DNA from: an uncultured bacterium
GTDB taxonomy: Bacteria; Patescibacteriota; Minisyncoccia; UBA6257; JAGGUH01
Reading direction: 5' to 3'
DNA length: 24,156 nucleotides
NCBI GenBank assembly: GCA_937877385.1
Contig: CALGBJ010000041.1
Span: forward strand, 1-24,156
This document shows positions 1-24,156 of this stretch, one piece after another. The notes under the pieces were generated by a model. The model did no database searches. It was not told the DNA's origin and worked only from the letters and a program-made list of their open reading frames with translations. How positions within the stretch are numbered: position 1 is the first letter of the stretch; each line of letters opens with the position of its first letter. The position numbers were made by a program, and so were the translations under genes.

Positions 1-1755
1 CCTTTGATTATTAGCCAGCCAGATATCCAATCTTCTGACTGGTACAAGAGATTTGCTTTGATTGTTGAAAAGTTGAAAGAAGGAGAAGATTATGAAGTTG
101 ATGAGAAATTTCGTTCGGTTAGTTTGACTTCTTCTGGTATAAGAAAAATTGAGAAAATGCTGGGGGTGACTAATTTGTATAGCCCGGATAATTTTCATTT
201 AGTTCATTATTTAGATGAGTCCCTTAAAGCCAAGGCCTTGTTTTTTAAAGACAAGGATTACGTGGTTAAAAACAACGAAATAGTTATTGTTGATGAATTT
301 ACTGGTCGGTTAATGCCTGGCCGAAGATTTTCTGGTGGTCTTCATCAGGCATTAGAAGCTAAGGAGAGAGTGCCGGTTAAAGCCGAATCAAGGACTTTGG
401 GGACAATTACTTACCAAAATTACTTCCGTTTGTATGAAAAATTGTCTGGGATGACAGGTACTGCTCAGCCTTCGGCTGAAGAGTTTGATAAGGTTTACCA
501 TTTAGAAGTTGTTTCTATTCCGACTAATAAACCAATGATAAGAAAAGACTTACCTGATTTGGTTTTTTTGACTAAAAAAGCCAAGTTTAGAAATTTAACT
601 AAGAGAGTTTTGGAAGCTTATCAAAAAGGTCGGCCAGTTTTAATAGGTACTCGTTCAATTGAGATGAACGAATTTGTTTCTCGGTTGTTTGAGCAATTTA
701 ATATTCCTCATCAAGTTTTGAATGCTAAACATCACGAAGAAGAAGGAGCGATTATTGCTCAAGCTGGCCGATTAAAAGCCGTGACCGTGGCTACTAATAT
801 GGCTGGTCGAGGAGTAGATATTATTTTAGGAGGAAATCCTCCCGATGAGGAGGAAGCCAAAAAAGTTAAAGAATTGGGCGGTCTTTTAGTTCTTGGTACA
901 GAAAGGCATGAAGCTAGGAGAATTGATGATCAGTTGAGAGGTCGAGCTGGCCGGCAAGGCGATCCTGGCTCAAGCCAATTTTATCTTTCTTTAGAAGATG
1001 ATTTGTTAAGAGTTTTTGGTTCAGAGAGGTTAAAAAAATTGATGGAGAAATTAAATATGCCAGAAGATTTGCCAATAGAGTCAAAATTGGTGGCTAAAGC
1101 AGTTAGAGAAGCCCAAAAAAAGATTGAAGGCATAAATTTTGATATTAGAAAAAGGACCTTAGAATACGATGAAGTCCTTCAAAAACAAAGAGAGAAATTT
1201 TATCAAGAAAGAGATAGTATTCTTTTAGCTGAAAAAGAAAATCTTCTTTTAGAAAAAGCCAAAAAGATTATTCTTAATTCTTTAAGAAAAATAACTCTTA
1301 GTTATTTTTCTCTTCCTCAAGAAAATTCTTTAGCTGAAATGTTTCTCAATCTTGGTTTAATTCAAGAAAAAGAAAGTTTTATAGAGAAGATTAAAGAGGC
1401 AAAGGAAAAAGAAGACCAGTCTCTTTTAGAGTCTTATTTAAGAGAAATTTCTTTAAAGGTTTTTGAAGAGAAATTTAAAGATATCGAAAAAAGAAATAAC
1501 GAAGAAAAAAGTAAGGTTTTCTTAACAATTAAAGTTTTGAGTTTGCAAATTTTAGATAACCTTTGGTCTCAGCATTTGGAAGATATGGAATCCTTAAGAG
1601 AATCAGTTAATATCAGGGCTTGGGGTCAAAGAGACCCTTTGGTTGAGTACAAAACTGAATCTCTAAAGATTTGGCGCGATTTCTTTGATAAATTTGAGCT
1701 TCTTTTTTTCCAAAACTTCTTTCTTTTCCTCAAGAAAATAACTAATGCTAGTTAG
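1..1755 (+). CDS. secA: Preprotein translocase subunit SecA (5' part outside window)
   Basis: SecA motifs IVDEFTGRLMPGRRFSGGLHQALEAKE, GMTGTA, VATNMAGRGVDIILGG, GTERHEARRIDDQLRGRAGRQGDPGSSQFYLSLEDDLLRVF, QRDPLVEYK. The frame is open to base 1 (cct ttg att att = P-L-I-I), so the TTG at 4 is internal. No C-terminal SEC-C zinc motif. Confidence 0.98.
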   Translation, partial: PLIISQPDIQSSDWYKRFALIVEKLKEGEDYEVDEKFRSVSLTSSGIRKIEKMLGVTNLYSPDNFHLVHYLDESLKAKALFFKDKDYVVKNNEIVIVDEFTGRLMPGRRFSGGLHQALEAKERVPVKAESRTLGTITYQNYFRLYEKLSGMTGTAQPSAEEFDKVYHLEVVSIPTNKPMIRKDLPDLVFLTKKAKFRNLTKRVLEAYQKGRPVLIGTRSIEMNEFVSRLFEQFNIPHQVLNAKHHEEEGAIIAQAGRLKAVTVATNMAGRGVDIILGGNPPDEEEAKKVKELGGLLVLGTERHEARRIDDQLRGRAGRQGDPGSSQFYLSLEDDLLRVFGSERLKKLMEKLNMPEDLPIESKLVAKAVREAQKKIEGINFDIRKRTLEYDEVLQKQREKFYQERDSILLAEKENLLLEKAKKIILNSLRKITLSYFSLPQENSLAEMFLNLGLIQEKESFIEKIKEAKEKEDQSLLESYLREISLKVFEEKFKDIEKRNNEEKSKVFLTIKVLSLQILDNLWSQHLEDMESLRESVNIRAWGQRDPLVEYKTESLKIWRDFFDKFELLFFQNFFLFLKKITNAS

Positions 1756-2110
1756 AAAGGAAGATATTATTTGGACTAAGCATTCTCAAGAGAAGTTAAG
1801 GGAATATAATTTGAGCAAGTCGAGGATTGTTAGAGTTTTGAGGAATCCGCAAAGAGTAGAAGAGGGTATTGCGCCGAGAACTTTGGCTTTGATGCAACCG
1901 GCTGGTTCAAAAAAACATCCTTATGAGATTTGGCTGATGGCCCAGATAATTTTTCCTAAAAGAAAGAAAGTTAAGGAAATTGATAGAATTGATAAGAGAT
2001 ATAAGGTTAGAATTATTAGTGCTTGGAAATATCCTGGTCAAACTCCGATAGGTAAGCCGATAAAGATTCCTGAAGATGCTTTAGAAGAGTTGGCTAAGTT
2101 TTCTTTTTGA
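1745..2110 (+). CDS. Hypothetical protein, DUF4258-like (RelE/BrnT-type fold)
   Basis: N-terminal IIWTKHSQEKLREYNLSKSRIVRVLRNP resembles the DUF4258 pattern (x-x-T-x-H-A-x-x-R/K-M/L); C-terminal VRIISAW. Overlaps the secA stop by 11 nt. Confidence 0.5.
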   Translation: MLVRKEDIIWTKHSQEKLREYNLSKSRIVRVLRNPQRVEEGIAPRTLALMQPAGSKKHPYEIWLMAQIIFPKRKKVKEIDRIDKRYKVRIISAWKYPGQTPIGKPIKIPEDALEELAKFSF

Positions 2111-2129
2111 AATCTTCAGGTTTTTTCTC

Positions 2130-2157
2130 TTGTCTTTTAGGTAGAAATCTTTATAAT
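2130..2157 (+). promoter_or_regulatory. Putative sigma70 promoter TTGTCT-N16-TATAAT
   Basis: Hexamers at 2130-2135 and 2152-2157; ATG 8 nt after the -10 element. Confidence 0.6.
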
Positions 2158-2165
2158 TTTGACAA

Positions 2166-3098
2166 ATGAGTAGATCATTAGTTTTGATTGATGCCAATGC
2201 TTTGATTCATCGTGCTTTCCATGCTTTGCCTCAATTAAAAACCAAAAACGGCCAGCCGATTCAGGCGGTTTATGGTTTTTTTAGTTTATTTTTTAAGATG
2301 TTTAAAGAGATCAAGCCAAGCTATTTGGCGGTTGCTTTTGACAGGCCAGAGGAAACTTTTAGGCATAAAGAATTTGTTGAATACAAAGCTCAAAGACCGA
2401 AGACGCCAGAAGAGTTGGTTTCCCAGATTCCTATAGTTAAGGAAATTCTTTATGCTTTTGGTGTGCCAATTTTAGAAAAAGTTGGTTATGAAGCCGATGA
2501 TATTATTGGAAGTTTAGTAGAGAAATTTAAAGACAATAAAAAAATTGAAAAAGTTATTATTGTTACTGGCGATTTGGATAGTTTGCAATTGGTTAAGAAT
2601 GAAAAGGTTTTAGTTTGGACATTAAAAACTGGGCTTAGTCAGTCGATTGTTTATGACGAAAAGAAAGTTAGAAAAAGATTTGCTTTAGGGCCAGCTAATT
2701 TAGTTGATTTTAAAGCCCTTAAGGGCGATCCTTCTGATAACATTCCCGGAGTTCCTGGTATTGGCGAGAAAACGGCTCAGAAATTGATTGCCAAATTTAA
2801 AACTTTAGAAAATCTTTATCAGAAATTAGAAAAAGAGCCAGAAGAATTCGCTGATTTTCCTAAAAAAGTTATTTCTTCTTTAAAAGAAAATAAGGAAAAG
2901 GCCTTTTTTAGCAAAAAACTCATTGCTCTTCGTTTAGATCTTGGTTTAAAAATCAGTTTTGGCGATTTAACTCTAAAAATTAATCAAAAAAAGATAAAAG
3001 AACTTTTTCAAAAATATGAATTTAATACTCTCTGGCAGAGATTTTTAGAAATTTTTTCTCCTGAAAAAGAGAAAAAACAAGAGAGTTTGATTTTTTAA
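2166..3098 (+). CDS. Stand-alone 5'-3' exonuclease/flap endonuclease (Pol I N-terminal domain, no polymerase domain)
   Basis: LIDANALIHRAFHA, AVAFD, YKAQR, GYEADDIIG, TGDLDSLQL, LKGDPSDNIPGVPGIGEKTA (H3TH). Stops at 310 aa. Confidence 0.93.
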   Translation: MSRSLVLIDANALIHRAFHALPQLKTKNGQPIQAVYGFFSLFFKMFKEIKPSYLAVAFDRPEETFRHKEFVEYKAQRPKTPEELVSQIPIVKEILYAFGVPILEKVGYEADDIIGSLVEKFKDNKKIEKVIIVTGDLDSLQLVKNEKVLVWTLKTGLSQSIVYDEKKVRKRFALGPANLVDFKALKGDPSDNIPGVPGIGEKTAQKLIAKFKTLENLYQKLEKEPEEFADFPKKVISSLKENKEKAFFSKKLIALRLDLGLKISFGDLTLKINQKKIKELFQKYEFNTLWQRFLEIFSPEKEKKQESLIF

Positions 3099-3100
3099 AA

Positions 3101-4435
3101 ATGAAAAATAATTGGAAAATTTTTAAAAAAACCTTTAGAGAGCTTTCTTTATTTTGGCCTTTTTTCTTCTTTTTGTTTTTTCTTGTCCTTTTTTTAGTTT
3201 TTTATTCTTTTAAGTTTTCTTGGTTTAGTTTCTTTTTTTTAGCAATTTTATCTATCTTTCTTTTTTTAGTTTTCAGACAGATTTTCTCTTTGATCAAAAG
3301 ATATTTTATTTTAAGCAAAGAAAGAAACTATATTCTTTCTATAGTTGAGGGCTTGCTTGATGCGGTTATTGCTTACGATGAGGATTTTGTTGTTACTGTT
3401 TTTAATTCTTCGGCTGAAAAAATGTTCTCTTTGTCAAAGAAAGAAGTTATTGGCAAGGTGATTAAACCTTCTTTGATAAGAGAGCCCTCTTGGCAACTTT
3501 TGGTTCAAGTTGTTTTTCCTTCTTTGGCACCGGCAATAAAGAACAGGGTTAAGAGCAAGTTTCGTGAGGAGTTTGATTTGGTTTTTAAAGAACCAGAAAG
3601 AGAATTTCATATTTCTTCTGGTCGCTTGTTAGATGCTAAAGGAAAAATAATTGGTTTCGTTAAAGTTATTCACGATTCTACCAGAGAGAGACAACTTCTT
3701 AAAGAAAAAACAGAATTTTTAGATATTGCTGCTCATAATTTAAATACACCGGCAACTGAAATTAGATGGGGTATAGAAACTTTGTCTCAGATTTTACAGG
3801 AAAGAAAGGACCTTCCTCAAGAGGTTTCTTCTTTGATTAGTAAGCTTAAACGAGCAATTAGTAATTTGATTGAGATAGTTGATGAAATTCTTTCGGCCGC
3901 CAAAATAGAGGAAGGAAGGTTTGGTTATAATTTCCAATTAGGTGACATAGAGGAATTGATAGAAGAGAGATTAAAAAAATGGTTGGATATTGCTCAGAAG
4001 CATTCGCTAAAAGTTTATTTTTCTAAAAGTAAAGAGAGATTGCCAAAAGTGTTTTTTGATAAGTTTAGGATCGGTTTGGTTATAGACAATCTTTTAGAAA
4101 ATGCCATTCTTTATAATGTTAAAAACGGAGAGATTGAAGTGAAAGTAGAGAAAGATCCTCAAAGACCTTATTTAATTGTTAGTGTTAGAGATACTGGTAT
4201 TGGTATCGGCGAAAAAGAGAGAGAAAAAGTTTTTGCTAAATTTTTCCGTTCAGAGAAAGCCAAAAAACATCAAGTTGAAGGTATCGGTTTGGGCCTTTAT
4301 ATTTGCCGCAATATTATTCGTCGGCACGGAGGCAAAATATGGTTTAAATCAGTAGAGAATCGTGGTTCTACTTTTTATTTTTCTCTACCAGTTAAAAAAG
4401 AATTAATCCCACCGAAAGAAGTACCTTTGGTTTGA
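3101..4435 (+). CDS. Membrane sensor histidine kinase (2 TM, PAS, HisKA, HATPase_c)
   Basis: Phe/Leu-rich N-terminal TM pair; PAS-like DAVIAYDEDFVVTVFNSSAEKMF; H-box AAHNLNTP; N-box NLLENAILY; G1 VRDTGIGI; F-box FAKFFR; G2 GIGLGLYI. Confidence 0.92.
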   Translation: MKNNWKIFKKTFRELSLFWPFFFFLFFLVLFLVFYSFKFSWFSFFFLAILSIFLFLVFRQIFSLIKRYFILSKERNYILSIVEGLLDAVIAYDEDFVVTVFNSSAEKMFSLSKKEVIGKVIKPSLIREPSWQLLVQVVFPSLAPAIKNRVKSKFREEFDLVFKEPEREFHISSGRLLDAKGKIIGFVKVIHDSTRERQLLKEKTEFLDIAAHNLNTPATEIRWGIETLSQILQERKDLPQEVSSLISKLKRAISNLIEIVDEILSAAKIEEGRFGYNFQLGDIEELIEERLKKWLDIAQKHSLKVYFSKSKERLPKVFFDKFRIGLVIDNLLENAILYNVKNGEIEVKVEKDPQRPYLIVSVRDTGIGIGEKEREKVFAKFFRSEKAKKHQVEGIGLGLYICRNIIRRHGGKIWFKSVENRGSTFYFSLPVKKELIPPKEVPLV

Positions 4436-4444
4436 GGAGGGCAA

Positions 4445-4993
4445 TTAGAATTTCACTTTGGGCACTTCTCGGGCTTCCTCTTCTGTTTCAAAAAAAGGAT
4501 ATTTTTTAAAAGAGAAAAATTTGACTATCAAGTTGTTGGGAAATTTCTCTAGAGCAATATTGTAGTCTCTAACATTGCTGTTGTAAAATCTTCTGGCTGC
4601 TTGAATTTTATCCTCGCTGTCGGTGAGGTCTTTCTGGAGCAAAAGAAAATTCTGGCTAGCTTTTAACTGGGGATAATTTTCGGCTACGGCAAAGAGACTT
4701 TTAAGAGTTTGGGTTAAAAAATTTTCGGCTTTAGCTTTTTCTTCTAAAGAGTCAGCTTTGATGGCTTTACTTCTGGCTTCAGTTACTTTGGTTAAAACCT
4801 CTTTTTCATGCCAGGCATAACCTTTAACTGTTTCTACTAAATTTGGAATTAAGTTATACCTTCTCTTTAATTGAACTTCAATATCAGCCCAGGCTTCTTT
4901 AACTTGATTTTTAAGTCGGATTAATTTGTTGTAAACAAAAACCAACCAAAGAAAAATAATAGCAATAAGGGAAAGGATTATTTTTAAAATCAT
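4445..4993 (-). CDS. lemA: LemA family protein
   Basis: N-terminal TM, YNKLIRLKNQVKEAWADIEVQLKRRYNLIPNLVETVKGY, AVAENYPQLKASQNF, AARRFYNSNVRDYN. Confidence 0.96.
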   Translation of the reverse strand: MILKIILSLIAIIFLWLVFVYNKLIRLKNQVKEAWADIEVQLKRRYNLIPNLVETVKGYAWHEKEVLTKVTEARSKAIKADSLEEKAKAENFLTQTLKSLFAVAENYPQLKASQNFLLLQKDLTDSEDKIQAARRFYNSNVRDYNIALEKFPNNLIVKFFSFKKYPFFETEEEAREVPKVKF

Positions 4994-5009
4994 ATTTTTT
5001 TCTTTAAAT

Positions 5010-5144
5010 GGCCTCGCCTGGCGAGATTTCCCGGCTTAACACCAGGTGGGTGCCCATACCATTACTCTGTTCCTCAGAACTGGAGTAGTGGATCCGGGCT
5101 CCCGAAAGATGATGTTCGACCCGAGATCTTGCCTAAGCGAGACC
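5010..5144 (-). ncRNA. ssrS: 6S RNA-like (SsrS), compact ~135 nt
   Basis: GC-rich island whose minus strand folds by hand into one long irregular rod: GGUCUCGCUUAGGC/GCCAGGCGAGGCC closing stem, AGAU/AUCU, CUCGG/CCGGG, central bubble, GGGAGCCC/GGGCACCC, CCACUACUC/GAGUAAUGG, GUUC-UGAG-GAAC apex. GAACAU...GGGAGCCC and GGGCACCCACCUG match motifs I recall from Bacillus 6S-1 RNA. A promoter lies directly upstream. Confidence 0.75.
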
Positions 5145-5150
5145 ACTTTC

Positions 5151-5179
5151 ATAATAGCAAAAAAACTTTTTTAAAGCAA
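5151..5179 (-). promoter_or_regulatory. Putative sigma70 promoter of the 6S-like RNA: TTGCTT-N17-TATTAT with extended -10 TG
   Basis: Minus-strand TTGCTT 5179-5174, TG 5159-5158, TATTAT 5156-5151; predicted start near 5144, the first base of the closing stem. Confidence 0.65.
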
Positions 5180-5256
5180 GCCAATAACTGCCAATTGCCA
5201 ATTGGCAATTGGCAGTTAGCTATTAGCTATTAGCTATTGGCTGTTGGCTATTGGCA
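5180..5256. repeat. Heptamer array (RTTRGCW x8) with inverted units forming a perfect 34-bp palindrome at 5185-5218
   Basis: attggca attggca gttagct attagct attagct attggct gttggct attggca (5201-5256); TAACTGCCAATTGCCAA|TTGGCAATTGGCAGTTA is its own reverse complement. Confidence 0.92.
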
Positions 5257-5267
5257 AATAGATATTC

Positions 5268-5329
5268 ATAGAAACTTATAGAAATTTATTGAAATTTATT
5301 GTTTTATTGTCTATTAACGAGTTAACGAG
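5268..5329. repeat. Short tandem repeats: 10-mer ATWGAAAYTT x3 and 8-mer TTAACGAG x2
   Basis: atagaaactt atagaaattt attgaaattt (5268-5297); ttaacgag ttaacgag (5314-5329). Confidence 0.75.
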
Positions 5330-5340
5330 TTTAATATTAA

Positions 5341-5386
5341 AAATTCGAATTTGGGATTTAGAATTTAGAATTTAGAATTTCAAATT
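5341..5386. repeat. Heptamer array GRATTTN x5 (reverse complement of the AAATTCY family)
   Basis: gaatttg ggattta gaattta gaattta gaatttc at 5347-5381. Confidence 0.85.
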
Positions 5387-5423
5387 AAGATATAATCGTG
5401 TCTTAATTAAAAGAAAAAGGAAA

Positions 5424-5789
5424 TTATTTTTTAATGATGAGTTTCCAATCTTGGTAGCAGTTAATTCCCTGATAAATTACTCCTAATAAAAAGCCAAGAA
5501 ATAATTCATTGTTGATAATTGGCAATTTCAAAATAACTCCTAAGATAAGAAGAAGAGTAGAGTAAAGCCAATGGTGAAGATGAATTTGCCAATTTTTTAT
5601 TTTAATAATCAGAGATTTAAAAATTTTTGGCTGTTCGCCTTCTTTTTTGCCAGCAAGGAATTTGGCAGAAAAATAACCCCAAAGTCCTCCTATTAAAAAT
5701 AAAAAATATCCGCAAGAAATCACCAAAAATAAAAAAAGGAAGATGATTTTTTTCTTAAATTTATTTTTCAAAAAATTTAAAAAATTCAT
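5424..5789 (-). CDS. Hypothetical integral membrane protein with HLHHW motif (ORF track strand label is wrong)
   Basis: Plus strand has CAT at 5787-5789 and TTA at 5424-5426, so the listed protein MNFLNFLKNK... reads on the minus strand. Three hydrophobic segments; IHLHHWLY motif. Confidence 0.8.
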   Translation of the reverse strand: MNFLNFLKNKFKKKIIFLFLFLVISCGYFLFLIGGLWGYFSAKFLAGKKEGEQPKIFKSLIIKIKNWQIHLHHWLYSTLLLILGVILKLPIINNELFLGFLLGVIYQGINCYQDWKLIIKK

Positions 5790-5810
5790 TGCTTTTTTGA
5801 AATTTCTAAA

Positions 5811-5839
5811 ATTCTAAAAGAAAAATAAAAATAAATCAA
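5811..5839 (-). promoter_or_regulatory. Putative sigma70 promoter TTGATT-N17-TAGAAT for the membrane-protein gene
   Basis: Minus-strand hexamers 5839-5834 and 5816-5811; divergent and back-to-back with the yidC promoter. Confidence 0.55.
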
Positions 5840-5850
5840 ATAGAAAAACA

Positions 5851-5879
5851 TTGACTTTTAAGAGGAAAAAAAGTAGAAT
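5851..5879 (+). promoter_or_regulatory. Putative sigma70 promoter TTGACT-N17-TAGAAT of yidC-jag-pheS
   Basis: Hexamers 5851-5856 and 5874-5879, 14 nt before the ATG. Confidence 0.75.
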
Positions 5880-5893
5880 GTGAAGAATTTATT

Positions 5894-6577
5894 ATGTGGC
5901 ATGCAATTTTTATTCAACCGATTTTTAACTTATTAATTTTAATTTACAATATTTTGCCCTATAAAGACATTGGTTTGGCAGTGATTATTTTAACTATTTT
6001 AATTAAAGTCATTCTTTTTCCCTTTCAATATCAAGGGATGAAAACACAAAAGAAGATGGCTTTATTAACACCTGAACTAAAAAAAATTAAAGAGAAGCAT
6101 AAAAACGATTTGACCAAACAAGCCGAGGAGATGAGAAACCTCTATAAAAAGCATCGAGTTAATCCTTTTGCTACTTTAGCTTTTTTAATCCAGATACCGG
6201 TTATTTTTGCTCTCTACCGAGTTTTTTGGGGAGGTTTTTTACCAGAAAAATTAAGTCAAGAACTTTATCATTTTGTTGCCAATCCTGGCCAAGTGAATCT
6301 TTTATTTTTAGGCATTATTAATCTCTCTCAGAAGAATTTCTTCTTGGCTTTTTTAACTGGCTTAACTCAGTATCTGCAATCAAAATTTTTTTCCAAACAA
6401 ACTTTGGCTGGTCAGTCAGGAGGTTTTTCTAAAAAAATTCAAGAACAAATGATTTTCTTAGGACCAGTTTTTTCTTTTGTTGTTGCTGCTAGTTTGCCGT
6501 CTATTATTGCCCTCTACTGGCTAGTTTCAAATTTATTTTCTTTTGTCGAAAGTTTTTATTTATTCAGGAAAAAATAA
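5894..6577 (+). CDS. yidC: Membrane protein insertase YidC/Oxa1, short form without the large periplasmic domain
   Basis: IGLAVIILTILIKVILFP, PELKKIKEKHK, LYKKHRVNPF, LIQIPVIFALYRVF, LPSIIALYWLVSNLFS. Confidence 0.95.
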   Translation: MWHAIFIQPIFNLLILIYNILPYKDIGLAVIILTILIKVILFPFQYQGMKTQKKMALLTPELKKIKEKHKNDLTKQAEEMRNLYKKHRVNPFATLAFLIQIPVIFALYRVFWGGFLPEKLSQELYHFVANPGQVNLLFLGIINLSQKNFFLAFLTGLTQYLQSKFFSKQTLAGQSGGFSKKIQEQMIFLGPVFSFVVAASLPSIIALYWLVSNLFSFVESFYLFRKK

Positions 6578-6579
6578 AG

Positions 6580-7038
6580 ATGGAGGAAAATGAATTAAAA
6601 GAAAAAATTTTAAGTTTTGTTAAATATCTTTTTAGTAAACCCGAGCTTTTAGAGGTGAAAGTTAGTAAGAAGGATGATTCTTGGCAAATTCTTCTTTTTC
6701 ATCCTTATGAGGAAAATTTAGCCAACCGAAACGAAGAAGTTTTGGAAGCAATTGAAACTATTATTAGAAAAATTATTTTTAAAAAAACTAAAGAAATAGT
6801 CCCTATTTATTTTGACTTTAATAATCTTAAAAAGAAGAAAGAAGAAAAATTAAGAGAAATCGTCAGAAAAATTGCCCTTAAAGTTTCTCACACTAAAGAA
6901 GAAATTACCTTGCCAAAGATGAATTCTTATCAAAGAAGAATTGTTCATTTAGAAATTGCTCAATATCCTGATTTACAAACAGAAAGTATTGGTGAGGAAC
7001 CGGAGAGAAGAGTGGTTATAAAATATAGAGAAAAATAA
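6580..7038 (+). CDS. jag: Jag/EloR-like RNA-binding protein (KH-like plus R3H)
   Basis: R3H motif LPKMNSYQRRIVH...ESIGEEPERRVVI; canonical position after yidC. Confidence 0.85.
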   Translation: MEENELKEKILSFVKYLFSKPELLEVKVSKKDDSWQILLFHPYEENLANRNEEVLEAIETIIRKIIFKKTKEIVPIYFDFNNLKKKKEEKLREIVRKIALKVSHTKEEITLPKMNSYQRRIVHLEIAQYPDLQTESIGEEPERRVVIKYREK

Positions 7039-7041
7039 AAA

Positions 7042-8031
7042 ATGGAACTATTTCAATTAGTTGAAGAAGTTAAAGAAAAAATTGCTAAAGTAAAAAATTT
7101 GGCTGAATTAAGAGAAATTGAAGTTGAAATTTTAGGCAGAAAAGGAAAAATTTCTCTTTTCTTAAAAGGCCTTAAAAAAATAAAGGCACTTGAAGAAAGA
7201 AGAAGAAAGGGCAAAGAGATAAACGAAGCCAAGTCCTTTTTGACTGAATTGATAAGAAGGAAAGAAGAAATTCTTGCTCGGCAGTTAGAAGAAGAGATTT
7301 TAAAAAAAGAAGAAATTGATATTTCTCAACCAGGCATTAAACCAAGAAAAGGACATCTTCATCTTATTACCAAAACTATTTGGCAGATAGAGGAAATTTT
7401 TAAGAAAATGGGCTTTGCTGTGGCTGATGGACCAGAGATAGAAACTCCTTATTATAATTTTGATGCTCTCAATATTCCAGAAAATCATCCGGCCAGAGAT
7501 CTTTGGGATACTTTCTGGTTGAAAAAGAAAAATTATCTTCTGAGAACTCATACTTCGCCTGTTCAGATTCGCTATATGGAGAAAAAAAATCCGCCTTTAA
7601 GAATTATTGCTCCGGGAAAGGTTTTTCGTTATGAAGCTACTGATGCTAGTCATGAGATTCAATTTCATCAAATAGAAGGATTGATGGTAGATAAAAAAGT
7701 TTCTTTAGGCAATTTCAAGGCAATTATTAAAGAATTTTTTAATGAATTTTTTTCTGAAGAAACAGATATTCGCTTTAGGCCAAGCTATTTTCCTTTTACT
7801 GAACCGAGCGTGGAAATAGATATTAAGCCGAAAAAGACAGATAAATGGTTGGAGATAATGGGCGCAGGAATGGTCCATCCAAAAGTTTTGGCAAATGTCA
7901 AAATAAATCCTTTGGAATGGACTGGTTTTGCTTTTGGGGCCGGTATAGAGAGGTTGATAATGATTAAATACAATATTCCTGATATTAGGTTGTTTTATAA
8001 GGGAGATTTAAGGTTTATTAGGCAGTTTTAA
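7042..8031 (+). CDS. pheS: Phenylalanine--tRNA ligase alpha subunit
   Basis: YNFDALNIPENHPARD, LLRTHTSPVQIR, PGKVFR, HEIQFHQIEGL, FRPSYFPFTEPS, GFAFGAGIERL. Confidence 0.98.
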   Translation: MELFQLVEEVKEKIAKVKNLAELREIEVEILGRKGKISLFLKGLKKIKALEERRRKGKEINEAKSFLTELIRRKEEILARQLEEEILKKEEIDISQPGIKPRKGHLHLITKTIWQIEEIFKKMGFAVADGPEIETPYYNFDALNIPENHPARDLWDTFWLKKKNYLLRTHTSPVQIRYMEKKNPPLRIIAPGKVFRYEATDASHEIQFHQIEGLMVDKKVSLGNFKAIIKEFFNEFFSEETDIRFRPSYFPFTEPSVEIDIKPKKTDKWLEIMGAGMVHPKVLANVKINPLEWTGFAFGAGIERLIMIKYNIPDIRLFYKGDLRFIRQF

Positions 8032-8159
8032 AAAATTACTCTTGACAGAAAAAGAAAAACATCAGAGAATAAAGCAGATTGCTGAAGAAAAACAAGTTTT
8101 TTTCTTTCTTCTGATTTATGTTGGAAGAGAGGAGTAAGGAGTGAAAAAAATAGCGGTGA

Positions 8160-8208
8160 CCCCCTCCTTGGTCCTCCCCCTCAAAGAGGGGGAGGATAAA
8201 GGTGGGGG
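8160..8208. repeat. GC-rich 49-nt hairpin (REP-like element or terminator) between pheS and rplS
   Basis: TCCTCCCCCTC-AAA-GAGGGGGAGGA is a perfect 11-bp stem, extended by CCCCCTCCTT/AAGGTGGGGG to about 23 bp with 2 mismatches and 1 G-T pair. Confidence 0.8.
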
Positions 8209-8237
8209 AGATTGAAAACAATCATAAATAATCAAAA

Positions 8238-8588
8238 ATGGAAAAAAGCGAAACAATTATTAAAAAATATCTAAAAAAAGAACTTCCAGAAATCAAAGCA
8301 GGAATGAAAGTAAGAGTTTATGAGAGAGTTAAAGAAGGGAAAAAAGAAAAATTGTCGCCTTTTGAGGGGATTGTTATTAGAGTTAAAGGTAAAAAAGATG
8401 CCAATACTACTTTTACCCTCAGAAATGTTTTAGATGGTATCGGTGTGGAAAAGACATTTTTTCTTTACTCTCCTCAAATTGCCAAAATAGAAATTTTAGA
8501 GAAGTTTAAAGTAAGGAGAGCGAAGTTGTACTTCATAAGAGAACTCTCGCCAAAAAAGATAAAAAAGAAATTAAAGAAAATTCAATAA
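8238..8588 (+). CDS. rplS: 50S ribosomal protein L19
   Basis: LPEIKAGMKVRV, FEGIVIRVKG, TFTLRNVLDGIGVEKTFFLYSP, KVRRAKLYFIR. Confidence 0.96.
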   Translation: MEKSETIIKKYLKKELPEIKAGMKVRVYERVKEGKKEKLSPFEGIVIRVKGKKDANTTFTLRNVLDGIGVEKTFFLYSPQIAKIEILEKFKVRRAKLYFIRELSPKKIKKKLKKIQ

Positions 8589-9011
8589 ATGCGTTTTGAA
8601 GTTCCTCAATATATTGAAATAGAAAGCAAAATTGTTGGTCCTTTAACCTTGAGGCAGTTTCTTTTTTTAGCCGGGGCTGGTTTGATTATTTTTTTAACTC
8701 ATTTTATTTTTTCCGGAACCTTTTGGTTTGTTCTAAGTTTGATTACTGGTTCAATCGCTTTTCTTTTTGCTTTTTGGAAGCCAGAAGGGCAGAGGTTGGA
8801 AAAATTTCTTTTAGTTGCCATTAATCATTTTTTGAGTAATCGACATTATTTTTGGACAAAAAAAGAAATCAAAAGGGAAATTGTTTTAGAAAAGGAGTCA
8901 GAAAAAGAAAAAGTAGGGGAAGAGAGCGAAGAGATTAAAAAGAAGAAAGAGGAAGAAAAGAAAAGAAAGTATGATATTGAGGCAATTGCCAGGATACTCG
9001 ATGAAGAATAA
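8589..9011 (+). CDS. PrgI family membrane protein
   Basis: MRFEVPQYIEIESKIVGPLTLRQF pattern, two TM helices, W/F-K-P-E-G-Q-R-L, Y-F-W-x-K, charged tail. Confidence 0.8.
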   Translation: MRFEVPQYIEIESKIVGPLTLRQFLFLAGAGLIIFLTHFIFSGTFWFVLSLITGSIAFLFAFWKPEGQRLEKFLLVAINHFLSNRHYFWTKKEIKREIVLEKESEKEKVGEESEEIKKKKEEEKKRKYDIEAIARILDEE

Positions 9012-9022
9012 AAGAAATTAAT

Positions 9023-9050
9023 TTGCTTTTTTTAATTTTTTTGCTAAAAT
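9023..9050 (+). promoter_or_regulatory. Putative promoter TTGCTT-N16-TAAAAT with extended -10 TG
   Basis: Hexamers 9023-9028 and 9045-9050, TG at 9042-9043. Confidence 0.55.
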
Positions 9051-9083
9051 TTATTTAAAGTCGTTTAATTTAAAAAAATTATT

Positions 9084-10196
9084 ATGGTTGAAGGTTCAAA
9101 CAACAATCAAACAAACAATCAAAACCAGGAAGCGGCAAAATTTCCCGAACCAGAAAAAAAAGAAAAAGTAAAAATTCATACTCTTGAATCTGATTTAGAA
9201 AAAGTAAAACGAGGCGAAGGAGAAATTGACCTTTCTGATACTTTTGACGAAAAAGAAAGTCAGGAGAACAAAGAACCTCTTTTTAGTCCTCCTCCTTTTG
9301 AGGAGAAAGATAGAGAAGTGCCTTTGCCTTCAGAAGAAGGAGGTTTTTCTCGAGACGAGGCCGAAGAATTTTTAGAATCACAAGAAAAAATTTCTCAAAA
9401 AGAAAAAACCGACTTTAAGAAAAAATGGCTAATTGTTTTAATTGGCTTAATTTTTATTATTTTGGTAGCTTTTCTTTTAATCTATTTTTTAGCCCTAAAA
9501 AAAGTTAAAAAGACAGAAGAGGTAATGCCAACGCCTTTTGTTACTCCAGTGCCGACTGAATCATTAACTCCTCAACCAACTCCTTTAACTTTTAAGGGCT
9601 TATTAGCAGTTGAAGCTGAAAAGAAAACCTTAGAAATTCCTATTCTTAATCGAGAGGTTATTTATCACTTGCTTTCTCAAGAAACGCAGGGAGAAAAAGG
9701 GACTTTAAGAGAATTTTTTCTTTCTTTAGAGAAAAAAACAGTAAAATTCAGTGATTTCTTTCTAACAGTTATTCCGGAGATTTATTCGGTTGCTTCAAAA
9801 GAGAATATCGATTTAAAAACTATTTTTGAAGATGATTTCTCTTTAGTTATTACTTATCCAGAAGATTATCCTCAATTGGCTTATATTGCTCAAATTAAAG
9901 AAGGAAAAAGAGATGAGGTAGGAAAATTGATTGAAGATTTAATTGATGAAAAAGATTTAGCTTATTCTCTTAGGCAATTTCATTTTTTTGCTGATCCAGG
10001 CAAAGCTAGTGATAGAGGTTTTCGTCGAGGAAAATTAGGAGATATTGAAACTTACTTTTTAACCTTCAGCAATCCTGATTTAGCTTTTGATTTTGGCTTA
10101 AGTACTGATAACAAATTGATTGTTTTTACTTCGATGAAATCGTTAAAAATTATTCTCAAATATTTACCCTCACTCAGTCAAACGCCAATTGAATAA
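9084..10196 (+). CDS. Hypothetical single-pass membrane protein (acidic low-complexity N-terminus, TM, Pro/Thr linker, C-terminal globular domain)
   Basis: E/K/P-rich first ~110 aa, hydrophobic WLIVLIGLIFIILVAFLLIYFLAL, MPTPFVTPVPTESLTPQPTP linker. Confidence 0.8.
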   Translation: MVEGSNNNQTNNQNQEAAKFPEPEKKEKVKIHTLESDLEKVKRGEGEIDLSDTFDEKESQENKEPLFSPPPFEEKDREVPLPSEEGGFSRDEAEEFLESQEKISQKEKTDFKKKWLIVLIGLIFIILVAFLLIYFLALKKVKKTEEVMPTPFVTPVPTESLTPQPTPLTFKGLLAVEAEKKTLEIPILNREVIYHLLSQETQGEKGTLREFFLSLEKKTVKFSDFFLTVIPEIYSVASKENIDLKTIFEDDFSLVITYPEDYPQLAYIAQIKEGKRDEVGKLIEDLIDEKDLAYSLRQFHFFADPGKASDRGFRRGKLGDIETYFLTFSNPDLAFDFGLSTDNKLIVFTSMKSLKIILKYLPSLSQTPIE

Positions 10197-10199
10197 AAA

Positions 10200-10562
10200 A
10201 TGAAAAAGAAGTTCATTGACTTAATGAAAAAAGAACTCCAAGAAGAAAAGAGGTTTCTTAAGGAAATTTTGGCTCCTTTAGCTAGGGAAATTAAAAATAA
10301 TGTCTATGAAATTAGACCACCTTTAATGGGTGAAGGCGACTTTGAAGAAAGAGAAGCTAAAGAGGATGAAGAATTTGGCAATCGTTTAGCCGTTATTGAA
10401 AAATTGAAAGAGCGATTAGATGAAGTTAATGAAGCCCTTAAAAGAATAGAAAAAGGCGATTTTGGCAAATGTCAAAGTTGCTCAAAGAAAATTGAAGTTG
10501 AAGTTTTGTTAGCCAACCCAGCAGCAAAATTTTGTAAAAAATGTCTCAAGAAAAAATTATAA
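10200..10562 (+). CDS. TraR/DksA C4-type zinc finger protein
   Basis: Coiled-coil N-terminus, then EVNEALKRIEKGDFGKCQSC...NPAAKFCKKC (CxxC-17-CxxC). Confidence 0.88.
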   Translation: MKKKFIDLMKKELQEEKRFLKEILAPLAREIKNNVYEIRPPLMGEGDFEEREAKEDEEFGNRLAVIEKLKERLDEVNEALKRIEKGDFGKCQSCSKKIEVEVLLANPAAKFCKKCLKKKL

Positions 10563-11131
10563 AAGACAACGCTAAAAAATACAAAATCTGTGTTTCTGGA
10601 GCGGCTGTTACTAAGCATTGCCGTAAGAATTGGCTGGTTGTTGCCAAAGAATTGGGGAAGGAAATTGCTAAAAGGGAAATGATTTTGGTTACTGGGGCTA
10701 CGACTGGTGTTCCTTTGGCAGTGGCTGAAGCAGTTAAAAAAAATAACGGTTTGGTTATTGGTATCTCGCCAGCCGCTTCCAAAAAATCTCATACTGCTAA
10801 ATACAAGTTACCAACAAAATATCACGATTTGATTATTTATAGTGGTATGGGTTATGCTGGCCGAAATTTAATTTTAACTAAAGCCGCTGATGGAGTAATT
10901 ATTCTTTGTGGTCGGATAGGCACCCTTAATGAATTTACTATTGCTTTTGAAGATGAGAAACCGATTGGTGTTTTAGAAGGAACTGGTGGGACGGCTGATA
11001 TAATTAGAAGAATTGTGGCTAATTCTTTTCGAGGTCCGGGAAAAATTGTTTATGATTCTGATCCAGTTAAACTTTTAGACAAACTAATAAAAGTAATTAA
11101 AAAAGAAGAAGAAAAAATAAAAAGAATTTAA
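10541..11131 (+). CDS. LOG/SLOG-family nucleotide-binding protein (TIGR00725-like)
   Basis: ICVSG, LVTGATTGVP, IGISPA, YSGMGYAGRNLILTKAADGVI, GRIGTLNEF, GVLEGTGG. Start codon uncertain (22-nt overlap with the upstream gene). Confidence 0.82.
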   Translation: MSQEKIIKDNAKKYKICVSGAAVTKHCRKNWLVVAKELGKEIAKREMILVTGATTGVPLAVAEAVKKNNGLVIGISPAASKKSHTAKYKLPTKYHDLIIYSGMGYAGRNLILTKAADGVIILCGRIGTLNEFTIAFEDEKPIGVLEGTGGTADIIRRIVANSFRGPGKIVYDSDPVKLLDKLIKVIKKEEEKIKRI

Positions 11132-11174
11132 CTTTATCTTCTTCAAGGTCGTTTAATTGAGAGGATAAAAAATT

Positions 11175-11591
11175 ATGGCAGAAAAATTAATTGGCAAAGT
11201 TACTCATTACTTTACAGCTATTGGTGTTGGCGCTATTAAACTTAAAGGGAAAATTAAAGTCGGCGATGTCTTGCGTTTTAAAGGAGCAACGACTGATTTT
11301 CAGCAAAAAGTGATTTCTCTTCAGTATAATCGTCAAGATATTAAAGAAGCTAAACCTGGTCAGGAAGTGGGCATAAAAACTGAGCAAAGAGTTAGAGAAG
11401 ATGATAAAGTTTTTCTAGTGATTGAAGAAAAGAAAAAAGTTGCTGCCAAGAAGACGAAGAAAGAAACAAAAAAGAAAAAAGAAGTGAAAAAAACAAAAAG
11501 AGCAAAGAAAAAGACGGTTGATAAGAAGGCCAAAAAAGCGAAGAGTTCTAAAAAAACAACCAAAAAGAAAACTACTAAAAGAAGAAGATAA
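11175..11591 (+). CDS. Translation-factor/U32-C-terminal-like beta-barrel protein with Lys-rich tail
   Basis: IGKVTHYFTAIGVGAIKL...KVGDVLRFKG...EAKPGQEVGIK...VREDDKVF, followed by 53 aa containing 32 K/R. Confidence 0.75.
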   Translation: MAEKLIGKVTHYFTAIGVGAIKLKGKIKVGDVLRFKGATTDFQQKVISLQYNRQDIKEAKPGQEVGIKTEQRVREDDKVFLVIEEKKKVAAKKTKKETKKKKEVKKTKRAKKKTVDKKAKKAKSSKKTTKKKTTKRRR

Positions 11592-11597
11592 AAAAAT

Positions 11598-12065
11598 ATG
11601 CTTGATAGTTCTTTTCTTTGGCGTTTGCTTTTGGCAATTATTTTGGGTCTATTGATAGGTTTTGAGAGAGAATATCTTTCAGAAAAATCAGCCGGGACAA
11701 GAACTTATGCTTTAATTGTTTTTAGTTCTTGTCTTTTTGCTTATCTTTCAAAATTTGGTTTTAGTGATGTTTTTGGTTCAGCTCGAGGTACGGATCCTTC
11801 CCGAATAGCTGCCAGTATAGTTGTTGGCGTTGGTTTTTTAGGAGCTGGGACAATAATTGTTCATAAAGATAAGGTTATTGGTTTGACAACAGCGGCTAGT
11901 ATTTGGTCTTCGGCGGCTATTGGGATGGCTCTTGGCCTTGGTTTTACTCGTTTAGCGATTTTTTCTACCTTTTTGACAATTTTTGTTCTTTTAGGAATAG
12001 GTGTTCTTGAAGAATTTTCTTTAAAGAAAGTAGAAAAACAAATTATTGAGAAAAAGAAAGATTAA
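11598..12065 (+). CDS. MgtC/SapB family membrane protein
   Basis: RLLLAIILGLLIGFERE, AGTRTYAL, DPSRIAASIVVGVGFLGAGTI, GLTTAASIW. Confidence 0.93.
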   Translation: MLDSSFLWRLLLAIILGLLIGFEREYLSEKSAGTRTYALIVFSSCLFAYLSKFGFSDVFGSARGTDPSRIAASIVVGVGFLGAGTIIVHKDKVIGLTTAASIWSSAAIGMALGLGFTRLAIFSTFLTIFVLLGIGVLEEFSLKKVEKQIIEKKKD

Positions 12066-12067
12066 GT

Positions 12068-13144
12068 TTAAGCCCTTAAAACTTTGATTTTTTTCTTAAG
12101 GATGTATTTGCCATTAGGTAGTTTTTTAACTTGAGGCATCCTTTGTAAATTTAAAAGAATAGTGCTCTTTTTAGAAATAAATTGCTTGTCAAGTTGTTTT
12201 TTTATTTCTTCAAAACTCAAGGGCTTTTTGGATTTCTCAAGTATAGTTAGCAAGATATCTTTAGTTGTTCCTCCTTGATAGCCCCATTCTTTTAAAGCAT
12301 AAGTTCCTCTACCAACCAAGACAAAACGAGGGTCGCGAATAAGTTCATTGTGGACTGTATGAAGGCTGATTTGTCTTGGCCAAAGATTTTTTTCTTTAAT
12401 TAATTGATGAAGTTCTTTGAAGTGAAGAGGAGTTTTTAATTGGCGGAAAACTAAATAGACCTGGTCCCTGATGTTTCTTGGCTTGATAAAATTATTTTCT
12501 TTGAAACCGATTTCTCCTAGGATATTAATGCCAATTCTTTTATCTAAAGAAAGATAAGAGCAAATAGTACTTTCACTCAAAGAATTTTTTTGAGCTAAAG
12601 AAGTAATTATTTTAGAAAATTTTTGGCTATCAACAATTCCTCCTGAATTCTCTATTTTTTTATAAAAAGAAAAGAGAATTTTCTCCAACCTCTTTTTAGC
12701 TTCTTGGTTTAAATAGAAAAAACTTTCCCTTTCTTGACTTCTAGGTTGAAAGAAAATTTTTTGTGAAGAGATTAAAAGAAATTTTATTTTCTTTTCTAAG
12801 AATCGTTCTTTTTCTCGGTGAAAAAAGTGATTTTTTATTTCGTCTAAAAATAAACCCTCTTTTCTTATTCCTCCCCAAAGAGAAAGGTGGTTTTTAGCCC
12901 AATTGATATATTCCTGCCAATCTAAAAAGGAAGAGTCATTGAAACTTTCTTCAATTTTCTTTTGGCCGTTTTCAATGATTTGTCTCACCCTCTCTCTAGT
13001 GATGCCTTCTTCTTTGCCGATTTCTTCTAAGCTCCGAGGTTGGCCGTCTTTTAAACCATATCTTTTTTCTAAAATTTTCGCATAGCGGGGATAAAGCCCG
13101 CTTAAAATTGAGTTGATTAATTTAGAGAGTTTTTTATCCTTCAT
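12068..13144 (-). CDS. Sigma70 region-4 HTH plus HARE-HTH (RNAP delta-like) domain protein
   Basis: N-terminal ILEKRYGL...RSLEEIGKEEGITRERVRQI (sigma 4.2-like); C-terminal PLHFKEL...TVHNELIRDPRFVLVGRGTYALKEWG winged HTH plus a further small wHTH. No sigma region 2. Confidence 0.8.
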   Translation of the reverse strand: MKDKKLSKLINSILSGLYPRYAKILEKRYGLKDGQPRSLEEIGKEEGITRERVRQIIENGQKKIEESFNDSSFLDWQEYINWAKNHLSLWGGIRKEGLFLDEIKNHFFHREKERFLEKKIKFLLISSQKIFFQPRSQERESFFYLNQEAKKRLEKILFSFYKKIENSGGIVDSQKFSKIITSLAQKNSLSESTICSYLSLDKRIGINILGEIGFKENNFIKPRNIRDQVYLVFRQLKTPLHFKELHQLIKEKNLWPRQISLHTVHNELIRDPRFVLVGRGTYALKEWGYQGGTTKDILLTILEKSKKPLSFEEIKKQLDKQFISKKSTILLNLQRMPQVKKLPNGKYILKKKIKVLRA

Positions 13145-13153
13145 TTTTTCAAA

Positions 13154-13182
13154 ATTATAACTATTTATTGGTCATCTGTCAA
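13154..13182 (-). promoter_or_regulatory. Perfect consensus sigma70 promoter TTGACA-N17-TATAAT
   Basis: Minus-strand TTGACA 13182-13177 and TATAAT 13159-13154; ATG 9 nt after the -10 element. Confidence 0.85.
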
Positions 13183-13220
13183 TTTTTGTTTAAGTCTGGT
13201 TTTTAAAAATTGGAAAGATC

Positions 13221-13258
13221 TTTAATTAATCCTTGAATTAATTCAAGGATTAATTAAA
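13221..13258. repeat. Perfect 38-bp palindrome in a divergent intergenic region
   Basis: TTTAATTAATCCTTGAATT|AATTCAAGGATTAATTAAA, no spacer. Confidence 0.92.
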
Positions 13259-13290
13259 TTAATAATTAAATTAGTTTTGAGTTCTGAGTA

Positions 13291-14628
13291 ATGAAAATTA
13301 ATCAATTAAAAGATAAAAAGATAGCCATTGTTGGTTTTGGCCAAGAAGGGAGGTCGTTAGCCAATTTTTTGAAGAAGAAAAAAATAAAAGAAATTTTTAT
13401 TTTAGATGAAAAAAGAGAATTAAAAATCCCGGCATTTTTTAAAAAACGATTAGGAGAGAATTATTTAAGAAATTTAAGCGAATTTGATTTAATTTTTTTA
13501 AGCCCAGGAATTTCGCCAAAAAGGAGAGAGTTTGAAAGGTGTCAAGAAAAAATTTCTTCGGCTACGGAATTGTTTTTTGATAATTTTCCAGGGAAAATTA
13601 TTGGCGTTACCGGCACCAAAGGAAAAGGAACAACAGCTAGATTGATTTACCGAATTTTAAAGAAAGCCAAATCAAGAGAAAAAGTTTTTTTAGGAGGGAA
13701 TATTGGCAAACCTCTAATTTCTTTTTTAGAAAAAGCAGACAAGAAAACAATTATGATAGCTGAGCTTTCAAGTTTTCAGCTTCAAAACTTAAAAAAATCT
13801 CCTCGAATTTCCCTGCTAACAAATTTAGACAAAGACCATCTTGATTATCACTCTTCTTTGAGAGAATATCAGCAACTTAAGTTAAATATTTTTAGATTTC
13901 AAAAGAAAAAAGATTTAGCCATTGCCGATTTGTCTTTGAAGAAGAGGGTTGAAAAGATAAATCAAGCCAAAAAACTATTTTTTTCTCTTAGTAATAAAAA
14001 AAGTAATGCTTTCTTTGAAAACGGTTGGTTAAAAGTGAGGATAAAAAATAAAGAGAGAAAAATCTTGTCAGAAAAAGAAATAAAATTGCCTGGAAGACAT
14101 CTAAAAAAAGATATTTTAGGAAGCGTTCTCTTAGCTTCTTCTTTAAGAATAAAAAAAGAGGTTATTGCTAAAATAGTTAAAAGTTATCGACCAGACAAAC
14201 ATCGCTTAGAGAAATTTTTCCAAAAAGAGAAAATAATTTTCTATAACGATTCCAGCGCGACTAACCCTTTAGCTACTGTTGAAGCCATTAAAAGTTTTTC
14301 TTTGCCAATGATTTTAATTCTTGGCGGAAAGAATAAAGGGTTTGATTATCAAAAACTCTGTTCAACAATTAAGAAGAAAAATAAATTAATAAAATTAGTT
14401 ATTCTTTTTGGCGAAAATAAAGATCAACTAAAGAAGCTTTTGCCAAAAGATATTAAAAAAATCATTTTGTCTGATTTTAAAAAAATTGGTCAAGAAATCA
14501 AAAAGAATCTTTCTTTTGATAGAGGAATAGTTCTTTTCTCGCCAGCAGCTAGCAGTTTGGATTATTTTGAGAACTATCAAGAAAGAGGAAGGGTTTTTAA
14601 AGAAATAATCAGAAGGACCTTTAGTTAA
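13291..14628 (+). CDS. murD: UDP-N-acetylmuramoyl-L-alanine--D-glutamate ligase
   Basis: IAIVGFGQEG, LSPGI, IIGVTGTKGKGTT, GGNIG, ELSSFQL, DHLDYH, HRLE, YNDSSATN, ILGGKNKG, LFSPAASSLDYFENYQERG. Confidence 0.95.
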   Translation: MKINQLKDKKIAIVGFGQEGRSLANFLKKKKIKEIFILDEKRELKIPAFFKKRLGENYLRNLSEFDLIFLSPGISPKRREFERCQEKISSATELFFDNFPGKIIGVTGTKGKGTTARLIYRILKKAKSREKVFLGGNIGKPLISFLEKADKKTIMIAELSSFQLQNLKKSPRISLLTNLDKDHLDYHSSLREYQQLKLNIFRFQKKKDLAIADLSLKKRVEKINQAKKLFFSLSNKKSNAFFENGWLKVRIKNKERKILSEKEIKLPGRHLKKDILGSVLLASSLRIKKEVIAKIVKSYRPDKHRLEKFFQKEKIIFYNDSSATNPLATVEAIKSFSLPMILILGGKNKGFDYQKLCSTIKKKNKLIKLVILFGENKDQLKKLLPKDIKKIILSDFKKIGQEIKKNLSFDRGIVLFSPAASSLDYFENYQERGRVFKEIIRRTFS

Positions 14629-14958
14629 AATTACAAATTCCAAATCCCAAATTTCAAACAAATTCTAAATTCAAAATTACAAATTCTAAACAACCAAGTA
14701 AGTAGTAAAGAGTTAGAGGGTTAGGAAGCCGGTATGGAAGTTGGGTTAGGAAGTTAGAAATATAGAACAAAACGCAAATAAAAAAACAAAATAGGTAATA
14801 ACACCAACTTCCTAACCTCTTTACCAAACTGGCTTCCTAACCTTTTAACCTTAAACTTTAAACAAGAAGTTTAGAATTTAGGATCTCGAATTTAGAATTT
14901 ATTTTTGTTTGATGATCGCTAATTGCCAACTGCCAATAGCCAATTGCTAATTGCCAAA
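14628..14958. repeat. Nested inverted-repeat element built from heptamer modules
   Basis: Outer AAATYHN heptamer array 14628-14691 inverted with 14869-14912; inner GGTTAGGAAG x2 (14719-14757) inverted with CTTCCTAACC x2 (14804-14842); trailing GCYAAYW x6 (14918-14958). Confidence 0.88.
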
Positions 14959-14980
14959 GATGCACTCATCTTATACAAAG

Positions 14981-15009
14981 TTGAAATAATTTTTTAGATG
15001 ATTTAGAAT
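14981..15009 (+). promoter_or_regulatory. Putative sigma70 promoter TTGAAA-N17-TAGAAT of ftsK-argS
   Basis: Hexamers 14981-14986 and 15004-15009; ATG 8 nt after the -10 element. Confidence 0.65.
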
Positions 15010-15017
15010 TCATAAAG

Positions 15018-17189
15018 ATGCCCAATAAGAAGGAACCGCTAAAAAAAACAAAAAAAATAATTCCCGGAGGAAAAAAAGAGATTTTTTCTCTTAAGTCAGA
15101 GACCAAAAAGAGTATTGTTGGGGTTATTTTTCTTGCTTTTTCTTTGTTCTTTTTTTTAAGCGGTTTTAACTTGACTGGTTTGGTTGGTCAAAAAATAAAT
15201 CAATTTGGTCGTTTTCTTTTTGGCTGGGGTTTTTGGTTTTTCCCTTTAACTCTCTTTTTTCTTTCTTTGGTCTTTTTTCTTTCTGAAAGGATTCATCATC
15301 TTTATTTAACAACCATTCTCGGCGGTTCTTTTTTCTTCTTTTCTTTTCTTTCTTTAATTTCTTTATTTTCTCCAGGCAAAGGAGGTTTTTTTGGTGATTT
15401 AGGAGCAAAATTGGAAGGGCTTTTTGCCTTTGCTGGTAGTTTGGTTTTTTATTTGTCTTTTCTGATTATTGGTCTTTTAATGGCTTTGGATGTTCCTCTG
15501 AAATTGGCAAAGTTTTTTAAGAAAAAGAAAGAAGAAGAAGTGATTTCTTTAGATTTAGAAAAAGAAAAAGAGAAGGGAAAAAAGGAACTGTCTCAAGAAA
15601 TAAGCAAGGATAGAAAAGAGGAAGAAGAGGAAAGAGAAGAGATTGAAAAAGAGATTCTGCCTGAAAAAGAAATATCTTTGGCCGAGGAAAAGAAAATTGG
15701 TTTGAACTTTTCTTTTTCTAAAAAAAAGAAAAGCAAGACAGAAAAAATTTTTCCTCCTTTAGATATTTTTACCAGCAAAGAAGAAAAGCCGCAGTCAACT
15801 GATATTAAAGTTAGCGCCAATATTATTAGGAGAACTTTGGCTAGTTTTGGCATTAGTGTTGATTTGGCCGAAGTAGATGTTGGGCCAACTGTCACTCGTT
15901 ATTCTTTTAGACCGGCTGAAGGAACAAGATTGACGAGAATAACTGCTTTGACTAATGAAATCGCTTTATCTTTGGCAGCTCATCCTATTAGGATAGAAGC
16001 ACCTATTCCTGGAAAATCCTTGATTGGGATAGAGGTGCCAAACAAAGTTGTCTCGGTAGTTAGATTGGCTCCGCTTTTGGCTAAAGAAGAATTTAAACTT
16101 TCTCCGCCTTTAGTTTTTCCTTTGGGCAGAGACGTGACTGGTTTGCCTTTTTATGCCGATTTGAATAAAATGCCCCACCTTTTGATTGCTGGTTCGACCG
16201 GTTCAGGTAAATCAGTTTGTATTCATTGTTTGCTTTCTTCTTTGCTTTTCAAAAATACCCCCGAAGAATTATCTCTTATTTTAATTGATCCTAAAAAAGT
16301 AGAACTTAGTTTGTATGAAGGTTTGCCTCATTTAATTTCGCCAGTTATTGTTGAAGCCAAAAAAGCGATTTCGGCTTTGAATTGGCTTTGCTCAGAAATG
16401 GAGAATCGTTATGAATTACTTTTAAGAGAAAAGGTTAGAGATTTATTTGCTTATAATGAAAAGAAAAGAAAACAAGGCGAGACAGAAGAGCCATACTTGG
16501 TAGCCGTTATCGATGAATTAGCAGATTTAATGAGTAATTATCCTCGAGAAATAGAGGCTTCAATTGTTAGATTGGCTCAAATGGCTCGGGCAACTGGTAT
16601 TCATTTGGTAGTTTCTACTCAAAGACCTTCAACCGAAGTAATTACCGGTTTGATTAAAGCCAATATTACTTCAAGAATAGCTTTTCAGGTAGCTAGTCAG
16701 ATTGATTCAAGGACGATTTTAGATATGGCTGGCGCTGAGAAACTGCTTGGTCGAGGAGATATGCTTTTCCTTTCAGCCGAACTTTCCAAACCAAAAAGGA
16801 TTCAAGCACCATTTGTTTCAGTCAAAGAGATTAAAAAATTAGTTGCTTTTTGGCAAGAAGAATACAAAGGGCAAGAAGAGGTACCGGCCGGCTCTTTAAG
16901 TGAAGGGTTAGAAGAAAGTTTGACTAAAGAAAAAATTTCTTTTGATGATTTTGCTCCGGCTGATGATGATGAGCTTTACCAGGAGGCCTATCAGATAATT
17001 GTTCAAACTGGTAAGGCCTCAGCTTCTTTGTTGCAGAGAAAATTGAGAATTGGCTATGCTCGAGCAGCTCGTCTTCTTGATCTTTTAGAAGAAAGGGGAG
17101 TGGTTGGTCCAGCCAGAGGAGCTAAGCCAAGAGAGGTTTTGGTTTCCAAAGAAGAAAACTCGCCAACTGATGACTTTAATAATTTTTAA
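15018..17189 (+). CDS. ftsK: DNA translocase FtsK/SpoIIIE
   Basis: N-terminal TM domain, GPTVTRY, RIEAPIPGKSLIGIEVPN, MPHLLIAGSTGSGKS, IDPKKVEL, IDELADLM, STQRPS, GAEKLLGRGDML, gamma domain SASLLQRKLRIGYARAARLLD. Confidence 0.98.
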   Translation: MPNKKEPLKKTKKIIPGGKKEIFSLKSETKKSIVGVIFLAFSLFFFLSGFNLTGLVGQKINQFGRFLFGWGFWFFPLTLFFLSLVFFLSERIHHLYLTTILGGSFFFFSFLSLISLFSPGKGGFFGDLGAKLEGLFAFAGSLVFYLSFLIIGLLMALDVPLKLAKFFKKKKEEEVISLDLEKEKEKGKKELSQEISKDRKEEEEEREEIEKEILPEKEISLAEEKKIGLNFSFSKKKKSKTEKIFPPLDIFTSKEEKPQSTDIKVSANIIRRTLASFGISVDLAEVDVGPTVTRYSFRPAEGTRLTRITALTNEIALSLAAHPIRIEAPIPGKSLIGIEVPNKVVSVVRLAPLLAKEEFKLSPPLVFPLGRDVTGLPFYADLNKMPHLLIAGSTGSGKSVCIHCLLSSLLFKNTPEELSLILIDPKKVELSLYEGLPHLISPVIVEAKKAISALNWLCSEMENRYELLLREKVRDLFAYNEKKRKQGETEEPYLVAVIDELADLMSNYPREIEASIVRLAQMARATGIHLVVSTQRPSTEVITGLIKANITSRIAFQVASQIDSRTILDMAGAEKLLGRGDMLFLSAELSKPKRIQAPFVSVKEIKKLVAFWQEEYKGQEEVPAGSLSEGLEESLTKEKISFDDFAPADDDELYQEAYQIIVQTGKASASLLQRKLRIGYARAARLLDLLEERGVVGPARGAKPREVLVSKEENSPTDDFNNF

Positions 17190-17192
17190 AAA

Positions 17193-18764
17193 ATGGACAA
17201 GAAGAAAATAGAAACTCTTTTAAAAAAGAAGGTTAAAGAAATTTTTTTGACTGAAATTGATTTTTCTTTGACTTGGCCCAAAGAAAGAAATTTTGGTGAT
17301 TTTTCCACAAACTTCCCTTTGGTAGCGGCTAAAGAACTAAAGAAAGAACCAAAAGAAGTAGCCTCTCTTTTTATTAAAAAAATTGAGAAAGATAAAGAAT
17401 TCGGTTCTCTTTTTGAGAAGGTTTATTTTCTTAATGGTTTTCTTAATTTTTTTCTTTCAGAGAAAATTTTAGTGGAGAAATTGATTTTTCTTTTTAAAGA
17501 AAGGAGAGCAAAGAAAAAAGAAAAAGTAATTTTGGAATTTATTTCTGCTAATCCAACCGGTGAATTGACTTTGGGTAATGCTCGGGGTGGTTTCTTGGGC
17601 GATTCTTTAGCTCGGCTTTTGAAAAAATGTGGTTATGAAGTTTTTTCCGAATATTATGTTAATAATGCTAAAAATTCTTTACAGATTCAGGAATTAGGAA
17701 AAACTTTTCTTGGTCGAGGGAAAAGTTATTTAAGCGATTATCTTGTCTCTTTAATCGAGAAATTGAAAGGTGAGAGAAATAAATTTAAAGACGAAAAGGA
17801 GGCTGGTTATTTTTTAGCAAAAATTATTCAGAAAGAAAACGAAGATTTCATTAAAAATAAATTAAAAATCCATTTTGATAATTTCTTCAGTGAAGAGTCG
17901 CTTTATCAGAAAAAAATTATTGAAAAGACCCTTGTTTTGTTAAAAAAAAGAAATCTTCTCTATGAGAAAGAAGGGGCTTTTTATTTGAAAACCAAAAGCT
18001 ACGGTGACGAGAAAGATAGAGTGATTATTCGTTCTAATGGTTTGCCGACTTACTTTTTGAGTGATATTGCTTATCATTTGACCAAGATTGAAAGAGGTTT
18101 CAGAAGGATGATTAATGTTTGGGGGGCTGATCATTATGGTCACAAAAAAAGAATGATGGCCGCTTTGAAATCATTAGGTTTTCTTAAAAAAGAGAGATTG
18201 GAAATAATTATTGTTCAGATGGTCAATTTAAAAAGAGGCCAGAAAAAAGAGAAAATGTCCAAAAGAATGGGAAAGTATCTTTCTTTAAAAGAATTAATTG
18301 AAGAAATTGGTTTGGATGTTAGTCGTTTTTTCTTTTTAATGAGATCACCGACAAGTCAATTGGATTTTGATTTGTCTTTAGTCAAAGAAAAATCGCAAAA
18401 AAATCCTCTTTATTATTTGCAATATGTCTGGGTGAGGATAAATGGTATTCTTAAAAAGAGCCAAGAGGAGAAAGTTGACTTAGCTAATTTAAGATTCGAG
18501 GAAATGAGTGAAAAGGAACTTTTAAGAGAGTTGATAAAGTTTGATGACTTAAAAGAAGAAATTGCTGAGAGTTTGAATATCCACCAGTTGGTTTCTTGGC
18601 TTGTTTCTTTAGCTGGGGTTTTTCATAGATTTTACGAAAATTGTCCAGTTTTAGTCAGTCAAAAGGAAATCAGAAATTCGAGATTAGTTTTAGTTAAAGC
18701 AACTAAAAGAGTTTTTCAAGAAAGTTTGGAAATTTTAGGTATTTCTTTGCCAGAAAAAATGTAA
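17193..18764 (+). CDS. argS: Arginine--tRNA ligase
   Basis: GDFSTN, LEFISANPTG, EYYVNN, KDRVIIRSNGLPTYFLSDIAYH, VWGADHYG, KMSKRMG, NPLYYLQY, FHRFYENCPVL. Confidence 0.96.
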   Translation: MDKKKIETLLKKKVKEIFLTEIDFSLTWPKERNFGDFSTNFPLVAAKELKKEPKEVASLFIKKIEKDKEFGSLFEKVYFLNGFLNFFLSEKILVEKLIFLFKERRAKKKEKVILEFISANPTGELTLGNARGGFLGDSLARLLKKCGYEVFSEYYVNNAKNSLQIQELGKTFLGRGKSYLSDYLVSLIEKLKGERNKFKDEKEAGYFLAKIIQKENEDFIKNKLKIHFDNFFSEESLYQKKIIEKTLVLLKKRNLLYEKEGAFYLKTKSYGDEKDRVIIRSNGLPTYFLSDIAYHLTKIERGFRRMINVWGADHYGHKKRMMAALKSLGFLKKERLEIIIVQMVNLKRGQKKEKMSKRMGKYLSLKELIEEIGLDVSRFFFLMRSPTSQLDFDLSLVKEKSQKNPLYYLQYVWVRINGILKKSQEEKVDLANLRFEEMSEKELLRELIKFDDLKEEIAESLNIHQLVSWLVSLAGVFHRFYENCPVLVSQKEIRNSRLVLVKATKRVFQESLEILGISLPEKM

Positions 18765-18766
18765 AT

Positions 18767-18775
18767 TGTGGAAAA
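18767..18775 (-). promoter_or_regulatory. Possible DnaA box TTTTCCACA upstream of the nrdD promoter
   Basis: Matches TTWTNCACA; 6 nt upstream of the -35 hexamer. Confidence 0.35.
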
Positions 18776-18781
18776 TGCCTT

Positions 18782-18809
18782 TTGACAGGAAAAAGATGAA
18801 AGGTAAAAT
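18782..18809 (+). promoter_or_regulatory. Putative sigma70 promoter TTGACA-N16-TAAAAT of nrdD-nrdG
   Basis: Hexamers 18782-18787 and 18804-18809. Confidence 0.7.
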
Positions 18810-18821
18810 TAATTTTTCAAA

Positions 18822-21800
18822 ATGACTAAAAGATTATTTAGCAAAATTATTAAAAGAGATGGCCGAAAAGTTAAATTTGAGAGCGAGAAAATAATCCAGG
18901 CCATTGAAAAAGCCGGTCAAGCCACTGGTGAATTTGGTAGAGAAGTAGCTGAAAAGCTAACAGCCAAAGTTCTTCTTTTAGCCAAGGAGGTTCTTAAAGA
19001 CAAGAAAACGCCAACAGTAGAAGAAATTCAAGATATTGTTGAGTTGGTTCTTTTTAATTCTCCTTTTTGGAAAACAGCTAGGGCTTATGCTATTTATCGA
19101 GAACAGCATCGTCAATTAAGAGAGATTGTTAGTCAAGCTGATGTTAGTTTAGTTGATAAATACTTAGAAAAAGTTACTTGGGAGATTAGAGAGAATTCCA
19201 ATATGACCTTTTCTCTTCAGGGTTTGAATAATTATGTCTCTTCAAAAATTATTTCTACTTATTGGCTTAATAAAATTTATCCAGAGGAAATTAGAAGGGC
19301 TCATGAAGAAGGAGATTTTCATCTCCACGATCTTTCTAATCTTTCAGTTTACTGTGTTGGCTGGGACTTGTATGACTTGCTTTTGAAAGGGTTTGGGGGC
19401 GTGCCAGGCAAAATTGAATCAAAGCCGGCCAAACATTTTCATTCGGCCTTAGGTCAATTAGTTAACTTTCTTTATTCACTCCAAGGAGAGACAGCTGGGG
19501 CAGTGGCTGTTTCTAATTTTGATACTTTGTTGGCGCCGTTTATTTACTATGACAAACTTTCTTATCGAGAAGTTTCCCAAGCTCTTCAAGAATTTCTTTT
19601 CAATATGAATGTGCCAACAAGAGTTGGTTTTCAGACGCCTTTTTCTAATATAACTTTAGATTTGACGCCTCCGCCACAACTGGCTAATTCGCCAGTTTTA
19701 ATTGGCGGTAAACTTCAAGATAAAACTTATAAAGAGTTTCAAAAAGAAATAGATATTTTTAACAAAGCCCTTTTAGAAAATTTCTTGGAAGGAGATGGCA
19801 AAGGTAGAGTTTTTTCTTTTCCTATTCCAACTTACAATATTACTAAGGATTTTGATTGGGGCAATAAAAATCTTGATCTTCTTTGGCGAGTGACAGCCAA
19901 ATATGGCTTGCCTTATTTCGCTAATTTCATCAATTCAGATATGAAACCAGAAGATATTAGGAGTATGTGTCTTTATCCTGAGGAGGAAGTTTTGATTAGA
20001 AATAATCGAAAAGTAAAAAGAAGGAAAATTGGCGAGATAGTTGAGAATTATAGGGGATCAGAATTTGATAGGGATGGTTGGAGTGATTGTCGGCCCGAAA
20101 AAAATTTGGAGGTGCTTTCTTTAAATTATCAAACAGGAAGAACAGAGTGGGCTAAGGTGATTAGATTTTTGAAAGTAAAAGACAACAAACTAGTGACTAT
20201 TTTTACTAATGAAGGTAAAAGAATAAAAGTTTCCAGCAAGCATCTTGTGCCGGTTTTAACTCCAGAAGGTTTGATAAATAAATTTGCTGAAGATGTTAAA
20301 GAGGGAGATTATTTGTTAGGACTAAAGAAATCTTCTAGTCTAAATGATGATGGCGAGTACCAGAAATTAAATGATAAATTAGTTTTGAATGAGGACTTAG
20401 CAAAGATTTTAGGTTATTTCACAGCCGATGGCAATTATTTATTTGAAACAAGAAAAAATCTTAAAACATTTGGTTTGCCTAGAGGTTTGCAATTTACTTT
20501 TAATTCTGAAACCAAAGAAAATGTTGAGGAAATTAAAAGTTTGATTAAAAAAGTTTTCGATTTAGAGGTTAAAGAAAGGAAAGATCCTCGTTATCATTCT
20601 TATTATCTTTATCTTTATAAAGCAGATTTGGCAAGGATTTTATGGCAGGCCGGTTTTAGGAAATATGGCCGTTTGCCTGATATTTTATTTAATTCTCCTT
20701 TAAAAGTTATAGAAAGTTTTCTCCTTTATCATTTTAAGGGAGATGGTTATTTAAAAAGAAAAGAAATTCATATTAATGACAAAGAGTTAGCCAGAGATTT
20801 AGTTCTTCTTTACTCTTTAATAGGCAAGCCAGTTACTTATCGGCAAAGGAGAAGTAGTCAAATTATTTATCTTCAGCATAGTTGTAAAGAGAGAGACAAA
20901 GATTCTAACTTTTTGTTATCTCAAACGCTATCCCAAAGAGTGCCTGGCTTTTTGGCTAAATCTACTTATTTAGTGCCAGGGCTTAGAAAATCAAGAATGG
21001 TTGGTCTTGAGACATTAAGGAAATATAGGGCTGTAACTCAATTAAGTCGAAGAATTGAAGATAGTGATTATTATATTAGCCGAGTAAAGAAAGTTGAAGT
21101 GAAAAATCTTTCCTATCCTCAGACATTTTTTGATTTAGAACTTGATAAGAATCATCTTTTTGTTCATTCTTTGGGAACAATTACTCATAATTGTTGCCGG
21201 TTGAGGATTGACAACCGCAAACTCGAGAAGCGAGGCGGTGGTCTTTTTGGTTCAAGCCCGTTGACTGGCTGTTATGACGAAAAGACAGAGATTTTAACTG
21301 AAGATGGTTGGAAATTGTTTAAAGATTTAAAGATGGAAGACAAGGTATTTACTTTAAGTGAGAATAATCGAATTGAACTTCATCAACCAGAACAACTTTT
21401 CAATTATGACTACGAAGGCGAAATGATTGAATTTAAAGCAAAATCTCTTGATTTACTAGTTACTCCTAATCACCGAATGGTTGTTGACAAAAAGTACAAG
21501 AAGAGAAGAACTTTTGTTGAAGCAAAGGACTTTAGTCCTTCTCGAGACCTTATTCCTAAAAAAGGAATATGGTTAGGTAAGAGGCAAGAATATTTTGAAC
21601 TTCCTCCAGTAGTTATACTTCAGGGGAGCGGATCACCTTCTCGTTTCTCTGATCAAGAGATAGGGTATATTCGGGAGATGAGAAGAAAAGGAAAAAGCTT
21701 TTATCAAATAGGAAAAGTGTTCAATTGTAATCCGGTAACCATTTACAATATTTGTCTTAATGAAAATTATGGTAACAGACAGAGGATAAGGATAAGATAT

Positions 21801-23333
21801 GAGCAACCTCCTTTGAGAATAAAGATGAATGATTGGTTAAAGTTCTTTGGTTTTTGGTTGGCTGAGGGAAGTGCTGATAATGAAAAAAATGCTAAAAGGC
21901 ATGGTTATCGAGTTATCATTACTCAAATTAATAGAGAGAAAAAAGAGGAAATCAAAAAAGTTCTAGACAAGCTCCCTTTTAACTATTATGAAGAAGAGAA
22001 TAATTTGATAATTTGCAATAAACAACTTTGGGCTTATCTTCGGCAGTTTGGCAATAAATATACAAAGTTTATTCCTAAAGAAATTAAGTCTCTTTCTAAA
22101 GAGCAATTGAAAATCTTATTTGATTGGCTGGTGAAAGGAGATGGTTATATAAGGAAGACTACTGGTCAAATTAATTACTGGACTTCTTCTAAAAAGTTGG
22201 CTGATGATTTGCAAGAAATAATCTTAAAATTAGGTTGGTTGGCTACTCTTAAAGTAAATAAAAGAGGAAAAGTTTCTAAAATAAATGGAAGAAAAGTTGT
22301 TAGTGGTCCTCTTTATACAATTGGCGTCCAGAAAGCAAACTATTATAGATTAAGGGAAAGGAATATTGAAAGAGTTTACTATAAAGGAAAGGTTTATTGC
22401 TGTCAGGTAAAAAACCATACAGTATTTGTTAGAAGAAATGGAAAAGTTTGTTGGTCAGGAAATTCAATAGGGGTTGTTACCATTAATATGCCGCGTTTGG
22501 GGTATCTTTCTAAGAGTAAGAAAGAGTTTAAGAAAAGATTGGAGAGATTGATGGTTTTGGCTAAGAATTCTTTGGAAATCAAAAGAAAAACTCTAGAAAA
22601 GTTAACTGATAAAGGACTTTATCCTTATTCGCGATATTATCTCTCAGGAATAAAGAGAAAATTTAGTCAATGGTGGAAGAATCATTTTTCAACTATTGGT
22701 TTGGTAGGGATGAATGAGGCCTGTTTGAATCTTTTTGGTGAAGATATTGCTTCAGAGAAATCAAGAAAGTTTACCTTGGAAATCCTTGATTTTATGAGAA
22801 AGAAATTAATTGAATTTCAAAAAGAAACAGGCAACAATTATAATTTAGAAGCCACGCCAGCCGAGGGAGTTTCTTATCGTTTACCTCAGATAGATCTCAA
22901 AAAATATCCTGATATTATTACGGCTGGTACTCAGGAAAGGCCTTTTTACACTAATAGTACTCAATTGCCAGTTAATTATACTGATGATATTTTTGAAGCC
23001 ATTGAACTTCAAGACAAGTTTCAATGTATGTATACTGGTGGGACTGTTGTTCATTTATTTGTTGGTGAAAAAATTTCCCAGCCAGAGATTGTTAAAAAAT
23101 TGGTCAAGAAGGTTTTTGAAAAATTTAATCTGCCTTATCTGACTATTACGCCGACTTTTTCAATTTGTCCGAATTGTGGCTATTTGCCTGGGGAGCAGTA
23201 TGTTTGTCCAAAATGCAAAGCCAATTGTGAAGTTTATTCAAGGGTAGTTGGCTATTTGCGACCAGTCAATCAATGGAATGATGGCAAACAAGAGGAGTTT
23301 AAAGAAAGAAAAACTTTCAAAATCAAAGAATGA
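18822..23333 (+). CDS. nrdD: Class III (anaerobic) ribonucleoside-triphosphate reductase with ATP-cone and two inteins; spliced product 697 aa
   Basis: ATP-cone IIKRDGRKVKFESEKI; HLHDL, YCVGW, QTPFSNITLD; reconstructed RSM|CCRL...PLTG|SIGVVTINMPR; EATPAEG; CPNC..CPKC zinc site; glycyl-radical loop YSRVVGYLRPV. Confidence 0.97.
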   Translation: MTKRLFSKIIKRDGRKVKFESEKIIQAIEKAGQATGEFGREVAEKLTAKVLLLAKEVLKDKKTPTVEEIQDIVELVLFNSPFWKTARAYAIYREQHRQLREIVSQADVSLVDKYLEKVTWEIRENSNMTFSLQGLNNYVSSKIISTYWLNKIYPEEIRRAHEEGDFHLHDLSNLSVYCVGWDLYDLLLKGFGGVPGKIESKPAKHFHSALGQLVNFLYSLQGETAGAVAVSNFDTLLAPFIYYDKLSYREVSQALQEFLFNMNVPTRVGFQTPFSNITLDLTPPPQLANSPVLIGGKLQDKTYKEFQKEIDIFNKALLENFLEGDGKGRVFSFPIPTYNITKDFDWGNKNLDLLWRVTAKYGLPYFANFINSDMKPEDIRSMCLYPEEEVLIRNNRKVKRRKIGEIVENYRGSEFDRDGWSDCRPEKNLEVLSLNYQTGRTEWAKVIRFLKVKDNKLVTIFTNEGKRIKVSSKHLVPVLTPEGLINKFAEDVKEGDYLLGLKKSSSLNDDGEYQKLNDKLVLNEDLAKILGYFTADGNYLFETRKNLKTFGLPRGLQFTFNSETKENVEEIKSLIKKVFDLEVKERKDPRYHSYYLYLYKADLARILWQAGFRKYGRLPDILFNSPLKVIESFLLYHFKGDGYLKRKEIHINDKELARDLVLLYSLIGKPVTYRQRRSSQIIYLQHSCKERDKDSNFLLSQTLSQRVPGFLAKSTYLVPGLRKSRMVGLETLRKYRAVTQLSRRIEDSDYYISRVKKVEVKNLSYPQTFFDLELDKNHLFVHSLGTITHNCCRLRIDNRKLEKRGGGLFGSSPLTGCYDEKTEILTEDGWKLFKDLKMEDKVFTLSENNRIELHQPEQLFNYDYEGEMIEFKAKSLDLLVTPNHRMVVDKKYKKRRTFVEAKDFSPSRDLIPKKGIWLGKRQEYFELPPVVILQGSGSPSRFSDQEIGYIREMRRKGKSFYQIGKVFNCNPVTIYNICLNENYGNRQRIRIRYEQPPLRIKMNDWLKFFGFWLAEGSADNEKNAKRHGYRVIITQINREKKEEIKKVLDKLPFNYYEEENNLIICNKQLWAYLRQFGNKYTKFIPKEIKSLSKEQLKILFDWLVKGDGYIRKTTGQINYWTSSKKLADDLQEIILKLGWLATLKVNKRGKVSKINGRKVVSGPLYTIGVQKANYYRLRERNIERVYYKGKVYCCQVKNHTVFVRRNGKVCWSGNSIGVVTINMPRLGYLSKSKKEFKKRLERLMVLAKNSLEIKRKTLEKLTDKGLYPYSRYYLSGIKRKFSQWWKNHFSTIGLVGMNEACLNLFGEDIASEKSRKFTLEILDFMRKKLIEFQKETGNNYNLEATPAEGVSYRLPQIDLKKYPDIITAGTQERPFYTNSTQLPVNYTDDIFEAIELQDKFQCMYTGGTVVHLFVGEKISQPEIVKKLVKKVFEKFNLPYLTITPTFSICPNCGYLPGEQYVCPKCKANCEVYSRVVGYLRPVNQWNDGKQEEFKERKTFKIKE
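19968..21191 (+). mobile_element. Intein 1 in NrdD (aa 383-790, 408 aa) with LAGLIDADG homing endonuclease
   Basis: Starts CLYPEEEVL; block B VSSKHLV; block C LGYFTADG; block E HFKGDG; block F FFDLEL; ends THN followed by Cys+1. Confidence 0.95.
21270..22463 (+). mobile_element. Intein 2 in NrdD (aa 817-1214, 398 aa) with LAGLIDADG endonuclease and HTH insert
   Basis: Starts CYDEKTEILTEDG; block B VTPNHRM; block C FGFWLAEGS; block E LVKGDG; ends VYCCQVKNHTVFVRRNGKVCWSGN followed by Ser+1 (penultimate Gly instead of His). Confidence 0.95.
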
Positions 23334-24022
23334 AAATTGGTGGCTGGCAAAAAATTTCTCTGATAGATTATCCTGGTAAAATTTCAACTATTATTTTTAC
23401 TCAAGGTTGTAATTTTCGTTGTCCTTTTTGCCATAATCCTGAATTAGTTTTAAAAGAAAGATATTCTTCTTTAATTAAGGAGGATTTAATTTTTGCTTTT
23501 TTAAAAAAAAGAAAAGGAGAAATAGAAGGTGTTGAAGTTACTGGCGGCGAGCCAACCCTTCAGGAAGATTTAGAGATTTTTCTGAAAAAAGTCAAAAAAC
23601 TTGGCTATTTAGTAAAACTTGATACTAATGGTTCAAAGCCAGAAGTTTTAGAGAAACTTTTTGAAAAGAATTTGTTAGATTATCTTGCTGTTGATATTAA
23701 AGGTCCATTTGAAAAGTATGAAGAGATAATTGGTGGAGTTAAAGTTGATTTAAATAAATTAAAAGAAAGCGTTCAATTGATAAAAAGTTCAGGGATTGAT
23801 TATGAATTCCGAACGACTTTTGTTAGACCGCTTTTAGTGATTGATGATTTTGAAAAAATAGGCGAGATAATTAAAGGAGCAAAAAGATTTGTTATTCAAA
23901 ACTTTACCGGGAGAAAATTTGTTAAAGAGGATAATAATTTTTTTCCAGCCAGTCAGAAAGAATTAGAAGAGAGCCAGAAAGTTGTCAAAAAATATGTTCA
24001 AGAGGTTCTTTTAAGAGATTAA
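23330..24022 (+). CDS. nrdG: Anaerobic ribonucleotide reductase activating protein (radical SAM)
   Basis: SLIDYPG, FTQGCNFRCPFCHNP (CxxxCxxC), TGGEPTL, KLDTNG, YEFRTT; ATGA overlap with the nrdD stop. Confidence 0.94.
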   Translation: MKIGGWQKISLIDYPGKISTIIFTQGCNFRCPFCHNPELVLKERYSSLIKEDLIFAFLKKRKGEIEGVEVTGGEPTLQEDLEIFLKKVKKLGYLVKLDTNGSKPEVLEKLFEKNLLDYLAVDIKGPFEKYEEIIGGVKVDLNKLKESVQLIKSSGIDYEFRTTFVRPLLVIDDFEKIGEIIKGAKRFVIQNFTGRKFVKEDNNFFPASQKELEESQKVVKKYVQEVLLRD

Positions 24023-24156
24023 AAAATCCAAATGTAAGTGTAAAACTCAAAGTGCAAAGTGTAAAACCCAATTTGAAATCCCAAATCCTAAATTCGAAAT
24101 TCTAAACGAAATTCTAAATCCCAAATTCCAAATCCCAAATGTTTAGAATTTGTGAT
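24023..24156. repeat. Heptamer array (AAAGTGY module, then AAATYCN x4-AAACG-AAATYCY x4) with the start of an inverted arm; runs off the window
   Basis: aaatccc aaatcct aaattcg aaattct aaacg aaattct aaatccc aaattcc aaatccc aaat (24076-24140), then gtttagaattt (24141-24151). Confidence 0.85.

Follow-up and report, generated by a model that had tools for sequence, protein, structure and literature searches.

The window, a 24,156-nt stretch of DNA derived from hydrothermal vent and sediment metagenomes, contains lemA on its minus strand and, directly upstream on the same strand, a segment that on the evidence of its sequence is an independently transcribed small RNA gene (Table 1). The segment occurs once in the 502-kb genome and is a GC island, with a GC content of 0.534 versus 0.325 for the genome. 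Its limits were set by two covariance models, R1 and R2, which score 158.9 and 103.7 bits at the locus. Based on the position of the promoter and the closing helix, the mature RNA is predicted to extend from about 5146 to about 5006, or ~141 nt. An earlier note on this DNA had placed the RNA at 5010-5144 (135 nt), which comes close to this extent.

Table 1. Features at and around the small RNA locus (window coordinates)
Feature	Position	Strand	Basis and remarks
lemA	4445..4993	-	PF04011, E 9.1e-61; starts 10 nt past the end of the model match
Probable miniature 6S RNA gene	5004..5149	-	Bounds set by covariance models R1 and R2
Predicted latent hairpin CCUGGU / GCCGGG	5030..5046	-	Needs the lower helix (5121-5125 with 5030-5034) opened
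GGGCACCC (upper helix 3' strand), then 13-nt bubble 3' strand ACCUGGUGUUAAG	5035..5054	-	Exact 14-nt RF00013 match GGGCACCCACCUGG
Apical hairpin GUUC-UGAG-GAAC	5069..5080	-	Alignments A1, A3, A5
GGGAGCCC, 5' helix strand just above bubble	5096..5103	-	Exact RF00013 consensus match; GGG in 93-100% of 90 homologues, pairs with CCC
5' bubble strand, 17 nt, GUCGAACAUCAUCUUUC	5104..5120	-	Consensus structure, RF00013 5' bubble strand; presumed pRNA start site
Presumed pRNA template CUCGGGUCGAAC	5114..5125	-	Aligns with GAgCCgAa block of RF00013; use as template would follow by analogy
Extended -10 element TGCTATTAT (TG 5158-5159, TATTAT 5151-5156)	5151..5159	-	Sequence reading
-35-like hexamer TTGCTT	5174..5179	-	Sequence reading; 17 nt upstream of -10 box
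121-aa membrane protein gene	5424..5789	-	62% identity, E 4e-45, to L002:1586-1939 (genome G002)

The RNA gene has its own promoter, as the earlier note had claimed. In the window this promoter reads TTGCTT-17-TGn-TATTAT, and among 90 homologues from the same order the -10 hexamer is present with no more than one mismatch in 83, 58 of which have exactly TATAAT. The hexamer ends 0 to 2 nt ahead of model position 1 in 67 of the 90, a fixed spacing that places the start of transcription at the first nucleotides of the closing helix, and the TGn extension occurs in 47. The -35 boxes are weak across the homologues, mostly with 2 to 4 mismatches to TTGACA, and the window promoter is absent from a consensus promoter scan because its -35 hexamer fits at only three of six positions. 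6S RNA genes stand alone, occur in one or two copies, and have a housekeeping-type promoter, and the gene described here has these features. Between the RNA gene and the membrane protein gene lies a 270-nt spacer rich in short tandem repeats; directly past the -35 hexamer, positions 5180-5386 hold arrays of micro-repeats, among them heptamers and a long TGCCAAT/ATTGGCA palindrome, and these arrays give spurious weak Rfam matches (e.g., Qrr and rli38).

Folding of positions 5005-5150 on the minus strand yielded an almost unbranched rod of -71.4 kcal/mol, compared to -44.4 +/- 3.7 kcal/mol for 200 dinucleotide shuffles (z = -7.3), none of which was as stable. The rod-shaped fold claimed earlier at 5010-5144 is thus borne out on the minus strand; the opposite strand folds more weakly (-64.6 kcal/mol). 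At the tip of the rod, the hairpin GUUC-UGAG-GAAC is found only in the window and in two genomes of its own family (G001 and G002), being missing from the other 27 sequences of alignment A5. Because of this extra apical hairpin, the window RNA is longer than most RNAs of its order.

At Rfam gathering thresholds, the window gave no match. The gathering cut-off for 6S RNA (RF00013) is 46.4 bits, which is an annotation threshold and not a biological property. A permissive search of 166 nt aligned RF00013 end to end (model positions 1-187) over 5004-5149 on the minus strand, with 15.9 bits and an E value of 0.18. The RF00013 search that the earlier note had proposed as a check therefore returned a full-length match, but at a score far under the cut-off. 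Searching the RNA's own genome with RF00013 at E 10 gave no match, the prefilter having passed over the locus that cmscan scored at 15.9 bits. The low score results from deletions in the closing arm and the apical arm, and the distance to the cut-off is why the gene stays unannotated. The earlier note had attributed the short length mainly to the apical arm; that arm is indeed cut, but the RF00013 alignment places deletions of similar size in the closing arm. Elsewhere in the alignment the 6S-type motifs that had been noted earlier are confirmed: GGGAGCCC and the 14-mer GGGCACCCACCUGG are identical to the consensus, and GGGUCGAA is a good match to the GAgCCgAa block of RF00013.

Relatives of the RNA were found through structure more readily than through sequence similarity. 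Within the family, DNA BLAST returned one 40-nt partial match, in G002, and the RNA at that site has the same architecture as the window RNA, with 11 compensatory pairs. R1, built from these two sequences, was too narrow, matching 4 of 151 genomes of the order and adding G001 and G026. RF00013 gave three weak partial matches in the order (28.7, 22.7, and 17.1 bits), all to the same type of RNA and each behind a TATAAT box. R2 was built from seven sequences, the window RNA and six relatives; the MAFFT alignment mis-registers the lower helix, and for this reason only five pairs of that helix were used. With R2, exactly one match per genome was obtained in 104 of the 151 genomes of this order of Parcubacteria, with match lengths of 123 to 172 nt (median, 135). 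None of these 151 genomes reaches 46.4 bits with RF00013, whose scores on order members lie at 17 to 30 bits. In permissive Rfam scans of 20 order members, RF00013 was the sole recurring family, appearing in 5 of 20 on the right strand and in the right place (20.7 to 29.7 bits).

When 90 homologues were aligned to the model, 95.7% of the cells in paired columns held standard pairs, compared to 70.2% after shuffling, and 30 of 31 pairs had changes on both sides. Covariation was 0.794, versus 0.266 after shuffling and at most 0.16 when the partners were slid; 770 cells were doubly changed, where 185 were expected. Covarying homologues, which the earlier note had looked to for support, are therefore abundant. 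The 90-sequence alignment was fitted to the model, which favors the structure, but the low covariation of slid partners and the excess of doubly changed cells leave no doubt that the structure exists. Its strand is fixed by the frequent G-U pairs, by strand-specific model scores (158.9 bits, compared to 30.9 bits on the other strand), and by the promoter.

The constraint on this structure is strongest at the bubble and in the blocks next to it. In the window, the 5' and 3' bubble strands measure 17 and 13 nt; the 90 homologues have the same medians (ranges, 13 to 19 and 12 to 16 nt), and the RF00013 consensus line has 16 and 13. Sequence conservation is highest in GGG-A on one side of the upper helix and CCCAC-U on the other (the latter at 96 to 99%), in the G-C pair closing the lower helix, and in an AA of the 5' bubble strand that lies within a CGGAUCAAA-like block. 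Arm lengths vary, from 39 to 82 nt for the upper arm and from 16 to 40 nt for the lower-arm strands. For most members of the order, the upper arm amounts to ~21 bp, so that it would just reach the expected place of a -35-like contact, and with such a short apical arm, polymerase binding may be weaker than in canonical 6S RNA, or unlike it. Truncated 6S-1 RNAs of 78 to 82 nt still complete the 6S cycle in vitro, and they do so without a -35-like arm, at ~10-fold lower affinity (PMC8876501). Beyond the closing helix, a terminator test that is itself crude found a U-run right past the helix in 26 of the 90 homologues, only a separate downstream terminator hairpin in 27, and neither in 37. In the lowest-energy fold of the window RNA, AACAUCA (5109-5115) pairs with UGGUGUU (5037-5043) on the minus strand, forming 7 bp across the bubble and shutting part of it; this pairing occurs neither in G002 nor in the consensus.

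A continuous series links these RNAs to accepted 6S RNAs in other Patescibacteria. In a sample of 151 genomes from across the phylum, R2 matched 15, while RF00013 matched 22 at E 0.01, 7 of them above its cut-off. Where both models match in other classes (G286, G261, G250, G203, G255, and G192), their coordinates coincide. For example, G286 scores 50.7 bits with R2 and 73.2 bits with RF00013, above the cut-off; G153 scores 48.3 and 42.5 bits, and G261 scores 58.0 and 38.3 bits, with RF00013 falling to 35.9 bits in G203 and 31.3 bits in G250. The RNAs matched in other classes are 142 to 197 nt long. The coinciding loci connect Rfam-positive 6S RNAs by gradual steps to the ~125- to 135-nt forms of the order, making the homology continuous. 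R2 gave no match to the E. coli ssrS locus at E 1, and the tie to classical 6S RNA is thus indirect, a chain that runs through other Patescibacteria.

A pattern scan of public genomes extended the range further, with at least 30 contigs carrying CPR titles, all confirmed by R2, and three untitled bins. Titles among the matches listed include Harrisonbacteria, Colwellbacteria, Liptonbacteria, Wolfebacteria, Portnoybacteria, Wildermuthbacteria, Paceibacteria, and Saccharibacteria; 18 scanned contigs of other, mostly GC-rich, taxa among the pattern matches listed had no RF00013 match. Two of the confirmed contigs are identical to G016 and G007, both members of the window's order, which places that order in Parcubacteria. 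One Saccharibacteria contig (L083) has two R2 matches on the same strand, at 2863-3000 and 3138-3274, ~140 nt apart (30.1 and 71.5 bits), which may be tandem 6S paralogues in the manner of 6S-1 and 6S-2.

6S RNA is a mimic of the open promoter that holds RNA polymerase. By analogy with the E. coli and B. subtilis RNAs (summarized in PMC8876501), the window RNA would damp transcription by filling the active-site cleft of RNA polymerase holoenzyme that carries the housekeeping sigma factor, its bubble and the GGGAG / CACCC helix beside it imitating an open promoter; the genome has genes for proteins with sigma-70 region 2. When nucleotides are plentiful, the 5' bubble strand together with the neighboring strand of the helix (5114-5125) would serve polymerase as the template for a pRNA. 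The putative pRNA would start within 5114-5120 on the plus strand, for example as GUUCGACCC..., and its presumed first nucleotide is the G opposite C at 5114, a choice that fits both the RF00013 alignment and the preference for starting with a purine. The complement of the presumed template, GTTCGACCCGAG, occupies 5114-5125 of the plus strand. This is the sequence put forward earlier, by analogy with Bacillus 6S-1, as the pRNA start, and it does lie on the plus strand, but it begins at 5114, one base later than the 5113 given at the time.

Synthesis of such a pRNA would unzip the lower helix, and the CCGGG thus released (5030-5034) would form a hairpin with CCUGG in the 3' bubble strand (5042-5046), which would help eject polymerase. 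Taken alone, the segment is predicted to fold at -8.9 kcal/mol in the window RNA, and a fold is likewise predicted for 72 of 90 homologues (median, -7.3 kcal/mol; mean z, -2.9), while in the two closest relatives, G001 and G002, it is weak (-0.7 and -1.0 kcal/mol). Covariation of this hairpin was not significant on 30 sequences and was marginal on 90, with 71.3% paired compared to 70.0% after shuffling. The release hairpin is accordingly a hypothesis drawn from folding energies and not from covariation.

With a probability that we place at roughly 0.8, positions 5004-5149 on the minus strand encode a miniaturized 6S RNA with its own extended -10 promoter, a 6S-sized bubble, and both arms cut, mimicking an open promoter. 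Some of the same observations would also suit a rod RNA, descended from 6S or convergent with it, that no longer sequesters RNA polymerase and instead sponges another protein or stabilizes lemA or rpmB messages as a processed 5' module: the score lies under the Rfam cut-off, the trimming of both arms extends to the part that would touch sigma region 4, and 37 of the 90 copies have no recognizable terminator, while 10 sit 6 to 43 nt upstream of a probable bL28 gene (see below). We consider this quite unlikely, because the strongest constraint falls on what a 6S RNA needs, namely, bubble size, GGGAG / CACCCACCU, and the template-like CGGAUCAAA block; because the RNA is connected, through the same single locus, to Rfam-positive 6S RNAs; and because 53 of 90 copies have either their own terminator or a closing stem with a U-run. 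Engineered 6S RNAs lacking the -35-like arm also still work (PMC8876501).

The position of the RNA 10 to 16 nt upstream of lemA, on the same strand and with neither terminator nor promoter between them, raises the question of a cis-acting 5' leader, either a riboswitch or an attenuator. This is very improbable. The adjacency is not conserved; in G002, the RNA comes after ndk and is convergent with the next gene, and across the order it is the RNA that the homologues have in common, not the downstream gene. G001, likewise of the family, carries the same U-run, followed by a similar kind of sequence. Many homologues end in an intrinsic terminator of their own; in other genomes, either such a terminator or a different neighbor is the usual situation, and Rfam scans matched no riboswitch family. 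The lemA leader, which the earlier note had named as the alternative to a 6S RNA, fails on this absence of conserved linkage in G002 and across the order. Relative to an orthologous membrane protein of 121 aa in the window and 117 aa in G002, the RNA gene is inverted (window 5004-5789 versus L002:1428-1939), and in G002 the 3' end of the RNA abuts the stop codon of the membrane protein gene, with lemA not adjacent.

A 6S RNA gene with its own promoter could nevertheless be cotranscribed with lemA. From the RNA promoter to the lemA ATG, no terminator-like site and no -10-like hexamer were found, and the terminator scan bears out the earlier statement that no terminator separates the RNA from lemA. 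Just AUUU follows the closing helix in this genome. As lemA has no visible promoter of its own, either inside the RNA gene or past it, transcripts started at the 6S promoter could reasonably be expected to run on into lemA and then be processed as in E. coli ssrS-fau; such cotranscription is plausible in this genome alone.

A different downstream gene recurs elsewhere in the order. In 10 of 90 genomes (L039:1674-1868, L038:1681-1875, L028, L031, L194, L204, L211, L223, L225, and L240), an open reading frame beginning M..C..C.K lies 6 to 43 nt downstream of the miniature RNA, on the same strand and with no terminator between them. At the two loci examined in full it encodes 64 aa. The product is probably ribosomal protein bL28, with a match to the full PF00830 profile at E 8e-4, below the cut-off. 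This arrangement suggests a recurrent 6S-rpmB transcription unit.

SRP (4.5S) RNA is a single-copy rod of ~100 to 130 nt. The size, shape, and copy number of the window RNA would fit such an RNA, and RF00169 finds no other SRP RNA when run over the whole genome (G000). The identity is hardly credible, and was rejected, because RF00169 has no match at the locus even at E 10, the window RNA has neither the GGAA tetraloop nor the domain IV motifs, and neither an Ffh M domain nor a GTPase of the SRP54 type (Ffh or FtsY) was detected in the genome, with tblastn using E. coli Ffh returning nothing at E 1e-3. Searches for SRP54-type GTPases in 101 genomes of the order gave weak partial P-loop matches only, and among 151 genomes of the phylum the GTPase domain was found at E 1e-10 in just 1. 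Absence of ffh and ffs in Parcubacteria has already been published (PMC4508563). Finally, a palindrome or miniature mobile element acting as DNA, to which the long, imperfect inverted-repeat form of the element and its setting between genes, amid other repeats, might point, is scarcely credible for an element that occurs once per genome, has a positioned promoter and strand-specific model scores, and carries compensatory changes including many G-U pairs, which are mismatches on the other strand.

6S RNA itself is already known, and a minority of Patescibacteria pass the Rfam cut-off for it. What is new, at the level of sequence, is a coherent miniature 6S subfamily that standard annotation misses across an order of Parcubacteria and that is also present in Saccharibacteria. 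A literature search of incomplete coverage returned nothing relevant linking 6S RNA with CPR, Patescibacteria, Parcubacteria, or Saccharibacteria. According to one published account, loss of 6S RNA, or failure to detect it, is often reported for very small genomes (PMC4779614). The present case points to a 0.5-Mb genome, from a group without SRP, that keeps its 6S RNA in a form missed by standard annotation, and the annotation gap is wide, with none of 151 order genomes reaching the Rfam cut-off while 104 carry the RNA. In these natural RNAs, bubble size, GGGAG / CACCCACCU, and the template block are held fixed, while both arms can be cut down, a division that agrees with in vitro work on truncated 6S-1 RNA (PMC8876501). 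The family alignment can be used to extend RF00013 or to found a subfamily. By analogy with model 6S RNAs, the distribution indicates that global control of RNA polymerase by 6S RNA would operate in Parcubacteria and in Saccharibacteria, the latter including cultivable strains.

A bolder version, which we regard as rather unlikely, is that the miniature 6S RNA of Parcubacteria is a natural minimal 6S RNA that dispenses with the sigma region 4 (-35-like) contact and is often transcriptionally fused to a downstream gene. If this version were true, one promoter would yield a polymerase brake and a message together (lemA here, and the probable bL28 gene in 10 of 90 genomes), and both polymerase recognition and coupling would be unlike those of model 6S RNAs, in cells with ~0.5-Mb genomes that lack even SRP.

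Compared to known systems, the miniaturized 6S RNA has most in common with 6S RNA/SsrS (RF00013; ssrS of E. coli, 6S-1 and 6S-2 of B. subtilis). Each is a rod built around a large central bubble (17/13 nt in the window RNA, 16/13 in the Rfam consensus), with GGGAG...CACCCACCUGG blocks by the bubble, a GAgCCgAa-like template block, a single-copy gene, and a housekeeping-type promoter. The predicted latent hairpin, in which the 3' bubble strand would pair with the 3' side of the lower helix, would resemble that of E. coli-type 6S RNAs, and the window RNA may be cotranscribed with the downstream gene, as in ssrS-fau (ygfA). Typical 6S RNAs measure ~180 to 200 nt, whereas the window RNA measures ~141 nt and model matches across the order have a median length of 135 nt, with both arms trimmed, and R2 does not recognize ssrS. 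Rfam-positive 6S RNAs from other classes of Patescibacteria (such as that of G286, 158 nt) have the same core motifs and architecture and are found at the same single locus by R2; at 142 to 197 nt they have longer closing arms, and the RNAs of the window's order are ~20 to 40 nt shorter still. Ms1 RNA of Actinobacteria is a 6S-like rod of ~300 nt that binds core polymerase and not the holoenzyme; in Rfam scans, it has no sequence similarity to the miniature RNA.

Engineered derivatives of B. subtilis 6S-1 (6S78 and 6S82cp; PMC8876501) consist of a central bubble and two short arms, as does the miniature 6S RNA. These constructs pass through the cycle of binding, pRNA synthesis, and release in vitro (PMC8876501). 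They are artificial, lack the -35-like arm entirely, and bind ~10-fold more weakly (PMC8876501), whereas the miniature 6S RNA is a natural form that keeps an upper arm equivalent to ~21 bp.

Follow-up and report, generated by a model that had tools for sequence, protein, structure and literature searches.

Intervening sequences (IVS) of rRNA genes, some of them with an S23p/IVP open reading frame (Pfam PF05635), are known from Coxiella, Leptospira and other bacteria; to our knowledge, no published description of an IVS includes arms made of punctuated 7-nt units. The BIMEs of E. coli and the NIMEs of Neisseria are mosaic clusters of intergenic repeats, and the Rickettsia palindromic elements (RPE) are selfish repeats that occur both between genes and in frame inside genes, in one genus only. 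Elhai and colleagues (2008, Genome Res 18:1484) reportedly described the small dispersed repeats (SDR) of Nostoc punctiforme, tiny hairpin units that are nested in each other and in heptamer arrays and have no known enzyme. REP/REPIN repeats have been treated elsewhere (PMC3116915, PMC3733652), RPE have been listed (PMC3184786), and MITEs, e.g. Correia, have been reviewed (PMC10969869). Heptamer arrays include the inverted GGGAATC arrays of Xanthomonas and the GGGGAYT (STRR) arrays of Nostoc (Rehm et al. 2015, PMC4692102), and 70-75 convergent array pairs able to form stem-loops were counted in Xanthomonas (PMC4692102).

We analyzed a stretch of 24,156 nt (the window) from the genome of a tiny vent bacterium of the Parcubacteria type (0.5 Mb, 93.6% complete). 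Between murD and ftsK (Table 1), a palindrome built of heptamers and equipped with terminal inverted repeats occupies positions 14628-14904. The nested arrangement reported in the preliminary description was recovered with the same coordinates and sequences: AAATTCTAAAC (14681-14691) and GTTTAGAATTT (14869-14879) are exact reverse complements, and the 177 nt between them (14692-14868) are a different, unrelated palindromic repeat located exactly at the AAAC/GTTT dyad of the outer element. A repeat finder aligned the outer arms at 14656-14691 and 14869-14904 (36 nt, 83% complementary) and showed that the arms of the inner element (44 nt) are 80% complementary; by hand count, the left and right end blocks of the outer element are about 81% alike at the level of units. 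Two details had to be revised, since 50 nt and not 46 lie between the aligned inner arms, and the outer palindrome is lopsided and not symmetrical, with two 32-nt units on the left and one on the right. On that side, the sequence continues into an array of AATTGCC heptamers (14918-14957), and TRF detected a period of 7 at 14628-14690, 14865-14901, 14921-14957 and 24076-24140.

Table 1. Features of the murD-ftsK gap and related repeats, in window coordinates.
Feature	Position	Strand	Remarks
murD stop codon	14626-14628	+	first heptamer begins on its last base
Outer element, left unit 1	14628-14659	+	four AAATYNN heptamers and AAAC, 32 nt; without a right-side partner
Presence/absence segment, 349 nt	14633-14981		left border after GTTAAAATT; right border before TGAAAT
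Outer element, left unit 2	14660-14691	+	four heptamers and AAAC; pairs with 14869-14904
Inner palindromic element, GGTTAGGAAG family	14692-14868		arms 14712-14755 and 14806-14849, 50-nt A-rich loop
Outer element, right unit	14869-14904		GTTT and four NNNATTT heptamers
Second heptamer family, AATTGCC array	14918-14957		one 7-nt unit shorter in strain L145
Terminal module, small inverted repeat AAGATG-CACT-CATCTT	14951-14981	+	four genome copies
Promoter-like site of ftsK, TTGAAA-17-TAGAAT	14981-15009	+	10 of 12; outside the variable segment, begins exactly at its right border
Mosaic of the same repeat kit	5184-5390		AATTGCC palindrome, 10-mer and 8-mer modules, one right-type heptamer block; differs between strains
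Copy of the abundant C-rich/G-rich hairpin family	8159-8210		inside a 137-142-nt segment missing from nine related contigs
Second copy of the outer element, empty apex	24076-24156		two left units and start of right arm

The region 14620-14915 was predicted to fold as RNA with −86 kcal/mol on the plus strand (z −10.0) and −96.1 kcal/mol on the minus strand (z −11.0), and 0 of 200 shuffled controls was as stable on either strand. The whole window gave no Rfam family match at the gathering score and contained no tRNAs. By eye, TCTAAAC and GTTTAGA do not fit the integron attC cores RYYYAAC and GTTRRRY.

The view that the modules belong to families with many copies was borne out by the genome census. 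The genome contains 46 matches of the 32-nt unit (four AAATYNN heptamers plus AAAC) and none of the reversed-pattern control, and the unit is therefore not a product of chance; identical 32-nt blocks were present at at least eight loci of this genome. In contrast to simple heptamer arrays, these have a fixed punctuation, with AAAC after every four units, and nested cargo. About 45% of the non-coding bases are repeated elsewhere in the genome, versus 6% of the coding bases, and the modular repeat system accounts for about 45% of its non-coding DNA. These counts bear on the idea that the structure arose in place by slippage of heptamer repeats and local inverted duplication, with nothing ever having been mobile. 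Such an origin would account for arrays that vary between strains by whole 7-nt units, and heptamer simple-sequence repeats are over-represented in some bacteria (PMC4692102). We regard it as very improbable, and as largely refuted by the census, because the exact punctuation recurs at 46 places here and in many phyla, blocks of 32 nt are identical at several loci, the inner element and the small hairpins are found again in contexts that have nothing in common, and the arms are not recent mirror-image duplicates. The arms within one locus were no more complementary than arms taken across loci, and wobble pairs had no strand bias (G-U versus A-C); we therefore found no sign of selection on the pairing of a given copy.

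The inner element is by eye about 90% like a copy on contig C59, and in both C41 and C59 it sits at AAAC. Another copy, on C7, has no heptamer arms and contains a hairpin of 33 nt, a third level of nesting. In three of its four copies (C41, C78, C87) the terminal module directly follows an AATTGCC-type array. We considered this module as the carrier of an outward promoter; the idea was dropped because the best promoter-like site falls outside the variable segment. The empty version of the outer element, previously placed at 24076-24151, is present, although this copy (24076-24156) is cut by the contig end. It was completed with contig C21 (77-nt overlap) and with the related strain L030, and in both of them two left units directly abut two right units at AAAT/GTTT. 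As had been anticipated, copies of the same outer element are either empty (C104, C19, C21, C103) or enclose different cargo. A further accessory module, which is neither the outer nor the inner element, consists of inverted GC-hairpin doublets of about 52 nt (e.g. C77, C80, C129, L029); comparison of L029 and C129 with unfilled copies revealed these doublets as insertions into TAGATTT arrays, with a TTA/TAA repeat on either side. The doublets sit within arms, and insertion is not limited to apices.

We also compared the murD-ftsK gap across strains. L026, L143 and L144 lack the 349-nt complex, whose borders are clean and share only TT (ATT in the L145 allele). The preliminary description had foreseen filled and empty alleles at this locus; both exist, but the polymorphic unit is the whole 349-nt complex and not the inner element alone. 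The empty strain L143 and the filled strain L145 are 99.6% identical in murD and 99.8% in ftsK plus argS, and the strains with the empty allele have a 40-nt spacer in which the stop codon and the promoter are intact. Trees favored neither insertion nor loss, and since empty alleles share a clade with a filled one, loss or allelic replacement explains the locus as well as insertion does. Two relatives with a MurD 52-57% identical to that of the window have a different gene order and hence no orthologous gap.

This dispensability has consequences for a reading in which the hairpins are selected RNA signals (a terminator, an insulator or an RNase III site) that separate the murD transcript from that of ftsK, itself started at its own promoter. 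Such a function would suit the position of the element, which starts within the stop codon of murD and whose end coincides exactly with the −35 box of a good promoter-like site for ftsK; it folds very stably on both strands, and the genome has an RNase III gene. The constant AAAT/AAAC positions are unaltered between strains (7 of 7 substitutions inside heptamer blocks fell in the three variable positions), and strains with an overall identity of about 92.6% reach 97% in the heptamer palindrome behind nrdG. Nevertheless, we consider a selected RNA signal unlikely: near-identical strains keep the stop codon and the promoter in a 40-nt spacer, 0 terminator-like sites (GC-rich stem plus U run) were found in 14550-15050, and the wobble pairs are unbiased. 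Moreover, repeats occupy 10 of the 28 divergent gaps, where no transcript ends, family members lie within coding sequences and rRNA of other genomes, and one filling of the nrdG-trbC gap can stand in for another.

All other gaps of the window that contain repeats likewise vary between strains. Three unrelated fillings were seen in the nrdG-trbC spacer, and a strain with one of them is 99.7% identical to the window. When the window was compared with a 92% identical strain, all large differences except an intein fell at repeat-bearing gaps. The murD-ftsK complex itself is identical at 349 of 349 positions in the window and in L031, whose flanks differ by 2-3%. We do not take this identity as clearly special, because SNP-free tracts of 300-460 nt occur in ftsK too. 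Border repeats were short and inconsistent, being TT/ATT at murD-ftsK, TTA/TAA at the GC doublets and a possible imperfect 8-mer at the C46/L031 complex.

Such variation could be produced if the repeats were recombination substrates, at which homologous recombination (e.g. after DNA uptake) swaps intergenic cassettes and neighboring genes with no element-specific transposition, comparable to the Neisseria intergenic mosaic elements and to minimal mobile elements. Consistent with such swapping, differences in gene content adjoin repeats (murD plus the complex, 1750 nt; a SpoIIM-like gene; a 152-aa ORF), the nrdG-trbC filling was entirely replaced at 99.7% flank identity, the identical complex lies between diverged flanks, and filled and empty alleles are interleaved on trees. 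This argument is weakened by the ftsK coding region, where tracts without SNPs are about as long, and swapping explains neither the same punctuated unit in GC-rich genomes of other phyla, in coding sequences and in rRNA, nor the clean small insertions with 3-nt border repeats. Recombination as the main explanation therefore appears to us unlikely.

Beyond this genome, the outer element belongs to a family of 7-base-unit palindromes, with AAAC every four units, that is present in many bacterial phyla. The double unit was found in more than 110 loci, and those with 55-61% GC (e.g. L042, L085, L104) contain it as an AT-rich island. Elsewhere, members of the family lie in frame within genes, such copies being seen only in other genomes, and in 23S rRNA; in the relative L022, a reading of the conserved motifs places heptamer hairpins in a putative 23S rRNA. 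The unit is rare in viral contigs, of which 2.9 million yielded no double unit and eight single ones.

The claim that no transposase lies near the nested hairpin held, and the search was extended to the whole genome (93.6% complete). RAYT/Y1_Tnp (PF01797) gave 0 matches in it, versus matches in 6 of 14 control genomes, and DDE_3 (PF13358), DDE_Tnp_1 (PF01609), TnpB (PF07282) and RVT_1 (reverse transcriptase, PF00078) gave none; no IS630-type or IS4/IS5-type transposase was found in this genome, and neither was an autonomous IS with matching ends. The sole IS found belongs to the IS3 family (contig C70, one rve hit), and its ends are unrelated to the repeats. Multi-copy coding repeats on C5 and C93, considered as possible transposases, are instead GXGXG-motif paralogues.

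IVP genes, which had been named as a possible content of the apex, were found in this genome and in relatives. This genome has three IVP loci, with IVP proteins encoded on C68 and C123 among others, and one of them lies in a putative 16S rRNA insertion (C123; SSU match, E 1.4e-8) where, as we read the sequence, the gene appears to be flanked by heptamer arms of a type similar to the AATTGCC array. Inverted 7-periodic arms, 14-50 nt from the ORF ends, were present in 8-9 of the 11 IVP loci of relatives, and the outer arm of the window matches the arms around IVP in L175 and L180. In a small sample, the IVP proteins of L175, L176 and L177, which have GGAAT-type arms, look alike, as do those of L180 and L182 with AGRATWT-type arms. 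The outer-element hairpin is of the same kind that elsewhere encloses a four-helix-bundle gene (Pfam 23S_rRNA_IVP) or forms an rRNA intervening sequence. A long stem-loop with an optional IVP (PF05635) ORF at its tip describes the heptamer-hairpin family but not the copy in the window, which lies between murD and ftsK, has no ORF and is not in an rRNA helix. IVP was detected in 44 of 61 genomes of the order and in 1 of 14 controls. When these genomes were divided by the strict AAATYNN unit, IVP was present in 12 of 12 versus 32 of 49, a difference to which we give no weight since its p of about 0.01 was calculated by hand, ignoring kinship and counting a single heptamer family.

Taken together, these results favor, with a probability of about 0.6, nested, gene-less, non-autonomous, IVS-like hairpin repeats that are selfish or nearly neutral. 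Such hairpins would be tolerated because they fold on themselves as RNA or as single-stranded DNA, and the folded element would burden a transcript, an rRNA or a spacer with no more than an extended helix, which RNase III may trim. The tip of the hairpin would be the one place where more DNA can lodge without breaking the helix; secondary insertions would therefore survive there and give rise to Russian dolls. The complexes would be gained, lost and swapped quickly between strains, and the arrays would slip by whole 7-nt units. What we observed directly is the structure with its nesting, the numbers of copies, the variation between strains, the wide occurrence and the link with IVP; movement as units and processing of the RNA are inferred, and the IVP protein is the only recurrent candidate partner for moving the elements. 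Against mobile hairpin repeats stand the negative enzyme searches, the inconsistent border repeats, the trees (which fit loss or replacement equally well), the insertions that are not apical, the arm pairing that is no better within loci than across them, and the rarity of the unit in viral contigs.

A broader proposal, which we put forward tentatively and hold to be less probable, is that heptamer-armed hairpins are a domain-wide class of mobile cassettes whose only dedicated gene would be that of the IVP four-helix-bundle protein. One and the same element would then exist in different habitats and stages of decay: as an intervening sequence of rRNA, as an in-frame "insertion" in an essential gene, and as an intergenic palindrome that is empty or filled with repeats. 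This element might spread without a classical transposase, e.g. by insertion at single-stranded hairpin tips or at AT-rich heptamer words, aided by IVP and host enzymes.

Genomes streamlined to about 0.5 Mb are generally regarded as almost devoid of selfish DNA, yet here almost half of the non-coding DNA consists of nested hairpin repeats, and this repeat kit turns over faster than point mutations accumulate. One genome links three poorly understood subjects, namely bacterial heptamer repeats, rRNA intervening sequences and the widespread IVP/S23p family of unknown function. If IVP should prove to act on the hairpins, it would become possible to test where rRNA intervening sequences come from and how they move, a question open since the 1990s. 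The repeats are also of practical concern: they interrupt assemblies, many contigs of this MAG ending in them, and they give rise to spurious ORFs and to extensions in frame.

Our searches turned up no paper on the heptamer-hairpin family, but its earlier designation as an undescribed system has to be qualified, since the family falls within known kinds of element, the palindromic interspersed repeats and the rRNA intervening sequences. Like MITEs, the elements are non-autonomous, have inverted ends, measure 100-400 nt and are present or absent between strains, but no parent IS with matching ends was found and target duplication is not consistent. RPE are likewise selfish palindromic repeats located between genes and in frame in genes (for the family described here, in-frame copies occur in other genomes only); they are confined to a single genus and are not built of heptamers. 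The SDR are cyanobacterial and have other sequences. As in BIMEs and NIMEs, intergenic DNA is composed of a few palindromic and other motifs in a recurring order, is strain-variable and includes inverted GC-rich hairpin doublets; there is no sequence likeness, however, no RAYT was found in this genome, the arms are tandem heptamers and the family extends over many phyla. The GTAG/CGTC tag of REPs was not seen by eye in the listed GC-rich hairpins.

The preliminary description had cited STRR as an analog in periodicity only; the inverted GGGAATC arrays of Xanthomonas (PMC4692102) and the ORF-bearing rRNA intervening sequences are closer. The Xanthomonas and Nostoc arrays also consist of tandem 7-nt units, mainly intergenic and close behind the upstream ORF (PMC4692102), although their unit sequence is different and AAAC does not follow every four units; the same study reports no nested cargo or IVP gene and rather conserved loci, whereas the loci described here are highly variable. 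Compared with rRNA intervening sequences, the copy in the window differs in lying between protein genes, in having no ORF and in carrying another repeat at its tip, but the family shares with them the long extended stem-loop, the optional small four-helix-bundle ORF at the tip, the sporadic occurrence and the lack of a transposase.

The assembly to which the window belongs as contig C41 (G000) comprises 502,611 bases in 133 contigs at 32.5% GC, and the sequencing runs that contain the window's sequence are hydrothermal-vent metagenomes. The names under which homologues of its MurD are recorded indicate an organism of the Parcubacteria/Patescibacteria. The parts of the nested palindrome in the 389-nt murD-ftsK spacer are listed in the table; the coordinates and complementarities of the preliminary description were correct, with small corrections only. 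Folding gave predicted energies of −86 kcal/mol (z −10.0) and, for the other strand, −96.1 kcal/mol (z −11.0), both far below those of shuffled sequences.

Features of the murD-ftsK spacer and its flanking genes
Feature	Position	Remarks
murD	13291-14628	Pfam-confirmed
Outer element, left	14628-14691	2 × 32-nt unit (four AAATYNN heptamers + AAAC)
Inner element	14692-14868	imperfect palindrome, 177 nt, family distinct from outer
Inner element arms	14712-14755 / 14806-14849	A-rich loop, 50 nt
Outer element, right	14869-14904	single mirror unit, GTTT + four heptamers
AATTGCC array	14918-14957	second heptamer family
Short terminal module	ends 14981	small inverted repeat
ftsK	15018-17189	Pfam-confirmed

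Contigs of other samples that encode an identical MurD carry an identical spacer, save one homopolymer length change. The idea that the gap exists in filled and empty forms was confirmed by three loci from other strains (L026, L143 and L144), in which the spacer is 40 nt long and the whole 349-nt complex (14633-14981) is absent; the MurD of L026 is 97% identical to that of the window. Only TT is common to both borders of the complex. Another filled allele (L145-L147) has ATT there; relative to the allele of the window it shows 16 substitutions (326 identical bases among 342 aligned), and the two differ further by one whole heptamer and by two additional bases where the right junction lies. Trees built from the flanking genes group the filled L145 with the empty alleles in one clade, and the other clade is entirely filled. 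Since the first clade is mixed and identity between L143 (empty) and L145 (filled) is 99.6% for murD and 99.8% for ftsK plus argS, the polymorphism is real and recent. It is compatible with insertion, precise loss or allelic replacement. In L030, from a strain about 92.6% identical, 1750 nt corresponding to murD and the complex are absent, with the right border as in the empty alleles. The segment missing there (13231-14980) begins just upstream of murD, at a 36-nt perfect palindrome (13231-13266), and ends with the repeat complex; AAAGAT is present at both borders, and murD is itself cassette-like in its behaviour.

In a simple scan of G000, three or more AAATNNN units occurred together at 53 loci. 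The strict 32-nt unit gave 23 forward and 23 reverse matches, and 0 with a reversed-pattern control, which bears out the proposal of a many-copy family. By self-comparison, about 45% of the non-coding bases have a further copy in the genome, against only 6% of the coding bases, and many contig ends fall inside these repeats. The repeat kit includes the heptamer families AAATYNN, AATTGCC, AAATCTA, AAAGYGC and GAATCAT, 8- and 10-nt repeats, ~52-nt GC-rich hairpin doublets, the GGTTAGGAAG palindrome, a 33-nt hairpin and a C-rich/G-rich hairpin (TCCTCCCCCTCCC...GGGAGGGGGAGGA), the last being among the commonest hairpin families of the genome, with dozens of copies, and containing a Shine-Dalgarno-like AGGAGG. 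Set beside these copies, an origin of the murD-ftsK structure in place, to which the one-heptamer difference between filled alleles might point, is highly improbable. A CRISPR-like array with unique spacers and a ~30-nt repeat starting GTTCCAATAGTCCCAGAGTGGGATTGAAAT (contig C113:40-337) adjoins a C-rich hairpin cluster. Contig C70 (L032) consists over all its 1359 nt of an IS3-family insertion sequence (orfA, frameshift, rve orfB) whose TG...CA ends have no relation to the kit's repeats. Contigs C5 and C93 (L148, L149) encode five GXGXG-motif protein paralogues, ~80% alike, with heptamer arrays in between and adjoining AAA_5, AAA_14/DUF4143 and VWA-like genes.

Outer heptamer palindromes with abutting arms occur on contigs C104, C19 and C21, the last of which extends the window's end through a 77-nt overlap, and one with a short centre lies on C103. 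Others contain four GC hairpins (C77, twice, and C80), the C-rich hairpin (C24) or the GGTTAGGAAG element (C41 and C59), and in both C41 and C59 the inner element begins immediately after AAAC. The copy of the inner element on C7 has heptamer arms that are vestigial at most and bears the 33-nt hairpin inside one of its own arms, which brings the nesting to three levels in all; half-copies are found on C12, C88, C91, C97 and C131. Insertion is not confined to palindrome tips: a GC-hairpin doublet lies inside a TAGATTT array in L029, from a close strain, and, reversed, in C129; comparison with unfilled copies showed TTA/TAA repeated at both borders of these doublets.

Strain substitutions within the heptamer blocks all fell in unit positions 5-7 (7/7), with none in AAAT or the AAAC/GTTT punctuation; the calculated chance of this, if they were spread evenly over seven positions, is ~0.003. 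Arms of the same locus were not more complementary than arms of different loci (24.5/32 vs 25.8/32), which suggests that complementarity is a family property not tuned copy by copy, and G-U-compatible mismatches showed no strand bias (23 vs 36), so that neither transcribed strand is singled out. That the hairpin serves as a regulatory signal is, in our judgement, unlikely: no terminator-like site was found within 14550-15050, and in the empty alleles the stop codon of murD is intact, as is TTGAAA-17-TAGAAT, the promoter-like site of ftsK. Repeat occupancy is 33/277 in tandem, 10/28 in divergent and 3/30 in convergent gaps of G000.

Other gaps also differ between strains. The nrdG-trbC spacer holds an empty heptamer palindrome in both G000 and L030, a wholly different 372-nt mosaic in L029 (19 kb shared with the window at 99.7% identity), and a 709-nt fill including a 152-aa ORF in L031. 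This ORF and one of 51 aa (L031:10864-11464) have no assigned function and are missing in the other strains. The pheS-rplS gap ranges from 63 nt (nine contigs) through 119 nt (one contig, an intermediate allele) to 206 nt in the window, where a C-rich hairpin forms part of it; nine related contigs lack a segment of the rplS leader (8071-8207, 137-142 nt) whose end is a C-rich/G-rich hairpin (8159-8210). The LemA-yidC region varies in the presence of a SpoIIM-like gene and in which heptamer-palindrome half remains, as if separate deletions had begun at one palindrome's tip. The 121-aa SpoIIM-like gene (window 5344-5843 vs L158:2170-2251) is present in the window and L160 and absent in L158; the window retains a right-type heptamer block, and what remains in L158 is a left-type block accompanied by one GC hairpin. 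Between the window and a 92% identical strain, all large structural differences except an intein sit at repeat-bearing gaps. One of the two inteins of nrdD (19971-21191, 1221 nt) is absent in L030 (NrdD of 1095 aa vs 1503 aa). The clustering of differences at repeats would fit repeats acting purely as recombination substrate, an explanation that we judge unlikely.

Three loci of G000 encode the four-helix-bundle protein IVP (23S_rRNA_IVP, PF05635). On C33 the gene occupies the tip of an AAATCTA palindrome, and on C123 it lies between AATTGGC/GCTAAAA-type heptamer arms, in what reads as a 16S rRNA 5' region; its 122-aa ORF has its final codons and stop inside the right arm. C123:1-281 matches bacterial SSU rRNA (Rfam, E 1.4e-8). 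C123:1-760 (L169) reads as the 16S rRNA 5' part on the minus strand, with an insertion of ~400 nt in the first variable helix and, by reading, the canonical 5' end beyond it. The family is present in 44/61 genomes of the order vs 1/14 control genomes, and inverted 7-nt-periodic arrays lie 14-50 nt from the IVP ORF ends in 8-9 of 11 relatives' loci. Since heptamer arms enclose IVP genes, and the window's outer arm matches those in two relatives (L175 and L180), the outer element is, on this evidence, the ORF-less form of a cassette of the rRNA intervening sequence (IVS) type. In L175, L177, L180 and L182 (genomes G021, G051, G003 and G053) no stop interrupts the IVP frame within the downstream heptamer arm, giving 260-430 aa, and elsewhere in G021 up to 715 aa, suggesting that some cassettes of IVP plus arms may sit in frame within larger genes. 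RNase III is encoded in G000. No reverse transcriptase was found there, which ruled out the IVP genes as accessory genes of diversity-generating retroelements.

The 32-nt unit is present in 12/61 genomes of the order, from several families (MurD identity to that of the window only 33-49%), and was rare in a scan of viral contigs. Among the matches listed, the double unit occurs at more than 110 loci, in many Patescibacteria classes, Acidobacteriota, Aminicenantes, Omnitrophota, Planctomycetota, Desulfobacterales, Gammaproteobacteria and others. Its copies form AT-rich islands in loci of 55-61% GC (e.g., L042, L085 and L104), and at one Acidobacteria locus the palindrome is complete, with two units on either side. 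In other genomes the heptamer unit lies in frame inside genes read as trmD-, glyA- and UvrD-like (L013, L017 and L038), and nested heptamer hairpins lie inside a gene read as 23S rRNA (L022, genome G050).

Most likely, the murD-ftsK structure consists of nested non-autonomous hairpin elements of an IVS-like family. Such elements would be tolerated through self-folding, their tips could offer safe sites for further insertions, and gain, loss, recombination and slippage would turn them over fast. IVP, the sole recurrent partner of the hairpins, is no more than a candidate for what moves them. The regulatory and recombination explanations may be partly true alongside this reading.

No description of a punctuated heptamer hairpin family was found in the literature. 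ORF-bearing rRNA intervening sequences, RPEs, BIMEs/NIMEs and the SDRs of Nostoc are also near, and the partly fixed order in which the kit modules recur in G000 resembles the mosaic elements of E. coli and Neisseria. What is new is the strain-resolved presence/absence at murD-ftsK, the wholesale swap of spacer fills at 99.7% identity, the three-level nesting, and the finding that a single small genome combines hairpins that are empty, hold repeats or hold IVP, one of them within a putative 16S rRNA gene. Among published systems, the inverted heptamer arrays of Xanthomonas (PMC4692102) and the REP/REPIN elements (PMC3116915) come nearest.
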